A stretch of 64,000 nucleotides of DNA, from NCBI GenBank assembly GCA_963818505.1, contig CAWFSJ010000005.1:141540-205539 (forward strand). Direction: 5' to 3'. The notes under the pieces were generated by a model. It ran no database searches, was not told where the DNA came from, and worked only from the letters and a program-made list of their open reading frames with translations. Position 1 is the stretch's first letter; every line of letters starts with the position of its first letter. The stretch is from an uncultured Actinomycetota bacterium. Its GTDB lineage: Bacteria > Actinomycetota > Actinomycetes > S36-B12 > UBA10799. Below, one piece after another: positions 1 through 64,000 of this stretch. The translations under genes and the position numbers were made by a program.

Positions 1-170
1 TCCACGACCTGCTCAACGACATGGATCGGGCCTGGGAGCGTGCGCCCAGGTGGGGAGCGAGGCAACGCTGGATCGCAATGGCCGGCGATGTGGCCAGCGC
101 CCACTGGACTGTGCGGGACGGACCGGCCCGCTGGCGCCTCGGAGAACTGAGCGTGGCTTGGCCGCAGTGA
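1..170 (+). CDS. 3' end of an unidentified protein-coding gene (truncated by the window edge)
   Basis: Frame 3 is open from the window edge to TGA at 168-170, with mostly G/C third positions (...HDLLNDMDRAWERAPRWG...LSVAWPQ*). A strong hairpin follows 6 nt later. No family recognised. Confidence 0.35.
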   Translation, partial: HDLLNDMDRAWERAPRWGARQRWIAMAGDVASAHWTVRDGPARWRLGELSVAWPQ

Positions 171-175
171 ACGAA

Positions 176-211
176 CGAAAGGGCCCCCCGGTCATCCGGG
201 AGGCCCTTTCG
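176..211. terminator. Bidirectional intrinsic-terminator-like hairpin between convergent genes
   Basis: CGAAAGGGCC-CCCGG (176-191) pairs with CCGGG-A-GGCCCTTTCG (196-211) around a 4-nt loop. It lies between the + gene ending at 170 and the - gene ending at 228. Confidence 0.6.
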
Positions 212-227
212 AACTACTTGCGTTTAG

Positions 228-746
228 TTACCGGCCCACAGTGGCGCGGACCTTCTCGACTGCAGACTCGACGCGAACGCGCAGGTCGGCAGCAGAGTCC
301 TCGGCGCGCTTGCGCAGGTCAGCGGACTGACCCTCGACGCGCTCGCGCAGGTCGCCGTAGAGACCCTCGAACCGGTCGCTGACCTCGTCGAACTTCGGGA
401 ACTCGATCTTGGGCAGCTCGAACGGAAGCTCGAACTTGGGCAGCTCGAAGGGCAGCATGGCAAGCAGGCTGTCCTTGGCCTCCGTGGCCTTGTCCACGAC
501 CGGCTTCGCAGCTTCGGTGGCCTTGGCCGTGGTGCTCTTCGCGGCTTCGGTCGCCTTGACCGTGGTGCTCTTGGCAGCCTCGGTGGCAGCGGCGGTCTTG
601 GCCGGAGCCTTCTTGGCAGCAGCAGTGGTCTTGGCAGGCGCCTTCTTGGCGGCAGCGGCGGTCTTGGCCGGGGCCTTCTTCGCCGGAGCCTTCTTGGCCG
701 GAGCCTTCTTCGCAGTGGTGGGGGTGGTGTCGGCAGTGGTAGCCAT
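228..746 (-). CDS. Lys/Ala/Pro-rich repeat protein (AKKAPAKK repeats, ATEAAKSTT repeats, FELPK repeats, C-terminal DLRxRxE helical repeats); HbhA-neighbourhood protein
   Basis: 172-aa ORF with good GC3. Its ATG directly abuts the TAA of the upstream XRE gene (746/747). The basic AKKAP repeats resemble the HbhA and HupB tails. The XRE-then-HbhA gene order matches Rv0474-Rv0475 as I recall it. Confidence 0.7.
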   Translation of the reverse strand: MATTADTTPTTAKKAPAKKAPAKKAPAKTAAAAKKAPAKTTAAAKKAPAKTAAATEAAKSTTVKATEAAKSTTAKATEAAKPVVDKATEAKDSLLAMLPFELPKFELPFELPKIEFPKFDEVSDRFEGLYGDLRERVEGQSADLRKRAEDSAADLRVRVESAVEKVRATVGR

Positions 747-1184
747 TTACTTGTCCTTTCGTGGGCGTGCGGAACGCTGTTCAGCTGATGGACTCACACT
801 GGACTGCCCCTGTGAGGCCGAGTGTGTTTCCGTTCCGCGGCGTGCGGCGTTCTCGGATTGGAACGCCGCGTAGATCTCCAACAGCGACTGACGCTGACGG
901 TCGGTCAACGTCGGGTCACCGGCCAGAGCCTGTGTCACAGACGGCTCTCCTTGCCGGGGCTCAAGGATTCCCGCACGTATGTACAGGGACTCGGCGGAGA
1001 TCTCAAGTGCCTTGGCAATCTGAGCGAGGATGTCCGCGCTCGGCTTGCGAAGGCCCCGCTCGACCTGGCTGAGGTACGGGTTGGACACATCTGCTGCCTG
1101 CGCCAACTGCCTCAAGGACAACTGGGCTGCAGCGCGCTGTTCGCGGATGTATTCACCCACCGTCGCCATATCGATCCGAGCCAT
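747..1184 (-). CDS. XRE-family helix-turn-helix transcriptional regulator (Rv0474-like)
   Basis: The N-terminal sequence LSLRQLAQAADVSNPYLSQVERGLRKPSADILAQIAKAL is a classic Cro/C1 HTH. Confidence 0.85.
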   Translation of the reverse strand: MARIDMATVGEYIREQRAAAQLSLRQLAQAADVSNPYLSQVERGLRKPSADILAQIAKALEISAESLYIRAGILEPRQGEPSVTQALAGDPTLTDRQRQSLLEIYAAFQSENAARRGTETHSASQGQSSVSPSAEQRSARPRKDK

Positions 1185-1203
1185 ATCTCAAGAGTGACCC
1201 ACT

Positions 1204-1236
1204 GTGCTTGCAATTGCAAGCACCTAGCAAGCAAAC
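1204..1236. promoter_or_regulatory. Putative operator: perfect 20-bp palindrome plus an adjacent third half-site, upstream of the XRE gene
   Basis: GTGCTTGCAATTGCAAGCAC (1204-1223) is a perfect palindrome. It is followed by cTAGCAAGCA (1224-1233). It lies 20-50 nt upstream of the XRE start at 1184. Confidence 0.45.
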
Positions 1237-1255
1237 TGGGCGAATGCGGCGCATA

Positions 1256-2224
1256 TCACATCTGCGCAAACTCCCGAAGTGCCGGCGAACAACCAACGAA
1301 TCCGACGGGACGGCCCCCTCCGAGCACTGGTGCACGCAGGTGTTCCTCGATCAGCGCAGCGCGCACACCGAGCCGTGCCAGTGACGCCGCGGCCACCACC
1401 GGTCGAGCACGCTGGGAACCATCGCAGATCTTCAGCGCGATGCCGTACCGACCGGCGCCGTGCTCAAGGCCCATCGCCTGCACCGCTTCGGCGCCGTCCT
1501 TCGCCATCAAGCCGGGCACCGCCCTCATCAAGTGCGTGACGTCGCGCCCAGTCCCGCCGGTGAACTCGGGGTAATCGCGCACAGCCGCCGCCACTCGGGC
1601 ACCGTCTGGATCTCTGGCCAGCCGGGTCATTCCCCTTGCGAGTGCGACGAGCGGCAATCCCCACAGAGGGGCTCCGCAACCGTCCGTACTGGCCGGTCCT
1701 GGGGTGACGCCCGTCAGCTGCGAGATGGTGTCTTTCAAAGACAGTTGCAGCGGATGCCGCGGGTCCAGATACGTCGTTGTGTCCCAGCCGTTGAGATGGC
1801 AGGCCCACACCATGGCCGCATGCTTGCCTGAGCAGTTCATGACGACACGGTTGCGGACCCCGCCAGCGGCCACGTACTGCTGACGCGTCTCGTCGTCGTA
1901 GGGCAGGTCTGGCGGACACTGCAGCACATCCTCGGCCAGGCCTGCCTGAGCCAGCAACGCGCGAACCCCCGCCAGGTGGAAGGGCTCACCGGAGTGTGAC
2001 GCTGAGGCCAATGCGAGACCCGAACGCTGCAGGGGCACACCGAGACGCAGCAGCCCCACGGCCTGGAGAGGTTTGACAGCGCTGCGCGGGTAGATCACCT
2101 CGTGCGGATCCCCAAGGGCAGCGACTACCTCGCCGCCCTCGTCGACGATGACAACATGGCCGCGGTGCGAGGACTCTACGGACCCGGACCTCGTGACTTC
2201 CACCAGCACCGGGGCATCGGTCAC
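1256..2224 (-). CDS. Asparaginase (Asparaginase_II family)
   Basis: 322 aa. VEVTRSGSVESSHRGHVVIVD...PRSAVKPLQA...NCSGKHAAM is the typical L-asparaginase II family signature. The GTG start overlaps the upstream stop (GTGA at 2221-2224). Confidence 0.8.
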   Translation of the reverse strand: MTDAPVLVEVTRSGSVESSHRGHVVIVDEGGEVVAALGDPHEVIYPRSAVKPLQAVGLLRLGVPLQRSGLALASASHSGEPFHLAGVRALLAQAGLAEDVLQCPPDLPYDDETRQQYVAAGGVRNRVVMNCSGKHAAMVWACHLNGWDTTTYLDPRHPLQLSLKDTISQLTGVTPGPASTDGCGAPLWGLPLVALARGMTRLARDPDGARVAAAVRDYPEFTGGTGRDVTHLMRAVPGLMAKDGAEAVQAMGLEHGAGRYGIALKICDGSQRARPVVAAASLARLGVRAALIEEHLRAPVLGGGRPVGFVGCSPALREFAQM

Positions 2225-2823
2225 GAATCTGTACCCAGGGCGCTTTCGGGCCGGGCCTCACCGAGCCGGTAACGCCTGGCCAACTCCGCGGTCAGCACCC
2301 CGTGCACGTCGTGGACCCTGTGACGCACGTCTGAGACCTCGCGTTCCATGTCGCGCAGTTCGTCGAGACGCGAATCGAGTTCACCGTCCTCCATGGTCGA
2401 GTACTCGTCGAGGCCCGAACGAGCGATCAGCCGCTCCACGGCCCGTCGGCCCCCACCAGGGGAATCCACCACATCGGGCCCAGACGGGCGAACCCCGGGG
2501 CCCATCTGGGAAGCCAGCGAGGCGACCAATGCGGAGAGGTCCAGTTCTGTCTCCCCCTCGTGGCGACCGTCACGGCGAAGGGACACGTTGGCCTCGAGGA
2601 TGTCGATGCGCCCGTGCAGCATGCGCCGCAGGTAGGACAGCCAGGCCTCTTCCCGGTCGACGTCGAGCCGGCGCTCGCGCAACTGGGCCAAGGGAATCGT
2701 CTCTAAGTCGGTCAGGAACTCCCCCTCAAGAATCCTGTCCAGAGCACGTTTCCCCTGCGGCTTCGCTAGCGACACGCTCCAACTGTACGCATCTGATCGC
2801 CTTCGGTGTCGCCCAACAAGCAA
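2221..2823 (-). CDS. RsiG-like (aerial-mycelium-formation-protein family) candidate c-di-GMP-binding anti-sigma factor
   Basis: 200-aa helical protein. Helix 1 is EEAWLSYLRRMLHGRIDIL and helix 2 is EREVSDVRHRVHDVHGVL. Both resemble the RsiG E(x3)S(x2)R(x3)Q(x3)D motif, with H in place of Q. The C-terminus is ELARRYRLGEA. The start is a TTG with GAGG 7 nt upstream, so it is uncertain. Confidence 0.5.
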   Translation of the reverse strand: MLVGRHRRRSDAYSWSVSLAKPQGKRALDRILEGEFLTDLETIPLAQLRERRLDVDREEAWLSYLRRMLHGRIDILEANVSLRRDGRHEGETELDLSALVASLASQMGPGVRPSGPDVVDSPGGGRRAVERLIARSGLDEYSTMEDGELDSRLDELRDMEREVSDVRHRVHDVHGVLTAELARRYRLGEARPESALGTDS

Positions 2824-2935
2824 CCTGACGCCTCACCCGCACCACCTGCCACCTGGGCCCACGATCCCGCCGGAAAACCACATCCCCTCCTGCCACCTCG
2901 CCCGCACGCACGCCATGCTGAAAACCGGCAACTCA

Positions 2936-3052
2936 GAGGCCGTTGCTCGATTCCAGTTGGGGTGGCGAGTCGAAGGGGGCCGTCGTCGACGGTTCGGCTG
3001 GTTGTGGCGCGCCCGGCGTACCTTTCTGGTTGATCAAGAGGGAGTGCAACCA
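2936..3052 (+). repeat. Dispersed intergenic repeat family A, short copy (module M1 at 2936-2985, module M2 at 3015-3052)
   Basis: M1 matches 24037-24086 at 45 of 50 positions. The first 24 nt of M2 (GGCGTACCTTTCTGGTTGATCAAG) match 5497-5520 at 23 of 24 positions. Confidence 0.8.
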
Positions 3053-3430
3053 CATTGGCACGCAGACCGGCTTCGCCGAGCAGGTCAGGTGCAGGTGCAG
3101 GTGGGGACCCTGGCGCGAAACCCGGACCCCCACAGGCAGACACCTCCATTCCGCAACAGCCACCAACGTTGTCCCCTCCAGCCAGCCAGCCAGCCGCCCG
3201 CCCGCCCAGAGGCAAAGCTGGAAACGGGCAGCTAGATCGCCGGAAGACCACCACGCCTCCAGCCAGCCGCACCACCTGTGGCACGAACCAGCGTTCACTC
3301 GAATGGGTGACCGGGGCGGCGCATTCGTAGGACGGAGGGCTAACCCGCTTGGGCGAAATCACGGGCGCGGTGCCTCATGCCGGCTTGACCCAGGCTAAGA
3401 ACCCGAATCCGGACAGCCGATGTAACCGGC

Positions 3431-4255
3431 ATGGATGTTGCTGCCCGATTGCGCGCCGAGGCGACACGTGGTGGGACAGGACGCCTGGATGTCAGCACCC
3501 CTGGCGTCTCTGGCCGAATCTGGCTGCGGGCAGGTCGGGTGAGCTCGGTGGCGACCTCCTCGGGCCGCCCTGCCCTGGGGATGCGCCTGGTCAGCGGGGG
3601 CAACCTCAGCCTGACCAAACTGGGCGAAGCCTTGCAGGCACAGCGCCAGCACCCAGGCATGCGACTGGGCGACGTCCTGGTGCGAATGGGTTTCACTTCG
3701 CGCCAAGAGGTCGAGGCCGTGGCCTGGGAGCAGACCTGTGACGACGTCGCGGCGATGCTGTCCTGGAGTCAGCCAACGATGACCTTCACCGAACTGCGTC
3801 CCGACGAGGTCGCCCCCGGCGGCCCCGAGGTCGAGGATGTGCTTTCCGCGGCCGTGGACCGGTCACAGGCTTGGCAGAACGTCGTACGGCAAGTGGGGGG
3901 GCCGGACACCGTACCGGTCCTGTGTGAGGCGGCAAACACGACGGAGACTGCCCTCGGACCCACCGACTGGGCCGTTCTGTGCCGGGTGGATGGCCGGCGC
4001 AGCCTGCGCGGCATCTGCGAGCAGGCCGGCCTGAGCGCATTGGAAGCGGCCGCCGTGCTGCAGAGCCTCATCGCTGCAGGCTTGGTCAGCGTGCCAAACC
4101 CGGTGCTTCCCCCGCCCGAGCCCATGGTGGCCGCGCAGAGCATTGTCGAGGCAGCGCCTGAAGAGACCGAAACATTCGACGACCCCGCGGACCTGCTGCG
4201 TGAACTGTCCCAGCTGTCGGGAACTCAACGTCCGGCACGAAGGGCGAGCCGCTAG
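3431..4255 (+). CDS. DUF4388-like domain protein with a GspE-N-like segment
   Basis: 274 aa. The N-terminal G-rich pattern GRLDV...GRIWLRAGRV resembles DUF4388. MRLGDVLVRMGFTSRQEVEAV resembles the T2SSE_N fold. The C-terminal tail is acidic. Confidence 0.55.
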   Translation: MDVAARLRAEATRGGTGRLDVSTPGVSGRIWLRAGRVSSVATSSGRPALGMRLVSGGNLSLTKLGEALQAQRQHPGMRLGDVLVRMGFTSRQEVEAVAWEQTCDDVAAMLSWSQPTMTFTELRPDEVAPGGPEVEDVLSAAVDRSQAWQNVVRQVGGPDTVPVLCEAANTTETALGPTDWAVLCRVDGRRSLRGICEQAGLSALEAAAVLQSLIAAGLVSVPNPVLPPPEPMVAAQSIVEAAPEETETFDDPADLLRELSQLSGTQRPARRASR

Positions 4256-4265
4256 CCTGCTGCAT

Positions 4266-5306
4266 ATGCCGCAGGGTCCCCTGAAGATCGCCGCCGACCA
4301 GACCAACGAAGGCCTGCTCGATCAGATCAGGTCGCTCGTGGACTGTGAGCCGGGCGAGCGACTCGATGCCCTTGTGTGCGCCGGGGTGCCGGAGATTCCG
4401 GCTACCCATGTGGTGCTCACGGGATCGATCGATGACGCACTCGATGCTTGGGACCTGCAGGCGCCTGCCCAGTCCCTCGGCGGAGCACTGTGGGTTGGCA
4501 GCAGTCAGGAGTCCGCGCCCACCATCGCAGCGTGGGTGGCCCTGCGCGTGCAGACTCCCACCACACCACTGAGCGACTTGACCGACAGCAACCAGCGCGC
4601 TCTGCGGTGGTCCGTGGCAGCGGGGGCCCACGTGCAGCGTCACCACGCGGGGACAGCAGAAGTGAGCGAGGACGAGATCCGGGCCTGGCTGGATGAGCAA
4701 CCCGAGGTCCGTGAACTCGGTCAGTCGATCGAGCGCCTGAATGCGGACACCGCCGACGCCACCCTGGAGGCTGCCCAGCGGTTCCGCGGCGCGATCGCAG
4801 AACTCGACTCTTTGGCGAGCCTGCCAGTAGTCGGATCCAGTGCCTCGTTCGACGCGGCCCTGGCCGAGCAACTCCGGGTGGTCCAACTTTCAGGACTGCG
4901 CAGATGGCGCGCCGGCAAAGCAAGAGCGCAGAGTTGCAAAGCCACGGTGTCCTCGGCCCGCGAGCTCGCCGCGGACCGGCTGCGACAACTCATCGAGGCA
5001 CGCCGGGTCGAGATGACGCAGCAGCGCCAGCAGGACGTCACCGACTCGGCCACTCAGGAATGGGTGCACGAAGTGGCCGGGGCGCTCGATGCGCTCACAC
5101 TTCCCGTGGAACCCTCCTTCGAGAAATCCCCGCGATCATGGACCGATCAGGCCACCGTGCCGCGTCGCTACATCCTGGTCAACCCCGCGCAGGCGGGCCT
5201 GTTCGAAAGCAGCGACATCCAGGTGCGCGAGTTGGATTCGGTACGGCAGGACTCGGCCCTGTGCCTGCTCGTGCAGTCGGGTTTCAGCCTGCCCGCATTG
5301 CGCTGA
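4266..5306 (+). CDS. Hypothetical protein (no recognised domain)
   Basis: The ORF is in the 4143 frame. The first ATG after the upstream stop (4253-4255) is at 4266. Coding-like GC3. The central region is Ala/Glu/Arg-rich and helical. Confidence 0.55.
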   Translation: MPQGPLKIAADQTNEGLLDQIRSLVDCEPGERLDALVCAGVPEIPATHVVLTGSIDDALDAWDLQAPAQSLGGALWVGSSQESAPTIAAWVALRVQTPTTPLSDLTDSNQRALRWSVAAGAHVQRHHAGTAEVSEDEIRAWLDEQPEVRELGQSIERLNADTADATLEAAQRFRGAIAELDSLASLPVVGSSASFDAALAEQLRVVQLSGLRRWRAGKARAQSCKATVSSARELAADRLRQLIEARRVEMTQQRQQDVTDSATQEWVHEVAGALDALTLPVEPSFEKSPRSWTDQATVPRRYILVNPAQAGLFESSDIQVRELDSVRQDSALCLLVQSGFSLPALR

Positions 5307-5360
5307 ACTCCCCGGTCTCGACCACCCAGCAGGCCCATCTCCCGACCCGAAGGCGTCAGT

Positions 5361-5546
5361 GGTGCTTCGGGTTTGAGCGGGTGGCCTGGATCGGGCAGTC
5401 CGCGTACTTTTGCGGTTGAGAACGGCGCCTGGGTCGCCTTGATCAACCCGAAAGGGACGCAAATGTGTCCGAATCATCCGTATTCGGGGGTTCGTGGGCG
5501 TACCTTTCCGGTTGATCAAGGGGTGTCGCCAACCCGAGAAGTACGC
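5361..5546 (+). repeat. Dispersed intergenic repeat family A, full copy with internal hairpin
   Basis: The 24-bp inverted repeat 5437-5460 / 5498-5521 has 2 mismatches and a 37-nt spacer. A degenerate direct copy of M2 lies at 5401-5420. 5361-5400 resembles M1 only weakly. Confidence 0.7.
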
Positions 5547-5671
5547 GACCCCGCTCAGCCACCCGCGAGCGAACCCGACCGCCACCGGCCGGCCAGACTC
5601 CCCTCGCGACTCAGAAGGGCTCATTGGTTGAACGTTGAAATAAATCGGGCCTGGGCAGCGTTGCAGCCGAC

Positions 5672-6256
5672 ATGACGACGATCTCAGAATCCGTGGACAC
5701 CCTCTTCGGCTCGGCGCACACCGCGTACTCCTTCAGCGCAGAACCCGTCTCCGATGCAACCCTGCAGCAGATCTACGAGACTGTCCGGTGGGCGCCAACA
5801 GCGATGAACAGCCAGCCGCTGCGCGTGGCCTTCGTTCGCTCCGCCGATGCCAGGACCGACCTCGTACCGCACCTGGCACCGGGCAATGTGGACAAGGTGA
5901 ATTCAGCACCCGTGACGGCGATCCTGGCCTACGACAGTGACTGGCACGAGCACCTGCCGGCCCTTCAGCCCTACGCCAAAGACCCGCAAATCGCCTGGGA
6001 GGACCCCGCGCGACGCCTGCCGATGGCCCAGTTCAACGCGGCTGTCCAAGCCGGCTACTTCATCCTGGGGGCCCGAGCACACGGCCTGGCGGCCGGTCCT
6101 ATGGGCGGCTTCGACAAGGCCGGCGTGGATGCCACGTTCTTCCCCGACGGGCGTTGGCGGTCTGTGCTGCTGGTGAACCTGGGGCACCCGACCACAGACT
6201 CGTTCCGGCCCCGCATGCCCCGACTGGCGTTCAACGACGCCGCTGCGCTGCTCTGA
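5672..6256 (+). CDS. Nitroreductase-family malonic semialdehyde reductase (RutE-like)
   Basis: 194 aa. AHTAYSFSAEPVSDATLQQIYETVRWAPTAMNSQPLRVAFV and the overall length match the RutE-like family. Confidence 0.75.
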   Translation: MTTISESVDTLFGSAHTAYSFSAEPVSDATLQQIYETVRWAPTAMNSQPLRVAFVRSADARTDLVPHLAPGNVDKVNSAPVTAILAYDSDWHEHLPALQPYAKDPQIAWEDPARRLPMAQFNAAVQAGYFILGARAHGLAAGPMGGFDKAGVDATFFPDGRWRSVLLVNLGHPTTDSFRPRMPRLAFNDAAALL

Positions 6257-6269
6257 GGCCGTTCAGCGC

Positions 6270-7442
6270 TTACCCCCCGTGGACGGCTTGGGCCGTCGCA
6301 TACACCTCGACGGTCTTGGCCGCGATCGCGTCCCAACCGAAGTCCGAGATCGCCCGAGCGCGCCCAGCCTGCCCCATGGCCCGTGCTGCAGCAGGATCCG
6401 CGACCACCTCGTTGATCGCCGCCGCGAAGTCCGCTTCGAAACCAGCGGTGTCCTTCTCGTCGTAGTGGACGAGCAGGCCGGTCTGGGAATCCACCACCAC
6501 CTCGGGGATTCCGCCAACATCGCTGGCCACCACGGGCGCCTCACATCCCATGGCCTCGAGGTTCACGATCCCGAGCGGCTCGTAGACACTCGGGCAGGCG
6601 AACACCAGGGCGTGACTCAGCAACTGCCGTACGTCGCTGCGGTCCAGATGCCCGTTCAACCAGTGGACACCCTCACGCAGCTGCTGAAGGCTGTCGATCG
6701 CCTCGGCCACCTCGGCACCCAATTCGGGGGTGTCCGGGGAGGCCGCGCACAGCACCAGCGGGACTGAATCGTCGAACTCCGCGGCCGCTCGCAACAGATG
6801 TGCGATGCCCTTCTGCCGGGTGATCCTGCCGACGAACAACACGTAGGGCTTCTCGGGGTCGATCCCGTGACTGACAAGCGCGTCCACGTCGTCCACCTTG
6901 CGGTAGGCCTGCGTGTCGATGCCGTTGTGCACCACATGCACCCGGTCCGGATCCACGAACGGGTAGCAGTCGAGCACGTCTGCACGCATGCCAGCGCTCA
7001 CGGCGATGATCGCGTCCGCGTTGTGGTAGGCCGTGTCCTCGACCCAGGAACTGATCGCGTAACCGCCACCGAGCTGCTCACGCTTCCACGGCCGGCGCGG
7101 TTCGAGTGAGTGCGCGGTGATCACATGGGGGATGTCGTGCAGCAGCCCTGACAGGTGCCCGCCCAGATTCGCGTACCAGGTGTGAGAGTGCGCCACATCG
7201 CAGCCTGTCACCGAGTTGACCATCCCGAGATCCACGCCCAGGGTCTGCAGGGCAGCGTTCGCGTTACTCAGGTAGCCGGGCACGGCCTGGGCCGTGGCGT
7301 CCGAGCGGGGATCGCCGAAGCAGTGCACGTCCACCTCGATCAACTTGCGCAGCTCGGGGACGAGGTGTTCCACGTGAACACCAGCCCCTCCGTAGATGTC
7401 GGGGGGCCATTCACGGGTCAGAATCGCGGTTCGCACACCCAT
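6270..7442 (-). CDS. glgA: Actinobacterial glycogen synthase / alpha-maltose-1-phosphate synthase (GlgA, GlgM-type, GT4)
   Basis: 390 aa. The N-terminus is [27 protein letters not shown]. The gene is divergent from glgC, as in the Rv1212c/Rv1213 arrangement. Confidence 0.85.
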
Positions 7443-7466
7443 AGGCTAGGGCGATTGTCTAACGTG

Positions 7467-8696
7467 ATGCTTGTGAGAGAAGGTCCAAGCGTTCTAGGAA
7501 TCGTGCTGGCCGGCGGCGAAGGCAAGCGACTGATGCCGCTGACCGCGGACCGTGCCAAACCAGCAGTCCCATTCGGGGGCGCCTATCGAATGATCGACTT
7601 CGTGCTCTCGAACCTGGTCAATGGCGGCTTCTCCCGCATCTGCGTCCTGACGCAGTACAAATCCCACTCCCTGGACCGTCACATCACGACCACGTGGCGG
7701 ATGTCCAACCTGATGGGCGACTACGTGACACCGGTTCCGGCCCAGCAGCGCCTGGGGCCACGCTGGTACATGGGCTCGGCCGACGCGATCTACCAGTCCC
7801 TCAACCTGGTTTATGACGAGCGGCCCGACTACGTCGCGGTATTCGGCGCCGATCACATCTACCGCATGGATCCCTGGCAGATGCTTGATCAGCACATGGA
7901 GTCCGGGGCCGGGGTCACTGTTGCGGGCATCCGGATGGCCCGCTCGGAGGCCAGCCCGTTCGGCGTGATCGAGACCGATGTCACCGGCCAGCGCATCACG
8001 GCATTCCACGAGAAGCCCGCAGACCCTCCGGCCATCCCCGACAGCCCCGACGAGTCCTACGTCTCGATGGGCAACTACATCTTCAGCACCGACGTACTCG
8101 TCGAAGCCTTGAAGATCGACGCTGGCGACGAGGGTTCGGTTCATGACATGGGCGGGAACATCATCCCCATGCTGACCTCGCAGGGGCTGGCCCACGTCTA
8201 CGACTTCTCCGACAACGAGGTGCCCGGGGTCACCGATCGAGACCGCGGGTATTGGCGCGACGTGGGTTCGCTGGACGCCTACCACGACGCCCACATGGAC
8301 CTTGTCAGCGTGCACCCGGTCTTCAACCTCTACAACCGCAAGTGGCCTATCCTGACCTACCTGCCGCCGTTGGCCCCGGCGAAGTTCGCTCTGGGCGGTA
8401 ATGCCCATGAATCCATGGTCGGTGCCGGCTCGATCATCTCCGGCGGTCACGTGCGCCAGTCGGTGCTGTCGTTCGATGTAAGGGTGCAGGAGGGTGCCTT
8501 CGTCGAGGGTTCTGTGATCATGCCCGGGGTCAGGGTGGGCAGGAATGCCGTCATCCGCAGAGCCGTTATCGACAAATACGTGGATATCCCCGACGGCGTT
8601 CAGATCGGCGTGGACATCGAACGTGACCGCGAACGTTTCACAGTCAGTTCGGGCGGCATCGTGGTGATCGGCAAGGGCGCAATCATAGAACCCTGA
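7467..8696 (+). CDS. glgC: Glucose-1-phosphate adenylyltransferase
   Basis: [32 protein letters not shown]... The ATG is at 7467, with an alternative GTG at 7464. The longer ORF from 7155 runs antisense into glgA. Confidence 0.9.
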
Positions 8697-8704
8697 CGCC
8701 CGCG

Positions 8705-9586
8705 TCAGTGGGGGAAACGGCCGGCCTTGGCAACGAGCCCGGGAGTCGGTCGGCCCAGTTGCTCACCCAGCCATTCGCTGGCGCGGCACAACTCGTCCAG
8801 GTCCAGACCCGTGGGGAATCCGGAACGCTCGAGCGCGTAGACCAGGTCCTCGGTGGCGATGTTGCCGGTTGCCCGTGGGGCGAACGGGCAACCCCCGATG
8901 CCTCCCAGCGACGCATCCAGAACCTCCACTCCCGCGTCGGCCGCGGCCAGCGCGCTCGCGTACCCCGTGTTGCGGGTGTTGTGCACGTGTACCCGCAGGG
9001 GGACAGCGACAGCCTCCCGAACCGCGGTCAGGCGCTTATGAACGTCCTTGGGCACGGCGACGCCGATCGTGTCCGCGATCGCGAGTTCATCGATGCCGGC
9101 TGCGGCGACCTGCTGGGCAACGTCCACAAGACGTGACACCTCGACCTCGCCCTCATAGGGGCAGCCAAACGATGCCGACAGCGTGACGCTGACGGGCAGC
9201 CCGGCGTCCTTGGCCCGTGGTGCGACAGCGGCCACCGCCGCGATGGCCCCAGCGGTGTCCATCCCCTGGTTCTTCTCCGAGAAGGTGTCCGTGACCATGA
9301 CGACGAGGTTGACCTCGCTCACCTGCGTCGCCATTGCCCGCTCGAACCCCCGCTCGTTGAGCACGAGACCGATGTAGGAGGCGACGTCGGGCCGCAGGCG
9401 ATCCAGCACCGCCTCCGCATCGGCCATCTGCGGGACCCGCTTGGGGTTGACAAAACTGGCGACCTCGATGCGGCGGGTTCCCGCTGCCAGGCACCGGTTG
9501 ACGAACTCGACCTTCGTCCCGGTGTCGAACACGACGGCCTCGTTCTGCAGGCCGTCGCGCGGACCGACCTCGACGATCTGGATCAT
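8705..9586 (-). CDS. Hydroxymethylglutaryl-CoA lyase
   Basis: IVEVGPRDGLQNE...EVASFVNPKRVPQMAD plus a C-terminal DASLGGIGGCPFAPRATGN motif. Confidence 0.85.
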   Translation of the reverse strand: MIQIVEVGPRDGLQNEAVVFDTGTKVEFVNRCLAAGTRRIEVASFVNPKRVPQMADAEAVLDRLRPDVASYIGLVLNERGFERAMATQVSEVNLVVMVTDTFSEKNQGMDTAGAIAAVAAVAPRAKDAGLPVSVTLSASFGCPYEGEVEVSRLVDVAQQVAAAGIDELAIADTIGVAVPKDVHKRLTAVREAVAVPLRVHVHNTRNTGYASALAAADAGVEVLDASLGGIGGCPFAPRATGNIATEDLVYALERSGFPTGLDLDELCRASEWLGEQLGRPTPGLVAKAGRFPH

Positions 9587-9864
9587 CGTGCCGAATCCAC
9601 CACACTGCGCGATGCCAGTCGGGGGCGCAGCCAGGCGGCCACATCCACATGATCTGGATGTTCCAGGTACCCCGTGAGCCCGTCCGTGTCGGCGTGCGTC
9701 GAGATCAGAACCAGGTCCACAGCACCGGGGCGACCCAGGGAGTCCTCGAGAACCTCGATGGACAGCAGTGCAGGCACCTTGGTCTCAAGGTCGCGCAGCC
9801 TGGTGACCGCTTCGGGCCTGTCGGCGGAATCGTGCAGTTTCATCATGACGACGTGCGTGATCAC
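9583..9864 (-). CDS. Dabb (stress-responsive alpha/beta-barrel) family protein
   Basis: 93 aa. MITHVVMMKL...TGYLEHPDHV. ATGA overlap with the HMG-CoA lyase start. Confidence 0.7.
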   Translation of the reverse strand: MITHVVMMKLHDSADRPEAVTRLRDLETKVPALLSIEVLEDSLGRPGAVDLVLISTHADTDGLTGYLEHPDHVDVAAWLRPRLASRSVVDSAR

Positions 9865-9896
9865 GCCTCGATCGTACTGTCACCACCGCGGGTGCC

Positions 9897-9918
9897 CAGT
9901 CGCGCGTTCAAGCGACTG
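9897..9918 (-). terminator. Possible hairpin terminator after pstB
   Basis: CAGTCGC-8 nt-GCGACTG lies 3 nt beyond the pstB stop. There is no U-tract, so the call is weak. Confidence 0.3.
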
Positions 9919-9921
9919 CGA

Positions 9922-10788
9922 TCAGCCGAAGCGACCGGAGATGTAGCCCTCGGTGCGCGTGTCCTTGGGGGTCATGAAGATCTCCTGGGTCGGACCGAAC
10001 TCCACGAGGCGACCGTGTCGAACACCCTTGGCATCCACCTCGGCCGTGAAGAAGGCCGTGCGATCCGAGACCCGAGCTGCCTGCTGCATGTTGTGCGTCA
10101 CGATCACGATCGTGAACTCAGTCGCCAGCTCGTGCATCAGATCCTCGATCTTCGCGGTCGCGATCGGGTCCAAAGAAGCACACGGCTCGTCCATAAGGAT
10201 CACGTCCGGGTTGACCGCAATACAGCGTGCGATGCACAGGCGCTGCTGCTGTCCACCGGACAATGCCATGCCGCTTGTATCCAGCTTGTCCTTGACCTCA
10301 TCCCAAAGCGCCGCGCGCACCAAGGAACGCTCGACGATCTCGTCGAGGTCCTTCTTCTTCTCACCCAGCACCCTGGGTCCGTAGGCGATGTTGTCGTAGA
10401 TGCTCTTGGGGAAGGGGTTGGGCTTCTGGAAGACCATCCCGATCCGGCGGCGCACCTCGATGGGGTCGACGTCGCCGGAATAGATGTCCACCCCGTGGTA
10501 CAGGACCTCACCGGCGACCCTGGCCCCCGGGATCAGGTCATTCATTCTGTTGAACGATCTGAGCAACGTGGTCTTCCCGCAGCCGGACGGTCCGATGAAC
10601 GCCGTGATCTCGCGCTTGGCGATGGGCATGTTCACCTCGCGGACGGCCTCATAGTCCCCATAGAAGACGTGGACGTTGCGCAGTTCCATCACCGTCTCGG
10701 TGACGGCTTCGGATGCAGCCGCCCGGCCGAACCTGGCGTCCGCGGCGGTACCGTCCTGCGTGGTCACTGTTCCTCCAACTTGAGTCAT
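9922..10788 (-). CDS. pstB: Phosphate ABC transporter ATP-binding protein
   Basis: Walker [27 protein letters not shown]. The ATG at 10788 has GGGAAG upstream and lies after the pstA stop. Confidence 0.9.
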
Positions 10789-10822
10789 TTCGCACTTCCC
10801 TGGATCGGGTATCGTTTCACAG

Positions 10823-11722
10823 TCACCACCGCCGCTGGAAGCGGTTCCGGAGGTAGATCGCAAAGGCATTCATGACTAGCAGGATGCCTAGCAGGATGAT
10901 GCACAGCGCGGCTGCGAGGACCTGGAACTCCTCACGGGACTGCGAGATCCAGTTGTAGATCTGGATCGGCATCACCGTGTACGAGCTCATCAGCCCGTCG
11001 GGGTTGAACGTGATGAACGTGACCGCGCCCAACAACAGCAGCGGCGCTGCCTCCCCGATCGCCCTGGAGAGCGCGAGGATGGCGCCAGTGGCGATGCCCG
11101 GAATGGCCGCTGGCATCACCTGCCGCGAGACCGTTTGCCACTGGGTCGCACCCAATGCCAGAGAACCGGCACGAATCGACTGCGGTACGGCCCGGATGGC
11201 CTCGCGTGAGGAGATGATGACCACCGGAAGTACCAGCAGCGAGAGGGTCAGCGCCGCGGTGATCACGGTCTGTCCCAGGGCAAGGGCCCGGGCGATGACG
11301 CCGAGTCCCAGGATGCCGTAGACGATGGAAGGAACGGCGGCCAGGTTCTGGATGTTGATCTCGACCAGCTTGTTGAAGCGCTTGGTCGGGTCGGCGTATT
11401 CCTCCAGGTAGATCGCCGCCATGACCCCCACGGGCAAACAGATGAACGCCGTGGTCACGATCACCCAGATCGAGCCCATGATGGCCGACTGGGCGCCGGC
11501 CTTCTCGGGGAACCTGATGCTGGGCATGTTCTGCCACAGCGTGGGCGTCAGACCCGACCAACCCTCATGGAACACGAATACCAGCAGGGCGGCCAGCGTG
11601 ACGATTCCCACGGAGAGGGCTGCGAACAGCAACCAGCGGAAACCACGGTCCTTGAGCGGCGGACCGGTGTCCTGCAGGTCCTGCTTGACCTGCTCCCCGA
11701 CCCCGGCGAACATCGTGCTCAT
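10823..11722 (-). CDS. pstA: Phosphate ABC transporter permease PstA
   Basis: 299-aa polytopic permease in the pstSCAB order. Confidence 0.9.
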
Positions 11723-12657
11723 TCGTACACCTCACGGTATTTGCGCACCATACGGATGCTGAACATGTTCATCACCAGGGTCATCAGGAACAGCAACGCA
11801 CCAACGGCGAAGATCGTCTGGTACCCGATGGATCCCGTCGGCTGGTCTCCCGAGCCGGCGGCCGCGATGAAGGACGTCATGGTTTGCATGCCGTCCAGGA
11901 CGTTGAGGCTGAGGTTCGGCTGCAGACCCGCCGCAACTGCGACGATCATCGTCTCTCCGATGGCGCGCGAGATACCGAGCACAAACGCGGCCACGATGCC
12001 CGAGAGTGCAGCCGGGACGACCACCTTCAACGTCACCTGACGCTTGCTCGAACCGAGCGCGTACGCACCCTCGCGCAGCCCGCGCGGGACCGCGGACATT
12101 GCGTCCTCGGACAACGACGCGATGGTGGGGATGATCATCACACCGATGACCAGACCTGCCGACAACGCGTTGAACACCTCGGTCTGTGGCCAGATGTTCT
12201 GCAGCAGCACCTGAGTTACGAACTCAAGTGCGAAGAAGCCGAAGATCACTGTGGGGATACCTGCCAGGATCTCCAGAATCGGCTTGAGGATCCGGCGCGT
12301 GCGGTCCGCGGCGTACTCCGAGAGGTACATCGCGGTCAGAACGCCGATTGGCAGTGCCACAATGCACGCGATGCCGGTGATGATCAAGGTTCCCGCCACT
12401 AGCGGAAGCACCCCGAACTCCGGATCCGCGAACAGCGGCGACCATTCAGTCCCGAACAGGAAGTCCGTCACCGGAACCGTCTGGAAGAACTGGAAGGCCG
12501 GGATGAACAGCGCCCAGAGGATTCCGAGGGTCGTCAGGATGGAGACGGCGGCGCATGCCACCAGCAGGACCTTGATGGCCTTCTCTCCGTAGCGCGGACT
12601 TGACCGCTGCAGGGAGAACTCTGTGCTCCCTGCAGCGGTCAGTGTTGTTGAGTCCAT
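11719..12657 (-). CDS. pstC: Phosphate ABC transporter permease PstC
   Basis: 312-aa permease with a 4-nt overlap onto pstA. Confidence 0.9.
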   Translation of the reverse strand: MDSTTLTAAGSTEFSLQRSSPRYGEKAIKVLLVACAAVSILTTLGILWALFIPAFQFFQTVPVTDFLFGTEWSPLFADPEFGVLPLVAGTLIITGIACIVALPIGVLTAMYLSEYAADRTRRILKPILEILAGIPTVIFGFFALEFVTQVLLQNIWPQTEVFNALSAGLVIGVMIIPTIASLSEDAMSAVPRGLREGAYALGSSKRQVTLKVVVPAALSGIVAAFVLGISRAIGETMIVAVAAGLQPNLSLNVLDGMQTMTSFIAAAGSGDQPTGSIGYQTIFAVGALLFLMTLVMNMFSIRMVRKYREVYE

Positions 12658-12663
12658 GTCGGG

Positions 12664-13644
12664 TTAGGAGAGCCCCGCCGCCGACTTGGCGTCCGCGTAT
12701 TCGCTCTTCAGTTCCGTCAGCTGCTCCTCGTTCAACGGGATGAACAAGGCCGCCTCGGCGATCGCTGCGTCGTTCTCCACGTAGTACTGGAGGAACGAGG
12801 CGAACGCCGGGTTGGAACCAAGTGCCTGGATCGACGGGTAGACGAACAAAGGCCGACCCAGCGGCTTGTAGGTGCCGTCCTGCACCGTCTCCGGGCTGGG
12901 TGCCACGCACCCGTCGCCGGAGTCGATCTGGACCGCGCGGACCTTGTCCTGGTTCTCCTCGTAGTAGGTGTACCCGAAGTAGCCCATGCCACCGTTCGAA
13001 CCGGAGACACCGGTCACGGTGACGTTGTCGTCCTCGCTCGGGGTGTAGTCGGTGCGGCTGGCGCCCTCTTCACCGTTGATCGCATCGGTGAAGTAGTCGA
13101 ACGTTCCGGAGTCGGTGCCCGGTCCGAAGAGCTTGATCGGCTCATCGGGGAACGAAGAGTCGACCTGGTTCCAGTTGTTGACCTGAGAGTCGGGCTCCCA
13201 GATCTTCTTGAGCTGTTCCACCGTCAAGCACTGCGCGAAGTCGTTGGAGGTGTTCACGACCACTGTGAGTGCGTCGTTGGCAACGACCATCTCCTGATAG
13301 TCGACGCCCGCCTCCTTGCAGTTGGCTGACTCGTCGTCCTCGATCTGCCGCGAAGCGTCGTTCATGTCGGTCTCGCCACGGCAGAACTTCTCGAAGCCAC
13401 CGCCGGTGCCCGAGGTTCCCACCGTCACGTTGATGTCGGGGTTGGTCTCTGCGAAGATTTCCGCCGCCGCCGAGGTCAGCGGCGCGACGGTTGAACTTCC
13501 GTCCACGCGGACCGAACCGGAGGTTCCCCCACCATCGGCAGCCGGCGACGAAGACGACTCATTGTTGCTTCCGCCACAGGCGGCCAGCGTCAGAGCGCCG
13601 GCGCACACAACGCCGGCGACCTTGATTGAACGGGCGAGTTTCAC
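12664..13644 (-). CDS. pstS: Phosphate-binding lipoprotein PstS
   Basis: Signal peptide with lipobox LTLAAC. GTG start preceded by GGGAGGAAAAGG. PBP-like body (GSSTVAP...GTSGTGGG). Confidence 0.9.
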   Translation of the reverse strand: MKLARSIKVAGVVCAGALTLAACGGSNNESSSSPAADGGGTSGSVRVDGSSTVAPLTSAAAEIFAETNPDINVTVGTSGTGGGFEKFCRGETDMNDASRQIEDDESANCKEAGVDYQEMVVANDALTVVVNTSNDFAQCLTVEQLKKIWEPDSQVNNWNQVDSSFPDEPIKLFGPGTDSGTFDYFTDAINGEEGASRTDYTPSEDDNVTVTGVSGSNGGMGYFGYTYYEENQDKVRAVQIDSGDGCVAPSPETVQDGTYKPLGRPLFVYPSIQALGSNPAFASFLQYYVENDAAIAEAALFIPLNEEQLTELKSEYADAKSAAGLS

Positions 13645-13673
13645 CCTTTTCCTCCCATTGTTTGGTCATTACT

Positions 13674-13822
13674 GACGGACATGACGCTAGGGAGACGGCA
13701 TGACGCTGCGCTGAGCGCTGCATGGATCAAAGGTGAACAGCGACCGTCCGGCAGCCGAAACATTGCGTGCGTCACTTCCTGTTTGCCGATAGATCGGTCT
13801 TCCGTGAGCAAAACGTGACCAA
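13674..13822 (-). promoter_or_regulatory. pstS upstream region with direct repeats and PHO-box-like GTTCACC/GGTCAC units
   Basis: On the minus strand: AGCGTCATG(T)CCGTC twice (13674-13688 and 13694-13707, 20 bp apart); CTGTTCACCTTT (13729-13740); TTGGTCACGTTTTGCTCACGGA (13801-13822), which is two 11-nt units. Confidence 0.35.
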
Positions 13823-13871
13823 TGATGGAACCATTGCCCACCGACCGGCCTCACCCCGACCACCCAACTGC

Positions 13872-14762
13872 TCAAACGGCCGGTACGTGCTCCACGACTG
13901 TGGTCTCATGCGAGCGGTGGAACACCACTGCGGCACCAGGCGCCAACCCGAAGTCGGCGACGTCATCCACTCCAAGGCGATGCGCAACGTGCTGGATCAG
14001 GGTCGGCAGGATCGGACGATGTGTGCAGATGACCAGGCCCATGGGCAGATCGAGCAGACTGTCGACCCGTTTCAGCGCAGCCGTCTGTGATGCGGCGAAT
14101 CCCTCTTCGCTGAGTAGGGTCTCGTGCTCAAGCGGTGCGTGGGTCTGATGGACGAACGGGCGGACCGTGTCCAGACAGCGCAGAGCATCTGATGAGTGGA
14201 CTTTGCGCACACCGAAAGCCTCAAGAACGTAGGTGAGCCGGCTGGCCGCCACAATTCCGGCGGGCGACAAGGGTCTTTCCGCGTCGGCGATGCCCTTGAA
14301 GTCGGCGCGTCGCATCGCCTCCGTGTGACGCAGGATGACCAACGGTGAGGTTACCGGCGTGGCTAGGGCCTGGCGGACGAGGTCCCCGTCACGCGGATAG
14401 CTGAGCATCGCGATCGCGGCGTCGGCGCGCAGCCAGCGGACCTCGTCGATCTCCTTGTTGGGCGCGAACCCCGGGCCCCCAGGACTCTCACGCCCGACCC
14501 AGTACTCGACGGTCTTGGGACGGGCCTCCACGTTGTAGCGCTGGGTCTGCAGAGGCATCCCCAGCACGACGTCGCTGCCGGTTTCCTCGATCGTCTCCCT
14601 GCGCGCGGCCTCAACCGGGATCTCGCCGTTGTCGAGCTTGCCTTTCGGCAGGGACCAGTCGTCCTGCCGTGGACGGTGCAGCACGCAGACCATCGGGCCG
14701 AGAGGACCGTCGCGCAGCAGCACGACCCCGGCTGCCCGGATGGGCGTCGCCGCTTTGGCCAT
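13872..14762 (-). CDS. mutT1: NUDIX hydrolase fused to a histidine-phosphatase (SixA-like) domain, MutT1-type
   Basis: NUDIX box GKLDNGEIPVEAARRETIEETG, followed by a C-terminal LVILRHTEA histidine-phosphatase RHG-type motif. Next to ppk1, as with Rv2985/Rv2984. Confidence 0.75.
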   Translation of the reverse strand: MAKAATPIRAAGVVLLRDGPLGPMVCVLHRPRQDDWSLPKGKLDNGEIPVEAARRETIEETGSDVVLGMPLQTQRYNVEARPKTVEYWVGRESPGGPGFAPNKEIDEVRWLRADAAIAMLSYPRDGDLVRQALATPVTSPLVILRHTEAMRRADFKGIADAERPLSPAGIVAASRLTYVLEAFGVRKVHSSDALRCLDTVRPFVHQTHAPLEHETLLSEEGFAASQTAALKRVDSLLDLPMGLVICTHRPILPTLIQHVAHRLGVDDVADFGLAPGAAVVFHRSHETTVVEHVPAV

Positions 14763-16504
14763 CAGCGCAGCCGGGCTTTCTTGTGGGCACGCTTAACGTC
14801 TGGCCACAGTTCCACGAAGTCGTTGCGTGCGAACAGTTCCTGCTCGAACTCGAACTCGTGCAATAGACCCAGGCTGAAGCCGGAGAGCCCATCGACCGCC
14901 GAGTCGGCGGCAAGGGTCTTGAGGGTCTGCTGGGCGACCCAAGCGTCCTGGTGCTCCCCGAGCACCTCTGTGACACCGGACAACGCCTTGGCGAACCGTT
15001 TGACGTCCTCACCCATGACCGGGGCAACGGCCTCCGCGGCGTACCTTGCCTTCTTGGCGCGGATCCGCGCCTCGTGCCACGGGTGCGCCTCTCCATCGAG
15101 CTCGAGAAGGGCGACCTCCTTGCTGAGCTTCTTCCACGCCTTGTCCACCAAAGCAGGCAGCACATCCTCGCCGGCCTCGTTGGCTGCCGCGTTCAGGCGT
15201 GGCGCCTGAGCCGCATCCACGAGCGCATCGAGGAAGTCCCGGTATCTCTGGGACACCATCGCCTTCAAGGCGTGGTCGCGGGCGTTGTGCCACTGCTCAG
15301 AGAGCGCCGGGTCCACCACGGCCCTGATCAGGGAGGCGAAGTCCTCTCCCACCTCGTCGGCATGATGGTCGATGCGCTCTTGCAGAACTTCGGTGTCCCG
15401 GCTGACCCCGAGCTCGCCGGCGATCCAGCCGAGTTCGGTGCGAAGGGCCTCGGCCCATTCCACATCCAGCATCGGTTCGAAGACCTTCAGCCCGCTACGA
15501 AGGCGCCTGGCTGCGACCCGCATCTGGTGAACGCTGTCGGGCAGATCTGCACGCACCCGGATGTCCTGGGTCAGGAACGCCCTGGTGTGGCGGCGGATGT
15601 GGGCGGCCACCGCGGCCCCGGCTGGGTCTTGCGGACCGACGATCTGCGGCTCGGGGACGTCCGGTGGCTCCTGAATCACTGGCCCAAGAACCGTCAGTTC
15701 CTGCGGCGTCGACCCAGGCACCGCCCCGGCCGCAACCAACACGTCGATAACAGCATCCAGGGCGACGTCCGGCTCGAGGGCCTGAACCTCCAGTTCCCGG
15801 AAACGTGCGGCGATGCGGTCGCCGTCCAGCACGGAGACTGTGTCGTCCACGATCTGGGCGAACGCGGCGCCGTCGACGCCGATGAGCACATGCGGGGTGC
15901 GCTCGACACGCAATGCGGCCACCGGCACGACGTCGGCGTTGCGAGCGTAAGCGGTGATGAGGTTCGCGATGTCCTCAGGCACCTCACCTGAACCACCTGC
16001 GGTCAGGGGCAGACGAACCTCGTCGCCTCCGTCCGTCCCGGAACCGGGCAGGTGCAGGTGCCAGCCCTGGTCATCCCCACCTTCGATTCTCTGCAAGGTG
16101 GCGCCCCAGCGGGCCAACCGCAGGTCAGCCGTGTCGTGGTACACCGACAAGGTGCTACCCATCGCGGACCGCTTGACCTTCGTCACTGCGGACGTGGCAG
16201 CGGCCAGATCGGGCAACCGGAACAGGCCATGCACCCGCAGGCGGCGTTCCACCAGGGGCAACGGCGGTTCGTCCGGCTCGGCGGCCGGCAATTGCTCGCC
16301 CGCCGGTTCGGGGTCCACCTGAGGTGGTTCCAGACCCGCCTCGGCATGGTCGATCGTCACGACATCCACAGGTGGGGACACCTCCACGGCGTTCTCGGGA
16401 GCGGGGTAGATCTCGTCGGCAGGGTCGTCGGGCAATTGGGCGGCCCGGGCATCCGGCGGGGTGGGATCCTCCGGGACACCGTGGTCCGATTCCGTCATTG
16501 CCAT
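14762..16504 (-). CDS. CYTH domain plus CHAD domain protein
   Basis: The CYTH-like beta-tunnel region is LSVYHDTADLRLARWGATLQR...GWHLHLP. The CHAD region is VHQMRVAARRLRSGLKVFEP...ARIRAKKARYAAE. The start is chosen at the ATG that overlaps the ppk1 stop (TGATG). Confidence 0.8.
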   Translation of the reverse strand: MAMTESDHGVPEDPTPPDARAAQLPDDPADEIYPAPENAVEVSPPVDVVTIDHAEAGLEPPQVDPEPAGEQLPAAEPDEPPLPLVERRLRVHGLFRLPDLAAATSAVTKVKRSAMGSTLSVYHDTADLRLARWGATLQRIEGGDDQGWHLHLPGSGTDGGDEVRLPLTAGGSGEVPEDIANLITAYARNADVVPVAALRVERTPHVLIGVDGAAFAQIVDDTVSVLDGDRIAARFRELEVQALEPDVALDAVIDVLVAAGAVPGSTPQELTVLGPVIQEPPDVPEPQIVGPQDPAGAAVAAHIRRHTRAFLTQDIRVRADLPDSVHQMRVAARRLRSGLKVFEPMLDVEWAEALRTELGWIAGELGVSRDTEVLQERIDHHADEVGEDFASLIRAVVDPALSEQWHNARDHALKAMVSQRYRDFLDALVDAAQAPRLNAAANEAGEDVLPALVDKAWKKLSKEVALLELDGEAHPWHEARIRAKKARYAAEAVAPVMGEDVKRFAKALSGVTEVLGEHQDAWVAQQTLKTLAADSAVDGLSGFSLGLLHEFEFEQELFARNDFVELWPDVKRAHKKARLR

Positions 16505-18597
16505 CACCCTCCGCGCAGGTGTTTGCGGCGGATCATGTAGGCCTGGAAGTCCTCCAGCCGACCTTCGGCCGCCTCGTTGTGAACCCATTCTCCGTCAGGA
16601 CCAAGGTCCCACGCCGAGGTGCCGTCGTCGAAGGCCTTGTCCAGAATCTCCCCTACGTAGGCGATCTGTTCAGGTTCCTGTAACGACACCAGGGTCTCCA
16701 CACGGCGGTCAAGGTTGCGATGCATCAGGTCCGCCGAGCCGATCCACACCTGCGGTTGCCCGGCATTGAGGAATTCATAAGCGCGTGAGTGCTCCAAGAA
16801 CCGCCCGAGAATGCTGCGCACGCGCAGGTTCTCACTCATACCGGGGACCTGTGGGCGGATGGCGCAGATGCCGCGTACCAGCACATCGACCGGAACACCG
16901 GCGGCCGAGGCGCGGTACAAGGCGTCAATGACCTTCTCATCGACGATCGAGTTGCACTTGAAACGAACCCTCGCCGGCAACCCTTCCCGGTGGTTGGCCA
17001 CCTCCTGCTCGATGCGCTCGAGCAATCCGGAGCGGATCGAATGAGGCGCGACGAGCAGCCGGTTGTACTCGGTGTGCATCGAGTAGCCGGACAACTGGTT
17101 GAAGAGGTTGGCGACGTCGCGGCCGACCTGGTCGTCGACTGTGAGCAGCCCGAAGTCCTCATACAGCCGAGCGGTCTTCGGGTGGTAGTTGCCGGTCCCG
17201 AGGTGGCAGTACCGGCGCAGGCGGTCGCCGTCGTCGCGCACCACCATGGACAGTTTGCAGTGGGTCTTCAATCCCACCAGCCCGTAAACGACGTGCACAC
17301 CGGCACGTTCCAGTTTGCGGGCCCACTTGATGTTGGCGCTCTCGTCGAACCTGGCCTTGATCTCCACCAGGGCCAGCACCTGTTTGCCTGCCTCGGCGGC
17401 GTCGATGAGCGCATCGATGATCGGCGAGTCACCGCTGGTGCGATACAAGGTCTGCTTGATCGCCAGCACCTTGGGATCAGACGCGGCCTGTTCGAGGAAG
17501 CGCTGGACGCTGGTGGAGAAGGAGTCGTACGGGTGGTGCAGAAGCACATCCTGGCGGCGCATGGCCTCCAGCACGTTGGGCGCGCTGGCACTCTCCTTGT
17601 TCTCGGCCAGCAGCCGGTTGGTCTTGGGGACGAACACCGGGTCGGACAGATCCTCGCGGTTCAGGCCGACGAAGGCCCACAGCCCCCGCAGGTCCAGCGG
17701 TCCGGGCAGCATGAAGACCTCGTTCTCAGCCATGCCCAGTTCCCGCACGAGGACATCGAGGATGTGCGGCGCGATCGTCTGCTCCACCTCCAGGCGAACA
17801 GGAGGGCCGAAGCGACGCTTGCTCAACTCCCGCTCCAGGGCCTTGAGCAGGTTCTCCGCGTCGTCCTCCTCGACCTCGAGGTCCTCGTTGCGCGTCACCC
17901 GGAACAGATGGTGCTCGATGATGTCCATACCCGGGAACAACTGGTCGAGATGCTCGGCGATCACGTCCTCGAGCGGGACGAAACGCGAGTCCCCGATCGT
18001 CAGGAAGCGGTCCAGTGACGGCGGAACCTTGACTCGCGCGAACAGCTCGGTACCGGTCGAAGGGTTACCGACTACGACGGCCAGGTTCAGGGACAGCCCC
18101 GAGATGTATGGGAAAGGGTGGGCCGGGTCCACGGCAAGGGGGGTCAGGACCGGGTAGATCTTGTCACGGAACAACCTCGACAATTGCTGGCGCTCGTCCT
18201 CGGACAACTCCGCCCAACGGACCAGGCTGATCCCCTCTGCGGCCAGGGCAGGTCGCACCTGGTCCCCCCAGCAGGCGGCCTGGCGACGCATGAGGTCGTG
18301 CCCGTGCACCAGTACGGCGTCGTGAACCTCGCGGGGCAACAGACCACTGGCCGCGCGCAGGGCGATACCGGCGGCAATCCGGCGCTTGAGGCCGGCGACT
18401 CGCACCATGAAGAACTCGTCGAGGTTGGAGGCGAAGATCGCCAGAAACTTGGCCCGCTCGAGCAAGGGCAGTTCCTCGTCCTCGGCCAGTTCCAGAACCC
18501 GCTGGTTGAAGGACAGCCAACTAAGTTCCCGATCGATGAACCTGTGGTCGGGCAGATCGTCAACCACATCGGTGGCTTGCGAGGCGGCAGTGGTCAT
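16504..18597 (-). CDS. ppk1: Polyphosphate kinase 1
   Basis: [21 protein letters not shown]...HCKLSMVVR... is typical PPK1. The ATG at 18597 (MTTAAS) is preferred over the longer ORF. Confidence 0.9.
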
Positions 18598-18635
18598 GAC
18601 CCCAGCGTGCCAGAAAGGTCCGGATCGGTCGCGGC

Positions 18636-19526
18636 CTACGCGAGAGCGTATTGCACATCGCAATCTGCGCACTCGAAACCAAGCTGCTCGTACATGCGCA
18701 CTGCGGGCTTGTTGGCGGTGTCCACGTACAACATCACGGTCTGCAGACCCAGGTGCGCAAGGTAGCGCAAGCCGGCTGACGTGAGCGCGCGTCCCAACCC
18801 GGTGCCACGAGCGCGCGGGGCCACTCCTAGCACGTAGACCTCACCGATCTGAGCGTGCGCGTGATCGGATCCGCCATGGACCTTCGTCCAATGGAAACCC
18901 GCTAAGCCACGGTCGTCGAACGCCAGAAGAAAACCCTCGGGGTCGAACCACGGCTGGCTCAGGCGCTCCTGCAGATCGCTGCGCGTCCACGATCCCTGGT
19001 CGGGGAGGTCGACGAAGGCCGCGGCATTCAGTTCGAGCCACTGTGGGGCATCGGCTTCGGTGAAGGTCCTGAGCAAAAATCCTGCCGGCAGGCCGATCTC
19101 GGCGATGTCGCGCAGCGAGCGGGTGTAACGGCACAACCCGCGCACAGGAACGAAACCGGCGATCTCGGCCAGAGCCTTTGCGGCCGGCAGTTGCCCGTGG
19201 GCCCACACCCGCACGGTCGGGCCCGCCATCCCAACGATCTCGTCGAGGAGCCGCCGGCCGTGACCAACGCCGCGGGCGTCAGGATCCACCAAGAACTCCG
19301 CCACGGGCGGTTGGCCGTCTGTGACACCGGCGTACCCGATGATCCGACCGGCGTCGTCATGAAGCAGGCCTTGGCGGACTCCGGGGCCCCCACCTGCGAG
19401 AACGTGCAGATAGGTGTGTTCGCTCAATGAGGACACACCGTCAGCATCGCTGACCCGGTCGAGCAACGCATCGACGTCCGCTATCTGCTCGGCGGACAGA
19501 ACCGCCGGCCACTCCAGTGAGCTCAC
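18636..19526 (-). CDS. mshD: Mycothiol synthase (two-GNAT-domain acetyltransferase)
   Basis: 296 aa with tandem GNAT folds. Next to glnR, as with Rv0819/Rv0818. The GTG start overlaps the glnR stop (GTGA). Confidence 0.8.
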
Positions 19527-20221
19527 GTGGTCAGCTCGGTGTCACGCTCGGCGTTCGGGGGCACCAGCCGGTAGCCCACATTGCGCACCGTCCCGATCAA
19601 GGCCTCATACTCGGAGCCCAGCTTCGCCCGTAGGCGCCGCACGTGCACGTCCACGGTCCGGGTGCCTCCGAAATAGTCGTACCCCCAGACCTCCTGCAAC
19701 AGCTGCTGCCTGGTGAACACACGGCCAGGATGCTGCGACAGGTACTTCAGCAGCTCGAACTCTTTGTAGGTGAGGTCGAGCACCCGTCCGCGCACCGTGG
19801 CCGTGTAGCTGGACTCGTTGATCAGCAACTCGCCGTGCTGGATCTCGGGGGCCCCACCGGGCAATCCGTCGTCGAGTCGGCCCAGAGCCAAGCGAATTCG
19901 GGCTTCGACCTCACCGGGCCCTGCCGTGTCCAGTACGACATCGTCCACACCCCAGTCAGCGGTGACGGCCGCCAGTCCGCCCTCACCGAGGATCAGCAGA
20001 ACGGGCACATCGGATCCCGTTGCCGCCAGCACCCGGCACAGGCTGCGAATGGCGGGCAGGTCGCGTCGACCGTCCACGAAGATGAGTTCCGCGGCCGGGG
20101 CATCGATCAGAGCCGATGCCTCAGCGGGCAGGACCCGCACTTGGTGGGCCAGCAGTCCGAGGGCGGGCAGCACATGGTCGCTCGGCTCGACCGCATCGGT
20201 CATCAGCAGAACACTGCTCAC
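19523..20221 (-). CDS. glnR: Orphan OmpR-family response regulator GlnR (global nitrogen regulator)
   Basis: [18 protein letters not shown]...[18 protein letters not shown]...[32 protein letters not shown] closely matches the Streptomyces/Mycobacterium GlnR sequence as I remember it. C-terminal winged-helix domain. Confidence 0.75.
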
Positions 20222-20316
20222 GGCGCCACCTCGTTTTGGACCCCTTCAGGGTATTCCAGACGGACTTGCAGGTGCTGCGGTGGCTTACGGCCGAGGCCGT
20301 CGCAGAGCCCGTCGGC

Positions 20317-20724
20317 TCAGATCGCCTGGCCCAACGCGGAGATCACGTCCGCCTTGCGGGGTTGGCCCGAGGCGCGGGTCACGACCCGGCCATCTGCATC
20401 CAGCACCAGGACCGTGGGCGTGCGCGCGATGTCCAGTTCGCGCGCCAGTTCGAGGTATTCGTCGACGTCGAGGTCCACATGTTTGACCCCGGGAACCATT
20501 CCAGCGACCTCGGTGAGGATGCGCCGGGTGGCCCGGCACGGCGCGCAGAAGGCGCTGGTGAACTGAACGAGCGTGGCCTTGTCTCCCAGCGAGGAGCCGA
20601 CTTGTGCTGCCGAAAGACGCTGACGACCATCACGGGAACGCATGCGGCCGTCGATCCCGCGGCGCCACAGGCCGAACGCGGCCAACCCAACGAGTATGGC
20701 CACCAGAATCCACAGACCCGACAT
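20317..20724 (-). CDS. Membrane-anchored thioredoxin-family protein (ThiX-like)
   Basis: TM helix LWILVAILVGLAAFGLW followed by FTSAFCAPCR (CxxC). The start is at the ATG at 20724; 20745 and 20793 are alternatives. Confidence 0.7.
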   Translation of the reverse strand: MSGLWILVAILVGLAAFGLWRRGIDGRMRSRDGRQRLSAAQVGSSLGDKATLVQFTSAFCAPCRATRRILTEVAGMVPGVKHVDLDVDEYLELARELDIARTPTVLVLDADGRVVTRASGQPRKADVISALGQAI

Positions 20725-20860
20725 GTTGTGTTGAACACCTCCCATACAACGGACATTCCCGTGGCTGCCACTACTCTGGACCCAGACCGACATTTCGGAA
20801 TACCTGAGGTGAGCTTCGGGTTTTCAGAATAGACCAGACCCCAACAAAGAGGGAACCATC

Positions 20861-21343
20861 GTGATCGACCCCCGCGGAACCCGATTTTCCGCTGCCATCA
20901 CCAGCATCGTCCTGGCCGTTGTCATTGTGACCACCCCAAGTGCGGTAGCCGCGGTTCTGCTCAGCATCCAAACCTTGGTCTTCGCCTTCGGGGCGATCCT
21001 CGGTCCGGGCGCGCAACCCTACGGCTGGTTCTTCAAGAAGGCCATCCGCCCGCGGCTATCGGCGCCCAAGCACATGGAGGACCGCCTGCCGCCGCAGTTC
21101 GCGCAGGCTGTCGGCCTCGGTTTCGCCCTTGCCGCCAGTGTGAGCATGCTGTTCGGCTGGATCATGGGGGTGTGGATCTTCGCCGGGTTCGCGCTGTTCG
21201 CCGCAGCCCTCAACGCAGTGTTCGGCTTCTGCCTCGGGTGCGAGATCTACCTGCGGATCCGCAGGTTCATCCCCGAGTCCGCCATGCCTGACTCGACCCG
21301 CGAGCAGACCGTCGATCTGACCGAACAGACCCAGACGGTCTGA
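20861..21343 (+). CDS. DUF4395 domain membrane protein
   Basis: PPQFAQAVGLGFA...AALNAVFGFCLGCEIY is the DUF4395 signature. GTG start. Confidence 0.7.
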   Translation: MIDPRGTRFSAAITSIVLAVVIVTTPSAVAAVLLSIQTLVFAFGAILGPGAQPYGWFFKKAIRPRLSAPKHMEDRLPPQFAQAVGLGFALAASVSMLFGWIMGVWIFAGFALFAAALNAVFGFCLGCEIYLRIRRFIPESAMPDSTREQTVDLTEQTQTV

Positions 21344-21344
21344 C

Positions 21345-21689
21345 ATGGACCGGCTGGTCGTGCAGTTGACGACTGACGAGCCGGAGAAGGTTGCCGCAGC
21401 GCTCACTGTCTGCCTGGCCGCGGTTTCCAGCGGCGCTGAAGTCTCTCTGTGGCTGTCGGGGCCGGCCACCCTGCTAGCCGTTGCGCGACACTGCCCGGCG
21501 TTCGACCTCGATTACGCTCCGGATCTCGACCAGGGTTTGGATTCGGTGACCACCCTGCGGGTGTGCAGCCAGTGCGCGGCCAGGCGTGGCTTACAGGATG
21601 TGGATCTACGGCCCGGGGCCCGCATCGGCGGGGCCATGGAACTCGTCGAAGCGCTCTTGACCGACGGCACCGCAGCAGTGACCTACTGA
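21345..21689 (+). CDS. DsrE/DsrF-like sulfur-relay family protein
   Basis: 114 aa with a DsrE-like fold pattern (RLVVQLTTDEPEK...VCSQCAARRG). Starts 1 nt after the DUF4395 stop. Confidence 0.65.
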   Translation: MDRLVVQLTTDEPEKVAAALTVCLAAVSSGAEVSLWLSGPATLLAVARHCPAFDLDYAPDLDQGLDSVTTLRVCSQCAARRGLQDVDLRPGARIGGAMELVEALLTDGTAAVTY

Positions 21690-21726
21690 GACCGGTGTTC
21701 GGCCGACCAGCGACTAGTCTGGTCAC

Positions 21727-21825
21727 ATGACCGAAGTGTTCTTCACATCGCTGCTGGTTCTGGTGACGATCTTCATCGCCTGGTTCTCCATCTACGTCAT
21801 CTACCGACTGTTCAAGAGCCAGTAA
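21727..21825 (+). CDS. Unannotated 32-aa single-TM small protein (MTEVFFTSLLVLVTIFIAWFSIYVIYRLFKSQ)
   Basis: Below the ORF-track cutoff. ATG at 21727 and TAA at 21823-21825, directly abutting the GTG of the next gene (TAAGTG). 27 of 31 codons after the ATG end in G or C despite the A/T-leaning hydrophobic composition. Confidence 0.45.
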   Translation: MTEVFFTSLLVLVTIFIAWFSIYVIYRLFKSQ

Positions 21826-22335
21826 GTGGATCTGCCAGACGAAGTCCTCCCGCTGTCGTGGTTGCTGGGCCAGTGGGTGGGGGTGGGGACCGGGCAATAC
21901 CCGACCATTGCCGACTTCCGGTTCGGCCAGGAACTGTCGTTCACCTGCGACGGTCGGCCCTTCATCGCTCTGAACTCCCGGACCTGGATCCTCGACGACG
22001 AGGGAAACCGGACACGTCCCGGTGCTACGGAGTCGGCCTACTTCCGTCCGCGGCCGGACAACGAGTTCGAGGCGGTGTTCGCGCACCCGACGGGCTTCGT
22101 GGAGGTCTGGCACGGCAAGGTGATCGTCTCGGACATCCAGGACGCGGTCATCACCCGCGCGAGTCTGGAGATGAACACCGACACGGTGGTGCGCACGCGC
22201 AGCGCCAAGGAGTACGTCGGCGGGCAGCGCCTCTACGGCTTGGCACCTGATGGCGATCTGGCATGGACGTTCGACATGAGCGCCATGGGAGTGCCTTTGA
22301 CCAATCACCTCGCCGCCAAACTGAAGCGCGTGTGA
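21826..22335 (+). CDS. Nitrobindin / FABP-like heme-binding beta-barrel protein (Rv0813c-like, UPF0678)
   Basis: LSWLLGQWVGVGTGQYPTIADFRFGQELSFTCDGRPF...AHPTGFVEVWHG...PLTNHLAAKL. Confidence 0.8.
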   Translation: MDLPDEVLPLSWLLGQWVGVGTGQYPTIADFRFGQELSFTCDGRPFIALNSRTWILDDEGNRTRPGATESAYFRPRPDNEFEAVFAHPTGFVEVWHGKVIVSDIQDAVITRASLEMNTDTVVRTRSAKEYVGGQRLYGLAPDGDLAWTFDMSAMGVPLTNHLAAKLKRV

Positions 22336-22745
22336 CCGACGAATTCGAGGCCAGACTCCAACAGGCTGGCTACCGCCGGACAGGTCAGCGCCGCGAGATC
22401 TGGGAATCGGTGAGCCGGTTACGCCACGCCACCCCGGAGCAGATCGTCGCAGACCTCGACGATGTCGACGCATCGACGGTCTATCGGGGCCTGGAAGTGC
22501 TCGTTCAGGTGGGGCTCATCACCCACACCCACATCGGGCATGGCCCACCGGTCTACCACGCCCTCGACCCGACGCCCCACCTGCACCTGGTGTGCCAGAG
22601 GTGTGGCGCACAGTCCTCAGCGCAGATAACTGCGGCCAGCGAATTGGTCGACGTCCTCCTGCGCGACCATGGTTTCGCAGCCGATCTGGACTACATGTCG
22701 CTGCCGGGAACATGTGCGGCCTGCAGGTCGGCCGGAACAACGTGA
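22332..22745 (+). CDS. Fur-family metalloregulator
   Basis: RRTGQRREIWESV... winged helix, HLHLVCQRCG and GTCAACR (two CxxC motifs). The GTG start overlaps the nitrobindin stop (GTGA). Confidence 0.8.
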   Translation: MTDEFEARLQQAGYRRTGQRREIWESVSRLRHATPEQIVADLDDVDASTVYRGLEVLVQVGLITHTHIGHGPPVYHALDPTPHLHLVCQRCGAQSSAQITAASELVDVLLRDHGFAADLDYMSLPGTCAACRSAGTT

Positions 22746-22789
22746 GCCCTGCGGAAACAAACAGCGGTCCGCACGGTGTTACACCTGAT

Positions 22790-23728
22790 ATGACGCACTT
22801 CGGAGATCCTTTCGGCGAGCAGCGACTGCTTGCAGGCGGGAAGGGATGGGTCGGTCTGCCCGATCGGGCCGTACTGACCCTGACCGGCGCCGACCGGATC
22901 ACGTGGCTCGACTCCTTGACCTCGCACCGGATCACACCGAACACCTCCACCCAAGCGCTGATCCTCGACCCGCATGGCCACGTCGAGTACGACCTTCATG
23001 TGATCGACGAGGCCGGGACGACCTGGCTGATCGTGGACTCGGGCACTGCGGCGGCCCTGCAGTCGTTCCTGGACTCGATGCGGTTCTTCGCTGATGTGGC
23101 CGTGACCGACGTGACCGAGTTCCACAAGGTCGTGTGGATCCCCCGACGCGAGCCGTACGCGAACCACCCGACGTGGCTCGTGCCGCTCGAGTACGCAGGG
23201 CAGGGCGTAACACCCTCCGGTGAGGACCGCGGCGGAACGTCGGCCAAGTACGTACCCTCCCGCCCGGACCACCTAGTGGGTGCCGAGGTGATCCTGCCGC
23301 TCGACGTGACGCCCGAGGGACCCGAGTGCGGTCTGTGGGCCTGGAACGCGTTGCGGATCGCCGCCGGTGTGCCGGACCTGAAGGTTGACGCCGATCACAA
23401 GTCGTTGCCGCACGAGTTGGGCCTGATCGGACCTGCGGTGCACTTGGCGAAGGGCTGCTACCGAGGACAGGAGACGGTCGCGCGACTGCACAACATGGGC
23501 CGTCCCCCGCGCAGGATCGTTCTGCTGCACTTCGACGGGGCGTTGCCTGATCCCGGTGCCGACGTGCTGTCCGGGGAGAAGGTCGTGGGCCAGGTGACCT
23601 CGGTTGCCCAGCACTACGAACTCGGCCCGATCGGGCTGGCCACGATCAAGCGCTCTGTGCCACTGGAGCAACCCCTGTACGCCGACGGCATCGTCGCCTC
23701 GCAGGAGCAAGTGGTTGCGGCCGCCTGA
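22790..23728 (+). CDS. ygfZ: Folate-binding protein YgfZ (CAF17 / GcvT-like family)
   Basis: LPDRAVLTLTGADRITWLDSLTSH...KGCYRGQETVARLHNMGRPPRR (the KGCYxGQE motif). Confidence 0.8.
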   Translation: MTHFGDPFGEQRLLAGGKGWVGLPDRAVLTLTGADRITWLDSLTSHRITPNTSTQALILDPHGHVEYDLHVIDEAGTTWLIVDSGTAAALQSFLDSMRFFADVAVTDVTEFHKVVWIPRREPYANHPTWLVPLEYAGQGVTPSGEDRGGTSAKYVPSRPDHLVGAEVILPLDVTPEGPECGLWAWNALRIAAGVPDLKVDADHKSLPHELGLIGPAVHLAKGCYRGQETVARLHNMGRPPRRIVLLHFDGALPDPGADVLSGEKVVGQVTSVAQHYELGPIGLATIKRSVPLEQPLYADGIVASQEQVVAAA

Positions 23729-23765
23729 AGGTTTGACGGACACACGATTAGGGAAAGGTCACAGC

Positions 23766-23996
23766 GTGATCACTATGTACTCGACTTCCTGGTGCGGCTA
23801 CTGCATCAGGCTCAAGTCTCAGATGAAACGGGCCGGCCTCGACTTCACCGAGGTCAACATCGAGGAGAACCCTGAGGCCGCTGACTTCGTCGGCAAGGTC
23901 AACGGCGGCAACCATGTCGTCCCCACTGTCCTGCTGCCCAACGGCACCGCGATGACCAACCCGAGTATCAACGAACTACTGGCAGCGGTGAACTAA
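23766..23996 (+). CDS. Mycoredoxin (glutaredoxin-like, CGYC active site)
   Basis: VITMYSTSWCGYCIRLK...NGGNHVVPTV...NPS. GTG at 23766 with GGGAAAGG 7 nt upstream. Confidence 0.8.
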   Translation: MITMYSTSWCGYCIRLKSQMKRAGLDFTEVNIEENPEAADFVGKVNGGNHVVPTVLLPNGTAMTNPSINELLAAVN

Positions 23997-24036
23997 GGCG
24001 TGGCGGGGCGGCCGGTGACGAATTGACCACCGTCAG

Positions 24037-24228
24037 GAGGCTGTTGCTCAATTCCAGTTCGGGCGGCGAGTCGAAGGGAGCCGTCGGCGTACCTTTCTGG
24101 TTGGGCCGCAGGCTGAAAACCTCTTGATCAACCCATTAGGTACAGTTTTGCGCCCGAAATGTCCCAACGATGGTGAATTCGGCGTACCAGACAGGTTGAT
24201 CTAGGGGGAGCGCCAACCAGATCGGTAC
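24037..24228 (+). repeat. Dispersed intergenic repeat family A, full copy (M1, truncated M2, inverted M2, spacer, M2)
   Basis: M1 at 24037-24086, truncated M2 at 24086-24105, inverted M2 at 24121-24143, M2 at 24181-24228. The module order is the same as in the 5361-5546 copy. Confidence 0.75.
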
Positions 24229-24258
24229 AGGTGCCCCTGCACGCGGCCGGCGTTCCCA

Positions 24259-24840
24259 TCAGGTTGAGCGTGGGGCTCTGGGGCTGCGCCGGAAGCTGCT
24301 GACGAACCGGTCGTCTTCGATCCAGAACCGCCAGTGCCGGTCGGCGGCCTTGCTGACCCCGACCCGGGGTCCGGTTACGACACTCACCAGGTTCGCGGCC
24401 GGCTCGAGCCGCAACCGCCCACTTCGCAGGTCGGATCCGCTGTCAGCCATGGTCACGCCCAGAGCCTGTCCCAACCGGCCCGGCCCGCGGGCCAGTTCAC
24501 GCTGACCGCTCCGGCGTGCGCGTGCGATCTCGACTCCTTGCACAACCTCACCGGCCCGCAGCAGGACGCCGCCACCCACCCCTTCCGGGTGACAGACGAC
24601 GTTCAAACACCAGTGCACCCCGTAACTCAGGTAGACGTAAGCGTGTCCGGGCGGGCCGAACATGACCGCGTTCTTGCTCCCCGGTCCGCGAAACGCATGG
24701 CTGGCCGGGTCCCGCTCACCTGCGTACGCCTCGACCTCCACGATGCGCACGACGACCTGGCCGTCGCCGATGGTCGCTCCGAGTAGGAGCGGCGCGACCT
24801 CCTCGGCGGGGTGCGTCAGCGCAGCGAAAAGGTCGGTCAT
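24259..24840 (-). CDS. mpg: DNA-3-methyladenine glycosylase (AAG/Mpg family)
   Basis: VEVEAYAGERDPASHAFRGPGSKNAVMFGPPGHAYVYLSYGVHWCLNVV. ATG at 24840. The longer ORF to 25407 is antisense to the neighbouring gene. Confidence 0.85.
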   Translation of the reverse strand: MTDLFAALTHPAEEVAPLLLGATIGDGQVVVRIVEVEAYAGERDPASHAFRGPGSKNAVMFGPPGHAYVYLSYGVHWCLNVVCHPEGVGGGVLLRAGEVVQGVEIARARRSGQRELARGPGRLGQALGVTMADSGSDLRSGRLRLEPAANLVSVVTGPRVGVSKAADRHWRFWIEDDRFVSSFRRSPRAPRST

Positions 24841-24907
24841 ACAACCAGTCTGGACGTGCTGGCGGGGCATATCGGCGAACCCCCTCGCGGACGTGGAGGA
24901 TGGCTTT

Positions 24908-25975
24908 GTGCAACTGACCCGGGACGAAGCCTTGACGATGCGCCTGGCCAACCTGAGGCTCAGCCAGCCGGGCAAAGGAGCGGCCGAACTCGCCGACTGG
25001 TTCGGCGCCCTGCAGGCGCAAGATCTGGCCAGTGGCAAATGGTCGCTCGGCGTGAGGCTACCCGGAGCCACCGAAGCCGACATTGACGCCGCTTTGGCCG
25101 ATGGCGAGGTCCTACGCACCTGGCCGATGCGGGGCACGATCCACCTGATCCACCCGGAGAACGCCCGCTGGATGCTGGACCTGACCGGCCGTCGGGCGCT
25201 GAGTGGTGTGCAGGCCCGCTGGGAATTCCTCGGTCTCAACGCCGAGATCGTTGGCCAAGCGGCCGAGGTCCTGGGTGCCGCACTGAAGGGCAAACGTCTG
25301 ACCCGCGCGCAGTGCCTGTCCGCTCTTGAGGCCGCAGGGATCGAGACCGGCACCGGCCGCTCGTACCACCTGCTTTGGCACACCGCGCAGATCGGGGTCA
25401 CCTGCATCGGGCCGAACGAGGGGTCCGAACAGACCTTCGTGTTACTGGACGAGTGGGCGCCGAAGCAACGGACGCCCGACCGCGACGAAGCACTGGCGAT
25501 GATGGCGCGGATGTACTTCCAAAGTCACGGCCCCACCACACGCCAGGACTTCCAAGGGTGGACGGGTTTGACGGCCACCGACACGAAGAAGGCGGTCGCC
25601 GCAGCAGATCTGACCAGCGCCACTTTGGAAGGCCAGGAGGTCTTCTACGTCCCGGCGTCCTCGCCGGAGCCTCCTGAGGCCCTACTGCTTGCGGGCTTCG
25701 ACGAGTACATGCTCGGCTACAAGGACCGCAGACTGTTCCTGGACCCAGTCGATGCCGAACGAATCGTTCCTGGCGGCAACGGGATGTTCCGCAACACTGT
25801 CGTGCAACGTGGCCGGGTGATCGGCACCTGGCAGCGCAAGGTCCTTTCCAAGACCACCCGCATAACGATCACCAGCTTCAAGAGTCTGTCCACTGCCACT
25901 CGTGGCGCATTCGAAGCACCGGCCGCGCGGTACGCGGCCTACACCGGCAAGGACCTCGACCTGCGCTTCGACTGA
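24908..25975 (+). CDS. Winged-helix DNA-binding domain protein of the YcaQ/AlkZ (HTH_42) DNA glycosylase family
   Basis: LRLSQPG...FGALQAQDLASGKWSLGVR...LRTWPMRGTIHLI. The start is tentative (GTG at 24908; GTG at 24893 is also possible). Confidence 0.7.
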   Translation: MQLTRDEALTMRLANLRLSQPGKGAAELADWFGALQAQDLASGKWSLGVRLPGATEADIDAALADGEVLRTWPMRGTIHLIHPENARWMLDLTGRRALSGVQARWEFLGLNAEIVGQAAEVLGAALKGKRLTRAQCLSALEAAGIETGTGRSYHLLWHTAQIGVTCIGPNEGSEQTFVLLDEWAPKQRTPDRDEALAMMARMYFQSHGPTTRQDFQGWTGLTATDTKKAVAAADLTSATLEGQEVFYVPASSPEPPEALLLAGFDEYMLGYKDRRLFLDPVDAERIVPGGNGMFRNTVVQRGRVIGTWQRKVLSKTTRITITSFKSLSTATRGAFEAPAARYAAYTGKDLDLRFD

Positions 25976-26037
25976 CACGCCCGGATGTGCTGGTGACCGC
26001 GTGGTGCGGCCGCTAGCGTCACGCGGGAGGAGGCCAC

Positions 26038-27171
26038 ATGTCCGACAGTGGTAGCCAATCCCCCGGGGGGCTGGAAGCTGGCACTCTGAGCGCGCCGATT
26101 TCGGGCTGGATGCGCAGGGCGATGGCACCGTGGAGCGCCCACGCCTTCATAGTGTTCATCGTCCTGGTGCTCAGCGCGTGGCTGGCGACGACCTTGCTGG
26201 GCAGAGTCTGGTACTTGCTCTGGTGGTTCATCATCGCGGCGTTCCTCTACTTCGCGCTGGCGCCGGCCGTCGACTGGCTGGTGGGCAAGGGCCTCAAGCG
26301 GGGCCTGGCCACCGGTTTGGTCATGCTCGGTCTCATCGTCGGGATCCTTACCTTGATCATCTCCATGACGCCGCTGATCATCAGCGAGACCGAGACCGCG
26401 ATCAACGACATCCCCGCCATGGTCACCAACCTGAAGGACTTCGCGGCGCACTTCGGTGTCAATGTCGACACGACCAGCAACAGCCAGCAGGTGCAATCGG
26501 CCCTTTCCACACTGCAAGGTCACCTGCCCGACATCGCCGGCGGTGCGCTCAGCGCGACGAGCGCCCTCATCGGCGGGCTGTTCGAGTTCTTCGTGGTCCT
26601 GCTGTTCACCTTCTTCCTACTGGCCAACCAGAACAAGTTCCGTCGGTTCATCCTGTCCTTCTTCACACCGGGCACCCAGACCTTCGTGGGGCAGGCGTGG
26701 GACATCGCCGTGTACAAGACGGGCGGTTACCTCTACTCGCGCATACTCACGTCGTTCCTCGCGGGATCCGTCATCGGAATCACGCTGTGGGCTTTGGACT
26801 GCCCCTACCCTTTGGCACTGGCCATCTGGTACGGGCTGATCTCGCAGTTCCTGCCCATGATCGGGACGTACGTCGCCGCGGCTCTGCCACTGCTCATTCT
26901 GGCTCTGCGCGACCCGATGGACGCGCTGATCTTCTTGATAGTCCTGGCCATCTGGATCCCTTTCCAGGACTACGTGATCAGCCCACGGGTCTCCGCCAAG
27001 ACCATGCAACTGGCCCCCGCCACCGCGTTGACCGCACTGCTCGCCGGAGGCGCCCTCTTCGGTGCGCTCGGCGCGTTCCTGGCACTGCCCGCCGCAGCTG
27101 TGATTCAGAGCATCCTCACCGCGTTCTTCCCCCGCCACGAGGTTCTGGAGAGTGCCGCAGGGCGGCAGTGA
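26038..27171 (+). CDS. AI-2E family transporter (PerM-like)
   Basis: 377-aa polytopic protein with typical AI-2E topology. GGGAGGAGG RBS. Confidence 0.8.
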   Translation: MSDSGSQSPGGLEAGTLSAPISGWMRRAMAPWSAHAFIVFIVLVLSAWLATTLLGRVWYLLWWFIIAAFLYFALAPAVDWLVGKGLKRGLATGLVMLGLIVGILTLIISMTPLIISETETAINDIPAMVTNLKDFAAHFGVNVDTTSNSQQVQSALSTLQGHLPDIAGGALSATSALIGGLFEFFVVLLFTFFLLANQNKFRRFILSFFTPGTQTFVGQAWDIAVYKTGGYLYSRILTSFLAGSVIGITLWALDCPYPLALAIWYGLISQFLPMIGTYVAAALPLLILALRDPMDALIFLIVLAIWIPFQDYVISPRVSAKTMQLAPATALTALLAGGALFGALGAFLALPAAAVIQSILTAFFPRHEVLESAAGRQ

Positions 27172-27181
27172 CTGCGCGAGG

Positions 27182-27763
27182 TCACTGCGCGACGGCCAGC
27201 ACCACCGTGTCCAGTGCGATGGCACCCGCAACCCGGCGTTGCATCACCTGTGCGAAGTCGATTCGCATGCCCTCAAGACCAGCCACCGTCTGTTCTACGG
27301 TGTAACAGACTCCCGGGTCCGGCGGTCCGCCGTGGCCGAGTTCCACATTGGACTTGTCATGGGCGATCACAAGCACCAGCCCATCGGGCTTGACCCAGTG
27401 CTGGATCCGGCGAAGCACGCGGGTCTGGAGGACGTCGGGAACCTGCAGATAGGACAGGAGCACAAGGTCGACAGGGTAGGTCGGCTCGAAAGTCTCGGCA
27501 TCGCTCACGACCGTTGCCAACTGCACCTGCGCCTCGAAGGCCATCCGCCGGGCCTTCTCGAGGCCGACCGCTGAGAAGTCGACCGCAGTGACGTCCCACC
27601 CCTGCCTGGCCAGCCAGACTGCGTTGCGGCCCTCGCCGGCGCCGAGGTCTATTGCAGAACCGGGCGTGAGCTCGCTTACGAACTGGGCCACGAACTGGTT
27701 CGGCTCCTGGCTCCAAACCAGCTCGGCGTCGCTGTACCTGGCGTCCCATCCCTGCGCGTCCAC
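27182..27763 (-). CDS. Class I SAM-dependent methyltransferase
   Basis: AIDLGAGEGRNAVWLARQGWDVTAVD motif I/II. Confidence 0.8.
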   Translation of the reverse strand: MDAQGWDARYSDAELVWSQEPNQFVAQFVSELTPGSAIDLGAGEGRNAVWLARQGWDVTAVDFSAVGLEKARRMAFEAQVQLATVVSDAETFEPTYPVDLVLLSYLQVPDVLQTRVLRRIQHWVKPDGLVLVIAHDKSNVELGHGGPPDPGVCYTVEQTVAGLEGMRIDFAQVMQRRVAGAIALDTVVLAVAQ

Positions 27764-27805
27764 GCCCCCATTGAACCAGTGCCCGCCGTCCCAAGTGGGG
27801 CCGTT

Positions 27806-27875
27806 GGTTAGAGGTTGTGCTGTTGGTTAGCGCTTCAACGCGTGGATTTGCTAACGAACAGCACAACCTCTAACC
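27806..27875. repeat. Palindromic repeat family B, copy 1 (26-bp arms, 18-nt centre)
   Basis: GGTTAGAGGTTGTGCTGTTGGTTAGC (27806-27831) and GCTAACGAACAGCACAACCTCTAACC (27850-27875) are reverse complements with 1 mismatch. The centre contains ACGCGT. Confidence 0.9.
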
Positions 27876-27942
27876 AGGTCCAGATGTGCACCAACGGCCA
27901 TCGGCCGGGAACGCGCAACCGAAGCCGACTACCCTGCCAGAC

Positions 27943-29564
<1,622 letters not shown>

Positions 29565-29568
<4 letters not shown>

Positions 29569-30194
29569 GCGCGATCGTGCTGGGAGTCGGACCGGGTTTG
29601 GGCATGGCCCTGGCTCGCGCGTACGCCGAGACCGGGCGACGGGTGGCTGTGGTGGCGCTGCATCAGGAACAAGCAGACGAGTTCGCGCGCCAACTCGGCG
29701 GCGGCGCTGCCGGTTTCGCCGGAGACCTCGGCGACAGCGCACAGGTCAAGGCGGTCATTGAGCGGGCTGCTGCAACGCTCGGAGCCCCGGACATCGTGCA
29801 CTACAACGCCTCCCTGCTGGTTGAGGGTGTCCCGACGGCTGTGCCTCTGGACGCGGTCGAGTCGGCCTGGCGGGTGGGGTGCCTCGGTGCGTGGGCAGCC
29901 TTACAGGCGGCTGTGCCCCTGATGGACGAGGGCTCGGCCTTCTTCGCGACGAACAGCGGGGTGTCTGTCGAGCCATGGTCAGGCGGCAGCGTCCTCAGCT
30001 CGGCGAAGGCGGCCATGCGCAACTTCATGTTCTCGGCAGCAGACGAGCTGCCGCACTTGAACATCGCGATGATCACCATCATGGGTGTCATCAAGGAGGG
30101 CACCGACCTGTCCCCCGATGAGATCGCGCGCAACTTCTTGGCCCTGCTCGAAGAACACCGGCCGCCGGTGGAGACCTTGCTCCCACGGGCCTAG
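29565..30194 (+). CDS. Short SDR-family oxidoreductase
   Basis: VLGVGPGLGMALARAYAETGRRV Rossmann N-terminus. ATGA overlap with the pgm stop. 209 aa, short for an SDR. Confidence 0.6.
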
Positions 30195-30203
30195 TTTGGA
30201 CGT

Positions 30204-30593
30204 ATGCGAATCCTGGTCGTGCTGATTCTGGCGGCGGTGGCGGTGTACGTTCTGCTGCGGTTGCTCAGTGGCGGCGCGGCGCGCGTGGGCGCCAAACCGG
30301 CGCCGCGATCGCTGCCCCCGGTCGACAGTGGCGAGTTCGAGGAGCCAGCTGCGATCGCCAGCGGGCCGGACCGCGGTTTCGGGGTTCTCAGGCTCACACC
30401 GAGCCAGTTGATCTTCTCGGGCAACTCGGGGCGCATCACCACCCTCGAACGTCTGGACATCGTGGGAGTGGCCGCCACCAAGCAACTCCCCGACCACGAC
30501 ACCGTGAAGGCTGTGCTGGCCGTGTCCACTGGCGAAGGTGTGCACTACTTCGCCGTCGACGACCCCGGCGCCTGGGAGCGACGCCTGCTCTGA
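30204..30593 (+). CDS. Hypothetical membrane-anchored protein
   Basis: N-terminal TM helix ILVVLILAAVAVYVLLRLL followed by a roughly 90-aa soluble domain. No family recognised. Confidence 0.5.
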   Translation: MRILVVLILAAVAVYVLLRLLSGGAARVGAKPAPRSLPPVDSGEFEEPAAIASGPDRGFGVLRLTPSQLIFSGNSGRITTLERLDIVGVAATKQLPDHDTVKAVLAVSTGEGVHYFAVDDPGAWERRLL

Positions 30594-30620
30594 GACCGGG
30601 CCCCGCGCGGTGGGCCCTTC

Positions 30621-30699
30621 CGTCCGCCGCCGGACCCGCCCGCCGGACCCCGCCCGCCGGACCTCGCCCGCCGGGTCCCGCCCGCCGGATCCCGCCCGC
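30621..30699. repeat. 14-bp GC-rich tandem repeat (CGCCCGCCGGNNCC, about 5.5 units)
   Basis: Units at 30637, 30651, 30665 and 30679, with imperfect flanking units. The array abuts the palindrome at 30700. Confidence 0.85.
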
Positions 30700-30768
30700 G
30701 TTAGAGGTTGTGCGATTCGTTAGCAAAACAACGCGTGGATTCGCTAACCAACAGCACAACCTCTAACC
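30700..30768. repeat. Palindromic repeat family B, copy 2
   Basis: GTTAGAGGTTGTGCGATTCGTTAGC ... GCTAACCAACAGCACAACCTCTAAC. The right arm is the exact reverse complement of the copy-1 left arm. The centre shares CAACGCGTGGATT with copy 1. Confidence 0.9.
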
Positions 30769-30778
30769 AGGACGCTCA

Positions 30779-30875
30779 CGGTCCGCCGCAGGCCCCCCGC
30801 AGCCGGTCCGCCGCAGGCCCCCCGCCGGTCCGCCGCAGGCCCCCCGCCAGCCGGTCCCGCCCCTCGCCCGCGGGG
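30779..30875. repeat. 22-26-bp GC-rich tandem repeat (CGGTCCGCCGCAGGCCCCCCGC[AGC], 3 units plus a partial unit)
   Basis: Units at 30779-30803, 30804-30825 and 30826-30851, followed by a degenerate unit. Confidence 0.85.
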
Positions 30876-30883
30876 CCAAACCC

Positions 30884-31375
30884 TTATAGCGTCAGCACCA
30901 TGCGGGTGTTGCCCAGGGTGTTCGGGCGCACCCGTTCGAGGTCAAGGAATTCCGCCACACCCTCGTCCGGCGAGCGGAGCAACTCCTCGTAGACACGGCT
31001 CTCCACCCCGCGCTCCTTGAGTACCTCGAACCCGAAAGCCGCGAAGAAATCGGTCTCGAAGGTCAGGCAGAACACCCGCGCAACACCGAGTGCGCGGGCC
31101 CGGTCGACCAGGGCTGCCAGGATCGCCGAACCGATGCCGCGCCTGAACAAGTGAGGAAGGACCGCCAAGGTCCGGACCTCTGCAAGGTCCTCCCACATGA
31201 CATGCACCGCGCCGCAGCCGATGACCGCGCCGTCGTCGTCGGCTACGAGGAAGTCTGTGACGTCCTCGTACAGCGTGACGGTCGCTTTAGAGAGCAGGCG
31301 TCGGTCTGGGGCGTACTGGTCGATGAGTTCGCGGATGACACGCACGTCCTGGGTTCGAGCCGGCCGGATCTGCAT
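30884..31375 (-). CDS. argA: Short-form amino-acid N-acetyltransferase (GNAT, Rv2747/ArgA-like)
   Basis: ...TLYEDVTDFLVA...VFCLTFETDFFAAFGFEVL...GVAEFLDLERVRPNTLGNTRMVLTL closely resembles Mtb Rv2747 as I remember it. Confidence 0.7.
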   Translation of the reverse strand: MQIRPARTQDVRVIRELIDQYAPDRRLLSKATVTLYEDVTDFLVADDDGAVIGCGAVHVMWEDLAEVRTLAVLPHLFRRGIGSAILAALVDRARALGVARVFCLTFETDFFAAFGFEVLKERGVESRVYEELLRSPDEGVAEFLDLERVRPNTLGNTRMVLTL

Positions 31376-31427
31376 GCTTCCAGTCTTCCGCGCACGCGTG
31401 CTCGGCCGAGCAGCGGTGTCGACTTTG

Positions 31428-32180
31428 TCAGGAGTTCTTCTCGAACACCAGCCGCAGCCCGATCAGCGTGAGATCGGGTTCGTGTGCGGTGATGGTGCGC
31501 GACTCAGGCAGCACGACGCTGGCCAGCCCACCGGTGGCGATGACGGCGCCCATGGGCAACTCGGAGTTGATGCGGTCCACAAGTCCGTCGACCTGCCCGG
31601 CGAACCCGTAGAGGGCCCCCGACTGCAGCGCCTCCACGGTGTTCTTCCCGATCACCGAGCGCGGGGCAACAAGCTCGACCTTGCGAAGAGCCGCAGCCCT
31701 CGAGGCCAGCGCGTCAAGCGAGATCTCGATGCCCGGAGCCAATGCCCCGCCCAGGAACTCGCCCTTTGCCGACACGACATCCAAGTTGGTGGACGTTCCA
31801 AAGTCCACAACTACACACGGCCCGCCGTAGAGGGTATGCGCGGCCAGGGTATTGACTATGCGGTCCGCGCCGACCTCTTTCGGGTTGTCCGTCAGGATGG
31901 GAACGCCCGTACGCGTCCCCGGTTCGACGATCACGGTCGGGGTGTCCGGGTAGTACTCCCCAATCATCCAGCGGATCTCCCGCAGCACCGCAGGCACTGT
32001 CGAGCACAAAGCGATCCCGTTGACCTCGGGCTGCCCGCGCAACAACGCTCGGAACAGGATGTAGATCTCGTCAGCGGTGGCTCTCGGGTCCGTCTTCACC
32101 CTGAACGAACGGCGCAACTCATCGCCATGGAACAGGCCCAGAACCGTGTTCGTGTTACCGATGTCAATCGTCAGAAGCAT
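31428..32180 (-). CDS. coaX: Type III pantothenate kinase
   Basis: MLLTIDIGNTNTVLGLF...VDFGTSTN. Confidence 0.9.
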   Translation of the reverse strand: MLLTIDIGNTNTVLGLFHGDELRRSFRVKTDPRATADEIYILFRALLRGQPEVNGIALCSTVPAVLREIRWMIGEYYPDTPTVIVEPGTRTGVPILTDNPKEVGADRIVNTLAAHTLYGGPCVVVDFGTSTNLDVVSAKGEFLGGALAPGIEISLDALASRAAALRKVELVAPRSVIGKNTVEALQSGALYGFAGQVDGLVDRINSELPMGAVIATGGLASVVLPESRTITAHEPDLTLIGLRLVFEKNS

Positions 32181-33015
32181 CGCTGACCTCCTGCAGATCC
32201 GCGCCGATGTCCAGCACCTTGACCGAATGGGTCAAGGCTCCGACAGCGACGTAGTCGACCCCCGTCGTGGCAACTTCGGCTGCGTTGTCCAGCGTGAGCC
32301 CACCGGATGCCTCAAGCCGGGCGCGCCCGGCAGTGATCGCCACCGCCTCGCGCATCTGTTCGGGTGTGAAGTTGTCCAGCAGCACCAGGTCCGCTCCCGC
32401 CGACAGCACCTCCCGCAACTGCTCCAAGGAGTCCACCTCGACCTCCACCGGAAGACCCGGGAACTCGCGGCGCACGGCCTCGAACGCCTGCCTGACTCCG
32501 CCGGCGGCCACGACATGGTTGTCCTTGACCAAGGCAGCGTCCGACAGCGACATCCGGTGGTTCACGCCGCCACCGCAGCGCACGGCGTACTTCTGCAGGG
32601 CTCGCAAGCCGGGCAGTGTCTTGCGGGTGTCACGCACCCGTGGCCCGTCAGGGCCGAGTCGCTCGACCCAGGCTGCGGTGGCGGTGGCAACCCCGGACAA
32701 GTGCGTGATCAGGTTCAAGGCGGTGCGTTCGGCCGTCAAAAGGTCGCGGGTCGGACCCACCGCGCTCAGCAACACCTGTCCTGGCTCGACGTGATCGCCG
32801 TCAGCGGCAAGGATCTCCACGTCCACGGGAGCCACGGTTTCAAAGACCCGCCGCGCCACATCCAGACCGCAGACCACACCCGGCTCCCTGGCCACGAAGT
32901 CCAGCCGGGACTGTTGGCGCTCGCTGATGGTGGCAACGGAGGTTACATCGGGGCCGTCGGCAAGGTCCTCTGCCAGAGCCACAGCGATGAGGTCATCGAT
33001 CCGGTCATCGGTCAC
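32164..33015 (-). CDS. nadC: Nicotinate-nucleotide pyrophosphorylase (carboxylating)
   Basis: QPRTase motifs (TRKTLPGLR, KDNH, LDN). The GTG start overlaps the nadB stop (GTGA). The 3' end overlaps coaX by 17 nt. Confidence 0.9.
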   Translation of the reverse strand: MTDDRIDDLIAVALAEDLADGPDVTSVATISERQQSRLDFVAREPGVVCGLDVARRVFETVAPVDVEILAADGDHVEPGQVLLSAVGPTRDLLTAERTALNLITHLSGVATATAAWVERLGPDGPRVRDTRKTLPGLRALQKYAVRCGGGVNHRMSLSDAALVKDNHVVAAGGVRQAFEAVRREFPGLPVEVEVDSLEQLREVLSAGADLVLLDNFTPEQMREAVAITAGRARLEASGGLTLDNAAEVATTGVDYVAVGALTHSVKVLDIGADLQEVSDASDD

Positions 33016-34601
33016 AAGGCCGCCTCCTTCGTCACCATCACGCCATCGACCACCTGCGTCTGCAAGCGCAACAACCACCGATCATCGGCCACCGGGAAGT
33101 CCTCACGCCAGTGGGATCCGCGGGTCTCCTCGCGCGCGAGTGCCGCCTGGGCCAGCGACCGGCCCACGAACAGCAGGTTGGACATCTCCCAGGACCCGGT
33201 CGACGGCGTCCCCGACCCGAAGGTCGAGAGGTCCTGCATGGTCGCAGTAAGCGACTCCGCACTACGCAGAACACCGGCACCCTCGGTCATGGTCTGCTGG
33301 AAGCGGCGCCGGGCCGTCTCGTCGGCTGTCCAGGGCCGGGTCTTGGGAACCGGGTCCGCGCGAACCAACTCCTGGCCGGCCAGCGCATCGGCGATCCTGT
33401 CGGCGAAGACGAGACCTTCCAGCAGCGAGTTGCTAGCCAAACGGTTCGCGCCGTGAACACCCGTGCAGGAGCACTCACCGCACGCGTACAGCCCGGCCAC
33501 CGTGGTCCTGCCCCACAGGTCCGTGCGCAGCCCGCCGGAGTGGTAGTGCTGCGCGGGGGCCACTGGGATCAGATCCACCGCGGGATCGATGCCGTGTGCC
33601 AGGCAGGACGCCAGGATCGTGGGGAAGCGCGCGGGCCAGTCGATCTTGCGACCATCCAGCCACACGTGATCGCTGCCGGTGGCCCTCATCTGCCGCATGA
33701 TCGCCTTGGCGACCACATCCCGCGGTGCGAGTTCTTCCAGCGGATGAACTCCCGCCATGAAGCGCTTGCCCTGACCGTCGAGCAGCACCGCCCCCTCGCC
33801 GCGAACGGCCTCGGAGACCAACGGCTGCTGACCGGACGCCTGCGGGCCCAGGTAGAGCACGGTGGGATGGAACTGGACGAACTCCATGTCGGCCACCACC
33901 GCTCCAGCACGAAGGCCCAGACCGATGCCGTCGCCAGTGGCCACAGGCGGGTTCGTCGAGGCGGTGAACACCTGGCCGATGCCGCCTGTCGCCAGCACGA
34001 CTGCCGGGGCAAGAATCGCGCCCACCCCGTCTCGCTGGCCCTCGCCCATCACATGCAGAGTCACGCCCTGGGCAGCCCCGCCGGCATCCTGCAGCAGGTC
34101 GAGCACCAGAGCGTGCTCGATGACCTCGATACGCTGGCCCACCTCGCCGACCAGGGCGCGCAGGATCTCAAAGCCTGTGGCATCGCCGCCGGCATGCGCG
34201 ATGCGGTCGGTCAGATGCCCGCCCTCCCGGGTCAGGGCGATGTCCCCTTCGGGCGTCCGGTCGAACTCCGCGCCCCACTTGATCAGCCGCCGTACCGCGG
34301 CTGGACCGGATTCGACAAGCACCCGTACCGCCGCTTCGTCGCAGAGGCCCGCACCGGCGACCAGGGTGTCCTGCAGGTGCGCCTCGGGGGAATCGCCTGG
34401 TGCCAGTGCCGCAGCGATCCCGCCCTGTGCCCACCGAGTTGACCCTTCGTCGACCTGGGCCTTGGTCACCACGACCACCTTGAGGCCGGCCCGGCGCGCG
34501 CGGATCGCCGTCGTGAGCCCAGCGATCCCGGAACCGACCACGACCACGTCAGCCTCGATGAACCAGCCGGGCGCGGCCGCACTGAGGGAATCCGGCAACA
34601 T
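33012..34601 (-). CDS. nadB: L-aspartate oxidase
   Basis: DVVVVGSGIAGLTTA FAD fold, ...RWAQGGIAA..., HPTV, GANRLASNSLLEG. The ATG at 34601 is 5 nt after the panC stop. Confidence 0.9.
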   Translation of the reverse strand: MLPDSLSAAAPGWFIEADVVVVGSGIAGLTTAIRARRAGLKVVVVTKAQVDEGSTRWAQGGIAAALAPGDSPEAHLQDTLVAGAGLCDEAAVRVLVESGPAAVRRLIKWGAEFDRTPEGDIALTREGGHLTDRIAHAGGDATGFEILRALVGEVGQRIEVIEHALVLDLLQDAGGAAQGVTLHVMGEGQRDGVGAILAPAVVLATGGIGQVFTASTNPPVATGDGIGLGLRAGAVVADMEFVQFHPTVLYLGPQASGQQPLVSEAVRGEGAVLLDGQGKRFMAGVHPLEELAPRDVVAKAIMRQMRATGSDHVWLDGRKIDWPARFPTILASCLAHGIDPAVDLIPVAPAQHYHSGGLRTDLWGRTTVAGLYACGECSCTGVHGANRLASNSLLEGLVFADRIADALAGQELVRADPVPKTRPWTADETARRRFQQTMTEGAGVLRSAESLTATMQDLSTFGSGTPSTGSWEMSNLLFVGRSLAQAALAREETRGSHWREDFPVADDRWLLRLQTQVVDGVMVTKEAAL

Positions 34602-34606
34602 CACTG

Positions 34607-35410
34607 TCACCTCACCTCCACGGCACAGTTGTCCAGCAGTCTGGTCGATCCCACACGCGCGGCGATCAACAGCCTGCACGGACCTGGCCTGGGTGCTGCG
34701 AGATCGGTTCCCCGGACCACCGCGTAGTCAACATCCAGACCTGCGAGCTCAGCATTGGCCGCCGCCTCGATCGCAGCCACGTCGCTATGGAGCCTGCCCG
34801 CGCGCAATGCGCTCGGGATCGCGGCGGCCAACTCGCGCTGCTCGCCCGACAGATACACGTTCCGGCTGGATCGAGCCAGTCCATCGGATTCCCTGGAGGT
34901 GGGCACACCCACGACGTTGACGGACGCGTCGAGGTCATTGACCATCGACCTGATCAGCGTCAACTGCTGGTAGTCCTTCTCCCCGAAGTAGGCATCGTGG
35001 GCAGCAGTCAGGTTGAGCAGCTTCATAACAACGGTGAGTACCCCCCGGAAGTGGCCGGGACGGGCAGCGCCTTCCAGGTCGGACCCCAGTGGACCCGGAT
35101 CGATGCTCACCACAGCGTCGGGGCCGTAGACCTGATCGGCGGCAGGGGTGAAGACCGTGTCCACACCGAGCGCTTCGCACAGGGCGAGATCGGACTCCAG
35201 CGAGCGCGGGTACTTGTCGAGGTCCTCGTTCGCGCCGAACTGCATGGGATTGACGAAGATGGTCACTGTGACGTGATCATCAGCCTCGCGCGCCGCGCGG
35301 ATGAGGCTGGCGTGACCTTCATGCAGGGCTCCCATGGTCATGACGACCCCGCGGCGTTTTCCGGCAGACTGGTCGGCCCGGATCTGCGAGCGGGTGGACA
35401 GATGCCTCAT
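34607..35410 (-). CDS. panC: Pantoate-beta-alanine ligase
   Basis: MGALHEGHASLIR...FVNPMQFG. Confidence 0.9.
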   Translation of the reverse strand: MRHLSTRSQIRADQSAGKRRGVVMTMGALHEGHASLIRAAREADDHVTVTIFVNPMQFGANEDLDKYPRSLESDLALCEALGVDTVFTPAADQVYGPDAVVSIDPGPLGSDLEGAARPGHFRGVLTVVMKLLNLTAAHDAYFGEKDYQQLTLIRSMVNDLDASVNVVGVPTSRESDGLARSSRNVYLSGEQRELAAAIPSALRAGRLHSDVAAIEAAANAELAGLDVDYAVVRGTDLAAPRPGPCRLLIAARVGSTRLLDNCAVEVR

Positions 35411-36264
35411 GGTTGGCCACCCAACGCGTTGAGCAGACCCTCGGCAGCGACGGGACGCAGCAGACCCTCGGCCAATGCCCGATCAGCGGTCAGACGCGCG
35501 AGGGCCACATACGCAGCCAGCAACTGCGGGTCCTTGGACAGCACCTCGACATGGGCGGCCACGGTCTGGGCGTCCCCGCGCACGACGGGGCCCGTCAAAG
35601 CGTGGTACCCCATGCGCAAAGCGTTGTCCAAGCTGGCCTGCAGCAAGGGAGTGAGCAGGCGTGCGGGGTATTCGACGCCGGCGGCTGCCAGGATCTCCGT
35701 GCCGGAGGCAACGAGGGTGATGAGGTGGTTCGCGGAGTGTGTGAGCGCCGCGTGGTACAGCGGGCGCGCATCCTCGGGGATCCAGACCGGCTCGCCACCC
35801 ATCTCGACCACAAGTGCCTCGGCAGCCATCCGCAATGCGTCCGGCGAGGTGACTGCGAAGGGCGTGCCCGACAGACGCTCCACATCCAGACTGGTGCCCG
35901 TCAACGTCATGGCCGGATGCAGCGCCAAGGGCAGGGCACCGCGGCGGGCGGCTGGGTCGAGCACGCCGTATCCGTAGCGGCCCGAGCAGTGCACCACGAA
36001 CTGACCGGGTGTGAACTCCAGAGCCTGTGCCAGCGCTGGCAATGCGTCATCGGGCACCGCCAGCAGCACGAGGTCACACCGGGCGACAACCTCCTGCACA
36101 CTGACCAGTTCGGTTTCGGGAAGCAGGCTCGCCGCGCGCTCCCGCGAGGCGTCGCTGACAGCATGCGCGGCGATGACCGGATGACCTGCTCGGGCGAGGG
36201 CGCCACCGAGGGCACCACCGGCACGGCCCACCCCGATCACGCCGGCACGAAGGCGAACACTCAC
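35407..36264 (-). CDS. Rossmann-like plus DUF2520 domain protein (Rv3603c-like)
   Basis: RAGVIGVGRAGGALGGALARAGH NAD fold. The GTG at 36264 overlaps the upstream stop (GTGA). 4-nt overlap with panC. Confidence 0.7.
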   Translation of the reverse strand: MSVRLRAGVIGVGRAGGALGGALARAGHPVIAAHAVSDASRERAASLLPETELVSVQEVVARCDLVLLAVPDDALPALAQALEFTPGQFVVHCSGRYGYGVLDPAARRGALPLALHPAMTLTGTSLDVERLSGTPFAVTSPDALRMAAEALVVEMGGEPVWIPEDARPLYHAALTHSANHLITLVASGTEILAAAGVEYPARLLTPLLQASLDNALRMGYHALTGPVVRGDAQTVAAHVEVLSKDPQLLAAYVALARLTADRALAEGLLRPVAAEGLLNALGGQP

Positions 36265-37094
36265 GCTGGCGAGCCTACCGAGGAACGGTCGGTGAACAGC
36301 CAGCCGAAGGACCCCAGACCCGCGCGATCGCGCAGAACCCGCAGTTCCGCGGCCTGCGCAGTCGAGCGCGGCACACACTGCGCGAGGACGCGGTGCTGGG
36401 GGACCAAGCGCCCTCCTGTGAGCGCCCGGCACGCCCGCAGATCCACGCCAGCGCAAAGATCGGCCCCTGCCGACACCCGGGGGGGCATCCGTCGTCCTCG
36501 TCGGTGTCCGACCGGAGGTCCACCCATGAAGTCGACGGCGATCGCCTCACCGGCGCTGACCTTGCCCACCAACGCCGCCCACACCTCATCGCGACGCAGA
36601 CCCAACACAGGCGACCTGCTGCTGGTCCGGGTCCGCAGCCACAGCCGTTCGTCCGGGGTCAGGGATCGCGCGGGTGCACCCGCGGTCGTCAGGACGTACT
36701 CGCCGTCCACCACCTCCACCGCGATGTCGTCTAGGAACTCATGGGCCAACAGCACGCCTCGCACGGCTGGAACACAGTCCGGGGCGATGCCTCGGATCCA
36801 TTTCACGGGCAGGTCCTCGGGGGCTGGGCGCACGTCAACTCCAAGCAACCGGTCAGCCGGGAATCCTAAGTCGAGCAACTGGCGCAGCAGGCGCCCATCG
36901 CCAGCCCCGACGTCCACGATCCAGGGGTCCTGGATGCCGTGCCGCATGGCCGCAGCCTGGCAACGACCCAGGACTACGCGGGCCACATGGTCGCCTATCC
37001 CGATGGACGTCACGAAGTGATCTTGGGCCTGTTCGGTGTGGGAGAACCCTCGGTCATCATGATGCGTCCAGTCCATGGCCTGCGACCACGTCAT
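36261..37094 (-). CDS. SAM-dependent methyltransferase, MidA/NDUFAF7-like (DUF185)
   Basis: IVDVGAGDGRLLRQLL and LLAHEFLDDIAVEVV resemble DUF185 motifs. ATG at 37094, 17 nt after the upstream stop. Confidence 0.5.
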   Translation of the reverse strand: MTWSQAMDWTHHDDRGFSHTEQAQDHFVTSIGIGDHVARVVLGRCQAAAMRHGIQDPWIVDVGAGDGRLLRQLLDLGFPADRLLGVDVRPAPEDLPVKWIRGIAPDCVPAVRGVLLAHEFLDDIAVEVVDGEYVLTTAGAPARSLTPDERLWLRTRTSSRSPVLGLRRDEVWAALVGKVSAGEAIAVDFMGGPPVGHRRGRRMPPRVSAGADLCAGVDLRACRALTGGRLVPQHRVLAQCVPRSTAQAAELRVLRDRAGLGSFGWLFTDRSSVGSPA

Positions 37095-37111
37095 CTGTTC
37101 GGTGGGGCCTT

Positions 37112-38416
37112 TCAGTTCTGCATCCACCGTGTGCTCTTGTCCGCGGCTCGGGCTGTGCGCATCCTGTCGGTCTCCATCACCAGAAGCTCGTGTGCCTGAT
37201 CCTGGCCGAAGTGTTGCCACTCCGCGCGGATCCGCCCCGGCGGGATGTCCAGGTGGATGCTTGCCAGACCCAGTGATCGCTCCCAAGGGCCTTGGGTCAT
37301 GCGCACCGACTGCACACGCGCGTGGTCGACGATCTGGCGACGACGGGTGACGCGGCCCCGCTGCAGAACGGCGATCCGCTCGTCGACACCAGCGGCCAGG
37401 TAGCGCCACTGGATCGGCGAGCGCCGCTTGACCGTCTCGCGCGGTTTGACCATCGTGATGTTCTCCGGCTGCACCCCCGGCATGACGCGCCGGAAGAGGT
37501 CCTCGGCGACCGCTCGAGGAGCCACGGGCAGCAGCACGGATTCGGTCCCGGAATCGTCGTCACTCTTACTCAGCCCGGCCACCGTCACGTAGAGGCGTAC
37601 CCAGCCCTTGCGTCGCCAGAACAGCGGCTCCACGAACTCCACAGCACACACCCGTCCGGGCGGGATGGTGCGCGACTGGGTCTGGATCAAGCCGTGCCGC
37701 AACCGGATCCCGTCGGGGGACTCAGCCACGGTGAAGTTGTACAGCTGGGCGAACTCCGTGACCACCATCACCAGCGGGACACCACCGAGCAGGACCGGGA
37801 AGATCCCAGACCAGCCAGCGGCCATGATGTTGCCCACCACGATCAGAACCGTGGCCAGCAGCAGGAAGACGGTGACAGCTCGAAGTAGCAGCGAAACCAG
37901 TAGGTCTTTCGCGGGCACGACCAGTAACGGGGCCTCCGGCGCCTCTCCTGCGGTGTGCTCCAGTCCTGCCGACCGGGCCAGGATCTCGCTGCGCAGGGTG
38001 GACGCCTCGGCGTCAGTCAGGTACTGCAGGTCGGCGCGGGAATCGCCGGCGCCCGCGACCTCGATACGCAGTGCGGCGAATCCGAAGACCCGCGCAACCA
38101 GCGGGCGGTTGATGTCCACAGTCTGCAGGCGGGACAGTTGAAGTCGGCGCTCCTGCTGGAAGACGACTCCGGACTGCACGCGCAGATCCCCGTCGTCGTC
38201 GAACCAGAACTGCAGGCGCCGGTAGGACAGGTACTCATAACCCAGCGCGATCGTAGCGACCACGATGGTCAGCCCGAGCACTCCCAGCGCGCCCATCGGC
38301 CGTGAGAAGAGTGCCTGACCACCCGTGATGAGCACAGCCAGGAAGAGTGCGGGCAGGTACGTGGAGACCTTGACGATCGGGGTGATCGGATGGACGTGCC
38401 TTCGTTCGGTGCTCAC
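37112..38416 (-). CDS. Membrane protein with repeated bacterial PH (bPH_2/YdbT-like) domains
   Basis: 434 aa with alternating TM hairpins and bPH_2-like modules (RLQLSRLQTVDINRPLVARVFGFAALRIEVAG). Confidence 0.7.
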   Translation of the reverse strand: MSTERRHVHPITPIVKVSTYLPALFLAVLITGGQALFSRPMGALGVLGLTIVVATIALGYEYLSYRRLQFWFDDDGDLRVQSGVVFQQERRLQLSRLQTVDINRPLVARVFGFAALRIEVAGAGDSRADLQYLTDAEASTLRSEILARSAGLEHTAGEAPEAPLLVVPAKDLLVSLLLRAVTVFLLLATVLIVVGNIMAAGWSGIFPVLLGGVPLVMVVTEFAQLYNFTVAESPDGIRLRHGLIQTQSRTIPPGRVCAVEFVEPLFWRRKGWVRLYVTVAGLSKSDDDSGTESVLLPVAPRAVAEDLFRRVMPGVQPENITMVKPRETVKRRSPIQWRYLAAGVDERIAVLQRGRVTRRRQIVDHARVQSVRMTQGPWERSLGLASIHLDIPPGRIRAEWQHFGQDQAHELLVMETDRMRTARAADKSTRWMQN

Positions 38417-38913
38417 AACCCGGCCGATCGCTGCTCACCCCTGGCAGCCAGCCTGTCGCGCAATGCGGCTGCGGTCTCGGGACTCAGCCCCGGGATCGCC
38501 GCATCCGTGGTGGCCGCTGCAGTGTGCAACTGAACAGACGTGAGCCCAAATGCCCGATCCACTGGGCCTGCCTTCACGTCCACGAGTTGCAGGCGTCCAT
38601 AGGGCACGATCACAAGCCGCTGGAACCAGATTCCGCTTCCGACAACCAGGTCGTCGGCGCGTTCGGCGTACCCCCAGGACTTCACCCGGCGCCCGATCCA
38701 GGGCCACCCGATGACCATCATGGCCAAGCCGGCGATCACCACAAGGCCGCCGATCCAAACCGGCTTCACAAGAACGGCGATCACGATCCCGGCAATGACC
38801 ACCACCCCGGCGAACATCGCCAGCATCAGCCGACGCACGATGATGAGTTTCGGTGACAGCGACTCCCAGGTGTCACCGTCGGGACGAAACGCCACCTCCA
38901 CCTTGGATGTCAT
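38413..38913 (-). CDS. Membrane bPH_2 (YdbS-like) domain protein
   Basis: 166 aa with a TM hairpin followed by VIVPYGRLQLVDVKAGPVDRAFGLTSVQLHTA. 4-nt overlap with the next gene. Confidence 0.7.
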   Translation of the reverse strand: MTSKVEVAFRPDGDTWESLSPKLIIVRRLMLAMFAGVVVIAGIVIAVLVKPVWIGGLVVIAGLAMMVIGWPWIGRRVKSWGYAERADDLVVGSGIWFQRLVIVPYGRLQLVDVKAGPVDRAFGLTSVQLHTAAATTDAAIPGLSPETAAALRDRLAARGEQRSAGL

Positions 38914-38960
38914 AGTCCGAGTCTAGGTCCGGTGCACCCGGCTCTGGTCCGGGCAGAGGT

Positions 38961-39851
38961 CTACTCCTGCGCGAAGTCCAGCACGTCGCGGCCGAGCCGA
39001 CTGCTGATGGCTGCGCGCAGGTGGCCTTTGCCGGGGTAGCGGATCACCCGGCAATCCGGGATCAATGCGGCGGTCTCATCCACGATCTGGGAAGTGAAGA
39101 ACAGATCTTCTTCGGCGCTGATCAACAGGACGGGGACGGTGATCTGCGCGAGCACGTCGCGGGCGTCGAAGTCCCGCTCGGCCTGCGCCTCCACCATGAG
39201 GTCGGCGCCCGACACCTCGCTGCCAGAGAAGGCAGGGCCTGCCACCCGGGCGAGCAGATGCCGTTGACGCTGCTGTGCGGGATCGGGGAAGACGTACTCC
39301 GCCATCGCTTCCCCGGCCTCTCGCACCTGGTCGGCAGCTCGGGCGCTGGCCCAGCGGTAGTCCACATCGCGACCCCAATCCGTGATGGTCGCCGCGGACA
39401 GAGCCAGCACCACCTTGCCCACCCGATCGGGATGTTCAGCAGCCAGGTACTGCGCGACCATTCCTCCGTAGGACAAACCCACTGCCACCTCCACACGACC
39501 ACCGAAACGTTCGCCGATCAGGTTCGCGTAGTCAGAGGCCATGTCTGCGACTGTGTAGCCCGGGGCCATACCCGCCCGTCTGCCCACCACCCACACCGAG
39601 AACCCCGCCTTGGTCAAGGGCAGGAACTGGCTTCCCGACATCGCACCCAGCAACCCGTGCGGGATATCACTGCCCGGACCGCCGGGCATCCAAAGGATGG
39701 TGCGCGTGCCCTCGCCCCAGCGGGCGTACTGCATGCCGTTGGCGAACGTGCCCGTCTCGGTGGGCATGTTCCCCATGGCCTTGCGCAGTTTGGCCGCGAC
39801 CAGACCGAAAAGGGCCGCGGTGCCGACACCGATCACAAGTTCTTTCTTCAT
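38961..39851 (-). CDS. Membrane-anchored alpha/beta hydrolase
   Basis: N-terminal TM helix. GLSYGG nucleophile elbow. Confidence 0.75.
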   Translation of the reverse strand: MKKELVIGVGTAALFGLVAAKLRKAMGNMPTETGTFANGMQYARWGEGTRTILWMPGGPGSDIPHGLLGAMSGSQFLPLTKAGFSVWVVGRRAGMAPGYTVADMASDYANLIGERFGGRVEVAVGLSYGGMVAQYLAAEHPDRVGKVVLALSAATITDWGRDVDYRWASARAADQVREAGEAMAEYVFPDPAQQRQRHLLARVAGPAFSGSEVSGADLMVEAQAERDFDARDVLAQITVPVLLISAEEDLFFTSQIVDETAALIPDCRVIRYPGKGHLRAAISSRLGRDVLDFAQE

Positions 39852-39929
39852 CAGGTGCCTCCCAGTTCAGGGTAGTCCCCGTCCTCGGCAGGGGCTCCCA
39901 ACTCCGGCGGCCACGGTTAGCCTGAGCGT

Positions 39930-40550
39930 GTGGACATCGATCGTTTCGCCGCGTTCCTCGTGGCCTCCGTGATCGTCTTGATGATCCCCGGCCCCACGAT
40001 TCTGCTGGTGGTCACCCGGTCGTTGAACCACGGCACGAGTGTCCGGCGGGCAACTGTCGCGGGGGTTGTGCTCGGGGATCTTGTGGCCATGACGGCCGCG
40101 ATGCTCGGGGCGGGAGCGATCCTGCTGGCCTCAGCCGAGCTCTTCACAGCCCTGCGCGTGGCCGGCGGGCTGTACCTGTTGTGGCTGGGAGTGAAGACCT
40201 GGCGATCACGCGGTCGGCAATGGGTGCTCGAGCAACCCCAGGAGACCTCACCTCACAGGGTTTTTGCAGAGTCGTTCGCCGTGACGGCGACCAACCCCAA
40301 GAGCATCGCGTTCTTCGTGGCCTTCGTACCGCAGTTCATCAATCCTGCCTACCCGTGGCTGCCGCAGACGGTGGCCATGATCGTGGCGTTCGTCATCCTC
40401 GGCGGCCTCAACGCGCTGGCCTACGCGTGGCTGGCCGGCCGCGCACGTGGGGTGATGCTCAACCCCGCCACCCGCCGACGCGTGGCGCAGACCTCCGGCG
40501 GTGTGCTCATGGCTGGCGGAGTGGCCGTGGTCGCAACAGCCCACGGGTGA
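39930..40550 (+). CDS. LysE-family amino-acid exporter
   Basis: FLVASVIVLMIPGPTILLVV... 206 aa. GTG start. Confidence 0.8.
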   Translation: MDIDRFAAFLVASVIVLMIPGPTILLVVTRSLNHGTSVRRATVAGVVLGDLVAMTAAMLGAGAILLASAELFTALRVAGGLYLLWLGVKTWRSRGRQWVLEQPQETSPHRVFAESFAVTATNPKSIAFFVAFVPQFINPAYPWLPQTVAMIVAFVILGGLNALAYAWLAGRARGVMLNPATRRRVAQTSGGVLMAGGVAVVATAHG

Positions 40551-40554
40551 TGAG

Positions 40555-41274
40555 GTGAGTTACTACCAGCGCCGCCTGGCAGCCGTGCATGCCCGCGATT
40601 ACACCGCCTACGCGCAGGCGGCCGCCACCCTTGTGGTGCGGGAGTTGACGGGGCAGACCGGGACCGTCGTGGATCTCGGCTGTGGTGCCGGCGATCTAGT
40701 GCCGACCGTGACTGCTGCCGGGTTCGACTACCTCGGGGTCGATGTGAGCCCGGACATGCTGGCGCTTGCGCGCGACCAGCACCCACACGCACGCTTCGAG
40801 CAGGGCTGGGCCTTCGACTATCCGACGCAAGACTCCGCGATCGCGGTGGTGGCGGTGGGCGAGGTCCTCAACTACATGACCGATGCACGTGTGGGGTTGG
40901 CCGGACTGATGCCGTGGTTGCGCAGGTGCCGCGACCTGCTCGCCCCGGACGGATTGCTGCTCATCGATCTGGCGGGGCCGCTGCGGGCGGACCCAGAACC
41001 GACCACGCGGGTCTCTCGCGGCGACGGTTACACCCTCGAGGTCACCACCAGTACCGACCCCGCCCGCACCCTCCTCACCCGCGCGATCACGTTGACCGAC
41101 GCGGAAGGCACGCAGACGGAGATCCACGAGCTGGCTCTCATCGACCCGCTCGACATCATGGCCGCGATGCGCGCGGCCGGCTTCGAGGTCACCGCGCTGT
41201 CCAGGTACTCCGACGACCTGCCGTTCGCGCGCGGGTGGTCGGGATTCCTGGCTCGGGTGATACTCGATCAATGA
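40555..41274 (+). CDS. Class I SAM-dependent methyltransferase
   Basis: VVDLGCGAGDL motif I. GTG at 40555 just after the lysE-family stop; the ATG at 40501 is an alternative. Confidence 0.65.
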   Translation: MSYYQRRLAAVHARDYTAYAQAAATLVVRELTGQTGTVVDLGCGAGDLVPTVTAAGFDYLGVDVSPDMLALARDQHPHARFEQGWAFDYPTQDSAIAVVAVGEVLNYMTDARVGLAGLMPWLRRCRDLLAPDGLLLIDLAGPLRADPEPTTRVSRGDGYTLEVTTSTDPARTLLTRAITLTDAEGTQTEIHELALIDPLDIMAAMRAAGFEVTALSRYSDDLPFARGWSGFLARVILDQ

Positions 41275-41867
41275 GCACCCAAACCACATCGTCGCGAGGC
41301 TTGAGGCCGCTTGTCCCGGTTCTGATCATGCTGGCGGTCATGTGGCTGCTGGAGATCGTCGATCTGGTGCTTCCCGGGGATCTGGACGAGTACGGCATCG
41401 AAAGCCGCGAGGTCGACGGCCTGACCGGCGTTGTTGCCTCCCCGTTCCTGCATGCCGATTTCGCCCACCTGATGGCCAACACGGTCCCCTTCCTGATCCT
41501 GGGATCGATCGTCGCCCTGCGGTATCCGCAGAAGTTCTGGCGGATCGCGATAACCATCACTGTGCTCGGCGGCCTCGGAGTCTGGCTGTTCGGACCTTCC
41601 AACACGATCACGATCGGGGCCAGCGGTGTTGTCTTCGGCTTCCTGACCTACTTGGTCACGGCTGGAATCCTGACCCGGCACTGGCTCGACGTCGTCATCG
41701 CACTCGGTGTGCTCTTCGTGTACGGCGGCATCCTCGTGGGTGCCCTGCCGTTCGGGGTCTCAACGGGTGTCTCATGGCAGGCGCACCTCATGGGCGCGCT
41801 GGCCGGGATCGCGGCAGCTCTGCTCTTCGCCCGACCCCCCTCGCAGCAACCACAGTTGGCTCAATAG
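41271..41867 (+). CDS. Rhomboid-family intramembrane serine protease
   Basis: FLHADFAHLMANT... and GASGVVFG (GxSG). ATGA overlap with the upstream gene. Confidence 0.8.
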   Translation: MSTQTTSSRGLRPLVPVLIMLAVMWLLEIVDLVLPGDLDEYGIESREVDGLTGVVASPFLHADFAHLMANTVPFLILGSIVALRYPQKFWRIAITITVLGGLGVWLFGPSNTITIGASGVVFGFLTYLVTAGILTRHWLDVVIALGVLFVYGGILVGALPFGVSTGVSWQAHLMGALAGIAAALLFARPPSQQPQLAQ

Positions 41868-41925
41868 CGGGCAGGATCGCTGGGAAGACTCCACGCGAGC
41901 CACACCAGCAGGGCAGGATGGTGCG

Positions 41926-43176
41926 GTGAGCACTTGGCCCAAAGGATCGCCGCATTCCAGTGCCGAAGTCGTCGTCGTCGGGGCTGGCGCGGCAGGCCTG
42001 AGCGCGGCCCACCACCTCGCCGAGGCCGGCGTCGACGTGATGATCCTTGAGGCTGGCTCACGCGTCGGCGGCCGGATGTTGACCGACGAGGTCGACGGGT
42101 TCCTGCTCGACCGCGGGTTCCAGTTGTACAACCCGGCTTATCCCGCCGGTGCCCGCCTGCTCGACCATGAGGCCCTGGAACTGCGGTCCTTCTTCCCCGG
42201 CGCGGTGCTGCAGACCGAGTCCGGTCCCCGCTGGCTGGTGGACCCACGGCGTGCGACCCGATCCAGCGCCCGCAACTGGCGAACCCCGCTCGGCGTACGG
42301 GGCACGGTCCAGACGCTGCGCTACTTCGCTGGATGTGCGGTGACCGACCCCACCGAATTGCAGCAGCGTCCGGATCTGAGCACGCGCGAGGCATTCCGGC
42401 AGGCCCACATCAGCGATAAGGCCATCACCCGGCTGCTCCAGCCCTTCCTTGCCGGGGTGCTCGCCGACGAGGAACTGGTCACGAGCAGGCGATTCACCGA
42501 CCTCGTGCTGCGGTCCCTGGTGCGCGGGACTCCTGCGGTACCTGCCAAAGGCATGCAGGCGATCCCCGAACAACTGGCCAAACCCTTGCGAAGCCGCATC
42601 TTCCGCGACACCCCGGTGGTCTCGATCGCCCCGGACGTCGTGCAGACCGAAGGCGGGTCGATCTCGTGCGAGGCGGTAGTGCTCGCCGTGGATCCAACAG
42701 CCGCAAACCGCCTATGGCCGAAGGTGCCGAAGGCGTCCATGCGAGCACTGACCACCTGGTACTTCAGCATCGAGGAGGACGACCTCTTCGGTGGTAAGCC
42801 CGTACTGACCCTGGATGCCCGCAAGCGGGGCCCGGTGACGAACACGGTGGTACTCAGTTACGCGGCTCCCAGCTACGCACCCGAGGGTCAGCACCTGGTC
42901 CAAGCAACTGCCGTGGGTCTGCACGACGAGGACCCCACTCACGTCAGACACCACCTGGGGGAGCTCTACGGCATCCCGACCGGTCACTGGAAGTTGGTGG
43001 GCCACTACCCGATAGCCGAGGCCCTACCGGCCGCCGTGCCGCCCTTCACCACCCGGGGTGCCCAGCAGTTCGGCGGGGTCGTGGTGGCTGGCGATCACAG
43101 GGACACCCCCTCGATTCAGGGTGCGCTGGCCAGCGGCAAGCGCGCTGCAGCGGCAGTCAGGCAGCGGCTGGCCTGA
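41926..43176 (+). CDS. NAD(P)/FAD-dependent oxidoreductase (amine-oxidase/PPOX-like)
   Basis: VVVVGAGAAGLSAAHHLAEAG...ILEAGSRVGGRM dinucleotide fold. GTG start at 41926. Confidence 0.7.
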   Translation: MSTWPKGSPHSSAEVVVVGAGAAGLSAAHHLAEAGVDVMILEAGSRVGGRMLTDEVDGFLLDRGFQLYNPAYPAGARLLDHEALELRSFFPGAVLQTESGPRWLVDPRRATRSSARNWRTPLGVRGTVQTLRYFAGCAVTDPTELQQRPDLSTREAFRQAHISDKAITRLLQPFLAGVLADEELVTSRRFTDLVLRSLVRGTPAVPAKGMQAIPEQLAKPLRSRIFRDTPVVSIAPDVVQTEGGSISCEAVVLAVDPTAANRLWPKVPKASMRALTTWYFSIEEDDLFGGKPVLTLDARKRGPVTNTVVLSYAAPSYAPEGQHLVQATAVGLHDEDPTHVRHHLGELYGIPTGHWKLVGHYPIAEALPAAVPPFTTRGAQQFGGVVVAGDHRDTPSIQGALASGKRAAAAVRQRLA

Positions 43177-43233
43177 GGCCGGTGTCCAGCCCGCTGCGGA
43201 TGCGCCTGCCGGTAACCCACGTACGGTGGAACC

Positions 43234-44169
43234 ATGGGTTGGAACATCGAGGACATTCCCGACATCGCGGGACGCAGCTACCTGATCACGGGCGCCACAT
43301 CCGGGCTGGGATTCGAGTCGGCCAAAGCGCTGGCTGAGGCCGGTGGCGACGTCATCCTCGCCGGGCGATCGACCGAACGTCTGGCACAGGCCCAGCGAAG
43401 CATCAATCGTGAGACGCAGAGTCTGCTGGTTGACCTCGCCGACCTCGACAGCGTGCGCAAGGCCGCCGACAACCTTCCGGTCGAACAGCTCGATGTGCTG
43501 GTGAACAACGCAGGGATCATGGCGCCGCCGCTTGGCCGGACCCAGGACGGCTTCGAGACCCAGATCGGTACGAACCACCTGGGCCACTTCGCACTCACGG
43601 CGCTGCTGCTGCCGAGAATGGACCCGAGTAGCGATCAGTCGCGAGTGGTGACAGTTTCCAGCGGAGCCCACCGCATGGGGCGGATGGACCTGGACGACCT
43701 CAACTACGAGCACCGCAAGTACTCGGCGTGGCAGGCGTACGGTCAGAGCAAACTGGCCAACCTGTTGTTCATGGCCGAACTCGACCGGCGCAGCAGGGCA
43801 GCCGACTGGCATCTTCGCAGCGTTGCCGCCCACCCGGGCTTCGCGGCCACCAACCTGCAGTTCGCCGGCCCCAAGATCGCGCACAACCCGGTCGGCAGAC
43901 AACTCACCAAGCTGATGAATGCTGTGGCCGGGCAGTCAGCGCAGTCCGGGGCACGGCCGCAGTTGTACGCGGCAACCATGGACGACGTGCGGGGCGGGGA
44001 GTACTTCGGTCCGTCCGGGCCGTTCGAGTCCCGTGGCGCTGCGACCAGGGTGGGGCGTTCCTCACAGGCGCAGGATGCCCGCACCGCTGCGATGCTGTGG
44101 GACTTGTCCGAGGACCTCACCGGCGTGCGCTACGACTTCACCGACCGCCCGAACTCCTCCACGTCGTAG
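43234..44169 (+). CDS. SDR-family oxidoreductase
   Basis: LITGATSGLGFESAKAL, NNAG, and YGQSK (YxxxK). Confidence 0.8.
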   Translation: MGWNIEDIPDIAGRSYLITGATSGLGFESAKALAEAGGDVILAGRSTERLAQAQRSINRETQSLLVDLADLDSVRKAADNLPVEQLDVLVNNAGIMAPPLGRTQDGFETQIGTNHLGHFALTALLLPRMDPSSDQSRVVTVSSGAHRMGRMDLDDLNYEHRKYSAWQAYGQSKLANLLFMAELDRRSRAADWHLRSVAAHPGFAATNLQFAGPKIAHNPVGRQLTKLMNAVAGQSAQSGARPQLYAATMDDVRGGEYFGPSGPFESRGAATRVGRSSQAQDARTAAMLWDLSEDLTGVRYDFTDRPNSSTS

Positions 44170-44678
44170 ACCCACAACTGGGCCGGCCAGGTTTGTGGCA
44201 CCAGCCCAGCCTTGCGCCACAGACCCGCCACGAAAAGTTCGGCTGTGGGCAGTTGTTCCCACACCGCCGGCAGGAAAGTGCCCCGGCGACCGGCGGCTGC
44301 CACTACTGCCCCACAGCGTGGCAGCCTGGCGACAACGTCGCGGTAGGAGTCGGCGGGAAACTCCCGCAACGCACCGAGTACTGAGATCTCGACGTCAACG
44401 CCTCGCAAGTCGGTGACCGGGTCGAACCGGGGGTCGTCGAACGCGGCAGCCATCGCATGCTCGGCGATGTCATGACCGAGCTGCTGATAGGCCTCAAGCG
44501 CACCGATGCACCCCAACAGTTGCCCGTCCCGGCGCAATGTCACGAAGGAGCAGCCGGGCACCGACAAGAAGTCCGGCAGCACCTGCGGCATCCGGCGGTG
44601 GCCTGTTCTCAAGGCCTCTTGGATCGTCCCGACGGCGAGGTCGAGCATCTGCTCGCGTTGCTGCGCAGTGTGCATCAC
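44130..44678 (-). CDS. AmmeMemoRadiSam system protein A (AMMECR1 domain)
   Basis: FVTLRRDGQLLGCIGAL...AAFDDPRF...GTFLPAVW. Confidence 0.85.
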   Translation of the reverse strand: MMHTAQQREQMLDLAVGTIQEALRTGHRRMPQVLPDFLSVPGCSFVTLRRDGQLLGCIGALEAYQQLGHDIAEHAMAAAFDDPRFDPVTDLRGVDVEISVLGALREFPADSYRDVVARLPRCGAVVAAAGRRGTFLPAVWEQLPTAELFVAGLWRKAGLVPQTWPAQLWVYDVEEFGRSVKS

Positions 44679-45439
44679 AACCCCACTGTGAAAGCGCCGT
44701 AGCCCACCACGCGATCGCGCGGACCTGCGGTGTCACCCGAGTTGCGCAGATCCAGCAGGCGCACGTCGTAGTCGAGCCGGTCGGTTGCCACCAGCATGCC
44801 GCGCAACGGGTAGGCGCCGCAGGCGTCGTCGTCGCGGATGGCTGGCCAGTCGCGCGCGACTATCCGCGACGCCGTGGCGCAGTCCTTCTCCAGCGCCGCG
44901 TGATACGGCAAGTAGTGCGACAGGTCCGTGGACACGACCAGCAGGGTCTCAGGATCGGCGAGGAAACCCTGGAGGATGTCGGCAACCTCATACGGGTCGG
45001 CACGTCCCACCAGCAACGGCAACAGCGCCCAGCCCGGCTCCAACTGACGCTGCAGGAAGGGGAGTTGGACCTCGAGGCTGTGCTCGGGCGCGTGGGGGTA
45101 GTCGTCCACGGCGACGCCAAGTTCGGCTATCGCTGCGGTGTCGATCGGCACATCCCCCAGCGGCGTGCGCCAGATCTGCGCCGCTGGCGCCACGATAGCG
45201 GGCACCGCGACGAAATGTGCCGGCCCGGCGAGCACGACCCGCTGGGTCTGCGTGCACGTGCGGTAGGCGTGGGCCGCCACCGGCCCCGAGAAGATGTGCC
45301 CGGCATGAGGAACGATGATCCCTTGCGGCTGAGCCGATCCCTGCGGCGCGGAAGCGAGGTACTCGTCGATCTCATCGGCGAGATCAACCGGGTCCTGGGT
45401 GTAGAAGCGCCCGGCGACAGCTGGTTGTCTGATCCTCAT
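44675..45439 (-). CDS. AmmeMemoRadiSam system protein B (Memo-like)
   Basis: RQPAVAGRFY...IIVPHAGHIFSGPVAAHAY...DLSHY. Confidence 0.85.
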   Translation of the reverse strand: MRIRQPAVAGRFYTQDPVDLADEIDEYLASAPQGSAQPQGIIVPHAGHIFSGPVAAHAYRTCTQTQRVVLAGPAHFVAVPAIVAPAAQIWRTPLGDVPIDTAAIAELGVAVDDYPHAPEHSLEVQLPFLQRQLEPGWALLPLLVGRADPYEVADILQGFLADPETLLVVSTDLSHYLPYHAALEKDCATASRIVARDWPAIRDDDACGAYPLRGMLVATDRLDYDVRLLDLRNSGDTAGPRDRVVGYGAFTVGL

Positions 45440-46764
45440 GTCCCACCCCCTGCTAGAAGCAACCTTTCGACCTTGCCCGACGCGTTGTGCGGGATGGCGT
45501 CGAGACGCTCAATCTGCTTCGGGCGTTTGTACGCCGCCAGCCGCCCGTTCGCCCAACGGATGATGTCGTCGGGAGTCGCATCCCCGCTGTAGGCAGCGCA
45601 CACCCGCTGTCCCCAGCGGTCGTCATCGCGTCCGAACACCGCGATCTCGCCAACACCGGGACATTCCGAGAGCACCGCCTCCACCTCAGCCGGATACACA
45701 TTGACTCCCCCCGTGATGATGAGATCCTCGCGCCTGCCCTCCAGGTACAGGAACCCGTCCTCGAGCCGGCCGAGATCGCCCACGCTGAAGGCATCAGCGT
45801 CCCAGGCAGCGCGTGTCTTCGCCGGGTCGTTCCAATAGGAGAACCGGGCGAACTCGGGGGTGTGACACCAGATGATGCCTTCGCGGATCTCCAGGCGACG
45901 GCCACGACGGGCTCGGCCCACGGTCCCTGGCCGCTGCTCCCAGTCGGAGCCCGGGCACACGGTGAACTGGCCTTCCGTTGAACCGTAGAACTCCCACACT
46001 TGTTCGACTCCGGCCCACTGGTGCAGCTGGCGTTTCAGCGCCGGCGGGCACGCCGCCCCGGCGTGGGTGATCAACCGGTACGGGCTGCGCGGCAGGTCCA
46101 ACTCGAAGAGGCGCCGCAGGTGGCTGGGTACCAGGAACGCATGGGTCGGCTGATGTTCTGCCAGCGCCGCTGCTACGGCTGATGCGTCGAAACCCCCGGG
46201 CAGGATGGCGTTGCCGCCGGCCTGCAGTACCAGCATCGCGTACCGCAGGGGCGCGGCGTGGCACAGCGGCCCGTGGACCAAGGTGACGTCGTCGGCAGTG
46301 AACTCCCATTGGTCCAGCTCGTCACGCCACAGATCCTCTGTACCTAGCACTGCGATGCCCTGCGTGTACACACCTTTGGGTCGTCCGGTGGTACCGGACG
46401 TGTAATGCATCGGCCGTCCGAGCGGCCACGCCGACAGTTCGGGGACGCGCCCACGCCATTCGCTAAGCGCCACCATCTGGGAGGCATCCTCGATCACGAC
46501 CGCAGCACCGCTGTCGGTGACGATGTGTTCGCGTTCCGAGGGCGTCAGCATGGGGTTGATGGGCACGGGGACCAGCCCGGTGCGCAATGCGGCAGCCACG
46601 ATGGCGATGGTGCGGGCCTGCAGTGCGGCCGCCTCCTCAGGAGGATGGCGATGCTCGGGGGTCACCACTGCCACCCGATCGGCGGGCTGCAGCCCCATTT
46701 CCCGCAACCCCCCAGCAGCGGACTGCGTCATCCGCTGGTATTGGCTGGCTTGCAGGACGAACAT
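45436..46764 (-). CDS. Compact ANL-superfamily adenylate-forming ligase (acyl-CoA synthetase-like)
   Basis: YTSGTTGRPKGV, EFYGSTEG, VGDLG, GRREDLIITGGVNVYPAEVE, NASGKV. 4-nt overlap with the Memo gene start. Confidence 0.8.
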   Translation of the reverse strand: MFVLQASQYQRMTQSAAGGLREMGLQPADRVAVVTPEHRHPPEEAAALQARTIAIVAAALRTGLVPVPINPMLTPSEREHIVTDSGAAVVIEDASQMVALSEWRGRVPELSAWPLGRPMHYTSGTTGRPKGVYTQGIAVLGTEDLWRDELDQWEFTADDVTLVHGPLCHAAPLRYAMLVLQAGGNAILPGGFDASAVAAALAEHQPTHAFLVPSHLRRLFELDLPRSPYRLITHAGAACPPALKRQLHQWAGVEQVWEFYGSTEGQFTVCPGSDWEQRPGTVGRARRGRRLEIREGIIWCHTPEFARFSYWNDPAKTRAAWDADAFSVGDLGRLEDGFLYLEGRREDLIITGGVNVYPAEVEAVLSECPGVGEIAVFGRDDDRWGQRVCAAYSGDATPDDIIRWANGRLAAYKRPKQIERLDAIPHNASGKVERLLLAGGGT

Positions 46765-46773
46765 GACGCCAGG

Positions 46774-47877
46774 CTAGCCACGCATCCGGATGGGCAGGCG
46801 CCTGCGGCCCCAGGTCCCGGCAGTAGCAGCGAAGACGCCGGGAAGTCGGGTGCCGCAGCGCGTGCAGGATCCGGCTGCGTCGAGATCGTAGGCCAACAAC
46901 TCGTACCAGTCCCGCACGATGAGCGGACTCTTGCACGTCGGGCAGTAGGTGGTGTCGCCGGCTGAGTCGTGGACGTTGCCCGTATAGGCGAAGCGCACAC
47001 CTTCGGCCGTCGCGATCTGCCTGGCACGGGCCAACGACGCCGGTGGCGTCCTGGGCACATCGAGCATCTTCCAGTCCGGGTGAAATGCGCTGAAGTGCAT
47101 GGGGACGTCCGGACCGAGGTGTTCGACCACCCACCTCGCCATGCGCGTCAATTCCTCGTCCGAGTCGTTGTGACCGGGCACCACCAGGGTGGTCAGCTCC
47201 ACCCACACGTCGGATTCCTTGACCGCCCACTCGATCGTCTCGAGGACCGCCTGCAGATGTCCGCCGCAGACCTTGCGGTAGTAGTCCTCGGTGAATCCCT
47301 TCAGGTCGATGTTGACCGCGTCCATGGCCTCGAACAACTCGGCCCGCGGCTCGGGTTCGATGTAACCGGCCGTCACCCCCACTGTCTTGATGCCGGCATC
47401 CCGGCAGGCATAGGCGGTGTCCACCGCGTACTCGAGGAACACCACTGGATCGTTGTAGGTGAACGCGACGCTGGTGCACCCGTACCGAAGCGCTGCGTCG
47501 GCGATCGCCTGCGGGGAGGCACTGTCAGCCAGCGTGTCGATGTCGCGCGACTTCGAGATGTCCCAGTTCTGGCAGAACTTGCAGGTGAGGTTGCAGCCAG
47601 CCGTACCGAATGAAAGAACCGGAGTCCCCGGCAGGAAGTGGTTCAGTGGCTTCTTCTCGATCGGGTCGATGCAGTACCCACTGGACCTGCCATACGTCGT
47701 CGAAACGATCCGGTCACTGTCGCGGGCACGGACGAAACACAATCCCCGCTGCCCCTCGTGGAGCCGACAAGCCCGCGGGCAGACATCGCACTGCACACGG
47801 CCGTCGTCGAGAAGGTGCCAGTACTTCGTCTCTGACACCTGACCCAACGACGCGCTCGTGCGTGACTGCGCCCCCAC
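46774..47877 (-). CDS. AmmeMemoRadiSam system radical SAM enzyme
   Basis: CDVCPRAC N-terminal Cys motif and the CNLTCKFCQNW radical-SAM CX3CX2C motif. Confidence 0.85.
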   Translation of the reverse strand: MGAQSRTSASLGQVSETKYWHLLDDGRVQCDVCPRACRLHEGQRGLCFVRARDSDRIVSTTYGRSSGYCIDPIEKKPLNHFLPGTPVLSFGTAGCNLTCKFCQNWDISKSRDIDTLADSASPQAIADAALRYGCTSVAFTYNDPVVFLEYAVDTAYACRDAGIKTVGVTAGYIEPEPRAELFEAMDAVNIDLKGFTEDYYRKVCGGHLQAVLETIEWAVKESDVWVELTTLVVPGHNDSDEELTRMARWVVEHLGPDVPMHFSAFHPDWKMLDVPRTPPASLARARQIATAEGVRFAYTGNVHDSAGDTTYCPTCKSPLIVRDWYELLAYDLDAAGSCTRCGTRLPGVFAATAGTWGRRRLPIRMRG

Positions 47878-47908
47878 ACCTCAAGGGCACCACCGCACCA
47901 TCGCGGTG

Positions 47909-48286
47909 TCAAGGCTGGTCGGGGGCCGTCTGCAGGTGATACGCGTAATGACTGTCCATGGCCAGCAAGAAGCCGCCCTGGACCACGACCGCGGCACCGT
48001 CACCGCGGTACTGCTGCTTGCGCAGCAGCCACGCACCAACACTGACGTATCCCACATCGGCCAAGGTGTTGATCATCAGGATCTTGCGCAGGCGGGCAGG
48101 ATCCGGGTCCGGTCTACTCCGGCCGTAGATCACGATGGCGGCGTTCACCACACCCCAGGCCAGCGTCTGACGGCCGAAGGAGCGAACTACTTGCGGCCCC
48201 CCTGCGGCCCAGAGGGCACCTCCGGCGACGATCGAGGACGCAGACCAGACGGTGAAGGTCCGTATGAGGTCCTTGGATGTGGCCAT
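47909..48286 (-). CDS. Small multi-pass membrane protein (unknown family)
   Basis: 125 aa with 3-4 hydrophobic segments. The ATG directly abuts the upstream stop. Confidence 0.5.
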   Translation of the reverse strand: MATSKDLIRTFTVWSASSIVAGGALWAAGGPQVVRSFGRQTLAWGVVNAAIVIYGRSRPDPDPARLRKILMINTLADVGYVSVGAWLLRKQQYRGDGAAVVVQGGFLLAMDSHYAYHLQTAPDQP

Positions 48287-48508
48287 TCACCCCTCCAGGA
48301 ACGGGCAGTGGCGGCAGCCGTTGTGGCAGCACGATCCACGCTCGAGGTGATACGCCGCGGTCAGCACGAACAGGCCCGAATCAGGGTCGATGTAGCCGGG
48401 CTGGTGGGCGTCGACGGCCGCCTCGTGCAAACGCAGGATCTCTTCGAAACGTGGATGTTCGCACGACAGCCGATCCGGATGCGGGGTCATGGGGTCGCAG
48501 CGTGCCAC
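48287..48508 (-). CDS. DUF5522-like small cysteine-rich protein
   Basis: 73 aa ending ...LERGSCCHNGCRHCPFLEG. Confidence 0.6.
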   Translation of the reverse strand: MARCDPMTPHPDRLSCEHPRFEEILRLHEAAVDAHQPGYIDPDSGLFVLTAAYHLERGSCCHNGCRHCPFLEG

Positions 48509-48515
48509 CTAGCCA

Positions 48516-49148
48516 TTATTCGGGTGGTCCGACCATGTCCGCCAATGCGCCCATCAAAGGACGCATCTTCTCGAAACTGGTACGCACCGTGGATTGCAGC
48601 CGTTTGGTTCCCATCCAGGCCTGTGGCTGCCAGGTCCGCGTGACATGCAGGGTTCGGTGCCGCAGCAGGTCGAGGTCGGGGTTGTCGTCGTCAACCCCGC
48701 GCGGCTTGGTCTTCAGTTGCTCACCGCCGACTTCGAACCCAGCCCTTGGCAGCGCCTTGAGCGCAGCCCGAAGTGTCACGGCGCCCGATTCGAGGATGTG
48801 CTCCCGGAATCGTTTGACCTGCATCGGGGTCGACTGGTACCACCCACCGGCCACCATGAGCCCGCTTGCGCTGACTTGCAGGTACCAGCCCAGACCGTTG
48901 TCCGCGGCGAAGACGCAGCCCTGGTGATCCTTGATCGGGGCAGCGTCACGGCTGAACCGCATGTCCCTATAGGGCCGATACAGGTGCCCGGGCCCGAACT
49001 CCGGTGCGAGCTCCTCGGCCAGGTCGCTGAGGGGTTCCCGGACGAACTGCTCGTACTGCGCCTTGTGTTCAGCCCAGAACTCCCTGGTGTTCTCGGCCTC
49101 GAGCCGCTCGTAGAACTCGAAGGCTTCCGCCGGTATTCCGTTGGTCAT
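48516..49148 (-). CDS. DUF2461 (TIGR02453) family protein
   Basis: FEFYERLEAENTREFWAEHK...YRPYRDMRFSRD...GWY. ATG at 49148. Confidence 0.75.
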   Translation of the reverse strand: MTNGIPAEAFEFYERLEAENTREFWAEHKAQYEQFVREPLSDLAEELAPEFGPGHLYRPYRDMRFSRDAAPIKDHQGCVFAADNGLGWYLQVSASGLMVAGGWYQSTPMQVKRFREHILESGAVTLRAALKALPRAGFEVGGEQLKTKPRGVDDDNPDLDLLRHRTLHVTRTWQPQAWMGTKRLQSTVRTSFEKMRPLMGALADMVGPPE

Positions 49149-49256
49149 GACCCCAGAGTGCCAGCAACCAGCGACCCCGGGAACCACGTTGCCAGCGGGC
49201 TGTGGACCGACGTCGACAGGAATCCACAGGGCGATCCACACGGCTAGTGTCTGAGC

Positions 49257-50534
49257 ATGGTTCAGGATCAGGGCCTGACGGCACGCGTGGTCGCCGCCTC
49301 CGCGGGCCGCGACCGGGTCCTGGACGCCGTGAAGGCTCTCGCGCTTCTGATAGTGATCATGGGTCACAGCCTGGCGTGGCACGTGCGCCCGGACGCGTCA
49401 GCTGTGAACGTGCTGGAGGACGCCCACGCCTTGATCCCCTTGACCTGGATCTTCCAGGTTCTCCCGCTGTTCTTCGCCGCCGGCGCGGTCTCCAACGCCG
49501 CATCACTTGCCAGACACGGCAGCACCGGCTACCTACAGGCCAGGGGCACCCGCCTGCTGGCACCCGTGGTCGTCTACGCCACCGTTTGGACGCTGGTGCT
49601 GCTGCCCTTGAGCAGTGTCGAACTGGTGGCCGGGGCGGGCCGATTCTTGGCGCAGTTGCTTTGGTTCGCCGGCGTGTACCTGCTTGTGGCCTCAGCCGCG
49701 GTGTTCACGACCCGCTGGGTGGGCAAACCGGCACTCTCGCTGGGGATGTGGCTGATCGCGATCATCGCCATGGATTTCGTTCGGACGACCGGGTTCGCCT
49801 CCTGGGGTTGGATCAACATGCTGCTCGTCTGGGGCTGGCTGCACCAGGTGGGCTATTACCTACCGAAACTGCGTCGCCGAGCCTGGCTGCTTCCGGTCGG
49901 CCTGGCGCTGATCGGGGTGGCCGTGGCGATTGCATTCCGCGGCCCCTACTCGCATTCCCTGATCTCGGTGGCCGGGGTGCCCGGGCTGTCCAACCTCGCA
50001 CCGCCGAGCCTGGTACTGGCGGTCTTCGGTGCCGGACAGATCCTGCTCCTGGCTGGCGCCTGGAAGTGGTTGGAAGCACTACTCGACTCCGATCGGCTAT
50101 GGGCCGGCGTGGCACTCGTCGGAGCGCGTGGGATGGGCATGTATCTGTGGCACATCCCGCTGGTCGGCATCGCCGCCGGCACGGCCATCGCCCTGGGCTG
50201 GAGCCAACCGCCGCTCAGCGCTGCATGGTGGCTGGTCCACATCGCTGTCGTCGTGCTGGTCGTGCCGCTGGCCTGGTCCATCGCTGGGCTCGCGGCAATC
50301 CCCGAGCGACGCCTGCGTCGCGTCCACCTCCCGTCGGCATCAGCCGCGCTGGGTTGTGTCCTCGGCGCGGCGACGGTGATCAACCTGTCGGTCACAGGCT
50401 TCGCCACTCTGGCTGGCACAGGCGCGATCGGACTGCCATCCTCGGCTGTGCTCAATCTGGCGCTGGTCTGGCTGGCGTGGGCGTTGGTGAACCCGGGCTC
50501 ACCTGGTGAAGAGCACGCTCAGACCCAGCAGTAG
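49257..50534 (+). CDS. Acyltransferase-3 (OafA-like) family membrane protein
   Basis: RVLDAVKALALLIVIMGHS... followed by about 10 TM segments. Confidence 0.8.
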   Translation: MVQDQGLTARVVAASAGRDRVLDAVKALALLIVIMGHSLAWHVRPDASAVNVLEDAHALIPLTWIFQVLPLFFAAGAVSNAASLARHGSTGYLQARGTRLLAPVVVYATVWTLVLLPLSSVELVAGAGRFLAQLLWFAGVYLLVASAAVFTTRWVGKPALSLGMWLIAIIAMDFVRTTGFASWGWINMLLVWGWLHQVGYYLPKLRRRAWLLPVGLALIGVAVAIAFRGPYSHSLISVAGVPGLSNLAPPSLVLAVFGAGQILLLAGAWKWLEALLDSDRLWAGVALVGARGMGMYLWHIPLVGIAAGTAIALGWSQPPLSAAWWLVHIAVVVLVVPLAWSIAGLAAIPERRLRRVHLPSASAALGCVLGAATVINLSVTGFATLAGTGAIGLPSSAVLNLALVWLAWALVNPGSPGEEHAQTQQ

Positions 50535-50768
50535 TCCGGCAACCGTGAGGACCGCAGGTTCCCAGGTCGCCACGGGCACCCCGGAGCGCAGAACACGCAT
50601 CCGATGTGCCGCCGGCACACAGCCGAGGATTGTGAGCAGCGCTGTGGGAACCGCCAGATGCACGAGTCCGACACTCACCAAGTGGACCGCCCCGATGCCG
50701 CCGACCACCAGAACCGTCAGGATCGTACGCCGCCAGGCAAGCCGAGTGCGTTCGGCCTGGGAGTTCAC
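50499..50768 (-). CDS. DUF202 (YidH-like) membrane protein, second copy
   Basis: AERTRLAWRRTILTVLVV... The GTG at 50768 overlaps the upstream stop (GTGA). Confidence 0.55.
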   Translation of the reverse strand: MNSQAERTRLAWRRTILTVLVVGGIGAVHLVSVGLVHLAVPTALLTILGCVPAAHRMRVLRSGVPVATWEPAVLTVAGLLLGLSVLFTR

Positions 50769-51091
50769 ACCAACATGCCGATCAGGACGATGAATGCCAA
50801 GAGCACAATGCCGCCGGTGAGCAGCAGCGGTGCCCGCTGGCTGGGCAGGGGGTCGCCCGTCTGCATGGCCGCTTGGACGCGGCGCCACTGACCATACGAG
50901 GTGACCGCAAGAACGCCTCCCAGCGCAGTGAAACCGAACGCGGCCACCGCGACCGACCAGGTGCTGCCCACATCCGACATGAAGATCCTGATCCCGATAC
51001 CCCCGGCGATCAGGGCCAGGGCGGTGCGGACCCAGGCCAGATAGGTTCGCTCGTTGGCCAGGGAGTATCGGTAGTCGGGTTCCTCGATCAC
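50765..51091 (-). CDS. DUF202 (YidH-like) membrane protein
   Basis: LANERTYLAWVRTALALIAGG... The GTG start overlaps the GH13 stop (GTGA). Confidence 0.75.
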   Translation of the reverse strand: MIEEPDYRYSLANERTYLAWVRTALALIAGGIGIRIFMSDVGSTWSVAVAAFGFTALGGVLAVTSYGQWRRVQAAMQTGDPLPSQRAPLLLTGGIVLLAFIVLIGMLV

Positions 51092-52779
51092 AGGCTGACC
51101 TTCCTTCGCACGACGCGTACCTCCCAGGCACGCAGCTCGTCGGTGTACGGGTCGGGGTAGTTCGCGACGACCACGTCCCCGTGGGCGTCGATGGGCAGGC
51201 GAGGAGTTGTGGCGCTGAAGTTGCCGACGACCAACAACTGCTCTTGACCCAAGGTGCGCGTGAAGACGTACAGGACGGGATCGTCGGCAAGCAGCAGTTC
51301 GAACGTTCCCTGTTGCACCACCGGATCATCGTGGCGCAAAGCGATCAGTCGCTTGTAGAAGGAGAAGACCGACCCCTCATCGCCGACCTGGGCCTCGGCG
51401 TTGATCGTTGTGTGGTTCGGGTTGACAGGCAACCACGGCCGCCCATCGGTGAACCCGGCATGCGGCAAGGCAGTCCACTGCATAGGTGTGCGGGCGTTGT
51501 CGCGGGCCACCGATTTCATCGCCTCGAGGACGACCTGCGGGTCCTCCCCCTTCTCCAGCACTGCCTCGCGGTAGAAGTTGATGGCCTCGACGTCCTGGAA
51601 CTGGTCGATCGACGTGAACGGGTAGTCCGTCATGCCCAGTTCCTCACCCTGGTAGACATACGGGGTCCCCTTATGCAGATGCAGGATCGCTGCCAACAAG
51701 GTCGCCGACTCATACCAATGGTCCAGATCGCCGAAGCGGGAGACGGCCCGCGGACGGTCGTGGTTGTCCCAGTACAGACTGTTCCAACCCGCGTCGGCCA
51801 GCCCCTCCTGCCATTTGGCGAGATTCTTCTTCAGCTCCGGCAGGCTGAGCGGGCGATGCTCCCACTTCGTCGCGCCGTGATCGAGTTGCATGTGCTCGAA
51901 CTGGAAGACCATGTCCAACTCCCGGCGGGCCAGGTCCGTAACCAGACGTGCCTGCTCAACACTGATCCCCGGGGTCTCGCCGACCGTGAGGAGGTCGGCG
52001 TCCCGGTGCGCGAAGACCTCCCGATTCATCTCCTGCAGAAACTCGTGCAGGCGTGGACCGTTGGCGTAATAGGGCGAGCCATCACCGTGGAGTTCACCAG
52101 GTCCAACCTCACCGTCGGGCAGACCGGGCATCTTGGAGATCAGGTTGATGACGTCCATCCGGAAGCCGTCGACTCCGCGGTCCAGCCACCAGGTCATCAT
52201 CGCGTAGACGGCCTGGCGCACCTGCGGGTTCTCCCAGTTGAGATCAGGCTGCTTGCGGGTGAACAGATGCAGGTAGTAGGCCTGCGAGACCTCATCGAAC
52301 TCCCATGCGCTGCCGGAGAAGATCGACGCCCAGTTGTTCGGCGGTTCGCTCCCTTTGCCTTCTCGCCACCAGTACCAATCGCGCTTCGGGTTGAGTGGAT
52401 CGCGCGAGGCCTGGAACCAACGATGCTCATCGGAGGTGTGGTTGACGACCAGATCCATGATCAGCTTCATTCCCCTGTCATGCAGTCCAGCCACCAACCG
52501 GTCGAATTGCTCCAGGGTTCCGAACATGGGGTCGATCGCATGGTAGTCGCTGATGTCGTACCCGTTGTCGTCCTGCGGAGACTGGTAGATGGGGGACAGC
52601 CAGACGGCGTCCACACCCAATTCGGCCAGGTAGTCCAGTTTGGAGATGATCCCTTCAATGTCCCCGAACCCGTCCGAGTTCGAGTCCGCGAAGGAACGCG
52701 GGTAGATCTGATACACGACTGCATTCATCCACCAGTGCGCCACGTGGCAAACGCTAGGGCAGTGGGCCCCGGGAGTCAC
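51088..52779 (-). CDS. GH13 alpha-glucosidase / oligo-1,6-glucosidase-type enzyme
   Basis: WWMNAVVYQIYPRSF...GVDAVWLSPIYQSPQDDNGYDISDY...DLVVNHTSDEH...GFRMDVI...EELG... Substrate specificity cannot be assigned. Confidence 0.85.
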   Translation of the reverse strand: MTPGAHCPSVCHVAHWWMNAVVYQIYPRSFADSNSDGFGDIEGIISKLDYLAELGVDAVWLSPIYQSPQDDNGYDISDYHAIDPMFGTLEQFDRLVAGLHDRGMKLIMDLVVNHTSDEHRWFQASRDPLNPKRDWYWWREGKGSEPPNNWASIFSGSAWEFDEVSQAYYLHLFTRKQPDLNWENPQVRQAVYAMMTWWLDRGVDGFRMDVINLISKMPGLPDGEVGPGELHGDGSPYYANGPRLHEFLQEMNREVFAHRDADLLTVGETPGISVEQARLVTDLARRELDMVFQFEHMQLDHGATKWEHRPLSLPELKKNLAKWQEGLADAGWNSLYWDNHDRPRAVSRFGDLDHWYESATLLAAILHLHKGTPYVYQGEELGMTDYPFTSIDQFQDVEAINFYREAVLEKGEDPQVVLEAMKSVARDNARTPMQWTALPHAGFTDGRPWLPVNPNHTTINAEAQVGDEGSVFSFYKRLIALRHDDPVVQQGTFELLLADDPVLYVFTRTLGQEQLLVVGNFSATTPRLPIDAHGDVVVANYPDPYTDELRAWEVRVVRRKVSL

Positions 52780-52794
52780 GACGCCGGACCGGAC

Positions 52795-54900
52795 CTAGAA
52801 CCCGTTGAGTTGGTCGACGACCTCGAGCAACTGGCCCTGGTTGTACCAGTTGACCGCGACGAAGTTGGGGATCTGACCGCGCTCATCACGGCACTGGCGC
52901 ACCCGCTCACCGAGGACATCGGCGGCGTTGGCTTTCTGGGCGCTGGTGACAAGGGACGTGAAGCCGCTGAGCCAGTGGTTGACCATGAACAGATCCGGAT
53001 CGGTCGGCCCCCGGTTGGGCTTGCAGTCGAACTCGTCGACAGTCGCGTAGGTGTAGCCGGTGTCAGCGACGAGGTCGAAGCCCTGATGCAGATACGGGTA
53101 CTGCTGTCCCCCTCCTTCGTTCTCCATGAGGACCAGTAGACGTTTGCCGCTGTCGACCATCTCGCCCAGAGTCGGCCAGGGCTGCCCATCTCGGTGGACG
53201 TACGCGAACTGCGTGAGGCCGGCTTGCTCAAGAACGGCTGCCGTGTCAGCGGGAGTGACGGCGTCCTGGATGAACAGCGTGACCACCTCGCGCGGGTTGG
53301 CCCTCATCCACTGATCCAGGCCCAACATCTGAGTCAGAAGGTCGGTGGCGCCCAGTTCGCACAACGTGTGACACATGAACGGCTTCTCCGGCCCGAGGTT
53401 CTTGTCCCTGCGCAACCTTTCGATGGTTCGCTGTTCGGCCAACGTGAGTTCGGAAGCCTGCCCGTCGGTGAACTCCGACTGCGCGCGCGCCAGTGAACGC
53501 GGTGCCGTGACCACACCACCTCCTGTCGACTTCTGCCCATACCAGGTGTCGATCAGGAACACCCGGATGCCGTCGTTCAAGGAATTGACCAGACTCGTCG
53601 GCTGCTCGGCCAGGAACCAGCCCGGCTCATCGGCAGCTGACATCGAGTTGTGGCTGGCCGGGAAGGCGACCTGGTCGAAGGGCCGGTCGCACAACTGCAC
53701 ATGACCGTTGCACGCATCCGGATCACCGCTGGCCGACACCGACTGCTCCTGGGGAAGAGCCGCTGGCAGCGCAAGCACCGCCAGCAGTCCCATGGCACCA
53801 ACACCTGCCACCACGGGGATCAACCAGGCCCACCGCCATGTGTCGGAAGGATCATCTGCCGCCCCTGCCAGCCGCGCACGTTCCGCCACCCGATCCAGTT
53901 CGCCCAGACCGATGAGGAACAGGCCCACTCCGACGATTACTGCCACCACGGCGAGCGCGGTGCTCGGGAAGAACACGAAGCCGGCGCCCAAGGCCACGAG
54001 CGCCAGCCCACGAACGATCGACCATCGCGTACTGCCGGGACGTCGTGTGAGTCGACGCACTATGGCATCGATGCGTTCGTGGACATGGATGTCGGGCAGC
54101 AAGGCGCTTGCGGCGAGGACGACCATCGCCCCGACAACAGCCGTCACCGTCGCACGCAGTCCCAGCGCCCTGCCGAACACGTCGGCGGCCGAGGTCAGCA
54201 GCGCCGAAGTCAATTCACCTGGATCATAGATACGACTCGCGACCCAGGCCACCAGCGCCAACGCCCCCAGCGTCAGACCCACCGCGACCAGCGACCACCC
54301 GATCCGCAGCAAAGCGATACGACGATCGGGGGCAAGCAGCAGACCGAGCACCCATACGGCCACGGCCAAGACCGGCAGCACCAGGGCCAGGGCCGTGATG
54401 GTCTGGAACACGGGAATGATCTGGGCCGCCACTCCGCCTTGGCCACCCACCTCGGCCAGTGTCACGTCGAGGTTGTCGGGGATCTTCTGCGCAAGATCGG
54501 GCGAGAAGGCCCCCAGCAGCGACACCGCGGATGAGCCGAGATCTGCGATCGTCAGCACGGCGGAATCGGAGCCCTCCTGCGTCAGCGCGCTGTGGAAGGA
54601 TGCCACCGCCTTGGTGAACACCGGCGTGAATGCGCTGCTTCCGACAGCCAGTGCCGCAGCTCCCTGCAAAGCCGGCTGAACCGCGACGAGGTCGGGGTCG
54701 GCGTCGATCACGACACCCGTGATCTGGTCACCGAGGGCTTGGGCAAGGACTGGGTCCTGACGCATCTGATCGGCCCGCTGCGCGAAACGTTCCCCGTTGA
54801 CGATGTTCGCGTTCAGGAAGCCGGCCAGGCTGGCGACGAGGAACAGTACCGAACCCAACATCAGGGCAACCGTCGACCACCGCCCACTGGTTCGCATCAT
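52795..54900 (-). CDS. Polytopic membrane protein with a C-terminal PI-PLC-like (PLC-like phosphodiesterase) domain
   Basis: The N-terminal roughly 380 aa contain multiple TM segments. The C-terminal part, LCDRPFDQVAFPASHNSMSA...GIRVFLIDTWYG, resembles the PI-PLC-C1 family. Confidence 0.65.
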   Translation of the reverse strand: MMRTSGRWSTVALMLGSVLFLVASLAGFLNANIVNGERFAQRADQMRQDPVLAQALGDQITGVVIDADPDLVAVQPALQGAAALAVGSSAFTPVFTKAVASFHSALTQEGSDSAVLTIADLGSSAVSLLGAFSPDLAQKIPDNLDVTLAEVGGQGGVAAQIIPVFQTITALALVLPVLAVAVWVLGLLLAPDRRIALLRIGWSLVAVGLTLGALALVAWVASRIYDPGELTSALLTSAADVFGRALGLRATVTAVVGAMVVLAASALLPDIHVHERIDAIVRRLTRRPGSTRWSIVRGLALVALGAGFVFFPSTALAVVAVIVGVGLFLIGLGELDRVAERARLAGAADDPSDTWRWAWLIPVVAGVGAMGLLAVLALPAALPQEQSVSASGDPDACNGHVQLCDRPFDQVAFPASHNSMSAADEPGWFLAEQPTSLVNSLNDGIRVFLIDTWYGQKSTGGGVVTAPRSLARAQSEFTDGQASELTLAEQRTIERLRRDKNLGPEKPFMCHTLCELGATDLLTQMLGLDQWMRANPREVVTLFIQDAVTPADTAAVLEQAGLTQFAYVHRDGQPWPTLGEMVDSGKRLLVLMENEGGGQQYPYLHQGFDLVADTGYTYATVDEFDCKPNRGPTDPDLFMVNHWLSGFTSLVTSAQKANAADVLGERVRQCRDERGQIPNFVAVNWYNQGQLLEVVDQLNGF

Positions 54901-55029
54901 CGCCTCCGGGCACTCACAATAGGGCGAAACGCACGCACTCGCGCCAGATGCATTCTGCCTTTAGGTCACCCTTAGTAATTACGCGACTTCAGGTAGCGAC
55001 AATGTGATCACTGCCGCCAGACTGGAGCG

Positions 55030-57426
55030 GTGGCCAACTCGGTCAGACGCAGTGGTGCGCCATCGGTATGGAAGCTGGCCATACCCGTGGCGCTGGTCGC
55101 CATGCTCGGCTTGGCCCTCACCGTGGGCATGGTGCAGTACATGCGCCACCAGGTCCGTGCCGCGACTGACTCTGTGGTAGCGAACTCGGTCAGCCGCACG
55201 GCTGAGAATGCGGGCCAGTCGCTCGGGGGACTTGACGGATCTCTGGGTTCGGTGGCCGGGCTGTTCACGATTCAGTCCGACGTGACTAGCGAGCAGTTCG
55301 AGGCCTTCGTTGATCGCACATTCGGCGATCGCGCCGACCTTCAGGCGGTTGAGTACGCCAACCTGGTCAGTGATGACGAACGCGCGGACTTCGAGCGCGG
55401 CCTTCGCAAGGCGGGCTTTGAGGCAGGGATCACCGATCCCACCCCCGATGGCCTCGTGTCAGCGTCGGTGCGCCCCCAGTACCTGCCGATCAAGTACGTG
55501 GCTCCGCGCGAGGGCAACGAGAGTGCACTGGGTCTTGACGTGTTGTACCGGCCCAACACCTCAGAGACGGTACGTCTGGCTCGCGATACAGGTACCACCC
55601 AATTGGCAGGACTGACCCGGATCGTGCAGGGTGACACCCCCGCGCTGTTGATGTACGAACCCCTCTTCTCCCGTGGTGTGGCACCGGCAACCGTGGCGCA
55701 ACGGCGCAGCGACTGGACCGGCATGGCGATCGGGGTCCTGCGGATCCGGGAGTGGATGGATGCGGCGGCCAGCAGCACGGATCCGGCGCTGACCACCTTG
55801 GCCCTTGTCGACCGGCGGGGCCAGCAACAGGAGTTGCTGTGGACCACCGATCCGACGGTGGCGACCGAGACCGTGCAGGACTGGTCCACGACGGCGTCCG
55901 TGCCGCTGGCCGAGGGGCAGGAACTGCGCCTGGTCGGAGCGCCCACCGCGCAGCTGATCGCGCAGCAGTCGTCATGGCGACCGTGGGCCACTGCAGCCGC
56001 TGGCCTGCTGGGCACCGTCTTGTTGTCGGTCCTCCTGTGGAAGTGGCTTGACGCTCGGCACATCCGTCGCACGGCCGACGATCTGCAGCAGGCCACGAAC
56101 CGGTTGCGCTTCCTGGCCGAACGCGACCCCCTCACCGGGCTGCCCCACCGCGACGGGCTGCGCAGCTGGCTCGACGACTGGGGCCGGCGCAACCCCGACC
56201 GATCGCTGGCTGTGATGTTCATAGACCTCGACGGCTTCAAGGAGGTCAATACCACTTGGGGCCATCCCACAGGGGACCTGGTGCTACGCCAGATCGGCCA
56301 ACGACTGCTCGTGCTCGCCGGTGACCCCGACTCCACAGTGGCCCGCCTGGGAGGCGACGAATTCGTCGTCACCCGCGCCTTGGACCGCGGTTCGATCACC
56401 GGGCTGGCCACGATGGTGCAGACGCTGATCAGCGAACCGATCGCCATCGGCGACCGCGATGTGCAACTGACGAGTTCGATCGGGATCGCCGTACGACCTG
56501 AGGATGGCGTGAACCTGGACACCTTGCTCACGAACGCCGACATCGCCGTGCGTGCGGCCAAACAGCGCCCCTCGGATGCCGTCGTCCGGTTCGACCCGAT
56601 CATGGCCGCGGAGGGAGCCGCTCACCGCCAGTTGGCCCGGGCCCTTCGCATGGCCATGCGACATCCCGACCGTCACTTCTTCCTCGAGTACCAGCCCCAA
56701 ATCGACATGCGCACCGGCCAGCTGGTCGGGGCCGAGGCACTTGTGCGTTGGAGGGACCACACCGGAAGGTTGATCTCGCCCCTGGAGTTCATCCCCTTGG
56801 CACGCGAGCAGGGTTTGATGCACGGCTTGGGCAGGTGGGTCCTCGACCGCTCCTGCCAGGTCGTGGCCGAATGGCGCCGGACCTGCCCTGCGCTACTGGC
56901 CGTCAACGTGGACACCCAGCAACTCAATGACGATTTCGCATCGGTGGTGTCCTCGATCCTGACCGACCGCGGGATCGGCGCCGATGCAGTCATGATCGAG
57001 GTGACCGAAGGCGCGGCCATGCACGAGGGCGCCCAGCGCGAGATGGACCGGATCCGCGGGCTGGGGGTGGCCATCGCCATAGACGACTTCGGTACCGGCT
57101 TCTCGTCGTTGTCCCGCCTGGCCGATCTGCCCGCCCAGCAGATCAAGATCGACCGCGCCTTCGTCGCCGGACTCGGGATCTCCTCGGAATCTCTGGAGAT
57201 CGTGCGCACCATCGTGGCTCTTGCCCGCGCACTGGGCATGGAGACCCTGGCCGAGGGCGTCGAGACGCCACGGCAGGCCCAGATCCTGTTGGCCGAGGGG
57301 GTGTTCACCGCGCAGGGGTACCTGTTCTCCCGGCCCGTGAGCGCCCACGTGTGCCACGCGCTGTGGGAAACCGGCGTTCCGGTCCCTGAGTCGTTGAAGT
57401 CCCGCGTTGGCGGGCCGCCACAGTAG
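55030..57426 (+). CDS. Membrane CHASE-GGDEF-EAL protein (candidate bifunctional c-di-GMP cyclase/phosphodiesterase)
   Basis: TM helix, then a CHASE-like periplasmic domain (VEYANLV...YLPIKYVAPREGNESALGLD), a second TM helix, RLGGDEFVV, EALVRW, DDFGTGFSS and EGVET. Confidence 0.85.
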   Translation: MANSVRRSGAPSVWKLAIPVALVAMLGLALTVGMVQYMRHQVRAATDSVVANSVSRTAENAGQSLGGLDGSLGSVAGLFTIQSDVTSEQFEAFVDRTFGDRADLQAVEYANLVSDDERADFERGLRKAGFEAGITDPTPDGLVSASVRPQYLPIKYVAPREGNESALGLDVLYRPNTSETVRLARDTGTTQLAGLTRIVQGDTPALLMYEPLFSRGVAPATVAQRRSDWTGMAIGVLRIREWMDAAASSTDPALTTLALVDRRGQQQELLWTTDPTVATETVQDWSTTASVPLAEGQELRLVGAPTAQLIAQQSSWRPWATAAAGLLGTVLLSVLLWKWLDARHIRRTADDLQQATNRLRFLAERDPLTGLPHRDGLRSWLDDWGRRNPDRSLAVMFIDLDGFKEVNTTWGHPTGDLVLRQIGQRLLVLAGDPDSTVARLGGDEFVVTRALDRGSITGLATMVQTLISEPIAIGDRDVQLTSSIGIAVRPEDGVNLDTLLTNADIAVRAAKQRPSDAVVRFDPIMAAEGAAHRQLARALRMAMRHPDRHFFLEYQPQIDMRTGQLVGAEALVRWRDHTGRLISPLEFIPLAREQGLMHGLGRWVLDRSCQVVAEWRRTCPALLAVNVDTQQLNDDFASVVSSILTDRGIGADAVMIEVTEGAAMHEGAQREMDRIRGLGVAIAIDDFGTGFSSLSRLADLPAQQIKIDRAFVAGLGISSESLEIVRTIVALARALGMETLAEGVETPRQAQILLAEGVFTAQGYLFSRPVSAHVCHALWETGVPVPESLKSRVGGPPQ

Positions 57427-57455
57427 TTGAGACGCCGGCAGCCCCGACCCACCCC

Positions 57456-57488
57456 GCCAAACCCGCCGCGAATTGGGCCCGGTTTGGC
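57456..57488 (+). terminator. Possible hairpin terminator after the GGDEF-EAL gene
   Basis: GCCAAACC (57456-57463) pairs with GGTTTGGC (57481-57488). No U-tract. Confidence 0.35.
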
Positions 57489-57541
57489 CTGTCCGACCCA
57501 CCTGCGACACTGGGTGTATCCCCTAATACAAGGAATCCCTT

Positions 57542-59386
57542 ATGGCCCTGCGCAGCGACCTGCGGAATGTTGCGATCATCGCCCACGTGGACCACGGCAA
57601 GACCACTCTGGTCGATGCCATGCTCTGGCAGTCCGGCGCCTTCCGCGAGAACGCCGACATCGCCGATCGGGTCATGGACTCGATGGACCTCGAACGCGAG
57701 AAGGGCATCACGATCCTGGCCAAGCAGACCGCGGTCAGACACGGCGGTGTGACGATCAACATCATCGACACCCCCGGCCACGCCGACTTCGGTGGCGAGG
57801 TGGAGCGCGGCCTCGAGATGGTGGACGGTGTTCTGCTGCTCGTCGACGCCTCCGAGGGCCCGCTGCCCCAGACCCGCTTCGTGCTGCGCAAAGCCCTGGC
57901 CAAACAACTGCCGGTCGTGCTCGTGGTGAACAAGGTGGACCGTCCAGACGCGCGCATCGCCGAGGTCGTCGACGAGGTGTACGAGCTGTTCTTCGATCTC
58001 GACGCCACTGAGGAGCAGATCGACTTCCCGGTGATCTACGCCAGCGCCAAAGCCGGGCGCGCAAGTCTCGAGCGACCGGCGGACGGCGAAATGCCCGACT
58101 CACCGGATCTGGAGCCGCTGTTCAGCACGCTCGTCGAAACCGTTCCGGCCCCCGAGTACGACCCCGATGGTCCGCTGCAGGCACACGTGACGAACCTCGA
58201 CGCCTCGGTGTACCTGGGACGTTTGGCCATCTGCAGGATCCGGGCCGGTGAGATCCGCAAGGGCCAGCAGGTGATCTGGTGCCGGGCCGACGGAACCCAG
58301 ACGAGCGCCAAGGTCAGCGACCTGCTCATGACTGATGCCCTCGAGCGGGTGCCGGTGGACCAAGCAGGCCCCGGCGACATCATCGCAGTGGCAGGCATCC
58401 CGGAGATCACCATCGGTGAGACGCTGACCGACCCCAACGACCCGCGACCGCTGCCTGTGATCACCGTCGACGAGCCCAGCATCTCGGTCACGATCGGCAC
58501 CAACACCTCACCTCTGGCCGGATCCCACGGCAGCAAGATGACCGCGCGTTTGATCAAGAACCGCCTGGACTCCGAGCTGGTCGGCAACGTGTCCCTTCGC
58601 GTGGCCGACACCGCCCGTCCGGACGCCTGGGAGGTCCAGGGCCGAGGCGAGCTGCAGTTGGCAGTCCTGGTGGAGATGATGCGACGCGAGGGCTTCGAGC
58701 TCACCGTGGGCAAGCCCCTGGTCGTCACCAAAGACATCGATGGAACGCTGCACGAGCCGATGGAGAACGTGACCATCGATATTCCCGAGGATTACGTGGG
58801 CGTCATCTCACAACTGATGGGACTTCGCCGTGGCCGCATGGAGGACATGACCAACCACGGCACGGGCTGGGTTCGCATGGAGTACCGGGTCCCCGCGCGA
58901 GCGCTGATCGGCTTCCGCACCGAGTTCCTGACCGAGACCCGCGGTACTGGGCTGATGCACCACGTCTTCGGCGGCTACGAGCCGTGGCAGGGCGATCTGC
59001 GCACCCGTCCCACGGGCTCGCTGGTCGCCGACCGCCGCGGCTCGGTCACCAGCTTCGCCTGCTTCAACCTGCAGGAGCGCGGGACGCTGTTCGTGGAGCC
59101 CGGGGCTGACGTGTACGAGGGCATGATCGTGGGCGAGAACGCACGCTCCGACGACATGGACGTCAACCCGACCAAGGAGAAGAAGCTGACCAACATCCGC
59201 TCGTCCACCGGCGAGGAGTTGGAACGCTTGATCCCGGCGAAGGTGCTCTCCTTGGAGCAGGCCCTGGAGTTCTGCCGCCAGGACGAGTGCGTCGAGGTGA
59301 CCCCACAGACAGTGCGACTGCGCAAGGTGGAGCTGAACGCTTCCCTGCGAGCCCGCGAGACCTCGCGGCGCAAGGCACGTGGCTGA
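57542..59386 (+). CDS. typA: Translational GTPase TypA/BipA
   Basis: [18 protein letters not shown]...[14 protein letters not shown]...NKVD. 614 aa. Confidence 0.95.
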
Positions 59387-59474
59387 GGGTCCGCCCTTGG
59401 CCGCACAGCAGGTTGACCGGAACAGTCCGGCCTGCCCCACCGGCTCGGGCATCGGCGCCAACTAGCCTGGTGGC

Positions 59475-60737
59475 ATGAGCGACGACGCCCCCTCAGCAGG
59501 CTGGTACCCCAACCCCGACGGGACCGGCGGGCTGCGCTGGTGGAGCGGTGTGGGTTGGACTGAGTACACCCGGACCGGCGAGCCGGCCACGGCGGCCGAA
59601 CCCGTCGGCGAGCCCACCACGGCGCTGCCCGAGCCAGCACATACGGAAGCCTTCGACACCAACCCCTGGGGCCAGCCCATCGCGCCGGTCGCACCGACCA
59701 CCGCTCTCGGCGGGTATGCGGCCTACTCTCCCCCTCCGGTGGCTGCGCTGACCCCGAGCCGGATGCGTCCGCTGTCCGCGATGTTCTCCGACATCGGTCG
59801 CATCACCCGGCGTGCGTGGCTGCCGATCCTGACGATCTCGCTGATCATCTGGACGGTGGTGGGTGCGGTCATCGGCGCGGTTCTGTTCGCCGTGGTCGAC
59901 GTCGGGGCCCTGCGCCGTGGCCTGGATGCCGTGGGCTCGGCGCTTGAGGCCTCCCCCGACGGCTCCTTCTCGGACGCGCAGTCCGACGCGATCATCAACT
60001 CCTTCGGCGATGCGTTCAGTGGCCTCACACCGATCGGCTGGGTGATGCTGGGGGTCGGGGTCACGGTCCTGAGCATCTTCGCGGCCACCGTTCAGGTTGC
60101 CGCCGTGAGCCGTCTGTCAATGGACGCGACGACGGCCGGACGCGTGTCCTGGGGTGCGGGGTGGAAGTCCGGCTTCGTCGGCGGATTGCGGCTCTTCGGC
60201 TACTACCTCCTGCTGATGATCGTGACGAGCATCGCCATTGTGGCTGTCACCTTGCTGATCGCGCTCGCAGCCCAGGTCGCGCCGGCGCTGGCCGTGGCTT
60301 TGGGCATCCTCACCTTCCTCGCCACTATTGGGCTGTCCTTCTGGCTGACCGGACGGCTGATGCCGACTGTGGTTCAGGCGGTTCTCGGCCGACATGCATT
60401 GCGGTGGTCCTGGCAGGCCACCCGCGGCAAGGCTCTGGCCGTGCTCGGCCGCTACCTGCTGTGGGCCTTCGCCGCTTCCATCATCGTCAACATCGTGGTC
60501 TCGATCGTCGGCATTCCCGTGGGCCTGATCTTCCTCGGCGAGAGCGCCTCGGGGACCGGCGCGGACGCCCTCGGATCGGCGCTGGCGCTCAATCTGATCA
60601 TGGCCCCGTTCAGCATGGCCCTGAGCGCCATCACGTTGATAGGGGTCGTGCCGATCTGGCGCGACCTTTCGGAGGACCCGGTGTACCGGTCCATCGACGA
60701 GAACGGCAACCCCATACCTGCCCCACCCGTCAGCTGA
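59475..60737 (+). CDS. DUF2510-domain polytopic membrane protein
   Basis: The N-terminal AGWYPNPDGTGGLRWWSGVGWT is DUF2510. A Pro-rich linker and about 6 TM segments follow. Confidence 0.7.
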   Translation: MSDDAPSAGWYPNPDGTGGLRWWSGVGWTEYTRTGEPATAAEPVGEPTTALPEPAHTEAFDTNPWGQPIAPVAPTTALGGYAAYSPPPVAALTPSRMRPLSAMFSDIGRITRRAWLPILTISLIIWTVVGAVIGAVLFAVVDVGALRRGLDAVGSALEASPDGSFSDAQSDAIINSFGDAFSGLTPIGWVMLGVGVTVLSIFAATVQVAAVSRLSMDATTAGRVSWGAGWKSGFVGGLRLFGYYLLLMIVTSIAIVAVTLLIALAAQVAPALAVALGILTFLATIGLSFWLTGRLMPTVVQAVLGRHALRWSWQATRGKALAVLGRYLLWAFAASIIVNIVVSIVGIPVGLIFLGESASGTGADALGSALALNLIMAPFSMALSAITLIGVVPIWRDLSEDPVYRSIDENGNPIPAPPVS

Positions 60738-60775
60738 TCTGTACTGGCGCCGGGATCGGGGCTACCGTCGTTCCC

Positions 60776-61159
60776 ATGGCCAGGCCTGTGCACTTCGAGA
60801 TCCACGCCAGCAACCCCGACGCCGTCCGAGCCTTCTATGAGAACGTGTTCGGCTGGACTTTCCAGAAGTGGGGTGAGGTCGACTACTGGGTGATCACCAC
60901 CGGCGACGAGGCGATGGGGATCAACGGTGGGCTCACGACCAGACAAGGCCCACCACCCACCGACGGATCGGCTGTGAATGCGTTCGTCAACGTCATCGGG
61001 GTGGACAACGCCCAGCGTGTTTTCGACGAAGCCCTCGCGGCAGGTGCAACCGTGGCACTTCCCGTGGAGAAGATGCCCGGGGTGGGCACGATGGGCTACC
61101 TCAAGGATCCGGATGGCAATCTGTTCGGCATCATCGAACCCGAGCCTGGCAGCGGCTGA
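60776..61159 (+). CDS. VOC (glyoxalase/bleomycin-resistance) family protein
   Basis: VHFEIHASNPDAVRAFYENVFGW...GYLKDPDGNLFGI. Confidence 0.8.
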   Translation: MARPVHFEIHASNPDAVRAFYENVFGWTFQKWGEVDYWVITTGDEAMGINGGLTTRQGPPPTDGSAVNAFVNVIGVDNAQRVFDEALAAGATVALPVEKMPGVGTMGYLKDPDGNLFGIIEPEPGSG

Positions 61160-61171
61160 TCCTCGTTGCCG

Positions 61172-62809
61172 TCAGTGAGCGGGCAACGAACCGGTGGTCG
61201 CACTGGTGGTCAAAGCGTCACGCTCGACCTCGCGTCGTGCGAGCAGAGCCGCCACCTTGTCGACGTCAACCTCCGAGCCCAATACCCGAGCGAGGACCGG
61301 CGCCAGATCGGCCCTGTAGTCGTGGCCCACGGAATGGAACACACCGGACTGCTGCTGGGCGGCGAAGACGAGGTCGAAAATCACCTGCCACCACGTGAGA
61401 ACCGGCATCCATGCCATGTCGTCGGGAACGTTGCGGCCCCGGACCCCTTTGAGCCAATAGGGATCGCGCCATGACAGCTCACCGTCCCAGCGGGTCACCG
61501 GATCGGCGTCGTGATCGATGAACCACAACTGCGCGCTTTCGTCGCCTTTCATCTGCGCCCATCGGTCCAAGTGCACGACGTCGGGGCTGTGCAGCAGATC
61601 GTTGCGCAAGGACGGCCCGCCCGGGGTCCCCACACTGACTAACGCATCGATGCCGTCGACGCGGCCCTGTTCATCGACCCTCGCCGGGCTCAATTGCAGC
61701 GCCTCCTGTGCCACGCGTGCACCCAGGCTCTCTCCGTACATCAGGATCCGTGGCGCCGACGAGCGCCCAGCCAACCGATCCAGGATGCCGTCGAGCAGCA
61801 GGCGCACGGTCTTCGCGCCCAGTCCAACTCGGGGCAGTGACAGCATCGAGGGCAGCACGCCGTACTGCACCACGACGCTTGCGCAGTCGCCCTGCGTGAA
61901 GCATTCGATCGCTTCAGCAGCGACGTAGTCGGCGTATCCGGAGCCGGCCGGACTCATGATCAGCAAGGTTCCTCGGTCAAAACCACCGAGACGTTCGAGG
62001 TCGTCCAGCGCAAGTTCCACGCGTTCCTCGACGGTGTCGGCGCTGTGCAGTCCGGCGTACACGCGGATGGGCTCGATCGCCTCGCCGTCCACGCTGCGAA
62101 TCTGCTCGGCCGGCGTGCGCAGGCTGACGAACCGGCGGCCGTCACGTGCCAGGGTGTCGTAGGGGATCCCCGACGAAGGACCTCCGGAGACGTGATCGTT
62201 GGGCGGGGCATCGACCAGAGCCGGATCCGCCCGGGTCCCTACCTTGCGCAGGAGACGAAGGGCCACGGAGGCCCCCACAGCGCCGACTCCCGCCACCAAG
62301 GCGGTCGCGGACAGACCCACGGCCGATGACCACAAACCCGCCGATCCACCGCGCTTACCAGCCAAGGCGCCCCCCGCAGATCCCAGGGCTGAACCGACCA
62401 ACACTGGGGCCTGCGCCAGCGCAAACCCTGCCAGCGATCCTGCAGCGACCGCGACCGGGGCGTTCTGTGGGCGCGGTTCCCACTGTGGGTACGCTCCACG
62501 CTGCGCCTTGACGTGTTTGACTGCCCGCGCAATGGCCACGGCGGATCCCGCGGCGCTCAGCCACATGGCAGCGGGCGGCTTCAGACGCCTGCCAGGCAAC
62601 GTGGCCAGTCCCATGGTGGCCACACACGTGCCTGTCACCAGGACCTGATGCTGGGTGGTCCGCGGAACCAAAGTCGGTCGAAGCGATTCCACCGCACCCA
62701 GCGCCATCGCCGCGATCTGTACCGTCGTCACCTGAACATTCTCTCTGGGGATACCCAATAGTTGCCTCCTCGGGGCGAGCGCGTCAGGCTCAACAGGTGA
62801 ACGAAACAC
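61172..62809 (-). CDS. Membrane-associated alpha/beta-hydrolase (Abhydrolase_9 family)
   Basis: SLRPTLVPRTTQHQ N-terminal motif, TM segments and GESLGA. The start is uncertain: the longest ORF overlaps the divergent gene at 62797, and GTG/ATG codons at 62737-62707 are alternatives. Confidence 0.65.
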   Translation of the reverse strand: MFRSPVEPDALAPRRQLLGIPRENVQVTTVQIAAMALGAVESLRPTLVPRTTQHQVLVTGTCVATMGLATLPGRRLKPPAAMWLSAAGSAVAIARAVKHVKAQRGAYPQWEPRPQNAPVAVAAGSLAGFALAQAPVLVGSALGSAGGALAGKRGGSAGLWSSAVGLSATALVAGVGAVGASVALRLLRKVGTRADPALVDAPPNDHVSGGPSSGIPYDTLARDGRRFVSLRTPAEQIRSVDGEAIEPIRVYAGLHSADTVEERVELALDDLERLGGFDRGTLLIMSPAGSGYADYVAAEAIECFTQGDCASVVVQYGVLPSMLSLPRVGLGAKTVRLLLDGILDRLAGRSSAPRILMYGESLGARVAQEALQLSPARVDEQGRVDGIDALVSVGTPGGPSLRNDLLHSPDVVHLDRWAQMKGDESAQLWFIDHDADPVTRWDGELSWRDPYWLKGVRGRNVPDDMAWMPVLTWWQVIFDLVFAAQQQSGVFHSVGHDYRADLAPVLARVLGSEVDVDKVAALLARREVERDALTTSATTGSLPAH

Positions 62810-63093
62810 TGTCCCAGGCGCAAGTGACCGCAGAGTTGGGCAACCTGCCGGGCTGGACCGGGTCGACCGCCTCGCTTGGAAGAAGCATCGAGTTCGCCGA
62901 CTTCCCCACGGCCATCCGTGCAGTGGTGGCAGTGGCCGAGGTGGCAGAGGAACTGGATCACCACCCCGACATGGACATCAGGTGGCGCACCGTGGTGTTC
63001 ACGTTGTCCACCCACTCCGCCGGCGGGGTCACCGGCCTCGATGTCCAACTGGCCCACCGCATCAGCGACATTGCGGCATCCTTGGGCTCATGA
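62797..63093 (+). CDS. 4a-hydroxytetrahydrobiopterin (pterin-4a-carbinolamine) dehydratase
   Basis: GW...FADFPTAIRAVVAVAEVAEELDHHPDMDIRWRTVVFTLSTHSAGGVT. GTG start. Confidence 0.85.
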   Translation: MNETLSQAQVTAELGNLPGWTGSTASLGRSIEFADFPTAIRAVVAVAEVAEELDHHPDMDIRWRTVVFTLSTHSAGGVTGLDVQLAHRISDIAASLGS

Positions 63094-63911
63094 GCTCCCC
63101 CAAAGGCTTCCAGCGACTGCTGGATGTGGCTTTGGCGCTGACCAGCGCCGGACGGGTCGGGCTGACGACCACAGTCCTGATGCAGCGGGTGGGATATCCC
63201 GACACTGAATCCGGCAAGCGGCAGATGATGCGCGATCTCGACGATCTGCGCGCCGTGGGGCTGGTGATCGAGAACGCGGCTGCGCTCGGTGAGGACGCCC
63301 GATATGTACTCAAGGCAGGGGACGTCAGGTGGCGCGTGGAGTTCACCGCCGAACAACGCACGGCGCTGCAGGCGGCGCTGGCAACGGCCGACGAGGGCGG
63401 GCAGGTGGCCGTCGCGCGCAAACCGTTGCCGGTGGACCTCGACCGGGTCAGGGAAGCGGTCCGGACCCACTGCGTGATGCGCTTCGGCTACAACGGCAAG
63501 CAGCGTGAGGTCGATCCGCAGTCCTGGCACTGGTCTGCCCACGAGCTGGTCGTGACCTGCTGGGAGGCCACGACAGGGATGTTCAAGAGCTTCACCGTCT
63601 CCCGGATCCAGGACTTGCACATCGGTGCGCCCGGGTCCGCCCGGCCCCCCGCCGACGTCGAACGCCCGCAGTTGGACCCCATCACGTGGAAGGTCGATCC
63701 CCCCGTCATCGCCGAACTGGATTGCCCTGGCTTCCAGCAGGATGTGATCGACTTAGTCGGAGGGGACGCCGATGGCGACCTCGTGTTCGTGGAAGTCACC
63801 AACCGACTGCTCTTCCTGGCACGGGTCATCGAACTGGGTTCCCGGGCACGGCTGCGGGGGCCCCAGGAACTGCGCGATGAGCTTCGTGACCTATTGATGG
63901 TGGCCGTATGA
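63090..63911 (+). CDS. HTH plus WYL-domain transcriptional regulator (PafB-like)
   Basis: N-terminal HTH, then a WYL-type segment (VMRFGYNGKQREVDPQSWHWSAHELVVTCWE...FTVSRI). ATGA overlap with the upstream gene. Confidence 0.7.
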   Translation: MSSPKGFQRLLDVALALTSAGRVGLTTTVLMQRVGYPDTESGKRQMMRDLDDLRAVGLVIENAAALGEDARYVLKAGDVRWRVEFTAEQRTALQAALATADEGGQVAVARKPLPVDLDRVREAVRTHCVMRFGYNGKQREVDPQSWHWSAHELVVTCWEATTGMFKSFTVSRIQDLHIGAPGSARPPADVERPQLDPITWKVDPPVIAELDCPGFQQDVIDLVGGDADGDLVFVEVTNRLLFLARVIELGSRARLRGPQELRDELRDLLMVAV

Positions 63912-64000
63912 GCACGCGCGCGTCGGACTCCTTCGCCCGGCTCTCGGCTGTACTGAACCTGCTGCACGCCCACCCGGGCGGCCTGCGTATGGACTTCCTG
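63908..64000 (+). CDS. 5' end of a second HTH (likely WYL, PafC-like) regulator, truncated by the window
   Basis: ATGA overlap with the previous gene. FARLSAVLNLLHAHPGGLRMDFL resembles PafC-type N-terminal HTH sequences. Confidence 0.45.
   Translation, partial: MSTRASDSFARLSAVLNLLHAHPGGLRMDFL

Follow-up and report, generated by a model that had tools for sequence, protein, structure and literature searches.

The AmmeMemoRadiSam genes of an uncultured actinobacterium were found to be interrupted by a fourth gene, which encodes a compact ANL ligase. Our favoured interpretation, to which we assign a probability of roughly 55%, is that a conserved compact ligase was relocated a single time into the amr operon, where it would represent a lineage-specific and presumably co-expressed accessory, not a defining component of the system. 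The locus lies in a stretch of 64,000 nucleotides, which is referred to here as the window. The AmmeMemoRadiSam trio is widely conserved and, to our knowledge, has no known reaction. Two of its members, Memo and AMMECR1, have human homologues (MEMO1 and AMMECR1) with links to disease. Burroughs and colleagues reportedly tied the system, in 2019, to nucleotide-base or isoprenoid modification. Any further enzyme that regularly accompanied the trio would offer a useful lead. Balaji and Aravind (2007, PMC2034487) suggested that AmmeMemoRadiSam serves an uncharacterised modification of RNA bases. The original prediction for this DNA described the trio as lacking an assigned substrate or pathway; in line with this, the searchable literature mentioned it only in passing, apart from the 2007 RAGNYA paper, and yielded no function for the system or for its ligase-containing variant.

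Gene content of the locus

The open reading frames and translations reproduced the coordinates, motifs and gaps originally described: seven genes follow one another on the minus strand, with intergenic distances (in gene order, from DUF2461 to AMMECR1) of 7, 0, 31, 9, –4 and –4 nt. The gene identities proposed at that time proved correct by profile matches (NCBIfam, Pfam) as well. Comparison with relatives yielded dN/dS values of 0.09–0.39 at a dS of about 1 or more for all seven genes, and this purifying selection indicated that they are real genes. The genes amrS, amrB and amrA share one strand within 44130–47877, with the ligase gene interposed, and all three products exceeded the system-specific cut-offs of their families. 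The radical SAM enzyme AmrS (46774–47877, 367 aa; PF04055) scored 627.6 bits with TIGR04337 (cut-off 220), the Memo-like system protein B, AmrB (44675–45439, 254 aa; PF01875), 229.5 bits with TIGR04336 (cut-off 26), and the AMMECR1-like system protein A, AmrA (44130–44678, 182 aa; PF01871), 135.6 bits with TIGR04335 (cut-off 99). The CX3CX2C motif of AmrS takes the form CNLTCKFC (within CNLTCKFCQNW) and is accompanied by an N-terminal cysteine cluster (CDVCPRAC...C) and a C-terminal pair (CPTC...CTRC). AmrB could be aligned to human MEMO1 (PHAGH versus PHAGY and DLSH versus DFCH), while AmrA, which carries the cysteine motif LLGCIG, was alignable to the archaeal AMMECR1 structures 1WSC, 1ZQ7 and 1VAJ. 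At its 3′ end, amrA overlaps by 40 nt with a convergent SDR gene on the plus strand (43234–44169; PF00106). An Rfam scan of the whole window gave no matches, a tRNA scan found no tRNA, and none of the seven proteins matched a family of the PADLOC defence models. The locus is best explained as a putative operon of the canonical actinobacterial AmmeMemoRadiSam type into which a ligase gene has been inserted.

The interposed gene (45436–46764, minus strand) encodes a 442-aa compact class I ANL ligase of the acyl-CoA-synthetase type (PF00501, 143.7 bits; PF13193, 62.6 bits) and is the single ANL gene of the window. Both the N- and the C-domain are present, as are the core motifs A3, A5, A7, A8 and A10, which were invariant over 118 family members. 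YTSGTTGRPKG occupies residues 121–131, EFYGSTEG 258–265, GRREDLIITGG 343–353 and SGK 429–431, and dN/dS amounted to 0.11–0.23. A named equivalog could not be assigned from the 25 listed NCBIfam models, none of which was reached: the best, PRK12406, gave 238.7 versus a required 701, MenE (TIGR01923) 174.7 versus 330.15 bits and FadD4 201 versus 850 bits, and the ligase fell far below the cut-offs of FadD3, FadD5, FadD7 and PRK06187. As judged from homology, its chemistry is most likely the same as that of its non-embedded orthologues: a carboxylate would be adenylated at the expense of ATP and then, probably, transferred to CoA.

Predicted extent of the operon

The embedding of the ligase gene and its coupling to Memo, both part of the original prediction, could be read directly from the sequence. 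An ATGA overlap combines the ligase stop with the Memo start, a GTGA overlap the Memo stop with the AMMECR1 start, and the three genes are translationally coupled through them. Further upstream, alignment of eight loci from the clade that shares this arrangement (see below) revealed a non-coding candidate promoter box (47878–47914, minus strand). It is composed of CTTGACA, 17 nt, TGCCCT (47884–47889), 6 nt and the GTG start codon of amrS at 47877. Its TTGACA hexamer (47907–47912) overlaps the TGA stop of the DUF6992 gene; in the eight aligned loci the hexamer was invariant and its spacing to the amrS start fixed. We infer that the box is a candidate promoter of leaderless geometry with a non-canonical –10 element. 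A scan of 43800–49600 for consensus sigma-70 promoters found none, the box being missed because position 2 of its –10 hexamer is not A. An RNA structure within the box was considered as well and rejected (RNAalifold –0.52 kcal/mol, no consistent covariation). Scanning the same interval for terminators gave one terminator-like site, fewer than expected by chance, which lies inside the radical SAM coding region; none was found between the seven genes. The four genes amrS, ligase, amrB and amrA are probably transcribed as one unit from the TTGACA box directly upstream of amrS.

A wider unit would have to include the three preceding genes. The original prediction considered the small cysteine-rich and the membrane protein as possible further components, and by extension all seven genes might form one system or operon, with DUF5522, DUF6992 and DUF2461 taking part in the pathway. 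The common strand, the short gaps (31 nt between the DUF6992 and radical SAM genes) and the lack of a terminator-like site between the genes are consistent with such a unit, as is the seven-gene order shared by L001, L081, L085, L086, L088, L091 and L105. However, the length of the DUF6992–radical SAM junction ranges between 31 and 560 nt across clade loci, and the promoter-like box adjoins amrS. Moreover, in the 79 other loci the trio had none of the three DUF families in its vicinity, apart from a DUF2461 gene at a distance of 5 kb in L061, and the DUF5522 homologues seen in an Acidimicrobiales MAG and in a Flavitalea genome were situated in unrelated contexts. A seven-gene system is thus very improbable. 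The DUF5522 and membrane proteins could not be upheld as components, given that neither they nor DUF2461 showed a link with the trio in loci outside the clade, and that a variable junction with a conserved promoter-like box separates them from it.

The upstream genes are themselves closely packed. The DUF2461/TIGR02453 protein (48516–49148, minus strand, 210 aa; PF09365, 155.4 bits; TIGR02453, 122.3 bits with a cut-off of 105.4) is encoded in part of a longer ORF that extends to 49382. Its orthologues in clade loci are 69–93% identical, and the 7-nt gap to the DUF5522 gene is conserved. The latter (48287–48508, minus strand; PF17653, 71.1 bits) encodes a small cysteine-rich protein of 73 aa and showed dN/dS values of 0.15–0.34; the SCCHNGCRHCPFLEG motif quoted in the original prediction was confirmed among the translations. 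Public gene calls place the DUF5522 start six codons later, at Met7 (67 aa), in which case the first gap would be 25 nt and not 7 nt. The DUF6992 gene (47909–48286, minus strand; PF22503, 71.4 bits) encodes a membrane protein of 125 aa with about four hydrophobic segments according to hydropathy, and its start lies 0, –1 or –14 nt from the DUF5522 stop in all relatives. A division of the seven genes into 3 + 4 is the better reading, with a separate tight triad DUF2461–DUF5522–DUF6992, located upstream by chance, followed by a predicted operon that is delimited to four genes, not seven.

Distribution of the arrangement

The order radical SAM–ANL–Memo–AMMECR1 was present in 15 of 15 clade loci, comprising every close relative examined with readable context. 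Their ligases are 64–89% identical to that of the window, and synonymous sites are saturated. The ligase adjacency is hence not peculiar to this genome but recurs in 15 related loci. In a survey of junctions, ANL–Memo and Memo–AMMECR1 always measured –4 or –1 nt in the clade, and radical SAM–ANL 9–153 nt. The ligase gene of the closest relative (L105) contains two 1-nt insertions. We rejected this broken copy as a sign of dispensability and regard it as a probable assembly error, since its three pieces remain 88–90% identical to the window ligase and a LysE gene of the same locus is in fragments, too.

Such persistence might reflect functional recruitment, whereby a carboxylate that serves the system as substrate, intermediate or product would be activated by the ligase to acyl-AMP or acyl-CoA. 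This view is favoured by the ATGA coupling to Memo in every clade member and by a gene order that survives down to 64% ligase identity and saturated dS. The ligase also evolves as slowly as its neighbours or more slowly (dN 0.16–0.20 versus 0.21–0.26 for Memo and AMMECR1), retains all catalytic ANL motifs intact and lies within the unit set by the upstream box, with no internal terminator. However, the flanking SDR, amine oxidase, rhomboid and methyltransferase genes are kept equally well. With the whole neighbourhood syntenic throughout the clade, conserved order is not operon-specific, and retention has no power to separate a partnership from a relocation.

An HMM census weighed further against recruitment. 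It covered the 80 loci most similar to the window radical SAM enzyme (62–83% identity) and three plasmid loci, a sample in which distant archaeal and Firmicutes systems are barely represented. No adjacent ANL gene was detected in the 79 other AmmeMemoRadiSam loci (1.24 Mb), which span many phyla, or in the plasmid loci of Trichlorobacter, Segatella and Mycobacterium (n = 3). Four unrelated ANL genes at distances of 2–9 kb in the 79 loci correspond to background density. A ligase inside the trio was thus confined to one of the 80 census loci (L001) and was otherwise seen in the same clade only. In other Actinomycetota (L007, L014, L021, L038, L061, L068) the radical SAM gene is directly followed by Memo and AMMECR1, and in Proteobacteria loci Memo–AMMECR1 lie on the strand opposite to the radical SAM gene. 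The idea that the ligase is a recurrent partner of the system, for which the original prediction had suggested a census, was not borne out. On these comparisons, the predicted ligase-containing operon is a real but lineage-restricted variant that belongs to one clade of Nanopelagicales-like actinobacteria and traces to a single event. An association that stems from one evolutionary event leaves functional recruitment, in our judgement, as a tentative alternative.

Origin of the embedded ligase

Outside the clade, full-length orthologues of about 440–455 aa were found that are 53–63% identical to the window ligase. Five of them were sampled, on either side of the tree, and all five are encoded between uvrB and coaE, in a housekeeping neighbourhood. 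Each gene forms a transcription unit of its own (monocistronic) that diverges from uvrB and converges with coaE, and no amr genes occur within 8–10 kb, a setting that likewise speaks against recruitment. The window contains neither uvrB nor coaE. In the ligase tree, the embedded proteins (P0001–P0043, i.e., 43 protein clusters after clustering at 90% identity; P0001 is identical to the window ligase) formed one clade on its own stem. Of the 442 positions, 99 show an invariance of at least 95% in the embedded and the non-embedded group alike, family-specific Trp, His and Arg residues among them, while only six sites discriminate between the two groups, with mostly conservative changes. The ligase therefore looks relocated, not re-invented.

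Of the six clade-specific substitutions, S170A and F175Y are located in or adjoining the A4 HxAPLR segment, and R426H and T427N just ahead of the A10 SGK lysine. Together with the separate stem of the embedded clade, these four could be taken as traces of duplication and neofunctionalisation, by which an embedded paralogue would have acquired a new, system-specific substrate and the ancestral copy would still reside at uvrB–coaE. Yet the six discriminating sites contrast with the 99 shared ones, and the window holds one ANL gene only. Furthermore, the large clade contigs (1.42 Mb, 1.25 Mb, 461 kb, 325 kb and 195 kb) contributed no additional member of the family to the best 120 matches. This favours relocation over duplication, which we consider very improbable. 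GC content of the loci did not discriminate whether uvrB–coaE and embedded ligases share genomes. In the relocation that we prefer, a stand-alone uvrB–coaE ligase gene would have moved once into the amrS–amrB gap in the ancestor of one Nanopelagicales-affiliated clade. Because the ligase keeps the residues of its family and the same chemistry is likely, it would be an accessory rather than a defining component.

The uvrB–coaE ligase family might instead constitute a fourth AmmeMemoRadiSam enzyme that acts in trans across actinobacteria, the clade having merely fused two loci. We think this unlikely; if true, it would provide the first chemical handle on the trio, in the form of a carboxylate or CoA-thioester intermediate. 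As it stands, the ligase adjacency is real and stable in one freshwater/soil actinobacterial clade and absent from every other sampled locus. A ligase that probably moved once in one clade is a weak clue to the function of the system, and the carboxylate substrate envisaged in the original prediction, which rests on that one evolutionary event, is possible but weakly supported. A probable single relocation and the absence from the other sampled loci make it a cheap, testable hypothesis and not a case of strong guilt-by-association.

Comparison with known systems

The locus resembles known AmmeMemoRadiSam systems (PGAP names amrA, amrB and amrS) in all three proteins and in the actinobacterial order amrS, amrB, amrA, but differs from those elsewhere by the 442-aa ANL ligase placed between amrS and amrB and coupled to amrB. 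Among solved structures, the nearest relative of AmrS is the pyruvate formate-lyase activase PflA (3C8F, E = 6e-9), with which it has the core CX3CX2C fold segment in common. In contrast to PflA, AmrS possesses the extra N- and C-terminal cysteine motifs and scored only 61.1 bits with TIGR02493 (cut-off 231.75); no glycyl-radical enzyme family was found among the genes neighbouring amrS. The closest solved structures to the ligase are FadD13 (3R44) and FadD5 (8R2Q), both from M. tuberculosis, the malonyl-CoA synthetase MatB (4FUT) and the o-succinylbenzoate-CoA ligase MenE (5X8F), with E values of 2e-44 to 1e-31. They share with it the two-domain ANL architecture, the A3 P-loop, A5 YGxTE, A7 GD, the A8 hinge GRxxD and the A10 lysine, whereas the N-terminal domain of the ligase is about 55 residues shorter than that of FadD13. 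Likeness in sequence and shared residues mark the members of the unnamed actinobacterial uvrB–coaE ligase family as evident orthologues of the window ligase, which differs from them in genomic position, its gene lying between amrS and amrB.

Results and discussion

The seven minus-strand open reading frames (ORFs) of the original prediction were recovered at their proposed positions (window 44130–49148), and all motifs quoted for them were found in the translations. In an NCBIfam search, the AMMECR1 protein (amrA, 44130–44678) matched TIGR04335 with 135.6 bits (cut-off 99), the Memo protein (amrB, 44675–45439) TIGR04336 with 229.5 bits (cut-off 26) and the radical SAM protein (amrS, 46774–47877) TIGR04337 with 627.6 bits (cut-off 220), confirming that all three exceed the cut-offs of the AmmeMemoRadiSam-specific models. 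The gene between amrS and amrB (45436–46764) encodes a 442-aa ligase with the Pfam domains PF00501 and PF13193. The upstream proteins were assigned to DUF6992 (PF22503; 47909–48286), DUF5522 (PF17653; 48287–48508) and DUF2461 (PF09365/TIGR02453; 48516–49148), and the C-terminal CCxxGCxxC of the DUF5522 protein indeed has the described CX3CX2C spacing. Gaps of 7, 0, 31, 9, –4 and –4 nt, calculated from the coordinates, agreed with those first described; the ligase stop overlaps the Memo start in ATGA and the Memo stop the AMMECR1 start in GTGA, both overlaps being preceded by a G-rich stretch. The block is bounded on one side by a divergent Acyl_transf_3 gene (49257–50534, plus strand) and at its AMMECR1 end by a convergent SDR gene (43234–44169, plus strand). 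The 3′ ends of SDR and AMMECR1 overlap by 40 nt (44130–44169), and the same overlap is annotated in three of the loci compared with the window (L081, L098 and L105). The G+C content of the window is ~65%. Outside the block, a 701-aa protein (52795–54900, minus strand) had no match in the copy of Pfam searched; precomputed matches to PF26146 (PI-PLC_X) and PF26178 (Rv2075c_cat) exist for the orthologues from L081 and L105.

The ligase-containing amr operon is a genuine, stable variant of the known AmmeMemoRadiSam system. With the ligase as a probe, the order rSAM-ligase-Memo-AMMECR1 was found in every close relative with readable context, namely a GTDB-representative MAG (L001), two loci reached via protein P0004 (L081 and L082, ligase 79% identical), nine metagenome loci (L085–L093, 73–79%) and L105 (89%); at the deepest branch (L098 and L099, 64%), an rSAM fragment was verified via translation. 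The database protein P0001, from a 1.42-Mb contig in NCBI/ENA, is identical to the window ligase, and named relatives sharing 74–82% identity carry the annotation Candidatus Nanopelagicales or Actinomycetota MAG. DUF2461, DUF5522 and DUF6992 lie upstream of the four genes wherever a clade contig extends far enough. Compared with the window, the clade loci exhibited dN/dS values of 0.09–0.39 across all seven genes. They share the gene order at saturated synonymous sites (dS about 1–1.9). The ligase adjacency is not confined to this genome; such confinement would have counted against the original prediction.

At L105, the closest relative, whose locus proteins are 89–92% identical to those of the window, two single-base insertions break the ligase frame (9610–10913) into three pieces, each 88–90% identical to the window ligase. 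The broken frame may mark a very recent pseudogene; since LysE is also fragmented at this locus, an assembly error is likely. The P0028 cluster (90% identity) mixes 443-aa ligases with 254-aa AmmeMemoRadiSam B (Memo) proteins, which may reflect a fused or frameshifted ligase–Memo ORF in some assemblies.

The 120 best database relatives of the ligase were all about 420–516 aa in length, and P0001–P0043 (64–100% identity) formed one clade in a neighbour-joining tree. Five out-clade proteins were sampled across the tree (P0045, 63%; P0048, 62%; P0063, 57%; P0086, 55%; P0075, 53%). All five are encoded by lone genes, divergent from uvrB, convergent with coaE and beside rpsA and polA, and no amr genes were found within 8–10 kb of them. 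Such uvrB–coaE ligase loci (L083, L095, L096, L097, L101 and L102; ligase at ~8001–9368 or 10001–11326) belong to diverse Actinomycetota MAGs. The shared position of the five ligases argues that uvrB–coaE is the ancestral location and that the embedded position is derived, with a single origin. At least 95% invariance in both the embedded and the non-embedded group was observed at 99 of the 442 positions, and six positions alone separate the groups (P87A, G135Q, S170A, F175Y, R426H and T427N). Among the top 120 matches listed, the large contigs of clade genomes contributed no second member of the family, and the window contains one ANL gene. Most likely, the ligase gene would have been relocated, rather than duplicated and re-specialised, and the variant would represent the outcome of a single relocation event within one clade. 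The compact ANL ligase at uvrB–coaE represents an unnamed, apparently uncharacterised family.

When one genome of each GTDB species was scanned with the radical-SAM protein, 598 relatives emerged. The best 80 of them (62–83% identity; Gamma- and Alphaproteobacteria, Acidobacteriota, Gemmatimonadota, Nitrospirota, Chloroflexota, Planctomycetota and Actinomycetota) were kept and searched by tblastn with the seven window proteins and in six frames with an HMM derived from 118 sequences of the ligase family, whose members score above about 450 bits with such a model. Among these best 80 of 598 loci, both searches detected the embedded ligase only in L001, which indicates that it is not a recurrent partner of the system. 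Unrelated ANL genes 2–9 kb off were seen at L038, L060, L064 and L077; this count, four in 1.24 Mb, was judged ordinary for genomic DNA, given the size of the superfamily. In other Actinomycetota, including a Nanopelagicales MAG (L007), rSAM is directly followed by Memo and AMMECR1, while in Proteobacteria Memo–AMMECR1 lie on the strand opposite to rSAM. Likewise, no ligase adjoined amrS in three annotated plasmid loci from Trichlorobacter (38% identity), Segatella (39.5%) and Candidatus Mycobacterium methanotrophicum. On the Segatella hominis plasmid NZ_CP137560.1 (L107), the annotated amrB (5480–6955) encodes 491 aa, ~2 times the usual Memo length, and is directly followed by amrS; it is probably an AMMECR1–Memo fusion.

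The suggestion that the DUF5522 Cys protein and the membrane protein were further system components was not supported: tblastn of the best 80 of 598 loci found none of DUF2461, DUF5522 and DUF6992 near the trio in other lineages, and homologues of DUF5522 in other taxa occur in unrelated genomic contexts. A motif upstream of DUF2461, ATCCACAG ... CTGGCA, is partly conserved.

The survey of relatives also revealed two classes of junction. The ligase–Memo and Memo–AMMECR1 junctions are always –4 or –1 nt, and in the clade loci the DUF2461–DUF5522 gap is always 7 nt and the DUF5522–DUF6992 junction 0, –1 or –14 nt, whereas rSAM–ligase spans 9–153 nt and DUF6992–rSAM 31–560 nt. Despite this varying length, the 37 nt upstream of the rSAM start are kept in 8/8 loci (among them window 47878–47914, minus strand; L001 9964–10000; L081 8851–8887; L086 6714–6750; L089 528–564; L091 6851–6887) and consist of CTTGACA, 17 nt, T-N-C-N-N-T and 6 nt, followed by ATG or GTG. 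In the window, TTGACA (47907–47912) shares bases with the stop codon of DUF6992. The spacing of this box fits a candidate promoter for a leaderless amrS mRNA; at position 2 of the candidate –10 hexamer the usual A is missing, and a consensus promoter scan did not report the TTGACA box before amrS. A conserved RNA hairpin was rejected by RNA structure analysis. From the junction classes and the box, we infer that the block would comprise a tightly coupled DUF2461-DUF5522-DUF6992 triad, then a four-gene unit amrS-ligase-amrB-amrA. The proposed same-strand gene order is present, but the box would set the triad apart from the four genes, at variance with a single unit. The 560-nt DUF6992–rSAM spacer of L081 (8328–8887) holds three direct copies of ~19 nt each (GCAGCGCCGAACGCGGACC) and an inverted repeat (CACGAGGTTAGAGAA...TTCTCTAACCTCGTG), with no long ORF, and resembles an inserted repetitive element.

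In the literature searched, no paper assigned a function to the AmmeMemoRadiSam system or described a ligase-containing variant. Burroughs et al. in 2019 reportedly tied Memo to nucleotide-base and isoprenoid modification. An association of AMMECR1 with a radical SAM enzyme and a dioxygenase was described by Balaji and Aravind 2007 (PMC2034487), who proposed RNA base modification, and "Memo-Ammecr1 systems" are mentioned by Kaur et al. 2020 (PMC7159879) with reference to Burroughs et al. 2019. For the trio proteins, solved structures come no closer than PFL activase, human MEMO1 and hypothetical archaeal AMMECR1 proteins.

We favour a view of the ligase as a predicted co-expressed accessory of the system. 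While the locus facts of the original prediction stand, its use of the ligase as a pointer to the system's chemistry is only possible, the arrangement being a single clade event; we give a connection to AmmeMemoRadiSam chemistry roughly two to three chances in ten. No NCBIfam equivalog reached its cut-off with the ligase. The protein belongs to the class I adenylate-forming enzymes and carries every core motif. The nearest solved structures are the acyl-CoA synthetases FadD13, FadD5, MatB and MenE, and the N-terminal domain of the window ligase is ~55 residues shorter than that of FadD13.
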